In this document: positions 1 through 64,000 of the stretch, piece after piece
How positions within the stretch are numbered: the stretch's first letter is position 1
Layout: every line of letters begins with the position of its first letter
Virus record (IMG/VR): IMGVR_UViG_3300022745_000026
Location: 1 to 64,000 of that record
Source: a virus
Direction: 5' to 3' (one strand)
DNA length: 64,000 nt
Translations under genes and position numbers: made by a program
The notes under the pieces: model-generated
Databases searched by the model: none
Told to the model about the DNA's origin: nothing
Seen by the model: the letters and a program-made list of their open reading frames with translations, nothing else

Positions 1-231
<231 letters not shown>

Positions 232-235
<4 letters not shown>

Positions 236-381
236 AACGCACAACCTTCGCCGCGCTTGAAATCGGAGCCTATTTCAACGCTAACGGGAACCGATGCAAA
301 AAGGTTTCCACCCGAACGGCCCTGCTTGTCGCTTACGACCGAGTTTTTTACTTCAACCACTACGAAAGCGTCAGACTATGA
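232..381 (+). CDS. small hypothetical protein (49 aa, MKRTTFAALEIGAYF...)
   Basis: Translated by hand. ATGA overlaps at both ends, as in coupled phage early genes; too short for the ORF track. Confidence 0.6.
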
Positions 382-434
382 CCGACCAGGAAATCTTCAA
401 CAAAGTATCCGCCCACGCAACCTGAAAGTAATAG

Positions 435-815
435 ATGACCACAAATCGTAGCCCTTCCACCGGAATCCCCTACGGCGTCATAAGCGCCGCCTCGCTGCAT
501 GAAGACACGGTAGCCGACTTGCTGTACGGGCCAGACGCCAAGCACCACGGATACCCCGACGACTTCAGCGAGGATTACTCCGAGCCATACCAAGACCCTG
601 AGCCTAGTGTCTCAGGGACGCTTGACGGCGTGACTTACGAAACACTCTGGCTTGGCGGGGCACTGAACTTCTTTATTTTTGACTCACCCGTCCTGCACAA
701 GGGGCAGCAATGCTCACCTTGTGTGCCCTTTGCCTGTGACTTGGACTCAAACGGGGAGTACCTTGGTTACGGCGTACCTGATGAATGGAGATTGACATGC
801 ACTACTACGAATTAG
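435..815 (+). CDS. hypothetical early phage protein
   Basis: 126-aa ORF in a co-oriented gene string; C-terminal CSPCVP motif. Confidence 0.7.
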   Translation: MTTNRSPSTGIPYGVISAASLHEDTVADLLYGPDAKHHGYPDDFSEDYSEPYQDPEPSVSGTLDGVTYETLWLGGALNFFIFDSPVLHKGQQCSPCVPFACDLDSNGEYLGYGVPDEWRLTCTTTN

Positions 816-1183
816 AGGGAGTTGTTTACCAGCTCAGCAACCCACTGAATGGAGGTGTTCGCCTCCCAAAGGCGCAAGGGAAGCGCCGCTACCGAGGGCA
901 GGCTGCCCAACACCTGCGGAGCTGGTTGCCGGAAGGCAGCACGGTCTACACGGTGGTGCGCTCAGTAGCCCGCTCCGGCATGAGCCGCCAGATCAGCGTG
1001 TTCTGCATCAACGGCTCAGAGATTAAGTGCATCGACTGGTTTACCTCTGTTGTCCTCGACTGGAAGTTGAAGGATGCTATTTGTGTGCAGGGCTGTGGCA
1101 TGGACATGGCTTATCACTTGGTTGAGGCCCTCTCTTACGCCCTATACGGTAAAGGCGGGGCGCTCACAAATCGTCGCCTATAA
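797..1183 (+). CDS. hypothetical phage protein (VYTVVRSVARSGMSR...GCGMDM type)
   Basis: ORF 785..1183; the ATG at 797 follows GGAG. The motif pattern resembles uncharacterised phage proteins (recognised from memory). Confidence 0.7.
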   Translation: MHYYELEGVVYQLSNPLNGGVRLPKAQGKRRYRGQAAQHLRSWLPEGSTVYTVVRSVARSGMSRQISVFCINGSEIKCIDWFTSVVLDWKLKDAICVQGCGMDMAYHLVEALSYALYGKGGALTNRRL

Positions 1184-1229
1184 TCACCACCCGGCCCGCC
1201 TAGGGCCAAATTTCACTAAGGAGTCTTTC

Positions 1230-2612
1230 ATGTATTTCTATGACCTGCAACTCATTCTTGCAAAGTCCCGCCCTTGGTATAAGCGGGAGCTGATGCAAGC
1301 CAAGCTGCACCCCGCAGTCGTAACTGCCCTCGTCAACAAACGCCCCAAAGAGTGGCACCTTGTAGTGCTGCAACACCCCCACATCGCAGAGGACAATACC
1401 AGACTGGCCTATACCCAGTCCGACTTGAAGGGTGAGGCCAATCTCCAGACGGTGACCAGCATCGGCAAGTATCTAAAGCGCCACTGGCCGGATACTCCTG
1501 ACCACATACTGCACTCTTGGGCATCGACTTACAGCCCAGATGCCTTCTACTTGCAGGATACCAAGCTGGACATTATCCGAGCGGTTGAGTTCGGGCCAAG
1601 TTCCTGCATGCAGTCCACTAATCGCTACTCCGGCAGCCCGTTCGATACCGATAACCTCCCCGCCCTCAAGGACGGCACCATAGACGAGGACGCACTGGAT
1701 ACCCACCCCTATGCCTGCTACGACCCCCAGTACGGCTGGAAAGTCGCTGTCCGAAAGTCCGGTGACAAAATCTTGGGCCGAGCCCTTGTCAACGGTACCA
1801 AGTTTGTCCGCTCCTACGCTGTGCCGGCTGGTGAGGGGCGCTCAGAGCCAGATGCCCACTTGGAGGCATGGCTAGAGAAGCAGGGCATCAAGCACACGAG
1901 TTCATGGCCCGAAGGCACTCGACTTGCCAAGTTGGACCACCCCAGGGAGGGCGGCCCGATGTGCCCCTACTTGGACGGTAGCAGGGACAACGTAGACGTG
2001 TACCGCAATTACTTGGAGATTGTGGCCAGTGGCGAGTATGAGGCGCAACAGACAGACGGTACACTTGAGGACCGTGGAGGTAGTACCTGCGAGGATTGTG
2101 GCAGTCGGGTTGTCGAAGATGAAACTTATTTCGTCGGACGGAACGAGGACCGCTGCGTAGGTTCTTGCTGTATCGGTAATTACACCATGGTGCGCTCGGA
2201 TACTGGTCGCCGTTACGACGAATATTATGTGCCGGATGACGAAGCGGCTCGCGTGAACGGCAAGAATTACGATACAGAGAACCTGCCCGATGACATCGTT
2301 TGTCTGGAGGACGGCGACTATGCCAATATTGACGATTGTGTCTGCATTGAGGACGAGTATTACCACCAAGATGACTACCGCGTATTCCCTCTTGAGGAAG
2401 AGACGGAAGATGGCGACCACTACGCACTCAAAGAGAATACATGGGTAGATGGGGACGGTAAGCGCTACCACGATGAGAAAGAGCACTGGGAAGATTACGC
2501 CGGTGACAAGTGGACCATGGATGAGCCATACGAAGAAGTTGACGGCGAGTTGTGGCGTGTATGTGATATTGAAGCAGAGCGTGCTGCTCAACAAGTTGGA
2601 GTTTTGATATGA
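1230..2612 (+). CDS. uncharacterised SCM / GRAL / PYLD-motif protein with Cys-rich and acidic C-terminal region
   Basis: AAGGAG RBS before ATG 1230. Motifs SSCM, HPYACYDP, GRALVN, FVRSY, CPYLDG, CEDCG, CVGSCC and a D/E-rich tail. Confidence 0.8.
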   Translation: MYFYDLQLILAKSRPWYKRELMQAKLHPAVVTALVNKRPKEWHLVVLQHPHIAEDNTRLAYTQSDLKGEANLQTVTSIGKYLKRHWPDTPDHILHSWASTYSPDAFYLQDTKLDIIRAVEFGPSSCMQSTNRYSGSPFDTDNLPALKDGTIDEDALDTHPYACYDPQYGWKVAVRKSGDKILGRALVNGTKFVRSYAVPAGEGRSEPDAHLEAWLEKQGIKHTSSWPEGTRLAKLDHPREGGPMCPYLDGSRDNVDVYRNYLEIVASGEYEAQQTDGTLEDRGGSTCEDCGSRVVEDETYFVGRNEDRCVGSCCIGNYTMVRSDTGRRYDEYYVPDDEAARVNGKNYDTENLPDDIVCLEDGDYANIDDCVCIEDEYYHQDDYRVFPLEEETEDGDHYALKENTWVDGDGKRYHDEKEHWEDYAGDKWTMDEPYEEVDGELWRVCDIEAERAAQQVGVLI

Positions 2613-3661
2613 ATTTACTAGAAGATTTGCACCGCGCAGTTAGCCTCAAACGAGGTTCTGGCACTATCACAGAAATGCAGTACGCCGCTTACTTGACGCA
2701 GCGCTTGCCTGTGTCGATGATTGATGAGGCTGGAAACTTGTATGTGGACTTGCGCACCGAGCCGCACCACAGGACCTGCTTTACGGCACACATCGACACA
2801 GTACACCACAAGTCGGGGTCCAATGTCTACACTATCGACGGACAGTTCTGGAAGGCAAGTGGGGATGCACTGGGTGCTGATGACGGTGCTGGTATAGCCC
2901 TGTTGCTGTACCTGATTGACCATCGAGTGCCTGCACTTTATGTTTTCTTCCGTGGTGAAGAGTGCGGCGGTACTGGCTCGGTGTGGGCGTCTGCCAATAT
3001 GGCAGAGCTGTTTAGCACCGTAGACCGTGCCATAGCGTTTGACCGTGCAGGTTACCATGATGTTATCACTAAGCAGGCAGGCGGTCGATGCTGCTCAGAC
3101 GAGTTTGCAACGTCACTCTCAGAGGCTCTTACAAACGAAGAGTTTACACGTGCCTTTACAGCTTGCGATACAGGTGTGTTTACTGACACTGCTAATCTAG
3201 TTGATATTGTGCCTGAGTGTACAAACGTAAGTTGCGGCTACTTTTCACAACACGGCGACCGTGAGAAGCAAGACGTAGAGTTCTTACAGATTCTAGCATC
3301 ACGGATTGTAGAGATCGACTGGGACGCACTGCCTGTCAAGCGGGAGATGTACCAGAAGCCCAAGTCCCGTTGGGCGCAGGACTGGGCTCACTGGGCTCAC
3401 TGGGGTGCTGACGACAGTGATGCTCCACGGTCAGGCGATGACACTGGTGAGGAACTCTACAAGGCGCTGGTTTTAGCCGAGCAAGGAGTCTACACTCCAC
3501 TGCGAAGCTTACTGTCTGACCACTTGGGTGCGGAGTACGCCCCCTACGTCAACAAGTTGAACTTCTCTACAGCCGCTATTGACACTGCCTTTGAGGCGAT
3601 ACTAGACGGAGAGGACGAGGATTATGTGTATTCATTACTTTACGGAGGGCACATGGTATGA
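2609..3661 (+). CDS. Zn-dependent peptidase, M28/M20 (MH clan) family
   Basis: Metal-ligand motifs AHIDTVH, LGADDGAG, GEECG, AFDR, FTDTA, ECTNVSCGYFSQH. ATGA-coupled to the upstream gene. Confidence 0.85.
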   Translation: MNLLEDLHRAVSLKRGSGTITEMQYAAYLTQRLPVSMIDEAGNLYVDLRTEPHHRTCFTAHIDTVHHKSGSNVYTIDGQFWKASGDALGADDGAGIALLLYLIDHRVPALYVFFRGEECGGTGSVWASANMAELFSTVDRAIAFDRAGYHDVITKQAGGRCCSDEFATSLSEALTNEEFTRAFTACDTGVFTDTANLVDIVPECTNVSCGYFSQHGDREKQDVEFLQILASRIVEIDWDALPVKREMYQKPKSRWAQDWAHWAHWGADDSDAPRSGDDTGEELYKALVLAEQGVYTPLRSLLSDHLGAEYAPYVNKLNFSTAAIDTAFEAILDGEDEDYVYSLLYGGHMV

Positions 3662-3925
3662 GCGAAATTGATGCAGCTATCTTGGCCGGAAGTCTGCGAG
3701 AGCGCGGGTTCCGACCTAAAATCGTCCTTGGTGAGGGGGGTTTCGAGGTTCTTGTATGAGCCCTGAAGATTACGGCTTGTCAGAGGCCGAGTTAAAGAGG
3801 AAGTGGGCCAACGGCCACCCTGTCTACACCAAAGCAGACTATATAATCCATAAAGTGAGTTGTGATTATTACTATTGGTTGTTCTTACAGCTTCGGTACG
3901 AAGCGTTTTATTGCGGAGATTTCTT

Positions 3926-4078
3926 ATGAATACACACTACTTGACGACTGTACGTCGTTTGTTCAGTAACCCTTTAGCGCCGGATAGTACCAATCGGCAC
4001 AATCAGCGGGCGTGGATTAAATCTGTCAGGATGCTTGGAGACAAGTGGTTGCTGGCTAAACAAGTGGGGAAGTTATGA
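3926..4078 (+). CDS. small hypothetical phage protein (MNTHYLTTVRRLF...)
   Basis: GGAG RBS and ATGA overlap. Two further tiny coupled ORFs lie at 3658-3759 and 3756-3929. Confidence 0.65.
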   Translation: MNTHYLTTVRRLFSNPLAPDSTNRHNQRAWIKSVRMLGDKWLLAKQVGKL

Positions 4079-4452
4079 GCATCGAACTCGGTAAGACTTA
4101 CGTTACAGAACTTAACACTAAGTGGCGCGTTGCTAGTGTCACAGGGCTCAAAGGTACGGAGGTCATCGTTGTAAATGATGACCTAGGTAAAATCCGATGC
4201 CTGGACCTGCAAGGTCAAGGGCCGGGAGGTGTCCCCGTATTGGTTCAAGAGTTCGATATATGGTCAGAGGTGGCCATAGATACACCTATCTGGGTGAAGG
4301 ACCACCCAGCGGAGGAGTGGATACCTAGACACTTTGCAAAACGCTCTGGCGGGTATGTTATGGCTTGGTCTAACGGGACTACCAGCCACTCAGCCCCGAC
4401 AGCAGACCCAACCACCCGCTGGGAGATGGCCACACTGGTGAAGCCAACATGA
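4075..4452 (+). CDS. hypothetical protein
   Basis: 125-aa ORF, ATGA-coupled; C-terminal DTPIWVKD...WIPRHFA motif. Confidence 0.7.
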   Translation: MSIELGKTYVTELNTKWRVASVTGLKGTEVIVVNDDLGKIRCLDLQGQGPGGVPVLVQEFDIWSEVAIDTPIWVKDHPAEEWIPRHFAKRSGGYVMAWSNGTTSHSAPTADPTTRWEMATLVKPT

Positions 4453-4664
4453 ACAAGCACATTATCAACCTGCACCTAAACGTCCTCAATACTACCCTGA
4501 ACGGGCCTGACCCCGACAAAGACATTGACGACATGTACATCCCCAACCGCTACGTAGACAACCTTGTTAAAGCCTTGGTTCGAGACGCAGCGGACTTGTT
4601 AGACCAATACCCTAGGGTAGATGCTTCGGCAATCTTATTGAAATTCTACGGAATCAAGAAATGA
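4449..4664 (+). CDS. hypothetical protein
   Basis: 71-aa ORF, ATGA-coupled. Confidence 0.6.
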   Translation: MNKHIINLHLNVLNTTLNGPDPDKDIDDMYIPNRYVDNLVKALVRDAADLLDQYPRVDASAILLKFYGIKK

Positions 4665-4681
4665 AACTTATAAATAAGGTA

Positions 4682-4690
4682 TGCTACAAT
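4682..4690 (+). promoter_or_regulatory. extended -10 sigma70-type promoter (TGcTACAAT) for the HNH-AP2 cassette
   Basis: TG-N-TACAAT directly upstream of the structured leader. Confidence 0.6.
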
Positions 4691-4696
4691 GCACTG

Positions 4697-4803
4697 TGAG
4701 TGGTTTTGGGCTGCCGTGACTAGACGGCATAAGCGCAAAGCTTCTCGAAGCCCGCCGCCAGGAGTCCATGCTAGTTCCATGGGTTCTCTGGCGGTTTTTT
4801 ATT
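4697..4803 (+). ncRNA. putative structured leader RNA with complementary loops; second hairpin terminator-like
   Basis: Hairpin 1 is TGCCGT-GACTAG-ACGGCA (4712-4729) within a longer imperfect stem at 4698-4746. Hairpin 2 spans 4754-4795 with loop CTAGTTC and is followed by a T-run. Confidence 0.65.
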
Positions 4804-4814
4804 GGGATAAATCC

Positions 4815-5315
4815 ATGAAAAAACGAAAGATCAGGGTTGAGGGCGAAGTAGCCTACGTGCCACTAGCCGGCGGACAAGAGGCAATCATAGACGCAGAAGA
4901 TGCAGAATTAGTTGAAAAATATAACTGGTGCCTTACACGAGGCTACGTGGTGACGGGGCGATTAGCTAGTAGCGGCAAACAAAGGCTCTTATACCTGCAT
5001 CGGCTTGTAATGGGGGAGCCAGAGGGCAAGGCAGTAGATCATCGAAAAGGCAACAAACTTGATAATAGAAAAGTATTCCTTCGTGTAGCTACTACTTCAC
5101 AAAACAGTTGTAACCGAGGCCCACAGGCTAACAACACCTCCGGCCACAAAGGCGTCTACTGGAATAAATCCTCAAGAAAATGGGTAGCACAAATTGTGTG
5201 TGACGGCAGGCACATTTACTTGGGTCAGTTTATAGCCCTTGAAGATGCAGCACAGGCTTACAAAGAAGCAGCACTTAAACACCACAAAGAATTTGCAAAC
5301 TTAGGAACATCATGA
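4815..5315 (+). CDS. HNH homing endonuclease with C-terminal AP2 DNA-binding domain
   Basis: LHRLVM...VDHRKGNKLDNRK...N HNH motif and the AP2-like segment SGHKGVYW...KWVAQI...YLGQF...AAQAY. Confidence 0.9.
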   Translation: MKKRKIRVEGEVAYVPLAGGQEAIIDAEDAELVEKYNWCLTRGYVVTGRLASSGKQRLLYLHRLVMGEPEGKAVDHRKGNKLDNRKVFLRVATTSQNSCNRGPQANNTSGHKGVYWNKSSRKWVAQIVCDGRHIYLGQFIALEDAAQAYKEAALKHHKEFANLGTS

Positions 5316-5774
5316 AACTGACCAAATACGACAAAGACACCATGTTGAGCGCAATTAAGCGCGACCTACCTGAAATTGACGACAGAGAGGCTATCCAAGC
5401 GGCTCTTGAGAAGGCAATGAGCCCTCTATGCCGCAAGTTATACAAGTTGACTCCGGGTGCGGTGAGCATCAAGTACACAGCATCTTATGACTTCTTTCAA
5501 GGTAACTGCTCACACGAATACTACGTCGGGGATGCCGACTTCACGGTAGTGCTCGAACCCTTCAAGGCCAAGAAGCGAGCGAGGGATGAAACTCTCGACA
5601 AGGTGAGCGCCGCACTTGCGGCTTGTACAACACTAAAGCAGCTTGAAGAGCGTCTACCGGAGTTCGTCAAGTACGCCCCGGTAGAGCTTACCAAGAGCAC
5701 CAACGCCTTGGTTGTGCAGAGCCCCCGTAAACGAATTGAAGGCCCTCGGCTGGCCAGTAGGAGCAAAGAAATGA
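5312..5774 (+). CDS. Nmad5-like (nucleotide-modification-associated domain 5) protein with an apparent +1 frameshift near its 3' end
   Basis: MKLTK... start and CTTLKQLEERLPEFVKY motif. A family-like LGWP C-terminus lies in the +1 frame from 5727 and ends at TGA 5772-5774. Confidence 0.6.
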
Positions 5775-6067
5775 CAGCAGCAGAAAGACTTGACATTCAC
5801 CTGAACTCGGACAACTGGTTCCGAAAGACGGACTCAACGTACGGCCCATTCTTCTACTCAGGTGTTCGCCTACCCTTCAAGACGGATAACGGCATCACAA
5901 TCTCCATCCAGCAGAGTGACATTCACTGGTGCGACCACGGCTCTGCCGAGCTGTACAACTGCCCCTGGCATGAGTTGCTTGCCCCTTACGGGACAGACGG
6001 TGACCCCTGTGCCCATGTTCCACTGGAAGTGGTAGTGCAATACATTGAAGCGTTGGAGGCGGTATGA
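5771..6067 (+). CDS. hypothetical protein (MTAAERLDIH...), fused to the upstream gene in the ORF track
   Basis: AGGAG RBS before ATG 5771; ATGA overlap with the +1-frame stop of the upstream gene. Confidence 0.6.
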   Translation: MTAAERLDIHLNSDNWFRKTDSTYGPFFYSGVRLPFKTDNGITISIQQSDIHWCDHGSAELYNCPWHELLAPYGTDGDPCAHVPLEVVVQYIEALEAV

Positions 6068-6267
6068 ACGACCCAGCGTTCCCCCACCACGACTCCGGCC
6101 ACGGGTCGCCCTACTATCCGGGACTCACCATGCGAGACTACTTCGCCGCAGCCGCTCTGCAAGGCCTCTTGGCAAACGATGCCAAGAACGGAACTTGGGG
6201 CGAGTACTCAACAATGGCTTATAACTTGGCAGATCAGATGGTAAAAGAGAGGAACTTCCACCCATGA
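6064..6267 (+). CDS. small phage protein (PAFP...GLTMRDYFAAAALQGLLA type)
   Basis: Characteristic motif of a widespread small phage protein family. Confidence 0.8.
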   Translation: MNDPAFPHHDSGHGSPYYPGLTMRDYFAAAALQGLLANDAKNGTWGEYSTMAYNLADQMVKERNFHP

Positions 6268-6644
6268 AAACGCTACTACTCACTTCTTTGATTCTCCTCA
6301 CCGGCTGTGCGTCCAACGGGCCGAGCACTTTCGTCACAGCCAAGTATCCAATCCGGCCTGTGATTGACTACTCAGGTCCAGAAGAGGTCATCGCCAAGGA
6401 CCTCACAGCCTGTAATGACCTTTCCAAGCAAGTAGCTTCAACCGCTGACAATGCTCTCATGGGGGCCGCCGGCGGAGCCCTACTCGGCGGCTTATTCGCT
6501 GCGGCCATGTCTAGCAAAGAGCACACCCGAGAGCTTGCCCAGACAGGAGCCCTAACAGGCCTGTTAAAAGGCGGAAGTACAGATGACAGAAAAGTTATCG
6601 TGGCCAAGTGCATGGCCGGAAGAGGGTACCGTGTACTTGGTTAA
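6264..6644 (+). CDS. glycine-zipper lipoprotein
   Basis: Signal peptide with lipobox LTGC, GAAGGALLGG glycine zipper, and C-terminal CMAGRGY. Confidence 0.8.
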   Translation: MKTLLLTSLILLTGCASNGPSTFVTAKYPIRPVIDYSGPEEVIAKDLTACNDLSKQVASTADNALMGAAGGALLGGLFAAAMSSKEHTRELAQTGALTGLLKGGSTDDRKVIVAKCMAGRGYRVLG

Positions 6645-6707
6645 GCGTCTTTGGGATAAGTTCGGCGATTGGTGTGAGAAGTACCTAAAGGCTAATAAGG
6701 AGTTCCA

Positions 6708-6965
6708 ATGAGAAAGCCAAAATACGAAAAAGGCACACCAAATAAGGTGTACACAGATGGTGACAATGGCTATATTAGTCTAGAGGACGGTCCCGAGATT
6801 GCTATTGATAAGGACTGGCTCTGGTACTATAAGGACCACTACTGGCAGGGGCAACAAGTGGGGCCTGTCTACTTCGTCTATTACGTTGACCTATCGGGGC
6901 CACGACCAAGGGTTGTGGGTATAGACGACCATCTCGCAGCAGCACAAACTATGACAAGGCATTGA
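6708..6965 (+). CDS. hypothetical protein
   Basis: AAGGAG RBS; 85-aa ORF. Confidence 0.6.
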   Translation: MRKPKYEKGTPNKVYTDGDNGYISLEDGPEIAIDKDWLWYYKDHYWQGQQVGPVYFVYYVDLSGPRPRVVGIDDHLAAAQTMTRH

Positions 6966-6966
6966 T

Positions 6967-7158
6967 ATGAAATTTTCTGTTAAGAGAACCTCAGAGTGGA
7001 GAGGGTGTAGGCCCTGTCCGGAGGCTAAAGGCGAGACTGGAGAGTGGTACGTGGAGTTTTCCACTCTTGAAGAGTTAATGTTCTTTGTAGAGAAGCGGGG
7101 TGACGTAATTATCTCTAAGTACATGTCAATTGAAATTTACGACGGTTACAGGGAGTGA
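6967..7158 (+). CDS. small hypothetical protein (C-terminal IEIYDGYRE)
   Basis: 63-aa ORF in the gene string. Confidence 0.65.
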   Translation: MKFSVKRTSEWRGCRPCPEAKGETGEWYVEFSTLEELMFFVEKRGDVIISKYMSIEIYDGYRE

Positions 7159-7347
7159 CTATGAACTAATCTCTTGCGACGAATGCGCTGTCATTCTTGA
7201 CGGTGACAAGTTTTGTTTCCCGCTTGGAATTTATGGGGCCAATGACACTATAGACCCTTACAAGGGTGACTATAACCAGAGAACAGGGGAGTATTCTGCA
7301 TATGTAGAATGCCCAGTGTGCAAGTCTAAAATTTTTTAGGATGATGT

Positions 7348-7632
7348 ATGAAACACAAACACGCAGATTTAATCCGAGAGTGGGCACTTGATACGAGTAG
7401 GGTTGTGCAGTATAGATACACGTCTACAAATGACTGGGATGACTGTGTAGACCACCCTGCATGGAATGAAGCAATCCATTACCGCTTTAAGCCAGAACCC
7501 AAGCCTGACTACCACACATACGGCTGGGCCATGAACGGCTCATTGCAGATAAATTACATTAGCAAGCCCAATATCAAGCTCACATTCGATGGTGAGACAC
7601 ACCAACTGAAAGCTGCGGAGGTTTTGAAATGA
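7348..7632 (+). CDS. hypothetical phage protein (MKHKHADLIREWA...YRFKP)
   Basis: AGGA RBS; common phage motif pattern. Confidence 0.75.
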   Translation: MKHKHADLIREWALDTSRVVQYRYTSTNDWDDCVDHPAWNEAIHYRFKPEPKPDYHTYGWAMNGSLQINYISKPNIKLTFDGETHQLKAAEVLK

Positions 7633-7883
7633 TCGAAGTACAAGAACTCGACCCCCAGCCCACAATAGAAATCCTCGTGCCGCCGCCCAAGCCCGAGGGC
7701 TGGCTGGCCTTCTACCGCTGGGATAGCAGCAGCTCTTGGCTGCTACTAAGCCCCGGAGTATCCGGCCACGACCAAGCTCGTAATCCTTGGCCCCTATTCC
7801 CAACAAAACAGGATGCAGCCTTGGCAGGACAAGCTGCGCTGCCGTCCGGCGGTACTGTAAAAGTAGTGAAGGTGACCCTATGA
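7629..7883 (+). CDS. hypothetical protein
   Basis: ATGA-coupled 84-aa ORF. Confidence 0.6.
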   Translation: MIEVQELDPQPTIEILVPPPKPEGWLAFYRWDSSSSWLLLSPGVSGHDQARNPWPLFPTKQDAALAGQAALPSGGTVKVVKVTL

Positions 7884-8158
7884 CTGACCACCACGACGAG
7901 GTTATTGAGATGCTTGAGTACGCAGTCACTCGGCTGGATGGCGGCTATTTTGAGCCACGGTCTGACCGAGATGTCGCCCTACGGGACGTACTGATACGGG
8001 TTATCGAGGGTCGTAAAAAGTCAGAGCCAGAACCCAAGTGCTTGTCCAACTGCCGCACTTGCGGATATGCACACATGCAGGAATTCTCTGACGGAGGGCA
8101 CTGCTATATGTTCAAAGATGAGCCCGTAGGGGTATGTTCAAAATGGTTAGGAGTCTGA
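7880..8158 (+). CDS. hypothetical Cys-rich protein
   Basis: ATGA overlap at 7880; CxxC motifs in the C-terminal part. Confidence 0.55.
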   Translation: MTDHHDEVIEMLEYAVTRLDGGYFEPRSDRDVALRDVLIRVIEGRKKSEPEPKCLSNCRTCGYAHMQEFSDGGHCYMFKDEPVGVCSKWLGV

Positions 8159-8159
8159 T

Positions 8160-8357
8160 ATGAAACTGAAAATTCTGGCCCTGACAGCGGCCCTACCAGC
8201 AATCATCCTGATGCTGAACCTTACGGCCTATGCCCTGACAGGCGCAGGCTTCTTGATGCCGGCTGCTGCACAAACTGTTCACGACGCCCGCATAGTTGTG
8301 GCCGGCCTATCAGCGGCAATCGCCGTAATACTATTCGGAGCAAGCCTTGAAGTTTAA
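8160..8357 (+). CDS. small membrane protein (2 TM)
   Basis: AGGAG RBS; two hydrophobic stretches. Confidence 0.6.
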   Translation: MKLKILALTAALPAIILMLNLTAYALTGAGFLMPAAAQTVHDARIVVAGLSAAIAVILFGASLEV

Positions 8358-8652
8358 GCCGCTCCCCACCATGCGAATCCCACAATTGCCCAACAAGAGG
8401 CTGGCCACCATGAAGCGTGGCCTTGCTCATATAGGCTTCTCAGCCGCCGCAGGCTTGGTGCTCAGCACCTTGCTCATCCTGCCTCTGCTTGATGCTTACG
8501 TGAGTCAAGTGCGAGTCGCCGCCACCGAGCAGGCGCTAGAGACCTTTGAGACCTCTTGGAAATCCCGCCTGCTCGATAATCAGTCACTCCTACGAACTGC
8601 CTGCACCACTTGGTGGTTTGGGTCCAACCATAAAGAACGGAATCTAAAATGA
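8347..8652 (+). CDS. hypothetical membrane-anchored protein (start may be 8371 or 8410)
   Basis: One TM segment; C-terminal CTTWWF. Confidence 0.55.
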   Translation: MKFKPLPTMRIPQLPNKRLATMKRGLAHIGFSAAAGLVLSTLLILPLLDAYVSQVRVAATEQALETFETSWKSRLLDNQSLLRTACTTWWFGSNHKERNLK

Positions 8653-9437
8653 ATATCAATGCTGAAATTATTGCCGACTCAATTAGTGAGGGTGGTGTAC
8701 GTCTTACAACTTTCTCTCTCACTTACCCCCGCGTCATCCATGGAGAACTAATGACCCATAGGGTTTTCTCACGTAATGCTATGAGTTCAAGGGCTATTCC
8801 AGTCTCTAAGCTAATTTCAGAAGTGTGGAACGACCCCTTCATTCCTATGGTCTGGGGCTCCAACAAGCCCGGAATGCAGGCCGGTGAAGAGGTCACCGGC
8901 TGGCGCTTGGCGCTTGCCAAGCTCACTTGGGTAGCAGCCTCCAAGGCCGCCTGCGTCTTCGCATGGGCCTTGTCCAAGTTGGGGCTGCACAAGCAGATCG
9001 GCAACCGAATCATGGAACCCTTCCAGTGGATGCGCACCGTACTCACCGCCACTGAGTGGGATAATTTTTTCGCTCTTCGAGACCACCCAGACGCCGAACC
9101 ACACTTCCAAGCCCTGGCTCGCCGCATGCGCTTCGAGATGGACATATCAACCCCCCGCGAATTGGTACTAGGCCAGTGGCACCTGCCCTACGTTGACTCA
9201 GTTTCAGGGATTGACTGCAAGATTTCTGCCGCCCGCTGTGCCCGAGTCTCCTACTTGACACACGAGGGCAAGGCACCGAGCGTTGAAGCTGACTTGGCGC
9301 TATATGAGCGCTTGGCCGGCGGCGAGCCTATCCATGCCTCACCCTTGGAACATCAAGCGACACCAGCCCTGAGCGCCACCACCCGCAGCGGTAACTTGAG
9401 GGGATGGGTTCAATTCCGTCAAGTGGTGCAAGCATGA
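8649..9437 (+). CDS. thyX: FAD-dependent thymidylate synthase (phage ThyX type)
   Basis: ELMTHRVFSRNAMSSRAIP, LHKQIGNR, SAARCARVSY and HASPLEHQA motifs. Confidence 0.9.
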   Translation: MNINAEIIADSISEGGVRLTTFSLTYPRVIHGELMTHRVFSRNAMSSRAIPVSKLISEVWNDPFIPMVWGSNKPGMQAGEEVTGWRLALAKLTWVAASKAACVFAWALSKLGLHKQIGNRIMEPFQWMRTVLTATEWDNFFALRDHPDAEPHFQALARRMRFEMDISTPRELVLGQWHLPYVDSVSGIDCKISAARCARVSYLTHEGKAPSVEADLALYERLAGGEPIHASPLEHQATPALSATTRSGNLRGWVQFRQVVQA

Positions 9438-9751
9438 CCAAGCCGCAAATTACCGCCATCATTATGCTCCTATCCCAAATCGAAGGATGGGCGTTAGCTA
9501 TAAAAGAGCCTATCCCGGAAGAGGTAGGTGACTCGCTGGAAAGAGCCTTTAAGGCCCTGTTGGAGGAGTTACTAGATGAGTGATGCCTACTACGAGAAGT
9601 TAATCCGATTGGTAACCATTGGACGTATGCGACGCAGGGCAGCCTACAGGGCAAAAGTCCTTGAGGATGACAAGTGGCGGCAAATGAACACCATGCACAG
9701 GCGACTCGGTAAGGGTTATTCGATGCTATTCAAACCAATTTTAAGGAAGAT

Positions 9752-10444
9752 ATGACAAACCTAATTGAGAGATTGAGAGAGACGGCCAGCAAGGGCGTGT
9801 TAGTTTGGGGAGACCTGCAAATGGAGGCTGCTGATACGCTTGAAGCGCTCAGCAGCAGGAACCGACAGCTTGTGGTTGAGTCCAGTAAGTATTGTGCCGA
9901 AGTTTCCCGAGGGATGTCAGACACCATCAGGCTTATGGAGGAGCGCGACGCTCTAAAAGTAGAACTACAAAACTCGATTACACGCAGACAAGAACAAAGG
10001 GCATCAGCCGATTTTGCTGTGGCTTCATTGAAATTGGAGCGCGACACCTTGCGAGCAGAGGTGTCAAAACTGGACGTGCTTCTTGAAGAATGCAAGATGA
10101 ATTGGTCAGTCGATATTATCCAGCTTATGGCAGATCACAAGCATGAAGTTGACAACATGACATACGACTTTGATATGGTAGACAGGTTCCTCAGACAGAA
10201 CCTGAGTGACGATGACTATGAGGAGTATTCGGAAGCTCTCTCAGCCATCGCGTATGCAGACCCAAGGGTGCCTGAACTCCGCTGTGCCAACCTCGACCTG
10301 CGTGACGAGGGCATCAAGCTGCGCCGCGAACTAGACCTGTTACTGCAGGCCCACGAATCGGTGCTCAACTACTGTGATACGCTTGGCGGTGATACCGTTG
10401 GCCGCCGCCAGACACTGGAAAGGATTAGACATGAACTGCTGTGA
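9752..10444 (+). CDS. coiled-coil hypothetical protein
   Basis: AAGGA RBS; heptad-rich 230-aa ORF. Confidence 0.65.
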   Translation: MTNLIERLRETASKGVLVWGDLQMEAADTLEALSSRNRQLVVESSKYCAEVSRGMSDTIRLMEERDALKVELQNSITRRQEQRASADFAVASLKLERDTLRAEVSKLDVLLEECKMNWSVDIIQLMADHKHEVDNMTYDFDMVDRFLRQNLSDDDYEEYSEALSAIAYADPRVPELRCANLDLRDEGIKLRRELDLLLQAHESVLNYCDTLGGDTVGRRQTLERIRHELL

Positions 10445-10664
10445 CGATTATGGCCAATGTACCCAAGGGGCTAACTGCCCTGTAAGGGAGAATAACTCCA
10501 TCGAGTCCTTGGCCAAGAGCACCGCAACGCGGTATCGACCTGGCGCTCCGCCAATGTTTGAGTTCGACACCCAAGCGCTAAAGTCCTTTGTACTCGCTTT
10601 AGACTTCAACAGGTCAATGACCAAACGTAACCCCTACTTTAACTTCAAGCGTAAAAATGACTAA
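10431..10664 (+). CDS. small Cys-rich hypothetical protein (MNCCDDYGQCTQGANCP)
   Basis: AGGA RBS before ATG 10431. Confidence 0.6.
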   Translation: MNCCDDYGQCTQGANCPVRENNSIESLAKSTATRYRPGAPPMFEFDTQALKSFVLALDFNRSMTKRNPYFNFKRKND

Positions 10665-10781
10665 AATCGACTTTGCCCTTCTTATGTCCACTATTTGGAT
10701 AGCCCCGCACACCCCAGAACCGGTGGGTAAGCTGCTATCACTAGCTTGGCTTGTGGTATCTATTATTGAGGTATTTTTACG

Positions 10782-11102
10782 ATGATCGGCCTACCGGTTA
10801 CCCCCCTGCAGCGGGCAGTGATAGACCAAAAGATTGCCATTCTCATGCTAGATGAGGGCGAGGCCTGCGCGGAGCTTCTGACAGGTGTTGCTGCCACAAT
10901 GGAACTTGTGCTGCTGGCCTCAAAGAAGCCGCCCAAGGCCCTGGAGTCAGACTTCCGGGCCTGCCTACACCAGATAGAGCGCAATGCGCTGCAGAAGGCC
11001 ACGGTCAAGCTGATTATCAGGGGCCTTGACACCTGCCTTTGGCACGCCCCACGCATACCAAAGGCGGCCATCGACCAGGCATGGCTGAGGATGCAGCAAT
11101 GA
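10782..11102 (+). CDS. hypothetical protein
   Basis: GAGG RBS; 106-aa ORF. Confidence 0.6.
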   Translation: MIGLPVTPLQRAVIDQKIAILMLDEGEACAELLTGVAATMELVLLASKKPPKALESDFRACLHQIERNALQKATVKLIIRGLDTCLWHAPRIPKAAIDQAWLRMQQ

Positions 11103-11338
11103 AGGTCGAGATTTATGGGCCATTGCCCTACGAGACTGAGCACCTGGCAGAACTGCTCAAGCTGATACCTTTAGATGCAAAGCATGTCGTTGTGCAGGCA
11201 CCACACCGCAGAGCTGTTGACCTCAAGGCCTGCCAGAGACCAGACACACTGGAACTTGCGGCCAGTGTAGACAACAGCAAATTTATTTTTTACTCACATC
11301 ACCCGACCAAGGGAATTGATGTAAAATATCAACCCTGA
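11099..11338 (+). CDS. hypothetical protein
   Basis: ATGA overlap at 11099. Confidence 0.5.
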   Translation: MKVEIYGPLPYETEHLAELLKLIPLDAKHVVVQAPHRRAVDLKACQRPDTLELAASVDNSKFIFYSHHPTKGIDVKYQP

Positions 11339-11375
11339 CTTCCTCAGATTCCCTTAACCACCACGAAAGACTATC

Positions 11376-11636
11376 ATGGCACTGACCATTCACAAAGACA
11401 TTCCTCTCCCCAAGCGCACCGTTAAGCGTGAGCACAAGTATGACTTCGCCTCTTTGGCTGAAGGCGACTGCTTCATCGAAGATGAAGTTGTAAGTGTGAC
11501 CAAGGTTATTAACCGCTTGTCTGCGGCTGTAACTAACTACCGCAAGTCCTATGGCGAAGGCGCTCCCAAGTTCGCAGTCCGTTCTGTTGTCATTGACGGC
11601 AAGGATGCTGTGGGCGTGTGGCGTGTAGCCGCTTAA
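11376..11636 (+). CDS. small basic putative DNA-binding protein (IHKDIPLP...KYDF...VGVWRV)
   Basis: Motif pattern of small phage DNA-binding proteins; TAAAAT upstream (11322) and a terminator downstream. Confidence 0.7.
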   Translation: MALTIHKDIPLPKRTVKREHKYDFASLAEGDCFIEDEVVSVTKVINRLSAAVTNYRKSYGEGAPKFAVRSVVIDGKDAVGVWRVAA

Positions 11637-11655
11637 TCGGACTCAATTCCACAAC

Positions 11656-11680
11656 AAACAGGGCCTAGGCCCTGTTTTAT
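11656..11680 (+). terminator. intrinsic terminator
   Basis: AAACAGGGC-CTAG-GCCCTGTTT followed by a T-rich tract. Confidence 0.8.
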
Positions 11681-11692
11681 TTTGCCTGAACT

Positions 11693-11869
11693 ATGACAAA
11701 CCCACAAAAACCCTACAAGCCGCCTGCAGATGACTACCAAGGGCTAGAACTGAAGCCCTATGACGGACGCCCCGGCTGCAACGCAATCTTGGCCTTCCCA
11801 AGCCGAATCGGACCCTACCGCCACTTCCCCGACGGCACCAAAGTATTTCAACCAATTGAGAAAACCTAA
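11693..11869 (+). CDS. small hypothetical protein (58 aa; GRPG...FPSRIG)
   Basis: Translated by hand; its stop abuts the ligase start. Confidence 0.6.
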   Translation: MTNPQKPYKPPADDYQGLELKPYDGRPGCNAILAFPSRIGPYRHFPDGTKVFQPIEKT

Positions 11870-12727
11870 ATGTTTAAGCCCAATCTCGCATGTGAGGCCG
11901 CAGGCCCTGTAACTTTTCCAAAGCTCGCCTCCATCAAACTCGACGGAATCCGCGTTGTCACCAAGTTCGGCGGGGCGCTCACACGGTCGCTGAAGCCAGT
12001 ACCAAACTTGCACATCCGGGAGATGCTATCAAAGTACCCAAACCTGGATGGGGAGGTTATCGTCGGTTCGCCTGCAGCGCCAGACTGCTACCGCGCCACA
12101 AACTCTGCGGTGATGTCTCACGAGGGTGAGCCGGAATTTACGTTCTACGTGTTCGACGACTTGTCAGGTGCAGGACCCTACACTGAGCGCTTGGCCCGAC
12201 TGAAGGCACGGGACCTGCCAGACTTCATCAAGGTTCTGGACCAGACGTTGGTGTTCGATCAGGCTCAGCTAGATGCCTACTACAGCGATTCCCTTGAGCG
12301 CGGCTTTGAAGGCGCTATCCTTCGTAACCTAGACGCGGAGTACAAGTATGGGCGCAGCACGGCTAAGTCTCAGGACATGCTGAAGATGAAGCCATTTCAG
12401 GATTCTGAGGCAGTGATTCTGTCAGCTTACGAGGCGATGGAAAACCAGAACGAGGCCTTCACCAACGAACTCGGACAGACAGACCGAAGCACCCATGCAG
12501 AGAACAAGGTGGGCAAGGGTATGGTGGGCGGTTTCGTAGTGAAGGACTTGAAGACAGGTGTGGAATTTAACTGTGCTCCCGGCAAGCTATCTCATGCAGA
12601 GCGGACTGAATTATTCGGCCAGCCGTTGGAGGGCAAGATTCTGAAGTACCGCTCTATGTCGTATGGCGTGAAAGACGCACCCCGCTTCCCCCGGTTCATC
12701 GGATGGCGCTCTGCTTTGGATATGTAA
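11870..12727 (+). CDS. ATP-dependent DNA ligase
   Basis: KLDGIR adenylation motif, LDGE, FYVFD, FEGAILR, LKMKP, and an OB-fold C-terminus PRFPRF. Confidence 0.92.
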   Translation: MFKPNLACEAAGPVTFPKLASIKLDGIRVVTKFGGALTRSLKPVPNLHIREMLSKYPNLDGEVIVGSPAAPDCYRATNSAVMSHEGEPEFTFYVFDDLSGAGPYTERLARLKARDLPDFIKVLDQTLVFDQAQLDAYYSDSLERGFEGAILRNLDAEYKYGRSTAKSQDMLKMKPFQDSEAVILSAYEAMENQNEAFTNELGQTDRSTHAENKVGKGMVGGFVVKDLKTGVEFNCAPGKLSHAERTELFGQPLEGKILKYRSMSYGVKDAPRFPRFIGWRSALDM

Positions 12728-12755
12728 TAATAGATTCTATTTAAGAAAGTGCTTT

Positions 12756-13355
12756 ATGAAAATTTTATGCGGGTGCGAGTATAGTGGAAAAATACGGCAG
12801 GCATTTAGGGACCTAGGCCACGACGCCATTTCATGTGACTTACTGCCTGCCGATGACGGCAGCCCCTACCACTACCAAGGTGACGTGTTTGACATTATCA
12901 ACGACGGGTGGGACTTGGCAACATTCAACCCTCCTTGCACTTACCTGTCCGTCAGCGGCATGCACTGGACGGCGCGGGGCTTACGTGACCCCAAGCTGAC
13001 CGAGGATGCTCTTGAGTTCGTACAGAAGCTGATGGACTGCAACATCCCCAAGTGGGCTTTGGAGAACCCTATCAGCATAATCAGCAGCCGAATCCGAAAG
13101 CCGGACCAGATCATCCAGCCCTACGAATTTGGCCACGATGCCAGCAAGAAGACGTGCCTGTGGCTGAAGGGGCTCCCGCTGCTCAGGCCAACCCAGTACG
13201 TCGAGCCTCGCATCGTCGATGGCAAGCGGCGCTGGAGTAACCAGACAGACAGCGGGCAGAATATACTGGCCCCAAGCGCAGACCGCTGGAAGCTGCGGTC
13301 CACTACGTTCGACGGAATTGCAAAAGCCATGGCAACCCAATGGTCTACCCTATGA
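12756..13355 (+). CDS. short phage DNA cytosine methyltransferase-like protein
   Basis: CEYSG SAM-binding start, PPC catalytic motif, ENP motif, KKTCLW, and RSTTFDGIAKAMA. Confidence 0.75.
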   Translation: MKILCGCEYSGKIRQAFRDLGHDAISCDLLPADDGSPYHYQGDVFDIINDGWDLATFNPPCTYLSVSGMHWTARGLRDPKLTEDALEFVQKLMDCNIPKWALENPISIISSRIRKPDQIIQPYEFGHDASKKTCLWLKGLPLLRPTQYVEPRIVDGKRRWSNQTDSGQNILAPSADRWKLRSTTFDGIAKAMATQWSTL

Positions 13356-13518
13356 CACCCTGCTACCAATGCCTGACCCCTGCACCACTCAGCCCTAGGG
13401 CACGGTGCGTCACCTGCGAGTATCGGCGCTCAATCGCAAATGAGCAAGAGAACGAGATTCTCTACGCTGAGATAGACGCCCTAAAGCAGGAGATACAAAA
13501 ACTTCAAAAGGACTTGTC

Positions 13519-13800
13519 ATGAGACCAATATCCGCCGGTGACCGCTGCCTTGTAGTGGGCGGCCTAGGCCAATCTAAGAGCCCGAACATCGGGCTGACTG
13601 TGACTGTTAAGTCCTTCCAAGGTGAGCATAGTGGTAGAGGACGAATCTTCCGCTGCACTGGTCAAGGTATCAAACAGTTGACTGACACAGGCTCCTATGT
13701 GGAGACAAATGAGGCGGACTTTGCCGTATCATGGCTCCAGCGAATCGACCCAACCCCAACTAAGAAAGAAGAATCCCGTGAACTTCAAGCAACCAATTAA
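13519..13800 (+). CDS. hypothetical protein
   Basis: AAGGA RBS; 93-aa ORF. Confidence 0.65.
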   Translation: MRPISAGDRCLVVGGLGQSKSPNIGLTVTVKSFQGEHSGRGRIFRCTGQGIKQLTDTGSYVETNEADFAVSWLQRIDPTPTKKEESRELQATN

Positions 13801-14007
13801 CATGGCCGGCGTACAGCGGATGATAAGCTACGAGTACAAACGCGGTGCAGAGGACTACAGAGTAGTGGTTAGAACTCACGCAACCGGAACCAGCATCACA
13901 GTGCTTCTCCTTGCTCCTCACGGAGCTAAGCACCCAGTGCTTTGGCATGCAGACTGCTTGGGCATGGACGTGTTACCCGCAACAGATTTTAAGGAAGTGA
14001 GAATCTA

Positions 14008-14349
14008 ATGAACTTCAAGCAACTAGCTAAGTGGTACTGGTCCCCCAAGCACCCGACCTCCTACGTGCTTCCCCACCCCAAGGGCGGGCACCCGGCAGGT
14101 ATCGGGCTCTTGGTCAAGAAAGACCCAAGCCTGTGGCCCGCCTTTAACTTGTGCTGGGCCCGGTATGACTTGTCAACTTGGGCAGGGCAGGAGGCTGCTG
14201 TCATGTATGCGACAACAGCCAAGAAGATTTTAGAGCGACCGGCAGAAGGTGGCACACTTGGCGAACTAGCATGCCTACTTGGCCAAGACGGCTTCACCGC
14301 CTACTGTCAAGCGCACGGAATCAAGCTGCACCTCAGCTTGGTTCGCTGA
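14008..14349 (+). CDS. hypothetical protein
   Basis: 113-aa ORF coupled (TGATG) to the helicase. Confidence 0.65.
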   Translation: MNFKQLAKWYWSPKHPTSYVLPHPKGGHPAGIGLLVKKDPSLWPAFNLCWARYDLSTWAGQEAAVMYATTAKKILERPAEGGTLGELACLLGQDGFTAYCQAHGIKLHLSLVR

Positions 14350-15737
14350 TGTACCCCAACTTCGCAGCGCTGGACGCTGCTACTGACTTCCGGACCAAGG
14401 CCGGATTCACACTCGCTGACAAGCAAGTGGCCGGCATTGAAGAGCTGGCCGCTTACCCACGCAACGCCAACTTCTCCGAGGTGGGCACGGGAAAGACGGT
14501 GATGTCCACAGCCGTCAGCCTGATGGCTGGCAAGGACACCACCTTGGTCTTGGTACCGCCAATCATCATCCCACAATGGTGCAAGTGGCTTCGCCGCTTC
14601 ACAGACTCTGTAACTGATTACCGAGGCACACCTACAGAGCGACGTAAATTAAACATTACTGCCAGATTTGTAGTGATGAGTCATGCAATCTTTCGTATGG
14701 ATTACGAGAAGCTATATCATGCACTGAACAGCTATGACTTGGAAGTAATAGTAGATGAGGCGCACTCACTAAAAAACCCATCTTCAATACTGTATAAAAA
14801 CGTAGCTAGACTCTCAGTAGGCCACAACTTACAGCTACTGACAGGTACCCCAACTTCTAAGCCGACTGATGCCTATGCCTATATAAAGCAGAAGACTCCA
14901 AAGGTTTATCGTACCTTCGGCCACTTCGAGGGCATGCACGTTGCAGAGCGAGACTTCTTTGGCAAGGTGACCCAGTGGCAGCTACTAGACCAGGTGGCTG
15001 CCAATCTGGCATTGCAGACAGTCAAGTTCACCAAGGAAGACCTCTTCGGGCTTGACCTTGACCCCCAGTTCCCGGACTGCACCTATGACCTTGACCCGGC
15101 CCACACCAAGTTGTACGAGCGACTCATGGAAGAGCAGCTACTACTTTTGGGTGACGGTACAAAAATCGACGCAACGACAAGCACCAAGTTGTTCCACGCA
15201 GCACAGCAAATTGTCTGTAACTGGGCCCACTTCAGTGGCGAGTACAAGCGTAGCGCTATTTACGACATCATCGACCAGACTATTGAAGAGGTGCGGCCGA
15301 CCGGCTCCAAGCTCATTATCTGGACGTTCTACAAGATGACCACCCGTAACGTCATGGAGTACCTGGCCGCTCAAGGCCACAAGGCAGTAGCCGCCTACGG
15401 GGAGGCCAACAGCAACAAGTCCTTCGAGCTGTTCATGGAAGACCCTACGGTACGTATCCTTGTCGCTCAGCCCCAGTCGGCAGGCGTAGGCCTCAATGCC
15501 CAAGGCGTTTGCAGCGAGATGCTCTTCGTAGAAACCCCGACGACACCGCTTCTGGCGAGGCAGGCTATTGGCCGAGTCGTCAGGATGGGCCAGAAACGCA
15601 AGCCGCGCATCAAGGTGGCTGTGGCCAATAACACCATCCAGACCAGACTACTGGGCATGCTGATGGCCAATGACGACCTTGTGAAGCGCGTGGAAAATAC
15701 ACGAGATTCAATTCGAGACTGGATTCGCGGAACTTAA
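14349..15737 (+). CDS. SNF2-family (SF2) helicase
   Basis: EVGTGKT Walker A, VDEAH, LTGTP, GVGLN and QAIGRVVRMGQ motifs; start placed at ATG 14349. Confidence 0.9.
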   Translation: MYPNFAALDAATDFRTKAGFTLADKQVAGIEELAAYPRNANFSEVGTGKTVMSTAVSLMAGKDTTLVLVPPIIIPQWCKWLRRFTDSVTDYRGTPTERRKLNITARFVVMSHAIFRMDYEKLYHALNSYDLEVIVDEAHSLKNPSSILYKNVARLSVGHNLQLLTGTPTSKPTDAYAYIKQKTPKVYRTFGHFEGMHVAERDFFGKVTQWQLLDQVAANLALQTVKFTKEDLFGLDLDPQFPDCTYDLDPAHTKLYERLMEEQLLLLGDGTKIDATTSTKLFHAAQQIVCNWAHFSGEYKRSAIYDIIDQTIEEVRPTGSKLIIWTFYKMTTRNVMEYLAAQGHKAVAAYGEANSNKSFELFMEDPTVRILVAQPQSAGVGLNAQGVCSEMLFVETPTTPLLARQAIGRVVRMGQKRKPRIKVAVANNTIQTRLLGMLMANDDLVKRVENTRDSIRDWIRGT

Positions 15738-15774
15738 TTGCCGTAGAATCCGTCGCTTCACTTATGAAACCCCT

Positions 15775-16248
15775 ATGCAAGAAAATCCACAACTCTTACT
15801 TGAGCGTCAGTATTCTGACATCTTCGCTCAGCGACTCAGCCACGAATCAGTCTCCCGATGGGAAGCTGGACGCAGTGCCCACCGATTTGCCGCCTACAAG
15901 GACAAGCAACTGGTAATCTTCAGCCTGTTCTACGGGGAGCCACAGACAATCCGGGTGCTCACCTGTGTAGACGTGGGACTGACCATGACAGGGGGCCTGC
16001 ACTCCACTTGGGTAGACGGTGACGGCAAGACTGTAGAAGTAGGCCACACACCTGTAGAGGTCTCGAACAGCGTGTTCCTGTGGCATGTCTTCCACAGCTC
16101 AGTCTCCTACATCCCACACAAGGGCAACTTTGAGGTCAAGTTCCCGCTAGCCTACCGCAGCCCCCATAACGTGCACAAGCATGCCATTGAGGGCGTGCCC
16201 TATATCCTTGAGCGAGCAGTCTTCGACTCCACTTTTCCAGGAGTCTGA
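15775..16248 (+). CDS. hypothetical protein
   Basis: 157-aa ORF directly upstream of the primase. Confidence 0.65.
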   Translation: MQENPQLLLERQYSDIFAQRLSHESVSRWEAGRSAHRFAAYKDKQLVIFSLFYGEPQTIRVLTCVDVGLTMTGGLHSTWVDGDGKTVEVGHTPVEVSNSVFLWHVFHSSVSYIPHKGNFEVKFPLAYRSPHNVHKHAIEGVPYILERAVFDSTFPGV

Positions 16249-16250
16249 CC

Positions 16251-19100
16251 ATGGCCAAGCTCTATAAATACTACCAACTTGTTGGTGGCCAAGAGGTGTG
16301 GCAGCCTATCCAAGCGGAGCAGACGCTGGAGAGCATACGCCCAACTTTCGTGACTATCTTGGCAGTCGATACCCTGCTGCCAGAGAAGCCAACGAGGGAG
16401 GCTCTGGATGCTGCCAAGTACAGCGGACCACTCTACTTTGACTTGGATGCTGAGGATATTCAGGACTCTATCACTGACGCCAAGGTGGCCGTGCAGCGCC
16501 TGCAGAGTTATGGGCTTCAGGCCTACGACTTTGAGGTGTACCTGAGCGGCAAGAAGGGGCTGCACATCATCATCCCGGAAATGGCGTTCAACCAAAAGCC
16601 GGTGCCCATGTACCGGCTGTTTGACGTTTACAAGGAAATCGCATTCAAGCTCTCCACACCCAGTACCGACCTACGGGTCTACACCGGGCGCAAGGGGCGC
16701 ATGCTGCGGACCTGTTACAACGTCCGGGAGAACGGTAACTACAAGGTGCAGATTTCGCTGCAGGAGCTTGAGTCACTGACACCAGAGACCTACAAGTCCC
16801 TGTGTGCAGCACCCCGGCATATGCCCCCAGCGCGGCCCGAGTTTCGGTTCCAGTTCGGACTATTATTCGACGAGGCAGTGCAGAAGGCAGGGGTCACGAA
16901 GAAGCGGCGTAAGCCCAAGGTGGTGACCCCCGGCCAGATTCAGCAGGACCTGCCAGTGGTGGTCAAGCTGCTCAACGGCGAGTCGGAAGCAGGCTTCAAC
17001 CTGATTGCAATGCAATTGGCCTTGTATGCCCGTGAGTCCGGCTGGAGTGAGGAGCAGTTCATCAACCGAGCCCAAGGCCTGATTGCCAACCACAAGGGAG
17101 GCTCTCGCTACGGCAGCGCCAAGGCGCGGGAGCGGGAACTCTGCAACATGCTGATGTATGTTGAGGACAACTTTGCCTACGAGTACAACAGCAGTGCCTT
17201 CGCCAAGTTGCTGACCCCTGTAGCAACCCCAGAGAGCCCCACAACAGAGGCCGGCGACATGCCCCTTGAGGACGGGGAGTACGACGGCTATGACTGCGGG
17301 ATTTACAGGGGGCCAGACGGGTACTTCACTAGAAATGATGAGGGGATTGAGAACTACTTCCTGCGCGGGATAGTCAAGGAAGTCACAACCTTGGTAGACC
17401 CAAATACAGGTGCCATCATGGCGCTCACCGGCAAGATGGCAGGACAGGACTTGACCTTTGCCCCCGAGGACTTCCAAAGTTCTTCTGCCATGCAGAGGGC
17501 GGTATCACGTACTGGAATCTCATTTACGGCCAGCGACATTGTGGCTAGAAAGTTGTATGAAATGCTAATCGACGAGTCAAAACGGGCAGGGGCCAACACC
17601 CTGCTGGTAGAAAAGGAAGGCCTAAGTTGGTTCAAGTCTGCTCGCTCGGATGAGGAGGAGCTTCGCAAGGGGTTCCTGATTTACGCAGATGAGCGGGGTG
17701 TGAGGCCGAGTGTTCATGTGCAGGGCGACTACCCGCTGAAGTTCAACGGTTACCCAGACCCGACAGGTAAGTTCCACTCAGACCTTAGCCGGTGCCCCTC
17801 TTTTGAGGATTACTTGGCTGTGGAAGGGAATAGGGAAAAAGCCCAAGAGGCTCTGTGGAACTTGTTTAGGGCACAACCTGCCGAGGTGCTTGGTAAGCTC
17901 TTGGGCTGGCAAGTGGCATGCTTCTACCGTAGCGTATTCCATCTGTGCTACGGCAAGTTCCCCTTGCTGCACGTTGTAGGGCAAGCGGGCTCAGGCAAGT
18001 CGGAGACAAACCTTGCCTTGCTGCGCCTGCACTACCACCATGCTGACCCGGTGCAGATCAGCCCAACGTCTACGGTGTTTGCCATCCAGAGCTTTATGAT
18101 GTCTTCCGCCAGCATCCCGCTGTTTGTGGACGAGTACAAGCCCAATGACATGCCGTTTGAGAAGCACCATGCCATGAAGCTGATGCTGCGGGATGCCTAC
18201 AACTGCCGGCCTGTGATGCGCGGCGGCGGCAAGCGGGGGTCAGAGGGTTTTGCGAGTGTGAACGAGCAGACCTTGACAGCCCCCACAATGTTCGTAGCCG
18301 AGGCGATTGAAGCTGAGACGGCGCTCTTGGAGCGGGTGGTCTTGGCCACGTTCCGCCGGTTGCCAGGGATTAAAGGGGCTCAGCAGTTCGCCCACTTCCA
18401 GCGGTTCCAGCAGAACCAAGTTGTCCTGTCCCATATAGGGGCGTTCATACTGCAGAACATGCTGGCGCGGCTGGACAGGGAGAGCTTCTCCTCGAAGTTC
18501 GACGCGCTCTACGCAGCGGCCCGTGCCAAGCACTGCTTGCAACCCGGAGACTTGGACACCTTATCCCCGGAGGAAATCAAGCGTAAGGGGCATGGCAGGG
18601 AGCGTATTGTCTTCAATTACGCAGTGGCAGAGTTTGGCCTTGGAGTGTTCGGCTGGGTATTGAAGACGCAGTTCGGTGATATGTTTGACAAGGAAATGGC
18701 TGAGTTGAGAAACGCATGCTATAGCCGTATGTCAGACTTGGTATCCAATACCGTACCAGAGTACGTCAGGGTGCTACAGCACCTCGGTGATATGAGCCAC
18801 TTGCAGCCAGACTCCCAAGCTAAGCTAAACTATGGCTATGAGTTCCAGCTCAAGGACATGGGTGGACGCAGAGTTCTAGAGTTAGCGGTGAGGCCAGCGT
18901 ACAATAAGTACCGCATATACTGCAAGAACTTGGGGATGAAGCCGCTGTTCAACGGTGAGGACTCTTTAGCCTTGGCACTGAAGGATTGTGGTCAGTTCAT
19001 GGATATCTCTGCTGGCACTAAGCACCTACCGGCAGCGACTACTAGGCTGGACTATGAATCGCTGGTCGAAGCCGGGATGACTATTTTTGCAGAAAAGTGA
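16251..19100 (+). CDS. AEP-type primase fused to a P-loop helicase domain
   Basis: LYFDLD and SGKKGLH AEP motifs; C-terminal GQAGSGKS Walker A and FVDE Walker B. Confidence 0.85.
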   Translation: MAKLYKYYQLVGGQEVWQPIQAEQTLESIRPTFVTILAVDTLLPEKPTREALDAAKYSGPLYFDLDAEDIQDSITDAKVAVQRLQSYGLQAYDFEVYLSGKKGLHIIIPEMAFNQKPVPMYRLFDVYKEIAFKLSTPSTDLRVYTGRKGRMLRTCYNVRENGNYKVQISLQELESLTPETYKSLCAAPRHMPPARPEFRFQFGLLFDEAVQKAGVTKKRRKPKVVTPGQIQQDLPVVVKLLNGESEAGFNLIAMQLALYARESGWSEEQFINRAQGLIANHKGGSRYGSAKARERELCNMLMYVEDNFAYEYNSSAFAKLLTPVATPESPTTEAGDMPLEDGEYDGYDCGIYRGPDGYFTRNDEGIENYFLRGIVKEVTTLVDPNTGAIMALTGKMAGQDLTFAPEDFQSSSAMQRAVSRTGISFTASDIVARKLYEMLIDESKRAGANTLLVEKEGLSWFKSARSDEEELRKGFLIYADERGVRPSVHVQGDYPLKFNGYPDPTGKFHSDLSRCPSFEDYLAVEGNREKAQEALWNLFRAQPAEVLGKLLGWQVACFYRSVFHLCYGKFPLLHVVGQAGSGKSETNLALLRLHYHHADPVQISPTSTVFAIQSFMMSSASIPLFVDEYKPNDMPFEKHHAMKLMLRDAYNCRPVMRGGGKRGSEGFASVNEQTLTAPTMFVAEAIEAETALLERVVLATFRRLPGIKGAQQFAHFQRFQQNQVVLSHIGAFILQNMLARLDRESFSSKFDALYAAARAKHCLQPGDLDTLSPEEIKRKGHGRERIVFNYAVAEFGLGVFGWVLKTQFGDMFDKEMAELRNACYSRMSDLVSNTVPEYVRVLQHLGDMSHLQPDSQAKLNYGYEFQLKDMGGRRVLELAVRPAYNKYRIYCKNLGMKPLFNGEDSLALALKDCGQFMDISAGTKHLPAATTRLDYESLVEAGMTIFAEK

Positions 19101-19127
19101 TTGCATTGCCAAAAATGGCAGTATAAT
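19101..19127 (+). promoter_or_regulatory. sigma70-like promoter upstream of the SSB-like gene
   Basis: Perfect TATAAT at 19122-19127 and TTGCAT at 19101 (short, 15-nt spacer). Confidence 0.5.
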
Positions 19128-19201
19128 CTCTAAAACCCAAGCACCCAGCTTGGTTGGCAGGCCGGAAAGAACGGTCAAATTAAACTGAAAGTAAAATTAT
19201 C

Positions 19202-19888
19202 ATGGCATTAACTAAAATCACACCCGCATTTGAGTCACAAGACGAGACCTCTAGCGCAGCACCAGAAGCAGCAACAGTAACTACAGCAGTAGCAACTACC
19301 AAGCCTTCCGCCGTAGTCGCCAAGCCAAGCTTCAGCAGCATCACCAACCCGATTACAGGGCTGAAGGATGCAGTCAAGGTGGCTTATGATAGCTTGACCT
19401 GCCTCGTAGCATCTAACGGCAACTTCCTAGAGCGGGAGAGTAAAAAGTCAGTCGGTGACGAGATTGTGTTTGAGTTGCTTAGCTGGCAAGATAGCTATGT
19501 TGTCCAAGCTGGCGATGACAAAGCTGAAAAAACTACAGTTCGGTATAGTGACGACGGCGTAGTCTGCTCGGACGGCACCTTGGTCAAAGAACACCTTGAG
19601 ACCTTACGGGAGCTTGGTTATGAGAAGGCAAGTGTAAAAGAGCGAGCAGTAGTAGTTGGGAGTGTAATCACTTGCACTAAAGGCCCACAACTGGTTGACG
19701 ACTTGGTTCAATTTGACCTGAGCCCCAAGTCCAAAGGCAAGTTTAGCCGATACCAGTTGATGGCTCTTAATGCGTTGCGACTCGGCAAGGCAACTGCTGA
19801 ATCAGTTACAAAGGTTCGTGCTCGCACTGAGATAGCGCAGGCAGGTTCTAACGCCTACACGGTAGTTGTGTTTGAGATAGCTAATTGA
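19202..19888 (+). CDS. putative single-stranded DNA-binding / recombination protein
   Basis: Position in the replication module, own promoter and low-complexity N-terminus; function inferred, no diagnostic motif. Confidence 0.5.
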   Translation: MALTKITPAFESQDETSSAAPEAATVTTAVATTKPSAVVAKPSFSSITNPITGLKDAVKVAYDSLTCLVASNGNFLERESKKSVGDEIVFELLSWQDSYVVQAGDDKAEKTTVRYSDDGVVCSDGTLVKEHLETLRELGYEKASVKERAVVVGSVITCTKGPQLVDDLVQFDLSPKSKGKFSRYQLMALNALRLGKATAESVTKVRARTEIAQAGSNAYTVVVFEIAN

Positions 19889-19892
19889 CACT

Positions 19893-20594
19893 ATGGGCAG
19901 GCCAAACCTTAACGTAGTAGGTAAGGTAATTGGCACACTCAAGGTAGTAGCAGAAGGCACACGTACCGAAAAAGGGTATCAAAGGTATATGTGCCTCTGC
20001 ACTTTGTGTGGTGCCGAATCACTGAGAGCGAAGTCGCACCTGATAGCCTCTACACCCTTGTACTGCAAACTTTGTCATATACCGGAGAGACTGAGAGGGG
20101 TCGATAGCCCGTTGGCTTCACACGCTGGCTCTTACTCCTATACTTACACCAAGTGGAAACAAATGTGGGCTAGGTGCCGCAGGTACCCCAACTATGCTAC
20201 TCGTACCCCACAAGGGGCGTGGTCTAAGTACGAAAATTTCTTAGAAGATATGGGGGAGTGCCCAGACGGTATGACGTTGGAAAGGCGTGATAACAATAAA
20301 GGTTACACATCCGACAACTGCTACTGGGCCCCTTACTCTAGGCAGCTGACAAACACCGGTCGTAACCTTTATGTGCATCTGAACGGTAGGTACGTAACCT
20401 TCACTTTTGCCTGCGAATATCTAGGGTTAAGTGCCGGGTCAGTCTACAGGCGCCTAAGCAAAGGTGTTGGTATAAAGGAAGCGTTTTTGGGTAGGCTGGA
20501 CAGTGATAGGTTCTTCAAGGGGACAGAAGCTCTACAAGTAGGCCTATCAGAATCGGAGTATCAACTCTTTATAAATAACTACACTGACTCATAA
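19893..20594 (+). CDS. HNH-type homing endonuclease (Cys-rich N-terminal repeat family)
   Basis: YMCLCTLCG, W..MWARC, FLEDMGECP, TLERRDNNKGY...NCYW. Confidence 0.85.
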   Translation: MGRPNLNVVGKVIGTLKVVAEGTRTEKGYQRYMCLCTLCGAESLRAKSHLIASTPLYCKLCHIPERLRGVDSPLASHAGSYSYTYTKWKQMWARCRRYPNYATRTPQGAWSKYENFLEDMGECPDGMTLERRDNNKGYTSDNCYWAPYSRQLTNTGRNLYVHLNGRYVTFTFACEYLGLSAGSVYRRLSKGVGIKEAFLGRLDSDRFFKGTEALQVGLSESEYQLFINNYTDS

Positions 20595-20595
20595 G

Positions 20596-21246
20596 ATGAA
20601 CAATTACCTAATTTTAGATACAGAGACAACTGGCCTGAACGGTTCAGTCTGTGAAATCGCATGGGTCACCATGGACGAGAACCTCAACATCCTCGACCAG
20701 CACGAGACCCTTGTGGACCCCGAGCGCCAGATTGAACCTGGTGCATTTGCCATTCATGGAATATCTAACGATATGTGCGATGGCAAACCTAAACTTGCTG
20801 ATGTAGCAAAACTACTTCCAGAGTCTGGGTGGATGATTTGTCATAATGCACCCTTTGATACTCGAATGATTGCTAGTGTTTACACACCAGCAGCAACCCT
20901 ATGCACTCTGGCCTTGTCCAGAAAATACATTACAGGCACCACCAACCACAAGTTGGCCACCCTGCAATCGGAACTTGGTCTACCCGACCGCAAGTCCCAC
21001 TCGGCCTTGGGAGACATCTTGACAGTGCATGACTTGCTGCAGGTAATCCTGCCGAAGACCGGCACGACACTGGAAGCGCTGTTCAAGCGAGCCAGTGCGC
21101 CCAAGATGCTGCATGTCATGCCCTTCGGGAAGCACAAGGGTGTTCCAATCCTTAACGTGCCCGCAGACTACCGCGCATGGCTCTTGGGTAAAGCAGGGCT
21201 CGACCAAGACCTCAAATACACCTTGGAGAAAATGAAAAATGTTTGA
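20596..21246 (+). CDS. DEDDh 3'-5' exonuclease (ExoX/DnaQ-like)
   Basis: LDTETTG, HNAPFD and HSALGD motifs; C-terminal MPFGKHKG domain. Confidence 0.9.
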   Translation: MNNYLILDTETTGLNGSVCEIAWVTMDENLNILDQHETLVDPERQIEPGAFAIHGISNDMCDGKPKLADVAKLLPESGWMICHNAPFDTRMIASVYTPAATLCTLALSRKYITGTTNHKLATLQSELGLPDRKSHSALGDILTVHDLLQVILPKTGTTLEALFKRASAPKMLHVMPFGKHKGVPILNVPADYRAWLLGKAGLDQDLKYTLEKMKNV

Positions 21247-21664
21247 TGACATCAAGAAGTTCAATACGATGTACGGGTTCCCCTGCCCGGACAAGCCCAC
21301 CCTGCCAGACGGATTCCCCCTGAAGCTGCTCAACTTCACGAAGATTCTTCGTGATGAGCTGGATGAAGGGTTTGACATTATCGAAGCCTACAACAAAGAA
21401 GGTTCGACTGATTTAGAAACCTTGACTAACCTTGCTGACTGGTTCTCTGATGTTATGATTTACTGTGCATCGGAGGGAACCAAGTATGGTCTTCCTATGC
21501 AACAGGTGATTGACATTATCATGCAGTCTAACTTCAGCAAGATGGGAGCAGATGGAAACCCAATCAAAGACCAGTATGGGAAACTACAAAAAGGACCTAA
21601 TTATTGGAAGCCAGAACCAAAGATTTCACAACTTTTATCGGAGAAACTAAATGACAACACGTAA
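21239..21664 (+). CDS. MazG-like nucleotide pyrophosphohydrolase
   Basis: DELDE, LADWFSD, SNFSK and GKLQKGPNYWKP motifs. Confidence 0.8.
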   Translation: MFDDIKKFNTMYGFPCPDKPTLPDGFPLKLLNFTKILRDELDEGFDIIEAYNKEGSTDLETLTNLADWFSDVMIYCASEGTKYGLPMQQVIDIIMQSNFSKMGADGNPIKDQYGKLQKGPNYWKPEPKISQLLSEKLNDNT

Positions 21665-22010
21665 AATGCCTCTTGTCCTCGTTCAAAAACGAGGCCGCCC
21701 AGCCAAGGAAGCACCAAAGGAAGTACCAAAGGCTGCTCCAACCTTGGTCACCATCCTAGCGGAGCGAGGCTCTCGCTACGGTACTTTCCAAGGCCACGCT
21801 AACGTCACACAAGACTTTAAGCGGCTGCTGAAGAAGCACTTGGATTCTCGAAATAAGGTGCTGACAGATACACAACAGGAAGCCCTTGAGATGGTGTTCC
21901 ACAAGATCGGACGAATCGTAAACGGAGATGCCAATTACGATGACTCTTGGACCGATGTGGCAGGATATTCAAAATTAGTTGCAGATGAGCTGCAAGGTAA
22001 CATACGCTAA
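21651..22010 (+). CDS. DUF6378-like conserved phage protein
   Basis: ERGSRYG...EALEMVFHKIGRIVNGD..YDDSWTDVAGY. Confidence 0.75.
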   Translation: MTTRKMPLVLVQKRGRPAKEAPKEVPKAAPTLVTILAERGSRYGTFQGHANVTQDFKRLLKKHLDSRNKVLTDTQQEALEMVFHKIGRIVNGDANYDDSWTDVAGYSKLVADELQGNIR

Positions 22011-22014
22011 AACC

Positions 22015-22040
22015 AAAGCCCTCTTCGGAGGGCTTTTCTT
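22015..22040 (+). terminator. intrinsic terminator with UUCG tetraloop
   Basis: AAAGCCCTC-TTCG-GAGGGCTTT followed by TCTT. Confidence 0.85.
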
Positions 22041-22054
22041 ACATTAGGAAATAT

Positions 22055-25000
22055 ATGAAAATTGCATTCGATTGTTCATCAATTATGTGGACATGCCTCT
22101 CAGTAGGCAAAGACCAAGAAGGTTTTAACGCTGTTACAGAAGACGGCAAAGATTACTGGATAAATACCCAAGCATACGGCTACGAGAACGCCGTAAACTC
22201 CATCATCACCTCTCTCAAGAAATTCAACCTGACCCCCAAGGATGCCATCCTTGTGTTCGAGGGCCAGTCCAGCAAGGTCATGCGCGGCATGATCGACAAA
22301 GAGTACAAGGCCGGTCGCGGCAAGCGCCCCAACGAAGCCTACGTCGAGTTCAACAACCTCAAAGGGCAGTTGCAGAGCGTCTTCTTCAAGCTAGGTGCCC
22401 TGTCCCTGACACAAGATTACGTCGAGGGCGATGACATCCTTGGCTGGCTGGCCCAGCACACGGAAGAAGACCTTGTAATCCGCTCTGGCGACGGTGACTT
22501 GGCTGTGCTATCCGGCGTCAACGCCTACGGCGCGACAATCCACACCAGCATCGGTGACCGCGACTTGGATGAGAACCCCTTTGGGCCGTTCGAGAACCGT
22601 TGGATTAGCGTGTACAAGGCGCTGGTCGGTGACTCCTCCGACAACATCAAGGGTATCAAGGGCTTTGGCCCCGCCGCCTTCGCTGAGTTCTACCGCGACT
22701 ACGGGGACGCCGGACTTGAAGAGCTGGCCCGCTTGGCTGAGATCGGCAACTTGGACGAGTTGCACCCCGAGTGCGGTGTCAAAGTGGTCAAGAAGATTTT
22801 TGACGGCTCTGCCGAGTTCATCAAGTCATGGAAGCTGGCCAAGATTCACACCGAGTGGGTCAATACCCTACAGAACCCGTTGAAGTGGTCCCCCGGCCTG
22901 ATTCGCGGCAAGGTGGATGATGAACGGCTGGCGAAGTGGCAGGGGCAGTCCCACCTTGTCTCCGGCTCCAAGTGGGAGTCATTCAAGTCGTGGGCCAAGC
23001 CTCTGATTGCCCGGTCCGACTTCGTGGCACTGGACATTGAGACTTCAACACCTGATGAGTCTGACGAGTGGGTCGAGTCCAACGGGGGCATCGTTGATGT
23101 CATCGGCTCTGAGTTGTCCGGTATGTCACTCACCTTCGGCGACAATCTGCAGTACACCGTCTACATCCCGGTGGACCACACAGACACCGACTGCGTACCC
23201 CTCGACGACGTGGCCGACTTCGCCATGAACCTGGGCAAGCAGTTGGTCATCCAAAACGTGGCATTCGAGGGCCCGGTGCTCTATAACGCTTGGGGTGAGC
23301 GCTTCAAGAACAACAGCTACGAGGGCTACTTGCCCAACTGGTTGGACACCAAGCTGGAAGCCTCCTACGTCAACGAGAACGAGTCCTTGGGCTTGAAGAA
23401 GCTGGCCAAGATGTATTTCGGCTACGACCAAGTTGAGTACAGCGCTGTAACAACCTTGGAAGGCCCTATCGGCACCCTGCAGGGTGGCCAGTTGCTGAGC
23501 ACCTTTGACAAGTGTGTCAAAGAAGCTGTAATCCGCGAGGTCACGGCGGCTGACGTAGAGATGGAATCACAGAAGTATGCCGTGGCAATGGACGCATGGG
23601 AGCGAGACATGCGCTCACTGGACTGTGAGACTCCGAGGCCTACCGCCACGGTCTTGGTCGAAGGCGGCACAATCGAGGTGGAGCCAGCGGTCTTCGAGGC
23701 CACCGAGCGCCGCCAGTATAAGATGCGTGAGTTGTCCGCTGCACACGTCAAGTCCTACGCTTGTGATGACACCATCGTCACCGCCTCGTTGCACAACTTC
23801 TTCAAGTTGCACATGCAACTTGAGCACCACTGGAAGGTGTACTTGGACGTTGAGATTGACGCGTCTTACCTGCATGCCCAAAGCTACGTCCACGGCGTTA
23901 AGGTTGACGTTGCCAAGCTCTACGAATTGGCGGAGCTGGATGCGAAGACCAAGGTTGACGCCGAGGCCGTGCTGCATAAGTACCTAGTCACCCACGGGTG
24001 GGAGGGCACTGTTGCACCTGTGTTCGAGAAGCTGGACGCAGCGGCTATCAAGCAGGCAGCACTGATTTGTGGTCAAGAGCTGAAGACGGCGATACGCACA
24101 CCGGCAAAACTTGTCCCAATGATTCAGGACAAGCTCTTGGCAGACTTGGTGTCCGCTGATGACGCCGCCGCTGTGACATGCTACGTGCATCGCCGCTTCG
24201 TCGCCGCGCCGGAGTTCAACGCAGGCAGCCCCAAGCAGATTACCAAGTTGATGTACGACGTGATGGGCTTGCCCCTGCGCTTGTTCAACAATGGGCCAGG
24301 TACACGCTCCAACGAAGCTATCCGCAACGCCATGGACGTGCCACTGACCTTGGAGGCCTACAACGCGATGCCGCCACCACCCGGTGCTCGGCTGCCAAAC
24401 CCTTCGACGGACACTACGGCGATTGCCTATGCTTTGCTGGATGCTCCAGAAGAAGAGAAGGCTGCGCTCGAGGCCTTGAAGCTGATTAAGATGGTTCAGA
24501 CACGTAGTGGACTGTACTATGAGACTTACCCTAAGTTAGTCCACTGGAAGACCGGAAGAATTCACTCTAACCACAACCAGTGTGGAACTAATACACGCAG
24601 GGCCAGTAGCTCAGCTCCAAACCTGCAACAGCTCCCAAAACATGCTAAGATTGAAGGACAAGCTGCAAGGTTCCGCGAGGTAATCGTGCCACATAAGCGT
24701 AACGCCGTTATCGTCTCGATGGACTTCTCTAGTCAAGAGATTCTGCTCTTGGCTGAGTGGTCCAAAGACCCGGTTCTGCGTGAAGTATTCGTAGGTGACT
24801 CACCAAAAGATATGCACTCGATTACTGGCTTAGGCATTTACAACGGACGCAATGAGGCTATAACTTATGAGCAGTTTGTCGCAGCTAAGGATGACAAGTC
24901 TAATCCACTTCATGAGGCTGTAAAAAAGTGCAGAGCTTTAGGTAAAGCTGTTAACTTCGGAAGCCAATATAGGATTAAGCCAGGAAAACTAAGTCGCATG

Positions 25001-25528
25001 CTGATGGTAAATAAACAGGATGCTACAGACATGCTTGAGGCTAAAGCTGTAGCCTTCCCAGTAGCTGAGGCATGGGCTGAGACCGAGATGGCAGCCATAT
25101 ATGAGCACGGCACCGTGAAGACCTTGTTGGGGGCTGTTCGCCACCTGGCCAAGATGATTGACCAAGCGTCCAGCGGGGATGAGGAAGGGCCCCAGCGCCA
25201 AGCCTTGTCGTTCCGAATCCAAGGCTCTGCAGCCGAGATGACCAAGTTGGCTGAAGGCCGTATGTGGAAGGCCCGACTGGAGCAGGTGTTTGACTGTGAG
25301 GTCATCGCACCGATTCACGACGAGTGTGTGTTCTCTGTAGCTGTCCCGGACTTGGTGCCCTTCATGGGCGCTGCCCATGCCTGCATGGTGGGTGATTATG
25401 CTGGCATGGAGTTGCCAATCAAGAGTTCCATCTCGTTCGGCCCGTCTTTTGGCGAGCAGATTGAGATTGGTGATTTGCCTGTCGAGGCTGCCATCGTCGG
25501 CGGCCTGAAGAAAATGGAGAAAGCATGA
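22055..25528 (+). CDS. polA: family A DNA polymerase with 5'-3' and 3'-5' exonuclease domains
   Basis: 5'-nuclease motifs (EGDD, SGDGD, GDSSDNIKG), ExoI DIET, ExoIII YACDD, motif A DFSSQE, motif B KAVNFGSQY, motif C IHDE. Confidence 0.95.
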   Translation: MKIAFDCSSIMWTCLSVGKDQEGFNAVTEDGKDYWINTQAYGYENAVNSIITSLKKFNLTPKDAILVFEGQSSKVMRGMIDKEYKAGRGKRPNEAYVEFNNLKGQLQSVFFKLGALSLTQDYVEGDDILGWLAQHTEEDLVIRSGDGDLAVLSGVNAYGATIHTSIGDRDLDENPFGPFENRWISVYKALVGDSSDNIKGIKGFGPAAFAEFYRDYGDAGLEELARLAEIGNLDELHPECGVKVVKKIFDGSAEFIKSWKLAKIHTEWVNTLQNPLKWSPGLIRGKVDDERLAKWQGQSHLVSGSKWESFKSWAKPLIARSDFVALDIETSTPDESDEWVESNGGIVDVIGSELSGMSLTFGDNLQYTVYIPVDHTDTDCVPLDDVADFAMNLGKQLVIQNVAFEGPVLYNAWGERFKNNSYEGYLPNWLDTKLEASYVNENESLGLKKLAKMYFGYDQVEYSAVTTLEGPIGTLQGGQLLSTFDKCVKEAVIREVTAADVEMESQKYAVAMDAWERDMRSLDCETPRPTATVLVEGGTIEVEPAVFEATERRQYKMRELSAAHVKSYACDDTIVTASLHNFFKLHMQLEHHWKVYLDVEIDASYLHAQSYVHGVKVDVAKLYELAELDAKTKVDAEAVLHKYLVTHGWEGTVAPVFEKLDAAAIKQAALICGQELKTAIRTPAKLVPMIQDKLLADLVSADDAAAVTCYVHRRFVAAPEFNAGSPKQITKLMYDVMGLPLRLFNNGPGTRSNEAIRNAMDVPLTLEAYNAMPPPPGARLPNPSTDTTAIAYALLDAPEEEKAALEALKLIKMVQTRSGLYYETYPKLVHWKTGRIHSNHNQCGTNTRRASSSAPNLQQLPKHAKIEGQAARFREVIVPHKRNAVIVSMDFSSQEILLLAEWSKDPVLREVFVGDSPKDMHSITGLGIYNGRNEAITYEQFVAAKDDKSNPLHEAVKKCRALGKAVNFGSQYRIKPGKLSRMLMVNKQDATDMLEAKAVAFPVAEAWAETEMAAIYEHGTVKTLLGAVRHLAKMIDQASSGDEEGPQRQALSFRIQGSAAEMTKLAEGRMWKARLEQVFDCEVIAPIHDECVFSVAVPDLVPFMGAAHACMVGDYAGMELPIKSSISFGPSFGEQIEIGDLPVEAAIVGGLKKMEKA

Positions 25529-25845
25529 CCGCAGACCAGAAGCCCGAAACCATTCAGCAGGTGCTATCAGAGTTGTTTGGCAACCCTTGTGGAAACATAA
25601 CTCTAACATTTGAGTCGGCTGACCGACTCAATTTTGGAGGTTTTACACAGGCCACTAAGGTAGTAAACATAGACTTCCACCTATGGAGCGATAGCGGTCT
25701 AGACTATGGCCCAGACTACCGGGTAGGGTCCGTGATAGTTACAAGTGCCAGTAGGCAGGACTTTATACACAGGCTCTGGCACTGCCGCGCTACCCTTGTA
25801 TATGGACCAGAAACAGACAGAATACTTAGGAGCTTACTAGCATGA
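25525..25845 (+). CDS. hypothetical protein
   Basis: ATGA-coupled 106-aa ORF. Confidence 0.55.
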   Translation: MTADQKPETIQQVLSELFGNPCGNITLTFESADRLNFGGFTQATKVVNIDFHLWSDSGLDYGPDYRVGSVIVTSASRQDFIHRLWHCRATLVYGPETDRILRSLLA

Positions 25846-26258
25846 CTACCACAAACCGAGGCAAGGTAGCTGAGGGTCAGGTGAAGAAGATTCTGTCTTC
25901 TATCACTAGACAAGACTTCGCGTGGAACCGGCTGCCTGACGCCCACGCGGGGTCAAGGCAGCCGACCTTGGCCGACTTCCTACTTGTAAATCGAGGGCTG
26001 CCGATTCTGCTTGAGGTAAAAGAGACAGCCCATGACTTTAGGTTACCCGTAGGTAACTTCAAGCTAGAGAATAGGGCTAGGATGCGGATATTCCAATTAG
26101 CAGGTGCGAAGTGCGTTATACTGATACACCATAGTAAGACTAAAGTGTGGCGGTGTACCGGCCTTGACTACTTCGGTACGCAAGATACCGGGTCTTGGGA
26201 CCTTAGAAATACATCAGAACTTAACTTAAAAGAGGCAATAGAATTATGCTTACAGTAA
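25842..26258 (+). CDS. PD-(D/E)xK nuclease, probable Holliday junction resolvase (RecU-like)
   Basis: RGK.AE, ADF and LEVKET motifs. Confidence 0.7.
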   Translation: MTTTNRGKVAEGQVKKILSSITRQDFAWNRLPDAHAGSRQPTLADFLLVNRGLPILLEVKETAHDFRLPVGNFKLENRARMRIFQLAGAKCVILIHHSKTKVWRCTGLDYFGTQDTGSWDLRNTSELNLKEAIELCLQ

Positions 26259-26965
26259 AACGCATTACCCGTCCAGGCCTTCCAGAGGCTGGACGTATTT
26301 TTGGAAACCTGACTCTAGTAGGCACCCATGAGGTCGTAGGTAAGCACAGGTATGTAGATGTAAAGTGTACTTGTGGAGTAGAGAAATCCGTTAGATTCGA
26401 TGGCATACTCGCTGGTCAGGTGGTATCCTGTGGTTGTGTAAGAAATGAAAGAAACAGGGTTGTAAACTTACGACACGGCAAAGGAGGTAAGGTGGCCGGC
26501 AGACACCCCATGTACAATACATGGTCTGACATGATACAGAGATGCTCTAATAAAAAATCAGCTGTTTATAAGTATTATGGGGGACGAGGCATTACGGTAT
26601 GCGACGAGTGGTTGGATTTTTGCAATTTCGACAGAGACCTAGCTAGTACATGGTTTATCGGTGCTTCGCTGGAAAGGATAGACACTATGTTAGGGTACGC
26701 CCCAGCAAACTGTCGTTGGGCTACAATGGAAGAGCAACACGAGAACACTAGAAGAAGTTACTTATTGACTTTTGAAGGGAAGAGCTACTCTACCAAAGCA
26801 TTGGCTATACACCTAGGAATATCTGTTGACTCTTTACGCCGCAAACTAAGAATATACCACGACTATAGTCTAGAGGCTATAGTCCAGTCTATACAAAATC
26901 ACACATACCTACACGTAACAGGTACAGACTCTCCCAACCAATTTAAGAGGTACAAAACATGCTAG
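26246..26965 (+). CDS. HNH-type homing endonuclease (Cys-rich N-terminal repeat family)
   Basis: KCTCG, SCGC, W..MIQRC, YGGRGITVCDEW, SLERIDT...GY...NCRW. Confidence 0.88.
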   Translation: MLTVKRITRPGLPEAGRIFGNLTLVGTHEVVGKHRYVDVKCTCGVEKSVRFDGILAGQVVSCGCVRNERNRVVNLRHGKGGKVAGRHPMYNTWSDMIQRCSNKKSAVYKYYGGRGITVCDEWLDFCNFDRDLASTWFIGASLERIDTMLGYAPANCRWATMEEQHENTRRSYLLTFEGKSYSTKALAIHLGISVDSLRRKLRIYHDYSLEAIVQSIQNHTYLHVTGTDSPNQFKRYKTC

Positions 26966-27966
26966 TATGTTGCTCCGATTTACACTTGGGGGCTATTCGT
27001 AGCTCCGGTACTACACCAGCCACCCAGTGGGCTCTACGACAGCACGCACTGCAGGAATTTGCAGGCTTTCTTCCTACAGAAGGTGACCTACTCATAAACG
27101 GGGACTTATTTGATACGGCAAATGTACCAATCAGTGATGTGCTAAAGACATATGAGATTCTTAGTGACTGGCTTGAGGCTCACCCCAGTTCTAAGCTGTA
27201 CAACTCTGCAGGTAATCACGACCTAAGCAAGACTTCTACAACGCTTTCTAGTTTTCAGTTCCTAGGTAAGCTCCTAAGCCGAAACTTCCCTGAGCGCTAT
27301 GTGCATATCGAGCAGCCGACCATGACACCCTACGGGTATGTGATTCCCCACTTGGTAAACCAAGATGTGTTCGACGCCGCTCTTGCAGCCACACCAGAGT
27401 GTGAGTACGTGTTCCTGCATGCCAACTACGATAACTTCTTTGCCAAGCAGGCGGACCAGAGCTTGAACGTCTCCAAAGAGCAGGCCGCAGCCCTGCCCTG
27501 CAAGACAGTTATCTTTGGTCACGAGCACCATGCTAGACGCTTGGGCAAGGTCCTGATTCCGGGTAACCAACTGGCTACCTCGGTCTCTGACTGGCTCTCA
27601 GACGGCGATAAGTACAAGGTGGTCATCCGTGGCGGCTTTGGGGTTCACTTCGAGACGACAGCCCTCCGGGACCAAGAGTTTATCGAGATGAGCTGGCGTG
27701 ACCTGCATCCCACCGGGCACAAGTTCATCCGAGTGAGCGGCAGTGCGGCGCAGGAAGAGGCCCACGAAGTTGTCAATGCCATAGCCGCCTTCCGGCGCAC
27801 ATCCGAGGCATTTGTCATCACCAACGCAGTGCAGATTGCAAGTGTCGAAGGCTTGTCCGCTGACTTTGAATCAACCCTGGAAGCTGCTAAGGGCTTTGAT
27901 GTCATCAAGTGTCTGCTTGAGACGCTTGACACTGAAGAGCGGGTTGTTGTTGAAAATCTACTTTAG
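26959..27966 (+). CDS. Mre11/SbcD-like metallophosphoesterase nuclease
   Basis: SDLHLG, NGDLFD, AGNHD and FGHEH motifs; adjacent to an SMC-like ATPase. Confidence 0.88.
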   Translation: MLVCCSDLHLGAIRSSGTTPATQWALRQHALQEFAGFLPTEGDLLINGDLFDTANVPISDVLKTYEILSDWLEAHPSSKLYNSAGNHDLSKTSTTLSSFQFLGKLLSRNFPERYVHIEQPTMTPYGYVIPHLVNQDVFDAALAATPECEYVFLHANYDNFFAKQADQSLNVSKEQAAALPCKTVIFGHEHHARRLGKVLIPGNQLATSVSDWLSDGDKYKVVIRGGFGVHFETTALRDQEFIEMSWRDLHPTGHKFIRVSGSAAQEEAHEVVNAIAAFRRTSEAFVITNAVQIASVEGLSADFESTLEAAKGFDVIKCLLETLDTEERVVVENLL

Positions 27967-27974
27967 GAAATAAA

Positions 27975-30032
27975 ATGCTTAACTACTTAAAACTTACTAA
28001 TTTCAAACGTCACGAGTCCTTGGAAATCAACTTCGGCGGCGGTCTTCAGCTTATCCGTGCGGCTTCCGAGGCAGGTAAGTCCTCTATGCTACAGGCCATC
28101 GCCTACGCCCTATACGGGGCACGGGCCTTACCTATGTCCTTGGCCGCTACCGTCACCTACGGCAAGCCTGAGACCTCGCTTCGTGTTCTGCTTCGCTTCT
28201 CGTTTAATGGCTCTGAATTTGAAGTAGAGCGCCATAAGGGCGGTGCTGAGCTGCGCGGTGATGGCGTTACGGCCTCTGGCCAAGCTGAGGTCACCGCTTT
28301 CGTGGACCGCCTGTTCGGCTGCTCTGCTGCCGTTGCCACATCCCTGATGTTCGCCAACCAAGGGGCTCTGCGTGGCGCTCTGGAAGGTGGCCCCGGCGCG
28401 GCGGTGTCGCTGATTGAGAAGCTGGCCGACGTGGACGCACTTGACCGCCTGGTCGAGAAGGCCCAAGAGCAACTACCCTCCGGCAACACCAAGTTGCTTG
28501 AGGCTCGTATCACTGAGCTGGCTGAGGTGAAGCCACCCGTGGCTGACTTCGCAGAGCTGGAAGGGCTCTTGGCCGAGGCTAACAAGTTCTTGGCTGTGGC
28601 CACTGCCCAAGTTGAGGCGTGCAGCGCCTTGGCTGCTACAGACACATCAGCAGCGAGCAAGTTGCTGGCTGATGCAGCCAACGCTAAGGCAGGCTTGGTT
28701 AAGGCCTCGGAAATCTATAAAAACCTATCTACGGAGGCAGAAGTCGAGGTGCCCACCCTGCTGGACACCCAATACTACCGCGATAAGGCCACCGCGCAGT
28801 CGGCGGCGGCGGCCCTGCGGGCACAGTACGCTGAGTTCACTCGCATCGACCAGTATGAGCACGTCGCCACAAGCGAGGCGGAGTTTGCCGATGGCAGCCT
28901 CGCCGCCGTAGCCCGCCAGAAGGCAGTACAGGCGGAGATTCTGCAGGTCACCCGTGAACTTGCCCAAGCTGAGATGGCTATTATCCAAGGGAAGCTCTGC
29001 GACTTCTGCGGCAAAGACTTCTCCGAGGTGCCGGAAGTTATCGCCAAGAACACCGCATGCGCTGCGCTGGCCGAGTCTGCCCAAGTCCGCATGACAGCGC
29101 TCAAGGCCGAGGCAGTCGTGCTGGCCGCCCAAGTGCAGGATGTGCGTGACACCTTGTCTGCAGCTAAGGCCTTGGATGCCCAAATGGCTCGTCTGCCAGT
29201 CGAGGCCTTCGGCGGTTACCCTCGTAAGTACAAGTGGGTCGGCGGCGATGTGCCAGAACTGGACACCGCCGACTACAACAAGTTGCTGCGTGAGGTGGAG
29301 GCCAAGAACTCTGCGAGACAGTACACCTTGGCCCGGGTGGAGGCCGCCCGCAAAGGCTTGGCTGCACTGGACTTGCCTGCGCTTCAGGCGGTGTCAGATA
29401 ACCTACAGTCGCAAGTTGGTAGGGCGACTGAGCTTTTGGCAGACTCCGCCAAGTGGAAGGCTGAGTTGCGTACCGCTCAGAATGATGAGAAACAGGCGCA
29501 GGCTGAGGCTGCGGGCATAGCCATGGCCCTGGCAGTGGCCAAGGGTCAGTTCGAGGCTGCACAGGATTCCTATGCGGCATCCCAAGCGGCGTTGGCCAAG
29601 GCTAAGGAAGACCTGGCCACCTACACACTGAATAACCGGGTCATCAAGAAGATTCGTGAGGCTCGCCCCTTGGTCGCCAAGCAGCTATGGGGCACCGTCT
29701 TGGGCACCGTATCGCACTACTTCAGCCAAGTACGTGGTACCCAGTCGGTAGTCACCCGCGAAGGTGGCGGCTTCCTTGTGGACGGAAAGCCTGTGGAAGG
29801 GCTGTCCGGCTCCACGCTGGACGCCCTAGGTCTGGCTATCCGTATCGCGCTGACCCGCACATTCTTGGCCAACGTGCCATGGCTTATACTTGACGAGCCT
29901 GCAGCAGCCTGTGATAACAACCGCGAAGCAGCCATGCTTGGGGTTGTAGCAAGTTGTGGTTTTCCACAGGTGCTGATGGTAAGCCACAGTGAGCTGGGTG
30001 AGGCTTTCGCCAGCAGCGTAGTAACTTTTTAG
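27975..30032 (+). CDS. Rad50/SbcC-like ATPase
   Basis: AGKSS Walker A, coiled coil with a CDFC zinc hook, LSGS signature, ILDEP Walker B and VSH. Confidence 0.9.
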   Translation: MLNYLKLTNFKRHESLEINFGGGLQLIRAASEAGKSSMLQAIAYALYGARALPMSLAATVTYGKPETSLRVLLRFSFNGSEFEVERHKGGAELRGDGVTASGQAEVTAFVDRLFGCSAAVATSLMFANQGALRGALEGGPGAAVSLIEKLADVDALDRLVEKAQEQLPSGNTKLLEARITELAEVKPPVADFAELEGLLAEANKFLAVATAQVEACSALAATDTSAASKLLADAANAKAGLVKASEIYKNLSTEAEVEVPTLLDTQYYRDKATAQSAAAALRAQYAEFTRIDQYEHVATSEAEFADGSLAAVARQKAVQAEILQVTRELAQAEMAIIQGKLCDFCGKDFSEVPEVIAKNTACAALAESAQVRMTALKAEAVVLAAQVQDVRDTLSAAKALDAQMARLPVEAFGGYPRKYKWVGGDVPELDTADYNKLLREVEAKNSARQYTLARVEAARKGLAALDLPALQAVSDNLQSQVGRATELLADSAKWKAELRTAQNDEKQAQAEAAGIAMALAVAKGQFEAAQDSYAASQAALAKAKEDLATYTLNNRVIKKIREARPLVAKQLWGTVLGTVSHYFSQVRGTQSVVTREGGGFLVDGKPVEGLSGSTLDALGLAIRIALTRTFLANVPWLILDEPAAACDNNREAAMLGVVASCGFPQVLMVSHSELGEAFASSVVTF

Positions 30033-30040
30033 GACACCTG

Positions 30041-30361
30041 ATGAAAAAATCAACCCTCACACCCTCAGAGAGCAAGGTATTTTTTGCCCTGCCAGGGACC
30101 CGCATGGACCTATTGGTCAAGACAGGCCTATCCGAGGGTACGATAGCCTCGGTCTTAGCCCGGCTCACTGCTGCAGAGGTGGTGAGGGTTTCAGGTAAGT
30201 CGGCTACAGGTATCGCAGGCCGACCCTCGGCCACCTATGAATTGGTGGCCACCCCTATCACTGTCTACTATGATGGGGTACGGGTCCCCTTTGCCGAGCC
30301 TACAAAAGTACGGGCCCCTACGGACCCGCTCTTCTTGGCTTTCTTTAACCCAGCTACTTGA
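30041..30361 (+). CDS. winged-HTH putative regulator
   Basis: TGLSEGTIASVLARL HTH-like segment and GRPS..Y wing. Confidence 0.6.
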   Translation: MKKSTLTPSESKVFFALPGTRMDLLVKTGLSEGTIASVLARLTAAEVVRVSGKSATGIAGRPSATYELVATPITVYYDGVRVPFAEPTKVRAPTDPLFLAFFNPAT

Positions 30362-30860
30362 TAGTGGCTTGGGCTAGTAGTTCTTTAGTACGATCACTGC
30401 CTGCGTTCTTTCCGAACCAATAGGCACAGGCGCTAGTCCAAGCCGTACCAAGTGCTCCTAACATAATCATTAGTGGCGCGGATTCTTTAGTTTCAGGGTA
30501 AAACAGCATAACAGTTAAAACCCCGAAGAATCCCATAGTTATCAGATATGTAAGCACTGCAGGAGTTGCAGACCTTGAAGACATCTGCATATCCCGCGCA
30601 GATTTTCTATCATCTACTGAAATCTGCTCTAACTTGATCTCATGGTCAGCCATAAACTTTTTGAAGTCTACTTCTGCCAACTTGATTTGGGAAATCTGCT
30701 CTGGAGACATCTTCCCACTATTTAGAACTTCTGTAACAGACTCTAGAGTTTTGGCCTCAATACCCAGCTTATCTGCAATGAACGATGCAGCGGCACCCCC
30801 GAGGGGCCCACCGAGAGCTGTGCCCAACATTGGAGCTAGTGCTTTAATCCAGTCGTTCAT
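30354..30860 (-). CDS. putative holin (3TM-holin-like)
   Basis: LGGPLGGAA start, DRKSARDM, two C-terminal TM segments and YWFG; lies next to the endolysin. Confidence 0.65.
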   Translation of the reverse strand: MNDWIKALAPMLGTALGGPLGGAAASFIADKLGIEAKTLESVTEVLNSGKMSPEQISQIKLAEVDFKKFMADHEIKLEQISVDDRKSARDMQMSSRSATPAVLTYLITMGFFGVLTVMLFYPETKESAPLMIMLGALGTAWTSACAYWFGKNAGSDRTKELLAQATIK

Positions 30861-31297
30861 GCGAAGGCCCTTGTTCCGTCTTGGTCTATGATTAGGGCTT
30901 GAAGTTTTGGTTTATCACTAAAACTCACATGAACCCATCCACCACCATCCTTATCAAACTCCCTAATAAGTTGGTCATACTTTATAGGACTGTCAATGAT
31001 AGCCCGAACGATGCGGTCTACGGAGCCATAGGTTGAACAAGTAAAATCTACAGCTTCTGCCTTCAGGTGCTGACTTGTACTTCTAGAACCTAAAAGTCCA
31101 TTGAGAGCAGGACAGCGATAACCAGAGCTAATCCTAATTGGATTAGACCGAAGAAGAACTCGAATTTCCTCAAGTCCGAGACAGGCTCTTTTTGCTGCTT
31201 CATACAGTTCACTCGGTAAGGTGTTGTCGATTCCATGGCGAGCTGCTGTCTGGGATGCACAGAACTCTTCAAGGGTGAAGTGGGGTGATAGGTTCAT
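30857..31297 (-). CDS. endolysin, peptidase M15A family
   Basis: LSPHFTLEE, ISSGYRC..LN, SQHLKAEAVD, YDQLI.E and WVHVS motifs. Confidence 0.9.
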   Translation of the reverse strand: MNLSPHFTLEEFCASQTAARHGIDNTLPSELYEAAKRACLGLEEIRVLLRSNPIRISSGYRCPALNGLLGSRSTSQHLKAEAVDFTCSTYGSVDRIVRAIIDSPIKYDQLIREFDKDGGGWVHVSFSDKPKLQALIIDQDGTRAFA

Positions 31298-31695
31298 TTG
31301 CGCTCCAGCAGGTTGATTCGGGCATCCATGCGGGCATCGGCGATGCTGAGCTTGGTTAAGTCAGAGTGGATAGCTTGCAGATCGGAGAATACGTACCCAG
31401 AAATCCCAAGAATCATGACTTGGGCAGTCCCAAGAACCCAAGCTAGGACCCGCCAAGCACCGCGACCTTGATTCAGCATCTGGGCATCTGCCTCAGCTTT
31501 GGCCTCGAACGCAGACAGGTGGTTATCCAACTTGTCGGCTACTTCTCTTGTAGCCTCTGTATTGGCCACCATGGAGGCATTTATGCTGTTCAAGATGATT
31601 AAGAAGGCCCGCTGCTTAGGGTCGTTCTCACCAGAAATCAGGGCTTCTATATCGCCCACCCGGTTGTCTGTACTGCGACGGCTGTGGACTGTCAT
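31294..31695 (-). CDS. membrane-anchored coiled-coil protein of the lysis cassette
   Basis: RRSTD start, coiled coil and a single TM segment. Confidence 0.6.
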   Translation of the reverse strand: MTVHSRRSTDNRVGDIEALISGENDPKQRAFLIILNSINASMVANTEATREVADKLDNHLSAFEAKAEADAQMLNQGRGAWRVLAWVLGTAQVMILGISGYVFSDLQAIHSDLTKLSIADARMDARINLLERK

Positions 31696-31877
31696 TTTTC
31701 TGATACCGGCTGAGTTGTGATGATACGCAGCAGAGTGATAGCCACGCTGATAGCAATGCCTACGAACATCTGCTGAACCTGGTTCAGCGGCAGTAGGCCA
31801 ACGTAGCCCTGCAAGATTGAAAGCACTGCCAGTGCCAAGGCGAACTGTACAGTCCGGGATTTGAGTAGTTGGAACAT
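31692..31877 (-). CDS. small 2-TM holin-like protein
   Basis: MFQLLKSRT... with two TM segments and a LRIITTQP end; AAGG RBS. Confidence 0.65.
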   Translation of the reverse strand: MFQLLKSRTVQFALALAVLSILQGYVGLLPLNQVQQMFVGIAISVAITLLRIITTQPVSEK

Positions 31878-31969
31878 CGCAAGGACCTTGTGATTTGGGT
31901 TATACGAAGCATAAAGCAAAACCTGCAGAACCCTTATGAGGTGCTGCAGGTTCCGATGAGATTGGCAGT

Positions 31970-32182
31970 TTAGCGAAGCTCAGGCGGACATTGGTTGCGT
32001 GTGCGCTCACTGATGAAGCTCTCATAGCAGTGGTTTTTATCAAACCAGAGCAGGGTGTCGATAACCTTGGCCAGCCTTGGGCTAGTCCGGTAAGCTCGAC
32101 TGCTGACGGTCTCGTCAGCCCAGCCACCGGCCAAGGTATTTACCAGCTGGTCTACTGCGATTGCAAATTGCTTGAAGCTCAT
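31970..32182 (-). CDS. small phage protein (DQL.N...G..DET.SSR...HC type)
   Basis: Motif pattern commonly seen after tail-fibre genes. Confidence 0.7.
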   Translation of the reverse strand: MSFKQFAIAVDQLVNTLAGGWADETVSSRAYRTSPRLAKVIDTLLWFDKNHCYESFISERTRNQCPPELR

Positions 32183-32565
32183 GGCTGGGGTTCCTCATGT
32201 GCGGGAGTTGGCTCTGGTTCTGGAGTTGGCTCTACATAGGGGTGGCGCAAGTCCCAGACTATCTGAGCCTCGGCACTCAGGGTTTTATCCGCTGGGTCAG
32301 CCTCAAAGTCCAGCACCTCAAGCAACAAGGCCATGTCAGACCTTGCCTGAGTATTAGCCAAGGCTTGAGCTTCCGTGATTGCCTGCACCATACCAATCTC
32401 CTGCATCTCTTCTGCTGTAGCCGTTCGCATCCCTGCGATGTGCCCCAGCATGATAGTCTGCAGCTCCGTCTGCCTCTGCGGTGAGACATGAGAAGCTATT
32501 ACGGTACGTCCGTGAGACAGAATATCTGCTTCACTCCATATGTCGTTTTTTAGAAAGTCAATCAT
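32179..32565 (-). CDS. hypothetical protein, possible tail-fibre chaperone
   Basis: Follows the tail-fibre genes; PE-repeat C-terminus. Confidence 0.6.
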   Translation of the reverse strand: MIDFLKNDIWSEADILSHGRTVIASHVSPQRQTELQTIMLGHIAGMRTATAEEMQEIGMVQAITEAQALANTQARSDMALLLEVLDFEADPADKTLSAEAQIVWDLRHPYVEPTPEPEPTPAHEEPQP

Positions 32566-32567
32566 GA

Positions 32568-35249
32568 TTAAACCCTAACACACATCAAAGAAATCCAATC
32601 AGACACAGAGGCACCGACTGACAAGGTAGCTGTCTCTTGAAACCCGTCACTAGACCGGCCCCAAAAAGTTCCAGTAGTAGCCTCACGCATCAATGTACCA
32701 TTCTTGTAGAGCGCCTTGATGGTGAAGCCCTTGGGTGCTACGAACGCTGTCTGCGATGCAGTGGCGGTGTAGTCAAAGAACGCAGGCACACGACCCAGCG
32801 CCTTACGTGCAATATCCTTACGGCGCAGTTCGTCACGTAGGTACATCGCTGGGGCATACACCTTGCCGCTAGATGCACCGCCTGTGAGCACCACACCCTC
32901 ATTTGCCGAGAGACTTGTGATTGCGCCAGTGGATGTAGCTTCTGAGTCGATGCGTAGCAGATCACGGAAAGAGGTGCGACCCCATGAGGTGCCCACTTGC
33001 AGCGTGTCAGCCACATCGTCGTAAGCAAGTGCAGTGACTGCTGTGGATGTACCAGCGATGGTGCATTGAGCGTTGGCTTGGAACAGCGGTAGTTCGGTCC
33101 GATAGATGTGAGCGATTTGGTCTGCGCTGGGGGCTGTTGCGGAGATGCGCCAGAGGGCCATAGAACTGCTACCGATGCCGCCGCCACCGTCCACCGCATT
33201 GCACCCAATTCGCAATTTTCCAAGTGCGTTTGTGAGCGTTGTTGCAGCAGCAGCATTCGTAATAGCCGCTTGTATTCCGTTGATATAGAGAATCAAATTC
33301 GTGCCACTTTTAACGGCCGCCACGAATGAAGATACCCCAATCGGTAGTGCTGAAGTTCCAGTAGCGGAGAAATTGCCACCAGAGGTAACCAAGGTAATGT
33401 CAGGCAACCCCGTTGTTGCGGCTACCGATAGTCGCCAGCGAGGGGTGGATGATGTTGCGTCGGCGCGGTCCACCAATACCTGAAGTGGTGTGATGGTCGC
33501 AAGGTTGACCCAACCCATCACACAGAAGTCACCCGTACCAAAGTCCAGATTGGCACTGTAAGGCTGCTCAAGGTAGTTCGATGCACTGAACCCAGAGTAG
33601 GCTACCAAGCCAGCACCCGAGGCCACTGCAGCCTTGGTGAGCGTACCGTTGAGGACGAGTCCGGTGTTCTTGACAGAGCGGTCTGCGTCGGCGAGTTTTA
33701 CGCTGATGTTGTCAAACCCTAAAACTCCACCACTGATATTTGCATCATCCCCGGCACTCACATACATAGAAGTCGCTGTTGCAACAAAATCTAGTGAAAA
33801 ACCTAGAGCACTGGCAGAAAATGTGCTAATAGCTGTAGTCGCAGAGGTACCGGCAGAGTTAGAACCAATACCAACAAATGCCCTGCTTGTTCCGCTTACA
33901 ACCCTTGCGGAACCTTGCAGCCTATATGTTTTTCCAATAACACAGGCCACTGTTGACATCTGACGACCGTAGCCAGCAGATACTGTAACTTGCATCTCTC
34001 CAGCGACAGCGGCGGACGTAGAGGCGTAACTAGCAGACGTGGTCCACCCACTCGTATCCGTAGTGAACGTCCCATTAGTCACCAACTCACCACTGGCCGT
34101 AATAGTCTCGGCTACCGTGTCGGCAAGGTAGGCACCGCGAATATCACCGGGGAGCCAGCCGCTGTTGTAGGCGTTGGTGATGTAGGCAAGCAGACTGTTA
34201 GCAGATACTGCTGGGTTATGTCTCACCGTAGACATACCAGCAGTTGACCCCATTACGGGGTTTTTAGGCCCGACCAACGCAGTGTTGCTTGACCCACCCA
34301 GAGGCCATGCGGTAAAGGGTGTGGTAACTGATGTGAGCGCGAAGCTGGCAGAAATACCAAGTAGTGGAACAAACGTCAAGTAGTTGTTTCCGTTACCTTT
34401 CAACCATAGAGTAGTCCCAGCTATAGAGACATAACTTGCAGCGCTGGTGTTGGCGCTATTCACAACCGTCCCATCGTCCTTAATCACACTCACACCACCA
34501 GCAGTAGCCACAGCAATAGTCGGCACTGGCAAACCCGTTGCGGGGTCTATTGGGGCGGTGTCTAGGACAGTGACGGCTAAGTCGTTGACTACCGGATTCA
34601 CAATAGCAGGAATAGTCCCACTGGTTATAGGCCCTGTAGCTGCATTTCTATTGACGATACGGTTTGCGTTGTACAGGTTCCCATTGGCATTCCTGAACCG
34701 AGTGTAGTCAGACACAAAGTCAGCTTGTGCCAAGTGTAACACTGAACCTACCACAACCTGACCATTTGAGGCTGAAAGTGACGTTAGACTGCCGTTATAT
34801 AGTGTTCCACCACTGGAAGCTGTGAACACCATCCACATCGGCACACCGGGCTGAGTCAAGTCATAAATCACCACCCGTGCAGACTCAGCAATGATAGCTA
34901 CTTGTGCAGGAAATTCCCGCACATTCCCACGATAGACCTGGGTTACTGCAGGGCTGGCGGACCCAAGCTGGTAAAACAAGCCGTCGGTACTGTTCTGGAA
35001 GTAGCTCCCAACCCCTGCCCCTGGTGTGGCCCAAGCTGCCGTAGCCGTAGCTACTTGGCCGAGCCAGTTGGTACCGCCCAAGGTCTCGGTGTACCAAGAC
35101 CTGTCAGCGCATCGCTTGCGCCAAGCGCCACCGTCAGAGTCCTTGCTGGTGTCATATATGATGGACTTTACCACCGTACCCTTATGTATATTTGGGCTGA
35201 AGGCCCCAAGGTTGAGGCTTCCTACTTCCAACGTGTTGTAGTCAATCAT
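32568..35249 (-). CDS. tail fibre / receptor-binding protein with CBM-like and LamG (concanavalin A-like) domains
   Basis: ELVTNGTFTTDTSGW...DNISVK module and LDFGTGDFCVMGW...LYINGI LamG segment; paralog of the upstream gene. Confidence 0.8.
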   Translation of the reverse strand: MIDYNTLEVGSLNLGAFSPNIHKGTVVKSIIYDTSKDSDGGAWRKRCADRSWYTETLGGTNWLGQVATATAAWATPGAGVGSYFQNSTDGLFYQLGSASPAVTQVYRGNVREFPAQVAIIAESARVVIYDLTQPGVPMWMVFTASSGGTLYNGSLTSLSASNGQVVVGSVLHLAQADFVSDYTRFRNANGNLYNANRIVNRNAATGPITSGTIPAIVNPVVNDLAVTVLDTAPIDPATGLPVPTIAVATAGGVSVIKDDGTVVNSANTSAASYVSIAGTTLWLKGNGNNYLTFVPLLGISASFALTSVTTPFTAWPLGGSSNTALVGPKNPVMGSTAGMSTVRHNPAVSANSLLAYITNAYNSGWLPGDIRGAYLADTVAETITASGELVTNGTFTTDTSGWTTSASYASTSAAVAGEMQVTVSAGYGRQMSTVACVIGKTYRLQGSARVVSGTSRAFVGIGSNSAGTSATTAISTFSASALGFSLDFVATATSMYVSAGDDANISGGVLGFDNISVKLADADRSVKNTGLVLNGTLTKAAVASGAGLVAYSGFSASNYLEQPYSANLDFGTGDFCVMGWVNLATITPLQVLVDRADATSSTPRWRLSVAATTGLPDITLVTSGGNFSATGTSALPIGVSSFVAAVKSGTNLILYINGIQAAITNAAAATTLTNALGKLRIGCNAVDGGGGIGSSSMALWRISATAPSADQIAHIYRTELPLFQANAQCTIAGTSTAVTALAYDDVADTLQVGTSWGRTSFRDLLRIDSEATSTGAITSLSANEGVVLTGGASSGKVYAPAMYLRDELRRKDIARKALGRVPAFFDYTATASQTAFVAPKGFTIKALYKNGTLMREATTGTFWGRSSDGFQETATLSVGASVSDWISLMCVRV

Positions 35250-35252
35250 GAA

Positions 35253-38200
35253 TTAGCTCCGGGTTGTCTGTACACTGACTTGTATGCCAGCGCTGATTCC
35301 AGACGTAAAGGTGATGATGTTTTGGAACCCGTCGCTGCTGACGGAATAATCTGCAGGCGATTTTCGCACAATGCCGTTGACGTAGACAGCTCTTACATCA
35401 CCATTTTTTGCAAGAGTGAATACCGTCTGGCCTGCAGTAGCGTAGAACTCCTGCCAGATCAGCTGCTTGGCCAAGGCTTTGGAGGCTGTGCCCTTGCGGC
35501 GAATCTCATCCCGCAGGTACATTGAGGGTGCGCTGACGTACCCGCTGGTGGTGCTTCCAGTCAGCACTACGCCATCGACAGACGACAGGGACGATAGGGT
35601 AGAGGATGTAGTAGCCTCTGACTCCACACGTAGCAAGTCCCGGAAGCCTGAGCGACCCCAAGACGTGCCTACGTGTGCCGTATCGGTGCCTTCGTCGTAA
35701 GACAGGGCTGTAACGGATGTCGAGGTGCCTGCGATAGTGCATTGAGCACCTGCTTGGAACAACGGCAGTTCAGTTCGGTAGATGTGGGCAATTTGATCTG
35801 CGCTGGGGGCAGTGGCGGAGATGCGCCAGAGTGCGAGGGACGCGAGTGCGGGATTTCCTGCCGCATGATCTACGCCGAGCCTGAATAGTGCCGTGGCGTT
35901 ATTCATGGTAAGCGTTGCAGCGGTAGCCGTGGCAACTTGCACAGCATTAACGTACAAATAGACCGATGCTCCCGACTTCATACAGGCAATGAATGCAGGG
36001 CTTCCAACAGTTACAGCCCCGCCGGAGATTGGTACAGAGGTAGTTCCGTCCGTTGTGGTGAAATTCACAACACCTGTACTAGCTGCAATGTAAGCATAGA
36101 TTCTTGAACCTGATGGGGTTGTGTTTTGTCGCCCAAACAAGTAGCCAAGTGAGGATAGTGAGCTCGGCGTAACCCACCCCATCACACAAAAGTCACCCGT
36201 ACCGAAGTCCAAGTTAGCCGAGTAAGGCTGCTCCAAGTAGTTCGATGCACTGAACCCAGAGTAAGCCGCCAGATTTGCGCCCGAAGCCACAGCAGTCTTG
36301 GTCAAGGTTCCATTTAGTACCAAGCCGTTGTTCTTCACAGACCTGTCAGGTTCGGCGAGCTTTACGGAGATGTTGTCGAAAGCGGTGGTCTGCGTTGCAG
36401 TGCCGCCGTTAAGTAATCCCAAGTAGTGAGTTGTTTGTGTTGCTATAAAGCTGGCAGTGAGTCGCCCAGAAGCTGAAGTCTGGCTATTGACAACCTCACC
36501 TGCATTGGCAGTAGAGTTTGACACCCGCAGAGTAGCATTGGCAGCTGTCCCCGGCGTGATAGTTATACCTACAAAGTAACTACGCCCGACCACACAGGAG
36601 ATTGCTTGATACGCTGCACCAAAGGTCTGCGATGCTGCGATAGTGAGAAGGCCTGCACCGCCAGACTGCACAAAAGTCGCGCCATTAAGAACAGTCCATC
36701 CACTCGTGTCCGTAGTAAAGGTTCCGTTGTTAATCATCTCACTGGTGACTTTACAAGAGATATTGTCAAAGTCGTTGTATTGACCTGTGGAACCGCCATC
36801 ATTACTGAGGGTTATACCAAGGTTTGCTGCTGTTGCGGTGAAGCTCAGGGTGTTAACGCCGGCGGCCAGCCCGCTATATGCGTAGTCTGCACCGTTGACT
36901 CCGCCAGGGCCCAAGCTGATTGATGCAGCAAAGGATGTACCTGTAGCAAAGGTCAAGCTGACAGTATAAGTACGGCCCACCAGCAATCCGGTAATCAGCT
37001 GGAACGCTGTACCAGAAGACCCTCCTGCAGCGATGGTTACCCGCATGGCACCGGATACAACACTCAGGGTAGAGTTTCCAGAGGTCCACCCGCTTGTGTC
37101 TGTAGCGAATGTACCGTTAGTCACCAACTCAGTGCCTGAGCCGTCGGTGATGGTCTCGGCAGTGGTAGAAGCCAAGGCGGCCAAGCGGGAGTCTCCAACT
37201 TGCCAGCCAGTGTTATACGCATTGGTGACCCGCGCCCTCATCGACTTGCTTGGGAAGGCTTTGTTCAGCTTATTGAGCGTGAAGGCACTGTCTATACGAT
37301 GGAATATATAAGGGGCTGCAGGGATGATCTGAGACTGGTCCTCAGCGCCGCCAGAGAATAGATACCCCATACCAGAAGTAGGGGCCCAGCTTGCGGCGAT
37401 AGAGCTTAACTCTTGGAAACGGAAAGTATCTGTAGTGGCGTAGCGATTTCCCATGAACAGTGTAGAACCTACAAACCCGACTGAATCCACACGCTCTGTA
37501 TTCAGACTGTTAAGCACAGTTCCATCTTGCTTGATTACGGATACACCCCCAGCCGTGGCTACGGCAATAGTTGGCGTTGGCAGCCCTGTATAGGGGTCTG
37601 TTGGTGCATTTTCTAGGGTCGTAAGTGACACGTCATTGTTAGTACCTGCAGGCAGGTAAGTGGTGTACAGAACTTGACCCATAACCAAGGTACCGTTACG
37701 GTTGGCTATGTTAGTGATGTAGTAGTTGGAGGCTGTAGCGTGGGTGCGGCTTCCACGGTCTGCAGTGAAATATACTAAAACAGTTCTATCATTCTGAGCC
37801 ACGGCCAAGGTGCCATTGGCGGCTGATAGTGAGTTGTTACTGGCAGCGAAGTAGCCGCCAATTCCATTGGTGAACACCATCCACATGGGGCAGCTTGCCT
37901 GAGTCAGGTCATAGATTACAACCCGTGCGGTCTCAGCTACGACGGCTACAAGTGCGGGAAATTCCCGCGTGATGCCTCGGAATACCTCAGTCGCTGAACT
38001 TACAGCGCTACCTGTCACAGCCTTATACGCAGTAGCCACCGTACCAAGTTCCAGCTGGGCACCCCAGATATAGTGGCCTTGCCCCGTCAGGAATGTTCCA
38101 AGCAGAACAATGTCATGGGTGTTAGCCGCACTTGAAGTGGCGGTATAGGTCATGGAGCAGCGGAACCAGCCGCCGCCCAAAGCCAGGATTGAGGAGGTGC

Positions 38201-39542
38201 AGTTAGTAGCGGTACTGACTGCGCCGGTGTTCAGGTTGAAGGCGGCAGCTGCTGCGCGGGTGGTGTTGTCCAAGCGAACAGTACCGTCCCCGCCAGTACC
38301 TAGCTTAATATAGGCACTATATGTATAGGTTAGGCCAGATGTGACAACAGGATTAGCGTAGACATATGGCACAGCATTAGAGAGTGAGCTTAGCTGTACG
38401 CCAGATACACCGCCATCAGGGGTTAATACAGAAACAACGGTACGTGTCGCAGAAGTATCGGTAGCCCACCCTACGTTAAAGAGTGTGGTATCTGGTAGTA
38501 AGTTTCCATTTAGCCGGTAAAACTTATTATCAGCAGTTAGCTGATACATAGCTCCGCTTGTATCTACTGAAACATCAGCCAGTTTTACAGAAATATTATC
38601 AAAGTCTGCATACTCACCGCTTACCCAGTTGCTACCCCCAGACACAGTAACGAAGGTAGTCGTGGTTGTAGCTACGAAAGAGCCATAAGTTGTAACACCA
38701 GACACAGACCCCATAGTGAGGTTTAATAGGTTACTACCACCAGAGGTAGTTCCAACATAGAGGAACGAATTTTTACTTGCGGCATTGGCAGTGGTGAGGG
38801 TGGCTGTGATGTAATAGGTCTTTCCTACAACCGTGGTGATAGGCGTAGCTTGCGTAGCATTCGGGCCCGCACCGGTGCCAGTCACCCGAATACCCCCAGC
38901 GACGACGGATAGTGTGGCAACTCCACCTACCCATCCACTGGTGTCTGTAGCGAAAGTGCCGTTAGTCACCAGCTCTGGGTTCGCCAGAGACGCAACATAT
39001 GCTCGGGCAGTAGCTTCACTAGGCTGGCGGCCAATCCATCGGCTACCCCCAAGAGCTTCCGTGTACCAACTCTTGTCCGAGCAGCGCTTGCGCCACTCTC
39101 CACCATCAAAATCCTTCGACGTATCGTAGATGATAGACTTCACTACAGCTCCACCATGCAGCATCTTACCGATGCCTGCCAACTGCTCTGCGGGGGCCGT
39201 ACTGGCTGCCCACGCTGCGAGGGCTAAGTCCTTCGCAGCGGCAGCGCTGGCTGCCGCTGTAGAAGTAGCGGAAGCGCTGGCTGCTGCTGCAGTAGCGCTG
39301 GCTGCAGCGGCAGCGGCATTAGTGATGGGGTTTGTAGCAGTGACAACGGCAGAAGCAGCGACGGCAGCGGCAGATGCAACTTGGGCTGCAGTCGTCAGCG
39401 TGTTGTTCTCTACGTTCTGAGCGTTCATGGCCGCAACGGCACCGGGGAGCCAAGCATGGTAGGCATCAGCCCTCACCGCAAAGTTCGGGGTGTCAACCCG
39501 ACTTGGTGCCGGTGTCGTATTGATTGGGATGGTTACGGTCAT
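35253..39542 (-). CDS. large tail fibre / receptor-binding protein with several CBM-like modules and a LamG domain
   Basis: Ala-rich N-terminal stalk, three NGTF.TDTSGW modules, a GWFRCSMT...WGAQLE module and LamG. Confidence 0.85.
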   Translation of the reverse strand: MTVTIPINTTPAPSRVDTPNFAVRADAYHAWLPGAVAAMNAQNVENNTLTTAAQVASAAAVAASAVVTATNPITNAAAAAASATAAAASASATSTAAASAAAAKDLALAAWAASTAPAEQLAGIGKMLHGGAVVKSIIYDTSKDFDGGEWRKRCSDKSWYTEALGGSRWIGRQPSEATARAYVASLANPELVTNGTFATDTSGWVGGVATLSVVAGGIRVTGTGAGPNATQATPITTVVGKTYYITATLTTANAASKNSFLYVGTTSGGSNLLNLTMGSVSGVTTYGSFVATTTTTFVTVSGGSNWVSGEYADFDNISVKLADVSVDTSGAMYQLTADNKFYRLNGNLLPDTTLFNVGWATDTSATRTVVSVLTPDGGVSGVQLSSLSNAVPYVYANPVVTSGLTYTYSAYIKLGTGGDGTVRLDNTTRAAAAAFNLNTGAVSTATNCTSSILALGGGWFRCSMTYTATSSAANTHDIVLLGTFLTGQGHYIWGAQLELGTVATAYKAVTGSAVSSATEVFRGITREFPALVAVVAETARVVIYDLTQASCPMWMVFTNGIGGYFAASNNSLSAANGTLAVAQNDRTVLVYFTADRGSRTHATASNYYITNIANRNGTLVMGQVLYTTYLPAGTNNDVSLTTLENAPTDPYTGLPTPTIAVATAGGVSVIKQDGTVLNSLNTERVDSVGFVGSTLFMGNRYATTDTFRFQELSSIAASWAPTSGMGYLFSGGAEDQSQIIPAAPYIFHRIDSAFTLNKLNKAFPSKSMRARVTNAYNTGWQVGDSRLAALASTTAETITDGSGTELVTNGTFATDTSGWTSGNSTLSVVSGAMRVTIAAGGSSGTAFQLITGLLVGRTYTVSLTFATGTSFAASISLGPGGVNGADYAYSGLAAGVNTLSFTATAANLGITLSNDGGSTGQYNDFDNISCKVTSEMINNGTFTTDTSGWTVLNGATFVQSGGAGLLTIAASQTFGAAYQAISCVVGRSYFVGITITPGTAANATLRVSNSTANAGEVVNSQTSASGRLTASFIATQTTHYLGLLNGGTATQTTAFDNISVKLAEPDRSVKNNGLVLNGTLTKTAVASGANLAAYSGFSASNYLEQPYSANLDFGTGDFCVMGWVTPSSLSSLGYLFGRQNTTPSGSRIYAYIAASTGVVNFTTTDGTTSVPISGGAVTVGSPAFIACMKSGASVYLYVNAVQVATATAATLTMNNATALFRLGVDHAAGNPALASLALWRISATAPSADQIAHIYRTELPLFQAGAQCTIAGTSTSVTALSYDEGTDTAHVGTSWGRSGFRDLLRVESEATTSSTLSSLSSVDGVVLTGSTTSGYVSAPSMYLRDEIRRKGTASKALAKQLIWQEFYATAGQTVFTLAKNGDVRAVYVNGIVRKSPADYSVSSDGFQNIITFTSGISAGIQVSVQTTRS

Positions 39543-41128
39543 GTGGATAGCCCTTGAATATCAAAGTTGCATAGGGAAGTAGAGTAGTATTCTACATTGA
39601 TGGAGAAGTTTCGGATGTTTCCGAAGGTGGTGAGAGTGGCATATTCAGCCTCATCCGTGGTAATCCATGTGCAGGGTGTGGCCCTAAGCCCTGACAGGGT
39701 GTGGTAGACACTTCCGAGTTGAGCCTTGTCAAACAGCGTATCTACCTTTAGGTCCTTACTGTAGCCCTTCTGAACGAAGGTTGTAAGTCCATTTGCATCA
39801 GTTTTCTTAATGCTGTAGTCAGTGATACCTATAGACGCCCCGTACTGTGAACCACCTAGATCAACTACCTGTCCAATACTTATATGCCCACACTGTACAG
39901 TTGAAGGCCCAGTAATCCTTATAGTTATATAAGATGAGCTATACATAGATAGGCTTGTATCCACATAGTCGGTCTCCTGTATTACAGTGGAGAAGTAGTA
40001 TTGATACCAGTTTGATATATCTGCACCATCCAGGTTCTTCTTGACCACACTCATCAGCGGTCCACCTGGCTCAGACAGCACACTCACCTCAAGCGTCCCG
40101 CCGACCAAGCCGAAGATTCCGATGCCGGAACAGTAACCGGGTTGCAGAATATAAATCTGCTCCATACTGGACGAACTGGCGGTGCTGACCTGGGAGTCGA
40201 AAGCCGCCCAAGTGTTAGATGGCCCCTTGTTCAGCCAGTAAGTCGGCGATAGGTCTGGGGCATGCCCTACGTTAGGGGACAGGATGCACTCCCACACCTG
40301 ATTCAAGTAGGTCACCCGGTCATTGATGGTATAGGTGGTACCCGCTGCGTAGGCCGCATTGGCATCAACCAAGTTGGTGTAAATCAGACCGCCGGTTGTT
40401 ACATCGGCTGCCCGTGAGGCAGTGACGTGGGTTGTAGCGCAGTAGCTGGATAGCCCCCCCTGCTCATACTGTGCTCCCCACAGATAGGCCCCGGAAGCCC
40501 CATCCCCTGCGTATGAGCTGGTAGACCCGCTGACTAATTCAATACGGCTGGTCGCTGAGCCGGTGGTTAAGGCAGTGGCAGTCACAGCGATTCTGTACAT
40601 TCCGTTTGCAAGTGCCGTAACACTGCAGGTCAGCGTACCTGTACTGGTGAAGGCCCCTGTAGCCAAGTCAAATATAGCAAAGTCAGTAGGGGCGAAATTT
40701 GGTGAGTAGCCGGGCGAGATTCCTACTTGACGAGCCCCGGAGTAGGCTTTTATATGAACTGAGAAAGTGTAGGGCTGTCCTGCGGTGACGCTGCGACCTG
40801 CAGACGTGATGGTGTGTGCCCCTGTGCTACTATCCTCGACCAGTCGGTCCATAGATGCAGTGCCATCAGGTGCCGTTGCGGTGTTTACCGCAACGGTGGT
40901 GCCTGTTTTTGTCCATGCTACGTCCCCGAACTGGCTGCTATGAATTTGCAGGTTGGTGGTAGCCAACTCAGCCAAGAACCCATTACACACACCAGTAAGC
41001 GGGTCAAAGGTGATGCGTGGGACATTAGCTGCTGCAGTCTGCAATACCCCAGAGCTATCCACGTAGGTCGCCGTGCTCGCTCTGGAGAATGACCCGGCAG
41101 TCACCGGGGTTGGCTTGATTACTTTCAT
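39539..41128 (-). CDS. tail-tip / distal tail protein with a carbohydrate-binding spike-like insert
   Basis: Follows the tape measure; FSRASTATYVD...WGAQYE module and C-terminal GITDYS.K.TD..G motif. Confidence 0.75.
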   Translation of the reverse strand: MKVIKPTPVTAGSFSRASTATYVDSSGVLQTAAANVPRITFDPLTGVCNGFLAELATTNLQIHSSQFGDVAWTKTGTTVAVNTATAPDGTASMDRLVEDSSTGAHTITSAGRSVTAGQPYTFSVHIKAYSGARQVGISPGYSPNFAPTDFAIFDLATGAFTSTGTLTCSVTALANGMYRIAVTATALTTGSATSRIELVSGSTSSYAGDGASGAYLWGAQYEQGGLSSYCATTHVTASRAADVTTGGLIYTNLVDANAAYAAGTTYTINDRVTYLNQVWECILSPNVGHAPDLSPTYWLNKGPSNTWAAFDSQVSTASSSSMEQIYILQPGYCSGIGIFGLVGGTLEVSVLSEPGGPLMSVVKKNLDGADISNWYQYYFSTVIQETDYVDTSLSMYSSSYITIRITGPSTVQCGHISIGQVVDLGGSQYGASIGITDYSIKKTDANGLTTFVQKGYSKDLKVDTLFDKAQLGSVYHTLSGLRATPCTWITTDEAEYATLTTFGNIRNFSINVEYYSTSLCNFDIQGLST

Positions 41129-44100
41129 GTTGCAGGGACCTCAGTAGTTTGTAGCGACTCACCGCCTTGAGTTACTTTCTTGAGCACTGCGCTGGTGTAG
41201 CCGGTGCTGCCAGCGATAGCGCGTAGCTCGTAACTCATATTCTCCAGTTGGCGGCTCTGTTGGCGCATGATCTCAGCTTGCTGGGCAATCAAGGCTTCCA
41301 GTTGTGCTGTATTGCTTCCTCCGGTGCCGTCAAGCAGGCTCTGAGTCTGTGCTGCATTATAGATGCGGCTGGGGCCAGTTGCCTCTAATTCGGGGCCATT
41401 CTCGCCCACCAAGCGCAACCCTCCGGTATGGAATCCACCTGTAGCGAAGGCGGGTATCGACTGGCCTAAGATGGCGGCAATGACCGCCCGCAATCCGCTG
41501 GCAGTTTTATCGGAGCCAGCGGCTACAGCGGCAGCGATTACATCCTGTGCGCTTCCGGTAGATGCCCCCAAGGCCAGCAGCTTCTTGTCGATCATGTCTA
41601 GGAGAGCTAAGCTCTCAGACTTGTAGTCACCCATGGCCAAGATGTTCTTGTCCACCAAGGCTGCAACGCTCTCAGAGTCAGCCAGAACTTTGCTGACTAG
41701 GCTGTCTTGTCCGGTAGCCTGCAGAGCTTCGATCAGCGGGTTGATGAGGGAGTTCACCTTGTCGCCGGCAGCCGCCAAGCCTTCGCCTGTGGCGCTTTGG
41801 GCCAGCAGGGTTGCTTGAGCGAATTGAGACTTCAGGTCTTCAGCCTTCTGAACATCAGTCATTTGGCTGAATTTGTAGCTGCGGATTGTCTCGCGGATAC
41901 CTGCGGCAGATTTGGCTAGCAGGTCAGCCAAGGCCTTCTGGGACTCATAGTATTTGACGGTCTCATCCTTCAACTTCGCCAGCTGGGTCACTGAGGTAGA
42001 AGCCGAGTTCACGAAGTCCTGCATAGCCTTTTGGTAGGCCAGCACTGCCGCCTTGGCTACCGCTTGGGCGGAGGTTACTTGTGCCTGCAGAGCGTCACGA
42101 GTCGTAGTCTCAGCCACCAAGTTTTGGTTTGCTGCTGTCAGTGCCCCCTGACCATTTCCTCCCAGCTCGGTGATGATCTGGTTGCGTAGAGCCTGAGCCG
42201 AGTACATCTTAGCCTCAGAATCCTTCAGGGCTGCTTGGGCGCTTGTAAGAGCGTTGACAGCATCAATGTAGGACTGTGGGGTGTAGGCCTCTGAACTGCG
42301 GTTCCACCAGTCACCGACATCCCTCATCGCTCTGCTCGGGGTGGCGTTCACTACATCCTGAGCTTTAGCCACTGCGCTGTACTTGTTTGTATAGTCAAAG
42401 TAAGCGTTACCGTAGTTGCTGGTAGCCGTGGTGTACCGAGTAGCATTGGCCTGTGCAGTATCAGCAGCAGCTTGGGCCGCAGTGATACGAGCGTTGGCGG
42501 CTGCGAGTTGCGTTGTCAGGGTGTTGAAGTTCGCGGCGGTGCTTAGAACTCCGCTGTTAGATGGGGCACCAGACTGCACGGAGGCAATGCGGCTCTCAAT
42601 CTGAGATTTTGACATCGACTCAGGGGCAATGATGCCGATGGCGGCATCCCGCACTGCGATGCGCTCGGAAGAGATGTCACCCAAGACCTTGCCAATTCTA
42701 CCGGCCAAGTCCTCGAATACCTTGGTGACTGTAACCATGAAGGTTTCAGTGTTCACAGAGGCCAGCGCAGCCGACAGCTTGGTGAAGTCGATGTTGGCAG
42801 AGTCTGCAGCTATCGAGAGGCTGTAGATTTGCTGCTGCAGTCGGTAGGCCGCCTGCTGGGAGTCAGTAAATCCAGAAGTCAGCGGAGGTATTTGGGCCTT
42901 GAAAGCCAGAACACTGCTTGCGCTGTCGCCCATGATGGAATTCATGAACAGCAACTCGTTGGACATGGCTGCAGAGGCTGCGGTGGCAGCGGCCAGCGAG
43001 CTGACCACTGGGGTAGCTGCAGTTGATGAGAGCAGCGTCAGGCTGGAGGTGACCAAGCCCAAGGACTGGACCACATCTCTTTGGCTTCCAGTGACAGCTT
43101 TCAAAATAGCCTCAGATGCAGTGACTGCGGCTTTGGAAGCCTCGTCAGCGAGCGTCTTCAGAGCTTCCGCTGTGGTGGCGAACTCAGGGGCCAAGTTCAG
43201 CAGCACGGCATGGGCTGTACGACCGGCCTCAGTGTTCAGGTCAAGGCCCTCTACAAGTGCCCGGAACCCTGCGTTTGTGCTTGGCAGGGCGTAGCCCAGC
43301 AGTGCCAAGGCCTTGCGCATCTTAGTCTGACTGTCTGCCACCTTCTCACCGCTGGTGTAGTAGGTGTCGTAGAAGGCTTGGCTGGAAGCGATGAACTTGT
43401 CCAGACCGCCGTGGGCCTTAATCAGCTCGGCAGCGGCTGCAGCTCCCGAGATACTCACTGCGAACAAGGCGTGGTGGGTAGCTGTGAGCCAGTTGTTCAC
43501 TGTGGACATACCAGAGGCCAGACGGGCCAAGGTCTCACGGGCCGACTCGCCTTCCAGGGCCATGCCGGCAATGTTAGGCACCAGCTTCAGGGCCAACTCG
43601 TCAGCCATACCCGTAAAGACCGCCAGTACGGTGTCGGAGGTAGCTCCGGCGGCTAGGTCTATGCTCTTGCTGTAGTTGGTGATGGAATCAGTGGACAGGC
43701 CCATAGCCTTGGCGGAATCTGCTGCCGCAGTCTTAACACCCTCAAAGGCAGTGGTCCAGCGCTTGGCGATTCCAGCATCAATTGCTGAAGTCTCTGTCCA
43801 AGTGCGGTCACTGGTGAACCAGCCCCCTTGCTGGTACATGTTGGCGTAATTCTGGCCGCTGAAGCCAGAAGAGCTGAAGGTGCCTCGTGTGCCCTGCTCC
43901 CGCACCTGAGTTTCACCATGACCGAAGGCACGACTGACCAGCCCACCAATGACACCCGCCACAGGTCCAATGCCGGGAATCATACTGGCAATGCCTGCGA
44001 TGGCATCAATGTTCAGGCCGTCAATCTTGAAGCCGCCGGACAGGGCTTTGCTGAGGCCGTAACCGCTGACGCCGTTCATTACAGAGCCTGCAATAACACC

Positions 44101-47100
44101 AGCCAGTTGGGCCCCGCCTGCTTGAGCAGCCATAGTGGCCGACTGCAGGGTAGCAGTGTTGGTCATACCTGCGCCGAACTCGCCCAACAACTGGTTAGCC
44201 CCCTCACCCAAGCCAAGGGAGCTGGTGATGCTGGCTGACTTGTCCATCAAAAAGTTACCTACACTAGCACCTACGTTCATGCTGCCTGTCAGCTTGTCGT
44301 ACAGGCCGCTCAGACTAGCGAGTATGGTTGAACCTGGACCACCTAGACCACCCAGAGCACCGGGTCCGCCCAATCCGCTGAGGAACCCTGTACCACTGAA
44401 AGCGGGGCCGCCCATCATAGAGCTGAACATGGCTTGCATGTTCACCTTGATCGGCTTGCTAAGCTCATCTTCCAAGACCTTCTTCAGGTTCTTAGCGCTC
44501 TCTTCGCCGCCGGCGGTAAGACCACCGATTACAGCGTCAGCCAAGGACCCTGCCAGCTTGTCGCGCTCGGAGTTGGCCAAGATTGTTTTTGCGGTTTCCG
44601 CTGCGCGTTGTGTGATTCCGGCAGCCTTCTCGCCTTTTAGTTTATCCATCTCCGACCGGAGCGCTGCGATTTGAGCGTTGTACTTTTCCATCAGCTCGGT
44701 GGCAGCGGTGATGGGCACACCACTATCCATTTGGGATGCAATCAAGGCGTCCAAGTTCGCTTGGGCCTCCTTCAGGTTGGGCACCAGCTTGTCGTACTGG
44801 TCATTCAAGGCTTCCTGTGCGGCTGCTGAAGCCTTTACACCTGCAGCGTAGGATGGGTCAGCGTAGCGTAGAGACTCGTCAAGCGCAGCGGCTGCGGCGG
44901 CCTTGACTTGGGCCTTGTCCTGTGCGTCCCAGAATTCTTGGGAGGTCTTCTTCAGGTCGTGCAGGGCCTTACCGACTTTGATGACTTCAGACTCTATCAG
45001 GCGGAAGGTTGCGCTGGCTGCTTTAGCCTTCTCGGCGGAGATTTTCTCGAAGAAAGATTCGGCAGAGTTCTGGGCGCTGGAAATCTTAGTTTCCATATCC
45101 TTGACTGCCTTAGCCACTTCCTCTGATGTAGCTTGTGGGTTTGATTTTTTCCACTTATCAGTGGCTGACACGATGTTCAGAATACTGGTGGCATAGGCAT
45201 CAGAGTAGGTCTTTGCATCATGCTCAAGTAGCGCAGTCTTCTCGTCAGAGAATGCCCGAGTCATAGCTAGAAGTTCAGCAAAATACTGCCCTTCTGTAAT
45301 CATCTCTGCGTCCCGCTTCACCTTTAGGATTGCCAGCTTATCTGACTCTAATTTATCGAATAGGGCAAGCGCTGTTGTGTGACGCTTAGTCAGCTCAGTC
45401 AGGGTATTGTCTTGGGTGAGGTCAAGGGCAACCTTATGTGGCTTAGCCTTGCCGGCTTTAGCATCAAAAATATCTTCTTCAGAGCCTTGGATTCCACGAC
45501 GCTTAGTTTTAGATTCCGCCAAGTCGAAAGAGGCTATCTGCTTCTTGATTTGAAATAGCCTATTAGTGTCTGTAATAGTCTTTATCACGTCAGTGGACTG
45601 CTGCTGACGGATTTTTACCAACCTAGACTCCAATTCAGCTTGAGCTGTGGCATGTGCCATCTCTGGGTCATACATACTGTTACGTATAAAGTACAACTCA
45701 GACTCGGCGGCCAGCAAGCGCTCGATACCGGCCAGTTGGCGGTAGTATTCGTCAACCCGGCGCACAGCGGCTTCACCATAGGCCTTATCAGCAGCCTGAC
45801 TGGCTGTCAGACCGTCTTTGCGGGCCTTCAAGGCAGACTCAGAGGCGGCCAGTTCGCTGGTAAGGCTCTCATTAAACAGGTTCATCTTCGCTTTGATGGC
45901 GGCAGACGATTCTTGCAGACCCTTCAGAGTTTTGGCGTCTTGCTTCTCCAGCGCTTCCTGAGCGCTCTCACCAGCAAAAATCCACTTGACAGCCAGAGCG
46001 CCGACGGCGGCAGTGGCGGCAATCACACCCAAAGTAACTGCTGCTATCCCGGCAACGAGCGCCCCCGTGGCCAAGGCTGACCCGGCAGCCAGTATTCCGG
46101 GGGCCAGAAGCTCTAAAGACATAGCCACGCCTGCAATACTGGAGCGCAGGGCTGCCATCACAGTGGACCCTACAGCCACCTCAGCCATGAACGCTGTAGT
46201 TGCTGCCCGAACTGCGACGAATCCGGTAAGCAGTGCCGTCAGGGCTTCCTGGCCAAACAGTATGTAAGCTCCAGCTACGCCAAGCATTGCTTCCTTGTGC
46301 TCCCAAGCGTATTTAGTAGCGTCTACGAAGGCTAGACCCACGTTGACGGTTCCCTTGACCAAGTTCGCTAGGCCTGTCTGGAAACTGTCACTGCTGAAGG
46401 TCTGGTGCAGTTGGTCAGCAAACACCATCAGGGAGTCAGACACAGAGCCAAACGCCTTGACTAGGCCAGTCTCTAAGGAGGCTTTCAGCGCATCCAAGGA
46501 CCCTTGAGGGGTCAGGCGCTTCTCAGCTGAAATGATAAAGTTCTTTCCGGCGGCGTTCTCAGTAGACTCTTTGCTCTTGGCTGCCATGATGTCGAATGCT
46601 TCGTTCACCGCCCTCACTCGGACGGCTGCAGCTTCAGCCTTCTTACCCTTGGCTTCAAGGGCCTCAGCCTCCTTGAGGTGCTCAGGAACCATAGACTTCA
46701 TGGTCTCCAAAGCCTTGGCTTGGGCAGCTGCAAAGGTCTTAGAGCCCCGCTCGTTAGACAGGCCTGCGAAGTAGCTGTCCTGTGAGGCCTTGGTCTTATT
46801 GATGGTGGCCAAGGTCAATTCACGGAATATCTCGATGGTGGGCTTGAGTTCACCGTCAGCCTCTCCGCCTATCTGGCGAATGTTAACTTTTAGCTGCTTC
46901 AGTGCCTCAGCTACTTTACCGCTGGTCTTAGTGATCTCAGTATAGAAATTACGATAGCTGGTACCTGCTGCTGAGCCTGTAATACCGATCTGTGCCAGTG
47001 AGCCCAAGCCTTCAGCAGTGTCAGCCAGAGATAGGTTAAAGTGCTGAGCTACTACAGAGGCAGTCTTAAACGCTTCAGCCATATCAGACACCGAAGCGAT

Positions 47101-49149
47101 AGTATCAGAGGCGGTCTTAGTTATGATGTCCTGTAAAGTCTCATACTGCTTTGCAGTGAACCCATAGGCTTGGCCGACGGCGACGGTGACTTCTGCAGCC
47201 TTTTGCATAGCCACGCCCCCCGCTGAGGCAAACCGCATCGTAGGCTCAAGAGCAGCCATTGCGTCGGCGGCGTTCAAGCCGGCCAGGGAGAGGACCTCAA
47301 GTCCCTTGGCAGCTTCCAGCGGACCGTACATACCCTTGTTACCCAACTCCAGCAGGCGGTCACGCAGCATAGCCATGTCTGCAGCCGAAGTGCCAGCTAC
47401 TTCAGAGATACCAAACAGGGTGGTCTCAAACTCCTTGCCTGACTTGATAGCCCCCATCAAGCTGAAGGACACCGCAGCACCCGCCAGCAGCGGTAGGGTG
47501 TTACCCCAAGTGAGCCATAGGGCTCCGAAGCCCGATGCCAAGCCTCGTACGCTGGAGTGTAGGTTGTTACCGGATAGCGAGAGTTTCTCGAAGCTTCCAG
47601 CCAAGGCCTCTGCCTCTTTGGCATGAGACGGTAGGTTCAGGGCTGGGAGAGCCTCGGCAATTGGCTTGAGCGGGGCGACACGCATCGCGTTGTACGGTGT
47701 GTAGGAGCCGACAACCTCGTTGCCGCCCAAGCGTTGGCCAGTGTTACCTATGTTTGCAGCTTTTTGAGCCGCCAACTGGGCCTCCCACCAAGCTGCCCCT
47801 GCTGGTTTGTAGCCTTCCATTGTAGAAGCCTTCATAACTCGGGCTGTGGTCTTTTCTAGGGCTGCAACTTCCTTCAGGAGCCCAGCCTCATACCTCTGCA
47901 TAGCCCCCTGCTGAGTAGCCAACTGGGACTCCCACCAAGCAGGCCCTGCAGGTTTGTAGCCTTCCAATGTGGAGGCCTTCATAACTCGGGCTGTGGTCTT
48001 TTCTAGGGCTGCAACTTCCTTCAGGAGCCCAGCCTCATACCTCTGTGCGGCCTCCTGCTGAGTCGCCAACTGCGACTCCCACCAAGCAGGCCCTGCAGGT
48101 TTGTAGCCTTCCAATGTGGAGGCCTTCATAACTCGGGCTGCAGCCCTGTCCAGCACGGCAGCATCCTTAGCAGCAGCCTCTACCCGAGCCAGCTCTACCT
48201 TCTTGGCGGCCAACCTGATAGCTTCTGCCTCTTTATCAGCCATAGTGCTGATAAGGGCTATCCGAGTCTCATCATGCTTGGCCAATACCAGCCCACTGCC
48301 TTGTATGCCTTGGCGAACAGTACCCACAAAGTCGGAGCCATACTTCTTGGTGGCCAGCTTCTCAGCGTCGGCAGACCCACTCTCTAGCATGCGCCGAATA
48401 CTCTCGGAGCGCTTTTGAATGTTGGCCAGCATGGTGCTGGAGCCTTTTTCGCTAATCTGCTGTAAGGCCGTATTGGTGTCTGTCGCGTACTTGACATTCA
48501 GCGCCATATCTCGCTCGGCATCGGACATGCTTCTGCGGCGGGCAGCAAGCGCCTCCCGCTCGGCTTGGCGCTTCAAGCCCTCCACACGCTTGAACTCGGC
48601 AAGTTGAGCGGCCTGGAACCCGCCCAAGTTAACCCCTTGGCTCCGCCAAGCTGCCAGCTCTTCACCCTGCAACTGACCCATCACAGCTAGTCGATGTTCG
48701 TAAGCAGACTTCAGTGCCGTGGTTTGCATATGCACCAAGTTGAGGGATAGCTTATTGCCGCTCTCAATCTCCTCAAGCATCAACTCTTGGGCGTGTTTGA
48801 AGCTCCCGGCAATTCCGGTCTTCTCCATGGACTTCATTGCTTCCGACATCCGACCAAGGCTGGACTTGGATGAGGTGCCTAGCTGTTCTACTTTTGAGTC
48901 ATAAGCCGCCGCAGACTTTATGAAGGAGCCGAAAGACTCCTCCTGAGCTTTTAAGTTCTTAGCGGTGCTGGGGGAGGCAAAGGCATGCGCGAAATCCACA
49001 CCAGCAGGAGCAGCAGTCTTTAGGGCGGTGGCGGCTTTGGTGGCCGTATCGCCAAGCTTGTCCAGGCTTTTATCCAGGCGGTCGAGCTTAACCAGGTCTC
49101 CCTCGGGGATATTAACGCCTATCTCAAGTTTGTCATTGCCTTCGCTCAT
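41125..49149 (-). CDS. tail tape measure protein
   Basis: 2674-aa Ala-rich helical protein with a TP901-like core (EAAKGLEVLSLAG, GITGSAAGTS) and C-terminal FATGG...VGENGPE; lies downstream of the chaperones. Confidence 0.92.
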   Translation of the reverse strand: MSEGNDKLEIGVNIPEGDLVKLDRLDKSLDKLGDTATKAATALKTAAPAGVDFAHAFASPSTAKNLKAQEESFGSFIKSAAAYDSKVEQLGTSSKSSLGRMSEAMKSMEKTGIAGSFKHAQELMLEEIESGNKLSLNLVHMQTTALKSAYEHRLAVMGQLQGEELAAWRSQGVNLGGFQAAQLAEFKRVEGLKRQAEREALAARRRSMSDAERDMALNVKYATDTNTALQQISEKGSSTMLANIQKRSESIRRMLESGSADAEKLATKKYGSDFVGTVRQGIQGSGLVLAKHDETRIALISTMADKEAEAIRLAAKKVELARVEAAAKDAAVLDRAAARVMKASTLEGYKPAGPAWWESQLATQQEAAQRYEAGLLKEVAALEKTTARVMKASTLEGYKPAGPAWWESQLATQQGAMQRYEAGLLKEVAALEKTTARVMKASTMEGYKPAGAAWWEAQLAAQKAANIGNTGQRLGGNEVVGSYTPYNAMRVAPLKPIAEALPALNLPSHAKEAEALAGSFEKLSLSGNNLHSSVRGLASGFGALWLTWGNTLPLLAGAAVSFSLMGAIKSGKEFETTLFGISEVAGTSAADMAMLRDRLLELGNKGMYGPLEAAKGLEVLSLAGLNAADAMAALEPTMRFASAGGVAMQKAAEVTVAVGQAYGFTAKQYETLQDIITKTASDTIASVSDMAEAFKTASVVAQHFNLSLADTAEGLGSLAQIGITGSAAGTSYRNFYTEITKTSGKVAEALKQLKVNIRQIGGEADGELKPTIEIFRELTLATINKTKASQDSYFAGLSNERGSKTFAAAQAKALETMKSMVPEHLKEAEALEAKGKKAEAAAVRVRAVNEAFDIMAAKSKESTENAAGKNFIISAEKRLTPQGSLDALKASLETGLVKAFGSVSDSLMVFADQLHQTFSSDSFQTGLANLVKGTVNVGLAFVDATKYAWEHKEAMLGVAGAYILFGQEALTALLTGFVAVRAATTAFMAEVAVGSTVMAALRSSIAGVAMSLELLAPGILAAGSALATGALVAGIAAVTLGVIAATAAVGALAVKWIFAGESAQEALEKQDAKTLKGLQESSAAIKAKMNLFNESLTSELAASESALKARKDGLTASQAADKAYGEAAVRRVDEYYRQLAGIERLLAAESELYFIRNSMYDPEMAHATAQAELESRLVKIRQQQSTDVIKTITDTNRLFQIKKQIASFDLAESKTKRRGIQGSEEDIFDAKAGKAKPHKVALDLTQDNTLTELTKRHTTALALFDKLESDKLAILKVKRDAEMITEGQYFAELLAMTRAFSDEKTALLEHDAKTYSDAYATSILNIVSATDKWKKSNPQATSEEVAKAVKDMETKISSAQNSAESFFEKISAEKAKAASATFRLIESEVIKVGKALHDLKKTSQEFWDAQDKAQVKAAAAAALDESLRYADPSYAAGVKASAAAQEALNDQYDKLVPNLKEAQANLDALIASQMDSGVPITAATELMEKYNAQIAALRSEMDKLKGEKAAGITQRAAETAKTILANSERDKLAGSLADAVIGGLTAGGEESAKNLKKVLEDELSKPIKVNMQAMFSSMMGGPAFSGTGFLSGLGGPGALGGLGGPGSTILASLSGLYDKLTGSMNVGASVGNFLMDKSASITSSLGLGEGANQLLGEFGAGMTNTATLQSATMAAQAGGAQLAGVIAGSVMNGVSGYGLSKALSGGFKIDGLNIDAIAGIASMIPGIGPVAGVIGGLVSRAFGHGETQVREQGTRGTFSSSGFSGQNYANMYQQGGWFTSDRTWTETSAIDAGIAKRWTTAFEGVKTAAADSAKAMGLSTDSITNYSKSIDLAAGATSDTVLAVFTGMADELALKLVPNIAGMALEGESARETLARLASGMSTVNNWLTATHHALFAVSISGAAAAAELIKAHGGLDKFIASSQAFYDTYYTSGEKVADSQTKMRKALALLGYALPSTNAGFRALVEGLDLNTEAGRTAHAVLLNLAPEFATTAEALKTLADEASKAAVTASEAILKAVTGSQRDVVQSLGLVTSSLTLLSSTAATPVVSSLAAATAASAAMSNELLFMNSIMGDSASSVLAFKAQIPPLTSGFTDSQQAAYRLQQQIYSLSIAADSANIDFTKLSAALASVNTETFMVTVTKVFEDLAGRIGKVLGDISSERIAVRDAAIGIIAPESMSKSQIESRIASVQSGAPSNSGVLSTAANFNTLTTQLAAANARITAAQAAADTAQANATRYTTATSNYGNAYFDYTNKYSAVAKAQDVVNATPSRAMRDVGDWWNRSSEAYTPQSYIDAVNALTSAQAALKDSEAKMYSAQALRNQIITELGGNGQGALTAANQNLVAETTTRDALQAQVTSAQAVAKAAVLAYQKAMQDFVNSASTSVTQLAKLKDETVKYYESQKALADLLAKSAAGIRETIRSYKFSQMTDVQKAEDLKSQFAQATLLAQSATGEGLAAAGDKVNSLINPLIEALQATGQDSLVSKVLADSESVAALVDKNILAMGDYKSESLALLDMIDKKLLALGASTGSAQDVIAAAVAAGSDKTASGLRAVIAAILGQSIPAFATGGFHTGGLRLVGENGPELEATGPSRIYNAAQTQSLLDGTGGSNTAQLEALIAQQAEIMRQQSRQLENMSYELRAIAGSTGYTSAVLKKVTQGGESLQTTEVPAT
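47771..48140 (-). repeat. 147-bp (49-aa) tandem repeat, ~2.5 copies, inside the tape measure gene
   Basis: GCCTTCATAACTCGGGCTG recurs at ~47828, ~47975 and ~48122, encoding ARVMKAST.EGYKPAG.AWWE.QL. Confidence 0.9.
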
Positions 49150-49213
49150 CGGGTGCTCCTGTAGGATTAGCGATTTTACTCGCTGCCATCGTCATTCACT
49201 AGCGACAAAAACG

Positions 49214-49241
49214 ATAAAGCCAGCACTGAGGCTGGCTTTAT
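49214..49241 (-). terminator. stem-loop / terminator after the tail chaperones
   Basis: ATAAAGCCAGC-ACTGAG-GCTGGCTTTAT. Confidence 0.7.
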
Positions 49242-49566
49242 TTGCTTTTCTCTGCCTGAAAAGACTTGTAGGCCCTATCAAGTACCCTTATACCCCACCA
49301 TAGGTCTTGGGCATCATGCAGCCCTATTCTATGGTGAGCACAGTAGGCGTTGAACTCTACCAAGGTAAGCCGGTTTACCCCAGCCATCGCCGCCTGCCTC
49401 GTCTCTGACAAATCCCAGAAGACCTGCATTGTGTAGCTCAGGTGCTTCTGGATTGTCGGCCTTCTGGCCAAGGCTGCCGGCTTTATGCCTGAATTTTCTT
49501 CAAACTCAAGCAGTTCCTTTATGGAGGCACCCCACTCAAGTTCCCAGATCAGGCAGTCCTCTAGTT
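49238..49566 (-). CDS. tail assembly chaperone, -1 frameshift extension (lambda T-like part)
   Basis: The -1 frame is open from the slippery site: LEDCLIWELEWG...FWDLSETRQ...IRVLDRAY. Confidence 0.8.
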
Positions 49567-49962
49567 TTTTGCGTCTTCAGCCTCTTGCTCGGCCTTGAAC
49601 GATTCAAAGTCTTCGCTTACGGACGAGATGTAGCGGCGGAAGTCCTTGATGGCCAACAGGCGCTTAGCATTCTCAATGCTATATTCCAGCTTCTCGCCCT
49701 TGATAGATACGTCACCCTTCCAACCCAACAGGATTGTCTTGGCCATAACTTCGCCCATCAGGCTCTCATTGAGCGCTTCAGCAGCCTCGCCCTTAGACTC
49801 CAAAGCAACTTTGTTACGCTTGTACATACTGGCCAAGAGGCGGTTGTACTTGGCGTTGCCAGCACGAGCTACCAAGAAGCTCACGCCGTTGCCGTACTCG
49901 ACCCAGCGTCCGTCTTGCTCAGCTTTTTCATCTACAGCGAAGGTGGAAAAAATATCTAACAT
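49561..49962 (-). CDS. tail assembly chaperone (lambda G-like)
   Basis: AAGGA RBS, ILLGWKG...YS.ENA..LL motif; ends GCA AAA AAC TAG. Confidence 0.85.
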   Translation of the reverse strand: MLDIFSTFAVDEKAEQDGRWVEYGNGVSFLVARAGNAKYNRLLASMYKRNKVALESKGEAAEALNESLMGEVMAKTILLGWKGDVSIKGEKLEYSIENAKRLLAIKDFRRYISSVSEDFESFKAEQEAEDAKN

Positions 49963-49994
49963 AGGATTCCTTGTGGTGGTGGTTGATTGATTCC

Positions 49995-50200
49995 GGTACA
50001 GAGTATATCGCAAAGTGATAGACCCACGGCTAAAGCCGGGGGCTTCATGCTTCACAGGCAATAGCCGCCACGGATGACTTACGCCCCCGCTTTGGTCTTA
50101 CATCGCCTCCACATGCAGTAACGACCAATCCGGCCGCTAACATTCTTTTTGCTTCATTGCGAATATTGATTGCGGCGTTCACGTCTCTATCGTGAATTTC
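49995..50200 (-). ncRNA. predicted TnpB omega/reRNA with guide TTTGCGATATACTCTGTACC (5' boundary approximate)
   Basis: Established TnpB architecture: the scaffold overlaps the tnpB 3' end and right-end hairpin, and the guide is the flank beyond TCAC. Confidence 0.6.
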
Positions 50201-51322
50201 ACCGCAAGCAGCGCAAGTCCAGCCCCTAACCTCCAAGGGCATTGATGGGGCTTTAGTCAAGCAGCCAGAGCACAATTTGCTAGAAGGGAACCACCGATTG
50301 ACTTCGATGTACCCCTTGCCGGCTTTTTGTGCCTTGTACTTGATGAACCCCGTGAACATACCCCAGCCCGCATCGCCAATTGACTTTGCTAAGTTGTGGT
50401 TTTTCATCATGCCTTGCACATTCAACCCCTCGACCGCTATAACTTGGTTTTCGTCAACAATACGGCGAGACAGTTTGTGCAGGTAATCTTTTCGCTGATT
50501 TGCAACCTTGGCGTGAACCTTGGCTACCAAGACGCGAGCCTTGTTTCTATTAGCAGAGCCTTTTTGTTTGCGCGCTAGCTTTTGCTGTTTGCGCTTGAGG
50601 TTCTTTTCTGCTTTTCTAAAGAATCGTTTTGTGTCAAATTTAGAACCATCGCTTGTTACGGCGAAAGTCTCAAGACCAACATCAACACCAATGAATTTAC
50701 CCTTGTAGGAGGGTGCTGGCACTTCTAGGCCGTCATCCATCAGGATTGCAGCGTAGTAGTGACCGCTTGCATCTTTCGATACCGTGACCGTCTTCATAGT
50801 GCCAACTAGCTCACGATGCACTACAGCTTTGACGTGGCCTATTTTGGGCAGGTAAATCTTGCAACCGTCAACAATCTTGACACCCTGTGGGTATTGGATG
50901 GATTGCTTACCCTGTTTACTTTTGAACTTGGGGTACTTCGCACGCTTCTCAAAGAAATTGACGAATGCACGGGACATATGCAGGCTAACGCTTTGTAGGA
51001 CTTGGCTATGCACCTGAGTCAACCAATCAAATTCTTCTTTTAGCGCAGGCAGGCGTGCATTCAGTGCAAACTGACCTAGCCCTTTGCCTGTTTCTTTGTA
51101 AGTCTCTTGTGTTTTGCCAAGCTGTTATTCCAGAACCAACGCGCACAACCAAATGCCTGAGCTAGCTTTTGCTGCTGCTGCATGTTCGGGTAGATGCGTA
51201 TATGGGTTGCTTGAAACATTTGCTTATTGTATATCTAATTTATGATAAGTGCAACAAGTTGTTCAAATTATTCCGAAGTTGCCTTATACCCCAAGCCTGG
51301 GGGCGGGATTTACGGAAAACTG
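50015..51322 (-). mobile_element. non-autonomous IS200/IS605-family element (tnpB only)
   Basis: Left end follows TTTAA and carries an AAAT + CCCGCCCCCAGGCTTGGGG hairpin. Right end is GAAG + CCCCCGGCTTTAGCCGTGGG hairpin ...TCAC. No tnpA is present. Confidence 0.85.
50045..51219 (-). pseudogene. tnpB: TnpB RNA-guided nuclease, frameshifted near the 5' end
   Basis: Start 51219 MFQATHIRIYPN...FGCARWFWN; the frame breaks at the A4 run 51112-51115. RuvC D (GVDVG), E (AVEGL), D (DRDVNAA) and the Zn finger are intact. Confidence 0.85.
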
Positions 51323-51324
51323 TT

Positions 51325-51357
51325 AAAAAGGCTCCGAGAAATTTCTTTCCCGGAGCC
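51325..51357 (-). terminator. intrinsic terminator of the tail tube gene
   Basis: Minus strand GGCTCCG...CGGAGCC followed by TTTTT. Confidence 0.8.
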
Positions 51358-51389
51358 AAAAGGTTGGTACCACCCAACCACCACGAAAT

Positions 51390-52607
51390 TTAGACAGCTG
51401 CCACGCCGAAGGCGTCTAAAAACACTACCTTCTGCAGGGTAGCATCAGCATTAGAAGCGTCACGCAAAGCAGTGAACTTAACATCAGCCATCAAGTCAGC
51501 ATCCTTGCCACCAGCGGTAATCTGGTAGGAAGAGATAGTAACTGCAGGCAGAGAGAACACATAACCGTTACCTGCGCCATCCATTGTGGAAAAGGCCAAG
51601 GAGGTCAAGGTGTTGTTCACGAACTTGTCGAAGATAGTCTTGTCGGCAAAGTAGATGGACATAGAGCCAGTCAGGGCGATAGTTCCGCTACCGATACCAA
51701 CGCTACCCAAGGAGCACAGAGCATCTTGTTCGCGCAGAGCATTGTCGTAGTCCAAGCTGAGGGACTTGACGAAGGTGCTGGACAATGGGACACCGCCCTC
51801 CCACACTTGGCAAGAGCTTCCTGTGACGCCGGACTGGATGTCGAAGGTGTAGCTGGACACTGGAGTTCCAGGCAACACAGTCGCAGTAGTCATGGCTGCT
51901 TGCTTACCAACAAACGAGAAGTTGATGGTAGACAGATTACCCGACTGGATGGAAATAGCCATCTTGCTTGGGGTCATTCCAGTGAAGGCTTCAAACACGC
52001 CCACGTCAGTCATGTTCTTCTCAATGGTGTAAGAAGTCTGAGTGGTTCCATGGGTCAAGCGGCGAGTCTGCACAGAGCAGGTGGCGACAGCAGTGCCTAC
52101 GGTAGCAGGGGTGCCAGCATCCAAGGTGATTACGGTGGCCGTCGGGGCAGTCACAGAACTCACGCGGAAGAGCTTACCGTTGTTCACACCGCCAGTTGTC
52201 AGACGGAACCACTGACCTTTTTTCAGGTTGGTGAAGGCGCTGGTAGTGGTGGGGGCCACAGAAGCAGTGATGGTGGTAGCAGTGAAGTCTGCAGTGAAAG
52301 TGGTGCCGATACCGTTGGTACCATGGACAGAGAACGTGCTCTGCAAGGTGGATTCCATCAGGCGGTCGTACTCGCGGTACTGCATCTCACCGTTCAGGTC
52401 CCCGGAGCACTTAGCACCAGTAGGGACCATGCTGGAGGACGAGCGGGTAGAGTTGATTTCCGTAGACACAGCTTTGGTGATGTCATAGGTCAAGCTCTCG
52501 CCGGTGATACGAATATTCAGGGGGTTACCTGCAACAGGGGTAACGCCGAAAGTGGCTTCAGGGATGTAGCGTACCTGTGCGGCGCTAGTGCTTGCGAGGA
52601 TGGGCAT
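51390..52607 (-). CDS. major tail tube protein
   Basis: E.TFGVTP...ITGESL, SYTIEK, G.IALTGSMSIYF motifs; located between tail terminator and chaperones; AGGAG RBS. Confidence 0.88.
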   Translation of the reverse strand: MPILASTSAAQVRYIPEATFGVTPVAGNPLNIRITGESLTYDITKAVSTEINSTRSSSSMVPTGAKCSGDLNGEMQYREYDRLMESTLQSTFSVHGTNGIGTTFTADFTATTITASVAPTTTSAFTNLKKGQWFRLTTGGVNNGKLFRVSSVTAPTATVITLDAGTPATVGTAVATCSVQTRRLTHGTTQTSYTIEKNMTDVGVFEAFTGMTPSKMAISIQSGNLSTINFSFVGKQAAMTTATVLPGTPVSSYTFDIQSGVTGSSCQVWEGGVPLSSTFVKSLSLDYDNALREQDALCSLGSVGIGSGTIALTGSMSIYFADKTIFDKFVNNTLTSLAFSTMDGAGNGYVFSLPAVTISSYQITAGGKDADLMADVKFTALRDASNADATLQKVVFLDAFGVAAV

Positions 52608-52715
52608 ATGTGGCTCCTAGTAAAAGATGTTGAAGTTTGCACTTTTATCTGGAACCTGTAGCCCATTTACTGCTGAGTGCGGCACTCCTGTCAGTGGGTC
52701 ACTGACGACAGGTCA

Positions 52716-53129
52716 TTAGTTGTCATCAGCCCAGAATGGAACTAAGGCCGGATAGTAGACCCACCCCTTGAACGCCTGCTCTCTGGCGAAGGAGGCCATG
52801 CGAGTGCGGACACCGCCGAACTGAGAGCGCTGCAAGGCTCGATAGAAGTGCTCCAAGAGCACCAAGGCCTTGGCTGACCCTGCTCCTTCCTTGGTAGCCG
52901 CCTGCAGGTGTATCTGGCCGACCTTCCGATGTATCGGGTTTGCACTCAGGTCTGCTTGTGCGCCGTCCAAGAATCGGATGTTCACCACCAAGAACGGGTC
53001 AAGCTGCGTTGCCGTATCGACTATGATTCGGTTGTCGTATTCAATGACAAGTGGGTAGCCTGTAAAGCTGGCCTTGGCAGCTTCTACAGCAGTAACTATA
53101 CTTTGACGGTGTTGTTCAAGTGTGGCCAT
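52716..53129 (-). CDS. putative tail terminator protein
   Basis: Synteny and size; C-terminal PF.AD. Confidence 0.65.
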   Translation of the reverse strand: MATLEQHRQSIVTAVEAAKASFTGYPLVIEYDNRIIVDTATQLDPFLVVNIRFLDGAQADLSANPIHRKVGQIHLQAATKEGAGSAKALVLLEHFYRALQRSQFGGVRTRMASFAREQAFKGWVYYPALVPFWADDN

Positions 53130-53659
53130 TATGAAATCCAGTTGTATTTGTACTTCTGTATAATATAGTCTACAAAAGCTATGCCTTCTAAGTGGCGATG
53201 TATAGGCCGGTAGTTGGGGTCCATGTTTCCGGTCTTGATGCTACCGGAGATTGGAGAGGAGTTGACAAGTGTTACCTTGGTATTGTATTTTATCGTGCTG
53301 ATGACAGCCAGCCCGCTTGCCAAGGGTTCTTGTATAGCCTCTGGATGGCCTGCATACCTTACCTTATCGTAGTATTCCTTGATCTGGCTGGAATCCCTAT
53401 GATTAATACTACGGTACTCGTTATCTAGTTCAGTCTTATACCAGTTTTTAGTGTAGCCAGTGTGTGGACTATTAGCTGTAACTACCTGCCAGTTAGAAAC
53501 GAAATCTCCAGAATACTGTGGAGATTCCTTTAGAACTGCTTTCAAAACCTGTGTAACTTTTTTCTTGACGAACTCAGTCGGCCTACTCTTGATGAGGGCT
53601 CTTTGGGCTTTCGTTTTGCTCAGAAACGAATTTAAGTTCTTTACTTCAATTCCGGCCAT
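53129..53659 (-). CDS. putative neck / tail-completion protein (HK97 gp10-like)
   Basis: SPQYSGDFVSNW motif; GAG before ATG 53659; synteny. Confidence 0.65.
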   Translation of the reverse strand: MAGIEVKNLNSFLSKTKAQRALIKSRPTEFVKKKVTQVLKAVLKESPQYSGDFVSNWQVVTANSPHTGYTKNWYKTELDNEYRSINHRDSSQIKEYYDKVRYAGHPEAIQEPLASGLAVISTIKYNTKVTLVNSSPISGSIKTGNMDPNYRPIHRHLEGIAFVDYIIQKYKYNWIS

Positions 53660-53661
53660 AC

Positions 53662-54495
53662 TCAACCTCGACGGATGTGCAGGCTCCAAGCATCTTGGTC
53701 TGAGACTATGGCAATAATTCTCCAACTCTCAGAATTAACCACTACGTTTTGACCGACTACTGGGCTAACTGACGACTTAGCAACAATCAACGCCATGTCA
53801 CCAGCCAAGTTGCTTGGGCTTGCTTGCGTGCGAAACTCATAGACCTTGTAGTAGTCCAAGAGGATTGACGGCACCGTCACGCTGGCAGCGCTGTAAGTGT
53901 CGAGCACGGGATTGTACACGCCAGTGCTGGTGAAGGTGGAGGAAATTACGCCGTAATCAATTTCGTCGCATTGAGCTGTCTTGAAGCCTTCCAAGGACAG
54001 GTGGACCGTGCGTACACGGTAGAGGGTTGGGCCCTGCTTAACCAAGGTCCCTTTTGCGATTACTGCATTCTTGCTGAAGTGGAAAATCCAGAATGGGTCA
54101 TACTGGGCGTCAGTGACGCCGTTCACAGTGTCCTTCAGGTAATCCCGCTGCCCATGCTGTGCGGTAACTACGGTGCCGGAGCATGCTTGGCCAGGTGTGA
54201 CAAGGCTGAATAGCCCGCTGCTTGCCTTCATCCAGTAAGACGCTCGGATAGCCCCTCCCCGCCACTCATCCAGTATTCCATCACCAACTACCCACATCTC
54301 ATTCAGTACGTTGATTGTGGAATGCGTGGGAGTGGTGATGGATGGGTCAACGCTCAGTACCCGGCGCTTAGCTGTACTGCCGTCGGGCGAGGCCTCTAGG
54401 AAGGTTGACACCTGTGCCTTGAACAGCAGAGCATTGTTGTAGGCATCGTACACCTGGCAGGTGTCAAATCGGCGGGCAGCAGCCTTTAATTTCAT
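53662..54495 (-). CDS. putative head-closure protein
   Basis: Synteny; beta-rich sequence ending WSLHIRR. Confidence 0.6.
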   Translation of the reverse strand: MKLKAAARRFDTCQVYDAYNNALLFKAQVSTFLEASPDGSTAKRRVLSVDPSITTPTHSTINVLNEMWVVGDGILDEWRGGAIRASYWMKASSGLFSLVTPGQACSGTVVTAQHGQRDYLKDTVNGVTDAQYDPFWIFHFSKNAVIAKGTLVKQGPTLYRVRTVHLSLEGFKTAQCDEIDYGVISSTFTSTGVYNPVLDTYSAASVTVPSILLDYYKVYEFRTQASPSNLAGDMALIVAKSSVSPVVGQNVVVNSESWRIIAIVSDQDAWSLHIRRG

Positions 54496-54980
54496 GCTGT
54501 CACCGGGTCTTTGGCCAGGCCTGCAGCCACTGTGAATATTGGCGTGATACTCTGGGGAGGGGTGTAGCCGTTCAAGAGGGTAAGGGAGGCTTGTAGCCGT
54601 GCCCGAATGCTGACATACCCTGCATTCACCCCGTTGCGGACAGTCTCGAAGGGGTCTGCAAAGCGCTCAAATGAGGCCCGACCGTCTGTAACCTTTAGGG
54701 GGCTGAATAGGGGCAGGGAGGTGAGCAGTAACTTGCTGTAGGCATAGGCAGAAAACATGTTTGCTACTGCGAACACCTTGGTCTGCAGGGCTGTCCGGGA
54801 CATGACAGGGGTGGCCAAGATGGAGTCCAGGAGTGCCGGCAAGGTCGAGTCTATGTCCGACAGCTCAAGTTCCAGTTGGTCGGTGAAGACCTTTAGGTCA
54901 AGTGTAGCGTCTTCGAGTTCTTCGTCGGAAACTCCAAGGACCGCTCGAACTTCATCTGGGGTGGTGCGTGTTAGGGCCAT
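54492..54980 (-). CDS. putative head-tail adaptor
   Basis: TTPDEVRAVLGV..EEL.D start; synteny downstream of the capsid gene. Confidence 0.65.
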   Translation of the reverse strand: MALTRTTPDEVRAVLGVSDEELEDATLDLKVFTDQLELELSDIDSTLPALLDSILATPVMSRTALQTKVFAVANMFSAYAYSKLLLTSLPLFSPLKVTDGRASFERFADPFETVRNGVNAGYVSIRARLQASLTLLNGYTPPQSITPIFTVAAGLAKDPVTA

Positions 54981-55041
54981 GCGTCGATTATGGGCGGCTT
55001 TGTAGTTTTTGGGTGCTTAGGTGGTGGAAGATGGCAGTTTG

Positions 55042-55050
55042 TGATATACT
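55042..55050 (+). promoter_or_regulatory. extended -10 promoter (TGaTATACT) for the second HNH-AP2 cassette
   Basis: TG-N-TATACT immediately before the structured leader. Confidence 0.6.
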
Positions 55051-55161
55051 GGCTTCAACAGCTTCTGAATACCTGTAGGAAGGGTAGAATTCAAAAGCTG
55101 TTAAAGGCCTACCGCCTGTGCTTTCGTGTTCCTACCACGGAGGTGCAGGCGGTTTTCTTTT
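55051..55161 (+). ncRNA. putative structured leader RNA with perfectly complementary loops; second hairpin terminator-like
   Basis: Hairpin 1 (55051-55109) has loop GTAGGAA (55075-55081). Hairpin 2 (55111-55153, 18 bp including G-U pairs) has loop TTCCTAC (55129-55135) and is followed by TTTCTTTT. Confidence 0.7.
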
Positions 55162-55171
55162 GGAGATTGAG

Positions 55172-55666
55172 ATGAAGAAGAGACCGATTCGGATTGAAGG
55201 TGACGTGGCTTATGTGACCTTAGCTTGTGGGGCGGAAGCAATCATAGACGCAGAAGACGCTGAGCTGGTGGGTCAGTATAATTGGAGCCTATGCACTGGG
55301 TATGCAGCTACAAGCCTATACCCTGTCGGAGAGAAACGTAGAAGCATAAAACTGCATCGACTTGTTATGGGGGAACCTGAAGGTTTTGAAGTAGATCACA
55401 AGTACGGCATCAGGCTGGATAACAGAAAAGCACATTTGAGGCTGGCCACAAGATCAGATAATAACCATAATGCCAAGGTCCGTCGTGACAATACCTCCGG
55501 TAGGAAAGGCGTTTCGTGGCATAAAAAAGTTAAAAAGTGGTTCGCCCAAATAATGTATATGGGCAAACAAAAGCATTTAGGCTACTTTTCCGACCCTGAC
55601 GCTGCCTATGAGGCCTACTGCCAAGCAGCACTTAAATACCATGGCGAATTTGCCAGAACAGAATAA
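55172..55666 (+). CDS. HNH homing endonuclease with AP2 domain (paralog of 4815..5315), antisense to the late operon
   Basis: GGAG RBS; LHRLVM..VDHKYGIRLDNRK..N; SGRKGVSW...KWFAQI...LGYF...AY. Confidence 0.9.
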   Translation: MKKRPIRIEGDVAYVTLACGAEAIIDAEDAELVGQYNWSLCTGYAATSLYPVGEKRRSIKLHRLVMGEPEGFEVDHKYGIRLDNRKAHLRLATRSDNNHNAKVRRDNTSGRKGVSWHKKVKKWFAQIMYMGKQKHLGYFSDPDAAYEAYCQAALKYHGEFARTE

Positions 55667-55667
55667 T

Positions 55668-55692
55668 AAAATGGCCCTAAAAGGGCCATTTT
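55668..55692. terminator. bidirectional intrinsic terminator
   Basis: AAAATGGCCC-TAAAA-GGGCCATTTT between convergent genes. Confidence 0.8.
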
Positions 55693-55883
55693 TACTTTTT
55701 AGGCTTACTCTCGTCTGGGTCCACCCATCTCTGGATGACGGGCTGGCCTTTGACCCAGTCCGTCTCCTTGGCTTTAGTTGGTACCCGTGGTTCAAAGCGG
55801 CAACCGCTTTCTGGGTCTACAAACGGAAATCCAGCTGTGTTGATTAACCAGGTGCCTGTCTTGTCGTGGATGGTTTGATTCAT
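55692..55883 (-). CDS. small hypothetical protein downstream of the capsid gene
   Basis: 63-aa ORF; FPFVDP.SG.RF motif. Confidence 0.65.
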   Translation of the reverse strand: MNQTIHDKTGTWLINTAGFPFVDPESGCRFEPRVPTKAKETDWVKGQPVIQRWVDPDESKPKK

Positions 55884-55890
55884 AGGTATT

Positions 55891-55914
55891 CAGGGGAGAC
55901 TTTCGCCTCCCCTG
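55891..55914 (-). terminator. stem-loop (GAAA tetraloop) after the capsid gene
   Basis: Minus strand CAGGGGAGGC-GAAA-GTCTCCCCTG; no clear U-tract on this strand. Confidence 0.6.
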
Positions 55915-55923
55915 TTATTTTAA

Positions 55924-57138
55924 TTAGCTGATTGTCAGCACATCAAAAGGACGCAGATCGCTGTCGCCTAATGAGCGGAACACTTCCTCAGCCCAGTCAA
56001 GGCGCATAGCTGTACTGCGCTTCATGGCGTAAGCCTCAACAGCAGTGTAAGCTGCTGCAGTGTTGGTAACACGAGAGATAGCTACCGACGCATCCAAGGC
56101 ATACACCGTGTTAGCTGGCACTGGGCCACCTTCAGCAGCGGAGTCAACCAAGAAGATGCGAACGTCGTTGCCAAAGCCTACGTTAATCAAGCCTGCTTGT
56201 GGGTCTACACGAGTCAGAGTTGGGTCGTAGTTATTTGAGCCTGGACGACCTGTGCGGCCCTCAATTTTCAAATACGTGTCTAGGTCCATCACTAAATGAC
56301 TGATCTTTCGGTATTTACGGCTCCTGGCCAAAAACTTGACAAAGGCTTTGTGAGTCAGAACGCCACCTGTAGCTGCTGCATCCAGAGATGTAGAAGTCAC
56401 TGCAGCAACTGCACCTACGTTCAGGTCACCATCTCCGTTGTACAGAGCATTGATATAGCGGTAAACCCGCTCGTCACGCTCGATCTGCAGGTAGTGAGCT
56501 ACGGTACGAGTGACATAATCTATGTTCGTATTGCGCAGAGCAGCATCAGTCCACTCCATGCCGATATTCCAAGCGCCAATGCGACGGATACGGTCGCTGG
56601 TCTTGAAGAACAGCATCTTGGGTGGTTCAGCGCCTTGAGCAACGCGAGCTGCTTTAGAGTCCTCTGGGCCGCCAAGTGTTTTGTAGTCCACTACGGGCTG
56701 TTCAAAATGCTCCGTGTCAACACTGATGTTGTTGGCAATCATTTGCTCAAACACGCCAGAGTCGGTAGTGCGGTCTTTTTGCATTTCGGAAGTGATCTCA
56801 CCAATAACAGCGATGTTCACAAATGCGCGAGAAGCAGTGCCGAAGGGGCTTGCGTTTTGCTGGGTGTTGGCAGAGAAGCCGGAAGAGCCTGCAGAGCCGT
56901 CCAACAGAGCACCAATTTTGGTGGCACGGAAGCCGAATGGGTTATTGCTGCCAGGGCGAACCAGGCCGATGGACGCTTTGAACTGGTCAAAAGCAGTACC
57001 AACGGACAGGTCTGCATCAGCAAACTTACGGTTCATCTCAGCGATTGGGTCGCCGGACTTCACCATTGCCACTAATTCTTCAGCACTGGGTGCCCACTGT
57101 TGTGTTCCGCCCGAGCGGTCGATGTATGCAACTTGCAT
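55924..57138 (-). CDS. major capsid protein
   Basis: AAAGGA RBS before ATG 57138; ~404 aa; follows protease and decoration genes. Confidence 0.82.
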   Translation of the reverse strand: MQVAYIDRSGGTQQWAPSAEELVAMVKSGDPIAEMNRKFADADLSVGTAFDQFKASIGLVRPGSNNPFGFRATKIGALLDGSAGSSGFSANTQQNASPFGTASRAFVNIAVIGEITSEMQKDRTTDSGVFEQMIANNISVDTEHFEQPVVDYKTLGGPEDSKAARVAQGAEPPKMLFFKTSDRIRRIGAWNIGMEWTDAALRNTNIDYVTRTVAHYLQIERDERVYRYINALYNGDGDLNVGAVAAVTSTSLDAAATGGVLTHKAFVKFLARSRKYRKISHLVMDLDTYLKIEGRTGRPGSNNYDPTLTRVDPQAGLINVGFGNDVRIFLVDSAAEGGPVPANTVYALDASVAISRVTNTAAAYTAVEAYAMKRSTAMRLDWAEEVFRSLGDSDLRPFDVLTIS

Positions 57139-57160
57139 GTTAGTTCCTTTCAATATTTGA

Positions 57161-57637
57161 TTAGTCGCGGCCAATGACACCAACAGTGCCTACTGCGCCG
57201 GTGCCTACTGGGCCCAAGCTCAGAACACGCCACAGATACTGTTGAGTACCTTGCGAAGTTGCCTTGCAGACTTTGGGATAAGTTGTGAGGGCAGTGCCTT
57301 TTGGTACTTGAGTACCAGCAACAACCCAGTCACCAACGGAAATAACGCCGACGCCGGGGGTAGCTTGCAAGCCGTCAAAAGTCACGCGAGCGCGACCTTC
57401 GCAATAGACCGAGCCGATGGAGTAGCCGTTTTGAGGGGCCATTTCCACTGCATAGATCAGGGCTTCAATGTTATCGCCAGCCACAGCCAGGTCATAACGG
57501 GACTCACCTGCGAGTTTGACGATCTTGCCAACCTCTTTGGTGTCTACTTGGTTGCTAGTACCCGAACCTGCGCCCAGACGTACAGCCATGGCCGCTTCGT
57601 CTGGTGCTGTTGGGGAGATGAAATGGTCGAGAGCCAT
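57161..57637 (-). CDS. putative capsid decoration protein
   Basis: Between protease/scaffold and capsid genes; small and beta-rich. Confidence 0.7.
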   Translation of the reverse strand: MALDHFISPTAPDEAAMAVRLGAGSGTSNQVDTKEVGKIVKLAGESRYDLAVAGDNIEALIYAVEMAPQNGYSIGSVYCEGRARVTFDGLQATPGVGVISVGDWVVAGTQVPKGTALTTYPKVCKATSQGTQQYLWRVLSLGPVGTGAVGTVGVIGRD

Positions 57638-57649
57638 AGTCAGGGTCCT

Positions 57650-59023
57650 TTACTTTGATTGAGAAGATTTCACCGCATGCACGAATAATGGGTTCACCAG
57701 TGCAGCTACGGGCTTATCCGATACTGCGTCTGATTTGGCTGCGGTAACACCACCCACCTTGAATTTGGATTTGAACAACTCGCTCACTCTGCTGTGTTCT
57801 GCCATGACTTCAGAGTCAGCGACGGCAGCTACATCCAAGTTTAGTGGTACGCTCATAGCCTTGATGCTGCTGCGTGCGAAAGCCAGAAGCCCAACATGAG
57901 AAGCCTCTAAGGCAGTCATCTGTGCTTTGATGGTTTCGGACTCAGCGATAGCTGCATCATGAGCCAACTTTGCTGACACGAGTTCAGCTTGCAGGCTTTC
58001 GATTGTAGGCTCAAGAGATTCAGCTGCTGCAGCCACTACGGTCTCAGTGACGACAGTAGCAGTAGCGGCCACAGCAGATTCTGTAACTTCTTCTAGGTCA
58101 ATACCAGCAGCCAGTGCTGCAAGGTATTCTGGGGTAATCGGTTTAGGCATAGTTGCTCCTTCTTGCGCCTGATTATCGTCCTGTACTTCAGCAACTAAGG
58201 TAGGCTTAGTGCGAACTGCGGGTTTATTGGCAGAAGATTTCAAGGATTTTGCGTAGATGAAGGCGTCAGTGAGGGACCCAAGGCTGTCTATCAGCCCCGC
58301 GTTCACTGCTTGCTTGCCTACAAACTCTTTCCCTTGGCCGAAGGCTGCATCTGCAGCAGTCAAGCTCATGCCACGGCTATCGGCCACATGGGTCAGGAAC
58401 ACATCATAAAGTGCGTTTGCTTTTGCCTGTGCATCGGCCAAGGCTTTATCTGTCAGGTCCTCATAAGGGTTCATCAGGGCTTTGTCTGTACCTGCACGGA
58501 TTACGGTGACCTTGATACCGTCATTGGCCAACTGTCGGGCCCGACTTGCATGCACCATCAGCACCCCAAGTGAGCCAGTGATAGAGGTCTCGCTTGCATA
58601 CATCTTGCTGGCGCTAGACCCGAGCCACAGGGCTGCCGAGGCCATAGTACCACCTGTGTACGTGACTACAGGTTTGATCTTGTTCACTTCTGAGATCAGC
58701 TTAGCTGCGTCATTCACGCCCGCGACTGCACCGCCACCGGAGTCAATGTTCAGAAGGATGCTGTTTACAGACTTGTCAGCCACTGCCTGTAGGATTGCAT
58801 CCTGAATGTCAGTGTACCCCACAATCCCAAACATACGCATGAAGCCTGCCGAGCCAGATACCAAGCTGCCTTCAATGTTAATCATGGCTACACCGTCCTG
58901 CACATCAACCATAGATGGCAGGCCATAAGGGTCAGTGGGCTTGGACTCGACTTTGGCAGCCTCAAAAGCATCGTAAGATGCTTGGGTGCCCAACCAGATA
59001 TTTTCAAACATTAAGGTCTCCAT
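57650..59023 (-). CDS. S49 (SppA-like) prohead protease with C-terminal scaffold region
   Basis: LNIDSGGG, MASAALWLGS, GSLGV and V...RG motifs; Ala/Glu-rich coiled-coil C-terminus. Confidence 0.9.
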   Translation of the reverse strand: METLMFENIWLGTQASYDAFEAAKVESKPTDPYGLPSMVDVQDGVAMINIEGSLVSGSAGFMRMFGIVGYTDIQDAILQAVADKSVNSILLNIDSGGGAVAGVNDAAKLISEVNKIKPVVTYTGGTMASAALWLGSSASKMYASETSITGSLGVLMVHASRARQLANDGIKVTVIRAGTDKALMNPYEDLTDKALADAQAKANALYDVFLTHVADSRGMSLTAADAAFGQGKEFVGKQAVNAGLIDSLGSLTDAFIYAKSLKSSANKPAVRTKPTLVAEVQDDNQAQEGATMPKPITPEYLAALAAGIDLEEVTESAVAATATVVTETVVAAAAESLEPTIESLQAELVSAKLAHDAAIAESETIKAQMTALEASHVGLLAFARSSIKAMSVPLNLDVAAVADSEVMAEHSRVSELFKSKFKVGGVTAAKSDAVSDKPVAALVNPLFVHAVKSSQSK

Positions 59024-59119
59024 TCAGTGGGGCTACAGGCCCGCTCAGTCGAGTCTACCCTATGCAGGGTGGAACCGGCGGACTCTGGAGAGCCAAGTGC
59101 CATATAAATGGCAGTCTCA

Positions 59120-59626
59120 TCAGGAGCTTACAGCAAAAGCATTCTCTGCTGCCTGTCGGGCTGCCCGCAGGTTGGTCTCAGCCGCCGAGCTATTTCCTTG
59201 CATGTAACCCCATACGGCAGAGGCTATGGACTCAGGGGTCATACCTGTTCCACCCGTGGATGCTATGCTGATAGCCTGCACCGGCTGTGAGTAGTTCACC
59301 CGCACAGTGAATCCTCCGGCGGTATTGACAAATGGGTCTCCGCCACCTTCAACAAGCAGTATTCCGCTGGTTACATTCAGGGTGTGGTTGGCCTCTTGAG
59401 GTCGGATTCTCCAGCCATTCTGCAGGTAGACATAGAAAGGCACTGATGTGCCCGCAGCGACGTCAATCGCATCCCCACCGAGTAGGCGCATCGCCTGAAG
59501 ATACTTTCCGTTATCCGAAGCAGCATGCCACCGCACCCAGTCACTCCACAGTGACTGGACGCTCAGAGTTGTGGTGCCAAGTGACAGGGTGATTAGCTTG
59601 GTCGCACCATTGAACTGCGTGGTCAT
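59120..59626 (-). CDS. putative virion structural protein
   Basis: LWSDWVRW...GGD...LQNGWRIRP; lies in the head module. Confidence 0.65.
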   Translation of the reverse strand: MTTQFNGATKLITLSLGTTTLSVQSLWSDWVRWHAASDNGKYLQAMRLLGGDAIDVAAGTSVPFYVYLQNGWRIRPQEANHTLNVTSGILLVEGGGDPFVNTAGGFTVRVNYSQPVQAISIASTGGTGMTPESIASAVWGYMQGNSSAAETNLRAARQAAENAFAVSS

Positions 59627-59635
59627 TCGGGCCCC

Positions 59636-61009
59636 TTAGATGTAGGCGCGGTCGGTTTCAGCCACTAAAGAGATGGTGATGCCTTTTGCGCGAGAGATAG
59701 TACCCCCGAATTGTACGGGCTTTGCGCTTCCTGGCTTACCAGCGACCACAGTGACGTTGGCATCGGTGCCGGGTGTACGCCCACCTTGGGTATTTGCATC
59801 ATAGTCAAATGTGAAGCCGACGCTTCCTGCACTGAAGGTTCCTGTGATCGGAGTACCTGTGCTGTCGTTCACCGTGACAGCACCGGACTCGCCGAAGTCA
59901 TCCAGTACACCGGGCAGTGTCGTGAACAGCATGCGGTAGTAGCTGCCAGAGCCCACAAGTGGTAAGTTAGCCGTAATATTGCCGCCAGAGATATAGGGGT
60001 AGCTGCGCTGAACACTATTCTGGTCTGTAAACACAACCCGGTTGACATCGTTGCCGTTCAGGTTGGAGATGAACACGCCCTGAGTAGTGTAGAGGGTGTC
60101 ACCCAAGAAGTTAACAAGCAGGCTGGCCGTCTTGCCAATGACGGTGCCGGCACCGCTGTCGATGTCGGTGTTCTGGCGCAGCAGGTACTGAACCTTGGTG
60201 TAAATCTGCTCCAGCGTCGCACCGTTGCCGTTGATTACAACTCGGAATGGGTAGTTGGTGCCGCCGATACTCTGATTCTGGTTTGTAGCTGAGTAGGTGA
60301 CAGTGATGTTGTCGTAAGGCGCGGAGGCCATAGCAGAATCAAGGTCTGTAATCTTGGTGTCAGCCTCATTGGAAAGTAGCAGGTTGACGATATACGCCCC
60401 TGTAGCCGTCTTGCCAGTATCGGCCAGCACGGAGTCCTTGTACTTATAGCCCTGCTCGCGGACGTAGCCCTTGAAGTAGGAACGATTATCGAACCCGCCG
60501 CTGCTGACATCCCCGTAGACCTGCACACCGATGTTTGCAGCATCAGTGAAGGTGAAGTTGGCCGAGGTGCCGCCGCTGGTCTTCTGGTAGTAGAGCTGGG
60601 CACCGCTATTCACCGTGCCCAAAGACACGATTCCGACGTAGACTCGGTTCAGTGAGCCTGTGGAGGTGATGGCGGGTAGGGCGCTGCTGCTGGAATACTC
60701 TTCCCAGCCACCATCACGCAGCATGTTGCGGGTGGTGTCATCCGCGGGCTTCCAGCTGTTATAGAATTGGCCATCAGTACCGAAGCGGTACTGTCCAGAC
60801 AAGGCGTCCAAGGCGTACATCGGGAATGGGCTATCTTGGTAAGTCGTTGTAGTCCACAGGTCGATGAACTTAGAGTAGAGTGCTTGGATAGCCACCCCAT
60901 CCTTGGCCACCAGGTTTCCTGCAGCCACCAAGGTGAATGTACGGGCTGCTTCATTGATAAGCAGCTCGGTGCCTACGTTGAGCTGCCCTTTAGATGTGAT
61001 CTTTGCCAT
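59636..61009 (-). CDS. putative virion structural protein
   Basis: 457 aa, Thr/Gly/Ser-rich; LYSKFIDLW resembles the N-terminus of the next gene; AGGAG RBS. Confidence 0.7.
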   Translation of the reverse strand: MAKITSKGQLNVGTELLINEAARTFTLVAAGNLVAKDGVAIQALYSKFIDLWTTTTYQDSPFPMYALDALSGQYRFGTDGQFYNSWKPADDTTRNMLRDGGWEEYSSSSALPAITSTGSLNRVYVGIVSLGTVNSGAQLYYQKTSGGTSANFTFTDAANIGVQVYGDVSSGGFDNRSYFKGYVREQGYKYKDSVLADTGKTATGAYIVNLLLSNEADTKITDLDSAMASAPYDNITVTYSATNQNQSIGGTNYPFRVVINGNGATLEQIYTKVQYLLRQNTDIDSGAGTVIGKTASLLVNFLGDTLYTTQGVFISNLNGNDVNRVVFTDQNSVQRSYPYISGGNITANLPLVGSGSYYRMLFTTLPGVLDDFGESGAVTVNDSTGTPITGTFSAGSVGFTFDYDANTQGGRTPGTDANVTVVAGKPGSAKPVQFGGTISRAKGITISLVAETDRAYI

Positions 61010-61017
61010 GTCTACTC

Positions 61018-63600
61018 CTACTGATAGTTTCTATCTGCCACTTGTGCGACAGGGATGGTTGCGGCAACGCCTGGCAACAGGTAGTTGCGTATGAAAAATG
61101 GCACATACCCGGCGCACAGGATACCAATATCCACGTTCTGGATTGTAAGGTATCCATAGGTATAACTGCTGGTTGCAATGCTGTCCCCAGTGTCAATTAC
61201 GTTGGTTGTCCCTGCTTGATAGACCACAATGTCTGACCCAGGCTGGATGCCAGAGACTGTCAAACCTATGGTGTCGAGCGGGTATAGCGCTGCATTTTGA
61301 ATGGCGAGTGTGGTAGTTCCGTTGACAACAAAACTCGTCAATACGTTAGTCGTATTCGCTACGGCGCATGTAATTCTAAATTTGAACTTAAATCCGATCG
61401 TCGGGCTGATACCAGTCTCGGCTAGCAAGTTTGCGTTACTAACAGTCTTGAATGTTCCACTGAACCCAGAACCTTTATCTAAATCATACTCAAAATTGTG
61501 ATTCACTAAACCCGTTCCGGTGTTTGCAAAGCTAGTCAACCCGGTCCACCCAAGGATATAATAGTTCCATGTCCATGTTATAGAATCACCGACGTTCTGC
61601 ATAACCAGGTAACCAGTAGATGTAAATTTGGGTGTACCCGCATTTACCGTGTAAGCGCTGGCTGTAGACAGGGACTTCTCTGTAAATACTAAAAATGCGC
61701 GTGTTGTTGTGTCAGCAGTGAAGGCATCATAGAAATGCATCCCATCAACGTGAGTGTAAGAAGTCGGAACAGAGCCGTTATTCTGCCTATTTCCACGAAC
61801 AGTCGAGTTGTACCAGTTGGGGCCCTGTACAAGCGCAGCATTGGTGTTGTAGCAGTTCTGAAATCTAACAGATTGCGTTGTATTCGTAGAACTTGACAAT
61901 CCAATACGTAGGTTATTAGTCCAGATGCGCTGGAACTTGATATTCTTATTCAATCCACCGTCAGCATAGATATAACCAGTTCTAAAGGATGCGTTCGATC
62001 CACCCTCGTATGGTACTGCTGATGTTCCTGTCCCGGTAACAAGAATATCAGAGCAGGTGTTCATATAAACTAAACCACTAAGGGCATGAACATCAGAAAC
62101 ACCAACCCAGTTAGCAATATTAGTAAGAGCACCCTGCTTACAATTTGACATCAACTCTATTGCCTGAGTTGGTACTGCGGAACCAGTTGTAGCCTTTGGG
62201 TTATCAGCATAGTAGACATTAGTTACTGTCCAGTTAGAACACGCAGACATAATCAAGCGCTTACCAACAAGTTCTACGTTCGTAACCGTCAGGCTGTCGC
62301 ATGTATTAAAAAATATAGGACCGGCTAGGGCCGTTGCATCAGACGCGTATTGACCACGAACATCAGTAATAGTCCAACCGCCATACAGGTTTACAAAGTA
62401 AACCGCATACCCTGCTGTAGAGATTTGCTGCGATCTTAGACCACTAATATTTGTAGCTGTACCGCCATTTAAGCACTGCTGAATTACAAATGCGTTTGAG
62501 GCATACGGTGTTGATTGATTTGAGCAACCAATATGAACATTATTTAATATCGAAGGGGTAGAAGTTTCTGCCAAAACAAACTGCTCACAACCGTGCATAT
62601 TCTGGATATTAACAGAGTACGGTTGTTGAATATTCCAATACCAAGCCCCTGTCACTCTATCTACGCTAACAACACCAGAACTTGAAGTCGCAGTTTCATA
62701 TCGAGTACCGACTGTACCACTTGGAACAGAATTAACCCCATACCCGATTGTTAAATTTGTGTTACTGCATAAGATGTTTGGAATTCTAATGTTGCAACCA
62801 GAAACTGGTAAATCACCTGCAGCAGCAGCATCTCTACCCATGCCGATAGTCATTAGATTGTTATCAGAAATTCCAACATACCTGCATCTATTATCTGTAC
62901 TCAAACTTGATGCAAGGAATAAATTTCCAGCATTAGCCCAGAATTTATATACACCAGACCCCGGTGAAGTCTCTATCTCAACCCCGCCTACAACCGTTGT
63001 TCCAGAACCAAATGACGGTAGCTGAACTGTTTGACCGCGAACTCCCGTGGTTGTACCCAAACTAAACCAATCGCCAGACACCGTGAGTGAGTTGAGTCGG
63101 TTAATCGTCAAGGCCATCGTTTCTACACCAACAATCTCAACCCATCCAGTCTCCTCTGGGCCTGTCGCTGTCGCAGAAATCCCCGTAAGAGGCCCAGCGG
63201 CAAAGCTCCCGCCCGCCACATTGCGGACCTTCAGGTACCCAGTCGCTGGCATAGCCGCGCCAGCAGCCGTTACCGTCCCACCGACGCGAGTAGACATCAC
63301 ACACAGCAATTCAGCAGTAACACCGCTGGAGGATATTACCGTTCCAGAAGCGGGTACATTCCCAGAACCAGAAGTGAATGCAATTAGCTTTACGTTTAAG
63401 CCAGAAATCGTAAGAGTTCCGCCTAAGTTAGCTGACAAGTTAATATTACCAAACGGCCCAGTTGCAGTGGACGTATTTGGTCCATATCGAGTATCTGAGT
63501 CGATTGTTAAATTACCGCCATTGACGTTATATGTGTCATTACCGCCCTTACCAGTCAGGGCGGTCATATTGGTGGTCGTTGTTATCGTGAAGGTTGTCAT
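61018..63600 (-). CDS. large beta-rich virion protein, possible beta-helix
   Basis: 860 aa, Asn/Thr/Ser-rich with repeating beta-strand patterns; GAGG RBS. Confidence 0.7.
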   Translation of the reverse strand: MTTFTITTTTNMTALTGKGGNDTYNVNGGNLTIDSDTRYGPNTSTATGPFGNINLSANLGGTLTISGLNVKLIAFTSGSGNVPASGTVISSSGVTAELLCVMSTRVGGTVTAAGAAMPATGYLKVRNVAGGSFAAGPLTGISATATGPEETGWVEIVGVETMALTINRLNSLTVSGDWFSLGTTTGVRGQTVQLPSFGSGTTVVGGVEIETSPGSGVYKFWANAGNLFLASSLSTDNRCRYVGISDNNLMTIGMGRDAAAAGDLPVSGCNIRIPNILCSNTNLTIGYGVNSVPSGTVGTRYETATSSSGVVSVDRVTGAWYWNIQQPYSVNIQNMHGCEQFVLAETSTPSILNNVHIGCSNQSTPYASNAFVIQQCLNGGTATNISGLRSQQISTAGYAVYFVNLYGGWTITDVRGQYASDATALAGPIFFNTCDSLTVTNVELVGKRLIMSACSNWTVTNVYYADNPKATTGSAVPTQAIELMSNCKQGALTNIANWVGVSDVHALSGLVYMNTCSDILVTGTGTSAVPYEGGSNASFRTGYIYADGGLNKNIKFQRIWTNNLRIGLSSSTNTTQSVRFQNCYNTNAALVQGPNWYNSTVRGNRQNNGSVPTSYTHVDGMHFYDAFTADTTTRAFLVFTEKSLSTASAYTVNAGTPKFTSTGYLVMQNVGDSITWTWNYYILGWTGLTSFANTGTGLVNHNFEYDLDKGSGFSGTFKTVSNANLLAETGISPTIGFKFKFRITCAVANTTNVLTSFVVNGTTTLAIQNAALYPLDTIGLTVSGIQPGSDIVVYQAGTTNVIDTGDSIATSSYTYGYLTIQNVDIGILCAGYVPFFIRNYLLPGVAATIPVAQVADRNYQ

Positions 63601-63603
63601 TTA

Positions 63604-63783
63604 CTACCTCAGTTTTATCCATTTGTCTAACGGGCACTTGGCCTCTGTCAGGACAACCTTGCCAGCAAGAACACATTTACACTTACCACATACATCAGCT
63701 CCCATAACAACAACGACCTCCGGGCACTTTTTACAGATAGCCCTTCGGTCTTGTTGCTGTTGCTGGGTAGCAATGTATGTCAT
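63604..63783 (-). CDS. small Cys-rich protein (R..IC..C...C..C.C....K......CP..KW; DUF6171-like)
   Basis: Translated by hand, 59 aa; GGAG RBS. Confidence 0.7.
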   Translation of the reverse strand: MTYIATQQQQQDRRAICKKCPEVVVVMGADVCGKCKCVLAGKVVLTEAKCPLDKWIKLR

Positions 63784-63794
63784 AAGTGCTCCAA

Positions 63795-63821
63795 AAGGGT
63801 GTGAGTCTAGCTCACACCCTT
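63795..63821 (-). terminator. intrinsic terminator
   Basis: AAGGGTGTGAG-TCTAG-CTCACACCCTT, with a T-run on the minus strand. Confidence 0.75.
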
Positions 63822-63831
63822 ATAGGACTAC

Positions 63832-64000
63832 TTAAACGCCTTGACCCAAGCCCATGCGCGAACGCATTGCGCCACGGAACACTGCACCGATAGCGGAACA
63901 GTCAATGTCCATTACTTCGGCTTTGGTGACGAAGTGGCCATGCTCATGCTCATTACGAGCGTCAAGTTCTGCAACGGCGGCATTGGCGGCGGCAGCAGCG
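63832..64000 (-). CDS. 3' end of a gene extending beyond the window
   Basis: ...AAAANAAVAELDARNEHEHGHFVTKAEVMDIDCSAIGAVFRGAMRSRMGLGQGV-TAA followed by a terminator. Confidence 0.6.
   Translation of the reverse strand, partial: AAAAANAAVAELDARNEHEHGHFVTKAEVMDIDCSAIGAVFRGAMRSRMGLGQGV

What the first reader, a model, noticed from the sequence alone, without database searches (positions are those of the whole stretch)
4682..5315. Paralogous HNH-AP2 cassette (copy 1) with the same leader layout but a different complementary loop pair
Seen: TGcTACAAT promoter; hairpin 1 TGCCGT-[GACTAG]-ACGGCA inside a long imperfect stem (4698-4746); terminator-like hairpin 4754-4795 with loop CTAGTTC and a T-run. 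GACUAG pairs with CUAGUU (5 Watson-Crick pairs plus 1 G-U). The protein is clearly paralogous to 55172 (MKKRKIRVEGEVAYV..AIIDAEDAELV vs MKKRPIRIEGDVAYV..AIIDAEDAELV) and shares DNA blocks such as GCAATCATAGACGCAGAAGA. The two leaders share little primary sequence beyond CCGCC...GGCGGTTTT at the terminator base. This acts as a natural covariation control inside one genome.
Basis: partly seen in the sequence, partly recalled or inferred. Interest (0 to 1): 0.85.

Follow-up and report, generated by a model that had tools for sequence, protein, structure and literature searches.

The report
Kissing-loop terminator leader of mobile nuclease
In front of this phage's selfish DNA-cutting (HNH-AP2) gene lies a promoter and a folded RNA leader of about 105 bases, in which the tip of a first hairpin pairs with the tip of a transcription-stop hairpin; it belongs to an uncatalogued family of phage leaders that probably sets how much of the gene behind it is made.

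Summary
Window 4661-5319 is a discrete 651-bp insertion (promoter + leader + HNH-AP2 gene) flanked by an 8-bp repeat. Two related phages have the empty site and one has a decayed remnant.

The leader (about 4697-4800) is a bulged hairpin followed by a 16-bp intrinsic-terminator hairpin. Their loops, GACUAG and CUAGUUC, can form 6 pairs.

It is one member of a leader family. I found 18 distinct leaders with 12 different loop pairs. Eleven are perfect 7/7 Watson-Crick; copy 1 is the only imperfect one, being one base short. On a covariance-model alignment that did not encode the loop-loop helix, 100% of cells pair and 5 of 7 positions change on both sides. Of 337 unrelated terminators, 1 reaches copy 1's level.

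- The two leaders are homologous, not merely similar in layout.
- The leader is not HNH-specific. It also precedes Bro-N, Rha/ANT, DUF7167 and unknown genes.

No Rfam family matches, and none of the 6 literature searches listed a paper on such a leader. This scan has already noted the design in other phages and at copy 2 of this window.

The mechanism is inferred: a promoter-proximal attenuator tuned by the kissing loop. No RNA data were available.

The parts
4661..4668 (+). Left copy of the 8-bp direct repeat ATGAAACT. It holds the TGA stop of the upstream 71-aa gene. It marks the left edge of the inserted cassette.
   Evidence: Relatives L414 and L415 have ...AAGAAATGAAATTGAC..., with the upstream stop overlapping the Nmad5-gene ATG and nothing in between.
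4661..4690 (+). Sigma-70-type promoter: -35-like ATGAAA (4661-4666), 18-nt spacer, extended -10 TG-c-TACAAT (4682-4690). The start site is predicted near 4697.
   Evidence: 9 of 12 matches, TG present. In one search, 15 of 15 family members examined have a TAnnnT hexamer starting 12-18 nt before the lower stem. Relatives L492, L500 and L518 show a full TTGACA-17-TAAGAT there. The start site is not shown by any RNA data.
4697..4747 (+). Hairpin 1. Outer pairs UGAG/CUCG (4697-4700/4744-4747); lower stem GGUUUUGGGCU/AGCGCAAAGCU (4702-4712/4732-4742); 3-nt 3' bulge AUA (4729-4731); apical stem GCCGU/ACGGC (4713-4717/4724-4728).
   Evidence: minimum-free-energy fold; the lower stem is 91.5% paired with 6 of 11 pairs changed on both sides, and the apical stem has 3 of 5. 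G-U pairs occur on the + strand only.
4718..4723 (+). Loop 1 (GACUAG), the kissing partner of loop 2. It has 6 nt, where the other 17 leaders found have 7.
4748..4753 (+). Single-stranded linker (AAGCCC) between hairpin 1 and the terminator. It is equivalent to the conserved AAGGCCUR of most members.
   Evidence: Alignment A6.
4754..4800 (+). Intrinsic-terminator hairpin: 5' arm 4754-4770, 3' arm 4778-4795, 16 pairs plus one bulged U, base CCGCC/GGCGG. The run TTTTTT follows at 4795-4800.
   Evidence: helix 91.5% paired, 11 of 16 pairs changed on both sides. Termination itself is not shown.
4771..4777 (+). Loop 2 (CUAGUUC). It starts with a YUNR-type CUAG and is complementary to loop 1.
4804..4807 (+). 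Shine-Dalgarno-like GGGA, 7 nt before the ATG.
   Evidence: Read. Other members have GGAG at this place.
4815..5315 (+). HNH-AP2 endonuclease gene (166 aa). Its TGA stop overlaps the ATG of the next gene.
   Evidence: HNH_3 2.7e-06, AP2 1.2e-08, both above the Pfam cutoffs. (57% identical to copy 2). (two copies of this protein family matched in the 72,691-bp record).
5312..5319 (+). Right copy of the 8-bp repeat ATGAAACT. It supplies the HNH stop codon and the start codon of the Nmad5-domain gene.

Best explanation
Window 4661-5319 is a mobile homing-endonuclease cassette that brings its own expression unit: a sigma-70-type promoter, a leader RNA of about 105 nt, and the HNH-AP2 gene.

The leader belongs to an uncatalogued family of phage 5' leaders. 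In this family a bulged first hairpin and a strong intrinsic-terminator hairpin carry mutually complementary apical loops, so they can form a loop-loop (kissing) helix.

It most likely works in cis as a promoter-proximal attenuator. RNA polymerase starts at the base of hairpin 1, and most transcripts stop at the terminator about 100 nt later. The kissing helix sets the fraction that reads through into the gene.

My preferred version is that the kissing helix forms as soon as loop 2 emerges. It ties the top of the nascent terminator to hairpin 1 through a short linker of 7-9 nt. This strains or delays closure of the basal CCGCC/GGCGG pairs that termination needs, and so favours read-through. 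It is the ligand-free counterpart of what is proposed for the guanidine-IV riboswitch.

Copy 1 has the weakest loop pair found. On this model it would terminate more and express less than copy 2.

Shown here: the fold, the covariation of all four helices, the family, the promoter signal, the insertion.
Inferred: the start site, that the hairpin terminates, and the direction of the kissing helix's effect.
For: Fold and accessible loops.

The kissing helix is real.
- There are 12 distinct loop pairs in 18 distinct leaders, 11 of them perfect 7/7 Watson-Crick.
- On alignment A6 (14 sequences, made by a model that did not contain the kissing pairs), helix 3 is 100% paired, all Watson-Crick, with 5 of 7 pairs changed on both sides.
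- The whole structure is 92.0% paired, against 67.3% in shuffles (0 of 500 reach it) and 38-43% when partners are slid.
- Complementarity stops exactly at the loop borders (read).

Background rate.
- Of 337 unrelated terminators, 1 has a Watson-Crick run of 5 or more.
- A strict descriptor scan of 3.23 Mb on both strands found only 3 unrelated loci.

It is RNA on the + strand. G-U pairs are seen in all three stems.

It is a leader and not a free-standing gene.
- 15 of 15 members examined have a -10-type hexamer 12-18 nt before the lower stem.
- 18 of 18 have 15-22 nt from the T-run to an ATG, with a GGAG-like site between in most.
- 18 of 18 keep 45-48 nt between the loops and 15-20 nt from loop 2 to the T-run.

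The leader travels with the cassette. There are empty sites in L414 and L415, an 8-bp repeat in the window, and a decayed remnant in L416.

Selection acts on complementarity. L492, L500 and L518 share the promoter and lower stem (100% identical lower 5' arm). Their apical hairpin is 62-77% identical and their terminator 59-76%, with three different, still perfect, loop pairs.

There is a precedent for a kissing loop that opposes completion of a terminator stem through a shortened linker: passages of PMC11611296.
Against: - No RNA data. No RNA run was listed for this stretch, so the start site, the 3' end at the T-run and the read-through fraction are all untested.
- The sign of the kissing helix's effect is unknown. 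It could equally stabilise the terminator or the terminated RNA.
- Rough helix arithmetic (my own estimate, no modelling) puts a fully formed terminator plus the kissing helix in cis at the limit of what a 7-9 nt linker can span. That fits the strain model, but it also allows the loops to pair only between molecules.
- Copy 1 lies inside a long same-strand gene array, and its stop codon overlaps the next gene's start. An efficient terminator there would be polar on the downstream replication genes unless other promoters or polymerases serve them.
- The loop sequences turn over fast, two leaders in one genome always differed (2 of 2 genomes: this one and G005), and loop 2 begins with YUNR in 10 of 12 pairs. 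These are features typical of intermolecular antisense recognition.
- HNH-AP2 homologues without this leader exist: L003 at copy 2's own site, L006/L017 and L008/L009. The nuclease therefore does not need it.
Confidence: 0.55

Rival explanations
1. A self-addressed antisense system. The terminated leader RNA of about 105 nt is the regulator. With its full terminator stem closed, its two loops cannot kiss in cis and stay free. They bind the matching loops of nascent leaders, or of leaders from co-infecting relatives, and change their termination. That gives dose-dependent feedback or an immunity-like specificity. Loop sequences diversify to keep copies orthogonal, as with the P1/P7 c4 RNA or plasmid copy-control RNAs.
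For: - There are 12 different loop pairs on an otherwise conserved scaffold, and orthologous leaders with the same promoter and lower stem carry three different pairs.
- Two leaders in one genome differ in 2 of 2 genomes (window; G005). Cross duplexes are weak: +0.2/-0.9 in the window and -3.5/-2.1 in G005, against -4.5 to -8.9 for the cognate pairs.
- Loop 2 starts with YUNR in 10 of 12 pairs (read). [quoted passage not shown]
- Downstream genes include antirepressor-type proteins, Bro-N and Rha+ANT. In P1, Ant is controlled by the C4 antisense RNA (passage of PMC8201110).
Against: - The nascent RNA carries its own partner loop at a far higher local concentration than any RNA acting in trans.
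- No further structured copies of either loop sequence occur elsewhere in the 72.7-kb genome beyond the roughly 9 chance occurrences expected per 7-mer.
- Compensatory drift under purely cis selection could also produce many loop pairs.
- Only two genomes with two copies were seen.
Confidence: 0.27
2. A small RNA gene whose product is the point. The promoter-to-terminator unit makes a stable RNA that multimerises through its complementary loops, as phi29 pRNA does, or binds a protein. The gene behind it is simply the next gene.
For: - The unit has its own promoter and a strong terminator.
- Two loops that may not be able to pair within one molecule can pair between molecules.
- In L245 the same leader stands directly before the gene that in L063 follows an inserted Bro-N gene. 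The leader therefore persists independently of one particular gene.
Against: - The T-run is followed in 18 of 18 leaders by an ATG within 15-22 nt, and most have a ribosome-binding site between.
- The unit moves together with the HNH gene as one insertion.
- The genes behind it are all small accessory genes, not random neighbours.
- The pRNA comparison is recalled and was not tested.
Confidence: 0.1
3. Not an RNA element. The arrangement is a DNA-level palindrome, such as a nuclease or recombination site, or the complementarity of copy 1's loops is chance.
For: Taken alone, copy 1 has only 5 Watson-Crick pairs plus 1 G-U. The element lies at the edge of a mobile cassette.
Against: - G-U pairs are tolerated on one strand only, and compensatory changes occur in 25 of 39 pairs.
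- Complementarity is confined to the loops.
- 1 of 337 control terminators reaches copy 1's level.
- The same element stands before unrelated genes.
Confidence: 0.03

Closest known systems
Guanidine-IV riboswitch (mepA motif)
   Same: Two hairpins in a 5' leader whose apical loops form a kissing loop. The second hairpin, extended downwards, is the intrinsic terminator. The kissing loop and the complete terminator stem compete through the linker between the hairpins, and the kissing loop favours read-through (passages of PMC11611296).
   Different: - In guanidine-IV the kissing loop needs guanidine. I recall that its loop bases are conserved; this comes from no call.
- Here the four central loop positions vary freely and pair perfectly over 7 bp, so no ligand pocket is apparent.
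- The genes behind are phage accessory genes, not guanidine exporters.
- The Rfam scan of both leaders at E up to 10 listed no riboswitch of that class. It is not a member.
Phage P1/P7 c4 antisense RNA (immI operon) and, from recall, phage P4 CI RNA
   Same: - An RNA regulator is encoded in the same transcript, upstream of the gene it controls.
- Short complementary boxes lie within one leader.
- It controls antirepressor-type genes (passage of PMC8201110).
- From recall: specificity differs between related phages through matched changes.
   Different: - From recall: c4 is processed out of the transcript and pairs with sites at a ribosome-binding site, leading to Rho-dependent polarity.
- Here the target is the loop of an intrinsic terminator, and the pairing is limited to a 7-bp loop-loop helix.
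- There is no Rfam C4 match.
Plasmid antisense-RNA attenuators and copy-control kissing complexes (pT181-type attenuators; ColE1 RNA I/RNA II)
   Same: - Fully complementary loops of about 7 nt.
- YUNR-type recognition loops (passage of PMC4485353).
- An orthogonal family arises by loop changes (abstract of PMC3753616 seen in the listing).
- The read-out is an intrinsic terminator.
   Different: Those systems use a separate antisense promoter on the opposite strand, and pairing usually spreads beyond the loops. Here both loops lie on one sense RNA and complementarity ends at the loop borders. Details of ColE1 and pT181 are recalled.
Promoter-proximal terminator units and structural attenuators (lambda PR'-6S RNA-tR', recalled; pLS20 zipper-type attenuator)
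   Same: A constitutive promoter is followed within about 100 nt by a terminator, with the gene behind it depending on read-through. In pLS20 an upstream stem-loop pairs with terminator sequence to give an antiterminator (abstract of PMC13401043).
   Different: In pLS20 the upstream sequence pairs with the terminator arm itself and extends a long stem. Here only the loop is contacted and both hairpins stay intact. No antiterminator protein site is evident.

Membership tests
HNH-AP2 free-standing homing endonuclease cassette | HNH nuclease motif together with an AP2 DNA-binding domain | tested here: met
   HNH_3 at 27.3 bits (cutoff 24.8) and AP2 at 35.6 bits (cutoff 33.3). D75, H76, N84, N97 and N100 are invariant among 7 homologues.
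HNH-AP2 free-standing homing endonuclease cassette | Presence/absence polymorphism at a precise site in related genomes | tested here: met
   empty site in L414 and L415, occupied site with an 8-bp repeat in the window, decayed C-terminal remnant in L416.
HNH-AP2 free-standing homing endonuclease cassette | Site-specific cleavage of the empty allele | not testable with these tools
   Needs an enzyme assay.
Kissing-loop terminator leader (family defined here, model R1) | Bulged hairpin 1, linker and terminator hairpin with the same spacing | tested here: met
   94.6 bits over model positions 1-114 (copy 1 was in the seed); 47 nt between the loops and 17 nt to the T-run, inside the family ranges of 45-48 and 15-20.
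Kissing-loop terminator leader (family defined here, model R1) | Seven-base loops that are perfectly complementary | tested here: inconclusive
   Copy 1 has a 6-base loop 1. It forms 6 of the 7 possible pairs: 5 Watson-Crick plus 1 G-U, or 6 Watson-Crick with a bulged U. The other 17 leaders found have 7/7.
Guanidine-IV riboswitch (mepA motif) | Match to the curated Rfam model, with its conserved loop nucleotides | tested here: not met
   no such match even at E up to 10. The loop cores vary freely.
Guanidine-IV riboswitch (mepA motif) | Association with guanidine-export or detoxification genes | tested here: not met
   Downstream genes are HNH-AP2, Bro-N, Rha+ANT, DUF7167 and unknowns.
C4 antisense RNA (Rfam; accession recalled as RF01695) | Match to the Rfam model | tested here: not met
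   no match.
Intrinsic (Rho-independent) terminator | G+C-rich hairpin directly followed by a U-run | tested here: met
   16 pairs plus one bulged U, base CCGCC/GGCGG, then UUUUUU. The simple scan did not list it; its stem has a bulge.
Intrinsic (Rho-independent) terminator | Release of transcripts at the U-run | not testable with these tools
   No RNA run was listed.

The most novel reading that the evidence does not exclude
The leader is a one-strand antisense system. The terminated leader RNA, with loops that cannot kiss in cis once the terminator stem is complete, acts in trans on nascent leaders carrying the same loop code. It competes with their cis kissing helix and so turns read-through down as the RNA accumulates. 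Each mobile cassette would then carry a private, dose-sensing throttle that needs no antisense promoter and no protein. The 4-base loop core would act as an address that diversifies to keep cassettes in one cell, or co-infecting phages, from cross-regulating.
Probability: 0.22. Interest if true: 0.85.

Novelty: new variant of a known kind. Interest (0 to 1): 0.7.

Why it matters
If the reading holds, phages have a compact, protein-free and ligand-free device that gives an accessory gene its own throttled expression wherever the gene lands. These genes are mainly nucleases and DNA-binding proteins, which I would expect to be harmful when over-made. In the window the device moves together with the HNH gene.

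The family offers a natural series of at least 12 matched 7-base loop codes on one scaffold. That is the kind of orthogonal set that synthetic biologists have had to engineer for RNA attenuators.

It also gives a direct way to test how a loop-loop contact on a terminator hairpin affects termination, a question so far studied mainly in the guanidine-IV riboswitch.

For genome annotation, the motif marks promoter-carrying accessory or mobile units in uncultivated phage genomes, and it is missing from Rfam.

Tried and rejected
Rfam. The whole window at gathering thresholds gave 0 matches. Each leader at E up to 10 gave only far-sub-threshold noise: microRNA models, Cgb105 at 17.6 bits against a cutoff of 163, ZTP at 11.9 against 39. 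Rejected as matches.

Phage GenBank collection. Megablast of 4000-7000 gave no match.

RNA evidence. No RNA holder was listed for 4400-5700.

Trans targets. I looked for further hairpin-presented copies of the four loop sequences in the whole 72,691-bp genome and found none beyond scattered chance 6- and 7-mers.

Closer relative of copy 1's leader with a perfect loop. An exact pattern on its terminator top gave 0 stretches. The nearest found is L461, with GUACUAG/CUAGUAC.

Bacterial genomes. Of 119 pattern hits folded in genome contigs, none has a loop-loop run above 5.

Other HNH-AP2 leaders. L004/L016 has a 6/6 complement between the hairpin-1 loop and a junction inside a branched terminator. 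L039-41 and L015/L045 have other long structured leaders. None is matched by model R1 at E up to 1. I left them as separate designs.

Outer stem. I considered an outer stem between the promoter/start region and the conserved GGCC of the linker, which would tell transcripts apart by origin. The partners are not consistently placed across members (read). Not pursued.

K-turn. I considered a K-turn at the 3-nt bulge. The tandem G-A signature is not there (read).

Alignment. MAFFT alignments A3 and A4 misplace the loops of some rows, so pair counts were made on the model-based alignment A6 instead. In A6, two rows (W2, L019) still lose the last loop-1 base to a gap.

Literature. No paper describing this leader was listed by the searches. 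Most subscription journals and all supplements are outside what I could see.
Full report
WHAT IS THERE

The window is 64 kb of a 72,691-bp virus record. It encodes DNA polymerase, primase, helicase, thymidylate synthase and head and tail proteins.

At 4815-5315 lies a 166-aa ORF with HNH_3 and AP2 domains. It is 57% identical over 161 aa, E = 2e-61, to a second copy at 55172-55666. A protein search of the record matched only these two places.

- an extended -10, TG-c-TACAAT, at 4682-4690, with a -35-like hexamer 18 nt before it;
- a long imperfect hairpin at 4697-4747 with loop GACUAG (4718-4723);
- a 16-pair hairpin at 4754-4795 with loop CUAGUUC (4771-4777);
- then TTTTTT, a GGGA, and the ATG at 4815.

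RNAfold returns this two-hairpin fold with z = -3.9. Copy 2 gives z = -5.8. In three sequence contexts every base of both loops of copy 1 has an unpaired probability of about 1.0 in the nested ensemble.

IS THE LOOP COMPLEMENTARITY MORE THAN CHANCE?

For copy 1 alone the signal is moderate. It has 5 Watson-Crick pairs plus 1 G-U, or 6 Watson-Crick pairs with one bulged U.

As a control I used terminators fetched by three sequence patterns. Each was folded with 125 nt of upstream sequence. I then took the longest complementary run between the terminator loop and any upstream hairpin loop. Of the 355 folded, 18 belonged to the family. Among the other 337, 1 has a Watson-Crick run of 5 or more and 1 has a run of 6 or more with G-U allowed.

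The strong evidence comes from relatives.
- Leaders before HNH-AP2 homologues show the same layout with different, perfectly complementary 7-base loops: GUAGGAA/UUCCUAC (copy 2, L005, L019), GAACAAG/CUUGUUC (L018) and GUCGCAA/UUGCGAC (L021).
- Pattern scans added GUACCAG, GAUCAAG, GAAUCAG, GGACAAG, GUACGAG, GUGCAAG, GAGUCAG and GUACUAG, each with its exact complement in the terminator loop.
- In all there are 18 distinct leaders and 12 distinct loop pairs. Eleven are perfect 7/7.
- Complementarity ends at the loop borders. The flanking stem bases are not complementary between the two hairpins (read), which argues against a DNA inverted duplication.
- A strict descriptor (two stems plus 7/7 loops) run over 3.23 Mb of fetched DNA on both strands found the family and only three unrelated loci.

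FORMAL COVARIATION

I built covariance model R1 from 14 leaders, using only the three nested helices. I then realigned the sequences to it to give A6, so the alignment cannot lean towards the loop-loop helix. On A6:
- the loop-loop helix is 100% paired, with Watson-Crick pairs only, and 5 of 7 pairs change on both sides;
- the terminator has 11 of 16 such pairs, the lower stem 6 of 11, and the apical stem 3 of 5;
- the whole structure is 92.0% paired, against 67.3% in shuffles (0 of 500 reach it) and 38-43% when partners are slid.

G-U pairs occur in all three stems, so the structure belongs to the + strand RNA.

Loop 1 follows G-N4-A-R and loop 2 follows Y-U-N4-C. Loop 2 begins with YUNR in 10 of 12 pairs. 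[quoted passage not shown]

COPY 1 WITHIN THE FAMILY

R1 finds exactly two places in the window, 4695-4807 and 55054-55165. Both were in the seed.

The two leaders are homologous. Both have an 11-position lower stem, a 3-nt bulge on the 3' side, a 5-bp apical stem, 47 nt between the loops and 17 nt from loop 2 to the T-run.

Copy 1 is the only member found with a 6-base loop 1. The perfect complement of its loop 2 would be GAACUAG, and it has GACUAG. Its loop duplex is the weakest, at -4.5 kcal/mol against -6.5 to -9.1 for the others.

Its nearest relative, L461, has the same lower 3' arm apart from the last base, and the perfect pair GUACUAG/CUAGUAC.

The two loop pairs of the window do not cross-pair (+0.2 and -0.9 kcal/mol).

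THE UNIT IS MOBILE

I tested it. Two related phages (L414, L415) have the upstream 71-aa gene's stop overlapping the ATG of the Nmad5-domain gene, with nothing between.

In the window the 8-bp sequence occurs at 4661-4668 and at 5312-5319. It brackets the promoter, the leader and the HNH gene. The right copy supplies the HNH stop codon and the next gene's start codon.

A third relative (L416) keeps only a C-terminal remnant of such a gene at the same junction. Empty, occupied and decayed sites together are the usual life cycle of a homing endonuclease gene. The leader belongs to the inserted unit.

THE LEADER IS NOT HNH-SPECIFIC

The same leader precedes:
- Bro-N genes (L063, L289);
- Rha+ANT antirepressor-type genes (L176, L203 and their identical copies);
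- a DUF7167 protein (L283);
- proteins without Pfam matches (L492, L291).

In L245 it stands directly before the gene that in L063 follows the Bro-N gene.

Conversely, some HNH-AP2 homologues lack it: L003 at copy 2's own site, L006/L017 and L008/L009. Others have different structured leaders that R1 does not match: L004/L016, L039-41 and L015/L045.

All 15 members examined have a -10-type hexamer 12-18 nt before the lower stem. L492, L500 and L518 show a full TTGACA-17-TAAGAT.

HOW IT PROBABLY WORKS

The constant order is promoter, hairpin 1, terminator, ribosome-binding site, ATG. The geometry is tightly kept: 45-48 nt between the loops, 15-20 nt to the T-run, and 15-22 nt from there to the ATG, in 18 of 18 leaders. 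This points to a cis-acting, promoter-proximal attenuator.

What the kissing helix does is inferred. The nearest documented design is the guanidine-IV riboswitch. There, a kissing loop between the loops of P1 and P2 hinders completion of the terminator stem (P2 extended). The two compete because a longer P2 shortens the linker (passages of PMC11611296).

My own helix arithmetic, with no modelling, runs as follows. Terminator (17 bp), kissing helix (7 bp) and apical stem (5 bp) stacked end to end span about 80 Å. The lower stem of hairpin 1, about 14 bp, folds back at the conserved 3-nt bulge. A gap of 45-50 Å is then left for a linker of 7-9 nt, which is at its limit.

I therefore favour a model in which the kissing helix strains the basal CCGCC/GGCGG pairs and lets a fixed fraction of polymerases through. 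Copy 1 would be the leakiest lock, or on the opposite sign the tightest. The sign is open.

THE MAIN RIVAL

Several features are those of intermolecular antisense recognition:
- the loops turn over fast on a conserved scaffold; L492, L500 and L518 have a 100% identical lower 5' arm, an apical hairpin 62-77% identical and a terminator 59-76% identical, with three loop codes;
- the codes differ in both genomes that carry two copies;
- loop 2 has the YUNR start.

Examples of such recognition are the C4 RNA that controls P1 Ant (passage of PMC8201110) and plasmid attenuators.

A terminated leader whose loops cannot meet in cis could act on nascent leaders in trans and give feedback. Against this, the cis partner is always nearer, and I found no other presented copies of the loops in the genome.

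I give this 0.27 as a rival, and 0.22 to its bolder, fully specified form stated as the novel case.

WHAT IS KNOWN

No Rfam family matches. Six literature searches listed no paper on such a leader. I saw listings and abstracts, passages of three papers, and the outline and abstract of one. Supplements were closed.

This scan has itself noted kissing-loop terminator leaders before, in other phages and at copy 2 of this window. Those notes gave me two leads, the guanidine-IV comparison and the 8-bp repeat, and I checked both.

I class it as a new variant of a known kind (structured leader attenuators with a kissing loop). It is not a member of any curated family.

LIMITS

- There are no RNA data, and the host is unknown.
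- Several family members come from the same few metagenome projects and may be close relatives. Identical leaders were counted once.

Noticed in passing
L418:5660-5790, minus strand (genome about 68,660-68,790, beyond the window's end): A third leader of different design follows a TAGAAT. The loop of a small hairpin (GUGAAAA) is complementary to UUUUCAC, and a linker CUGUGGC is complementary to GCCACAG. Both targets lie inside a long rod that ends at GGAG-N6-ATG. That ATG is followed by a stop after two codons, so the true start of the gene behind it is unclear.
   Followed up: partly
L004:2375-2500 (same in L016): An HNH-AP2 homologue has a variant leader. The hairpin-1 loop UUGGCC is complementary (6/6) to GGCCAA in the junction of a branched terminator. 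Model R1 does not match it.
   Followed up: partly
L003:2430-2510: At the same genomic site as copy 2, a relative carries an HNH-AP2 gene closer to copy 1 (64% identity). It has a TACAAT promoter and a short leader with no hairpins.
   Followed up: partly
L416:1734-2003: At copy 1's insertion site, only the C-terminal AP2 part of an HNH-AP2 gene remains. It is fused to an unrelated reading frame and has the same right junction (...GGAACATTATGAAG...).
   Followed up: partly
L063:7130-7810 compared with L245:1790-2210 (minus strand): Both carry the same leader with the same loop code. L063 has a Bro-N gene between the leader and the MSEKQTE gene. L245 has the leader directly before that gene.
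   Followed up: partly
L492:2400-3040, L500:780-1400, L518 (minus strand): Orthologous units share the promoter TTGACA-17-TAAGAT and the lower stem. They have three different loop codes, different terminator stems, and a downstream gene only 56-58% identical after its first 40 nt or so. The mosaic boundary lies inside the leader.
   Followed up: partly
window 5312-6067 and 8649-9437: The gene coupled to the HNH stop codon has an Nmad5 (nucleotide modification associated) domain. A thymidylate-synthase homologue lies 2.6 kb further on. The phage may modify its DNA.
   Followed up: no
window 54980-55924: Copy 2's cassette is on the + strand, between two minus-strand late genes (the major head protein gene and a 162-aa ORF). 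A bidirectional-looking hairpin follows at about 55672-55693. Late transcripts would carry the antisense of the leader.
   Followed up: no
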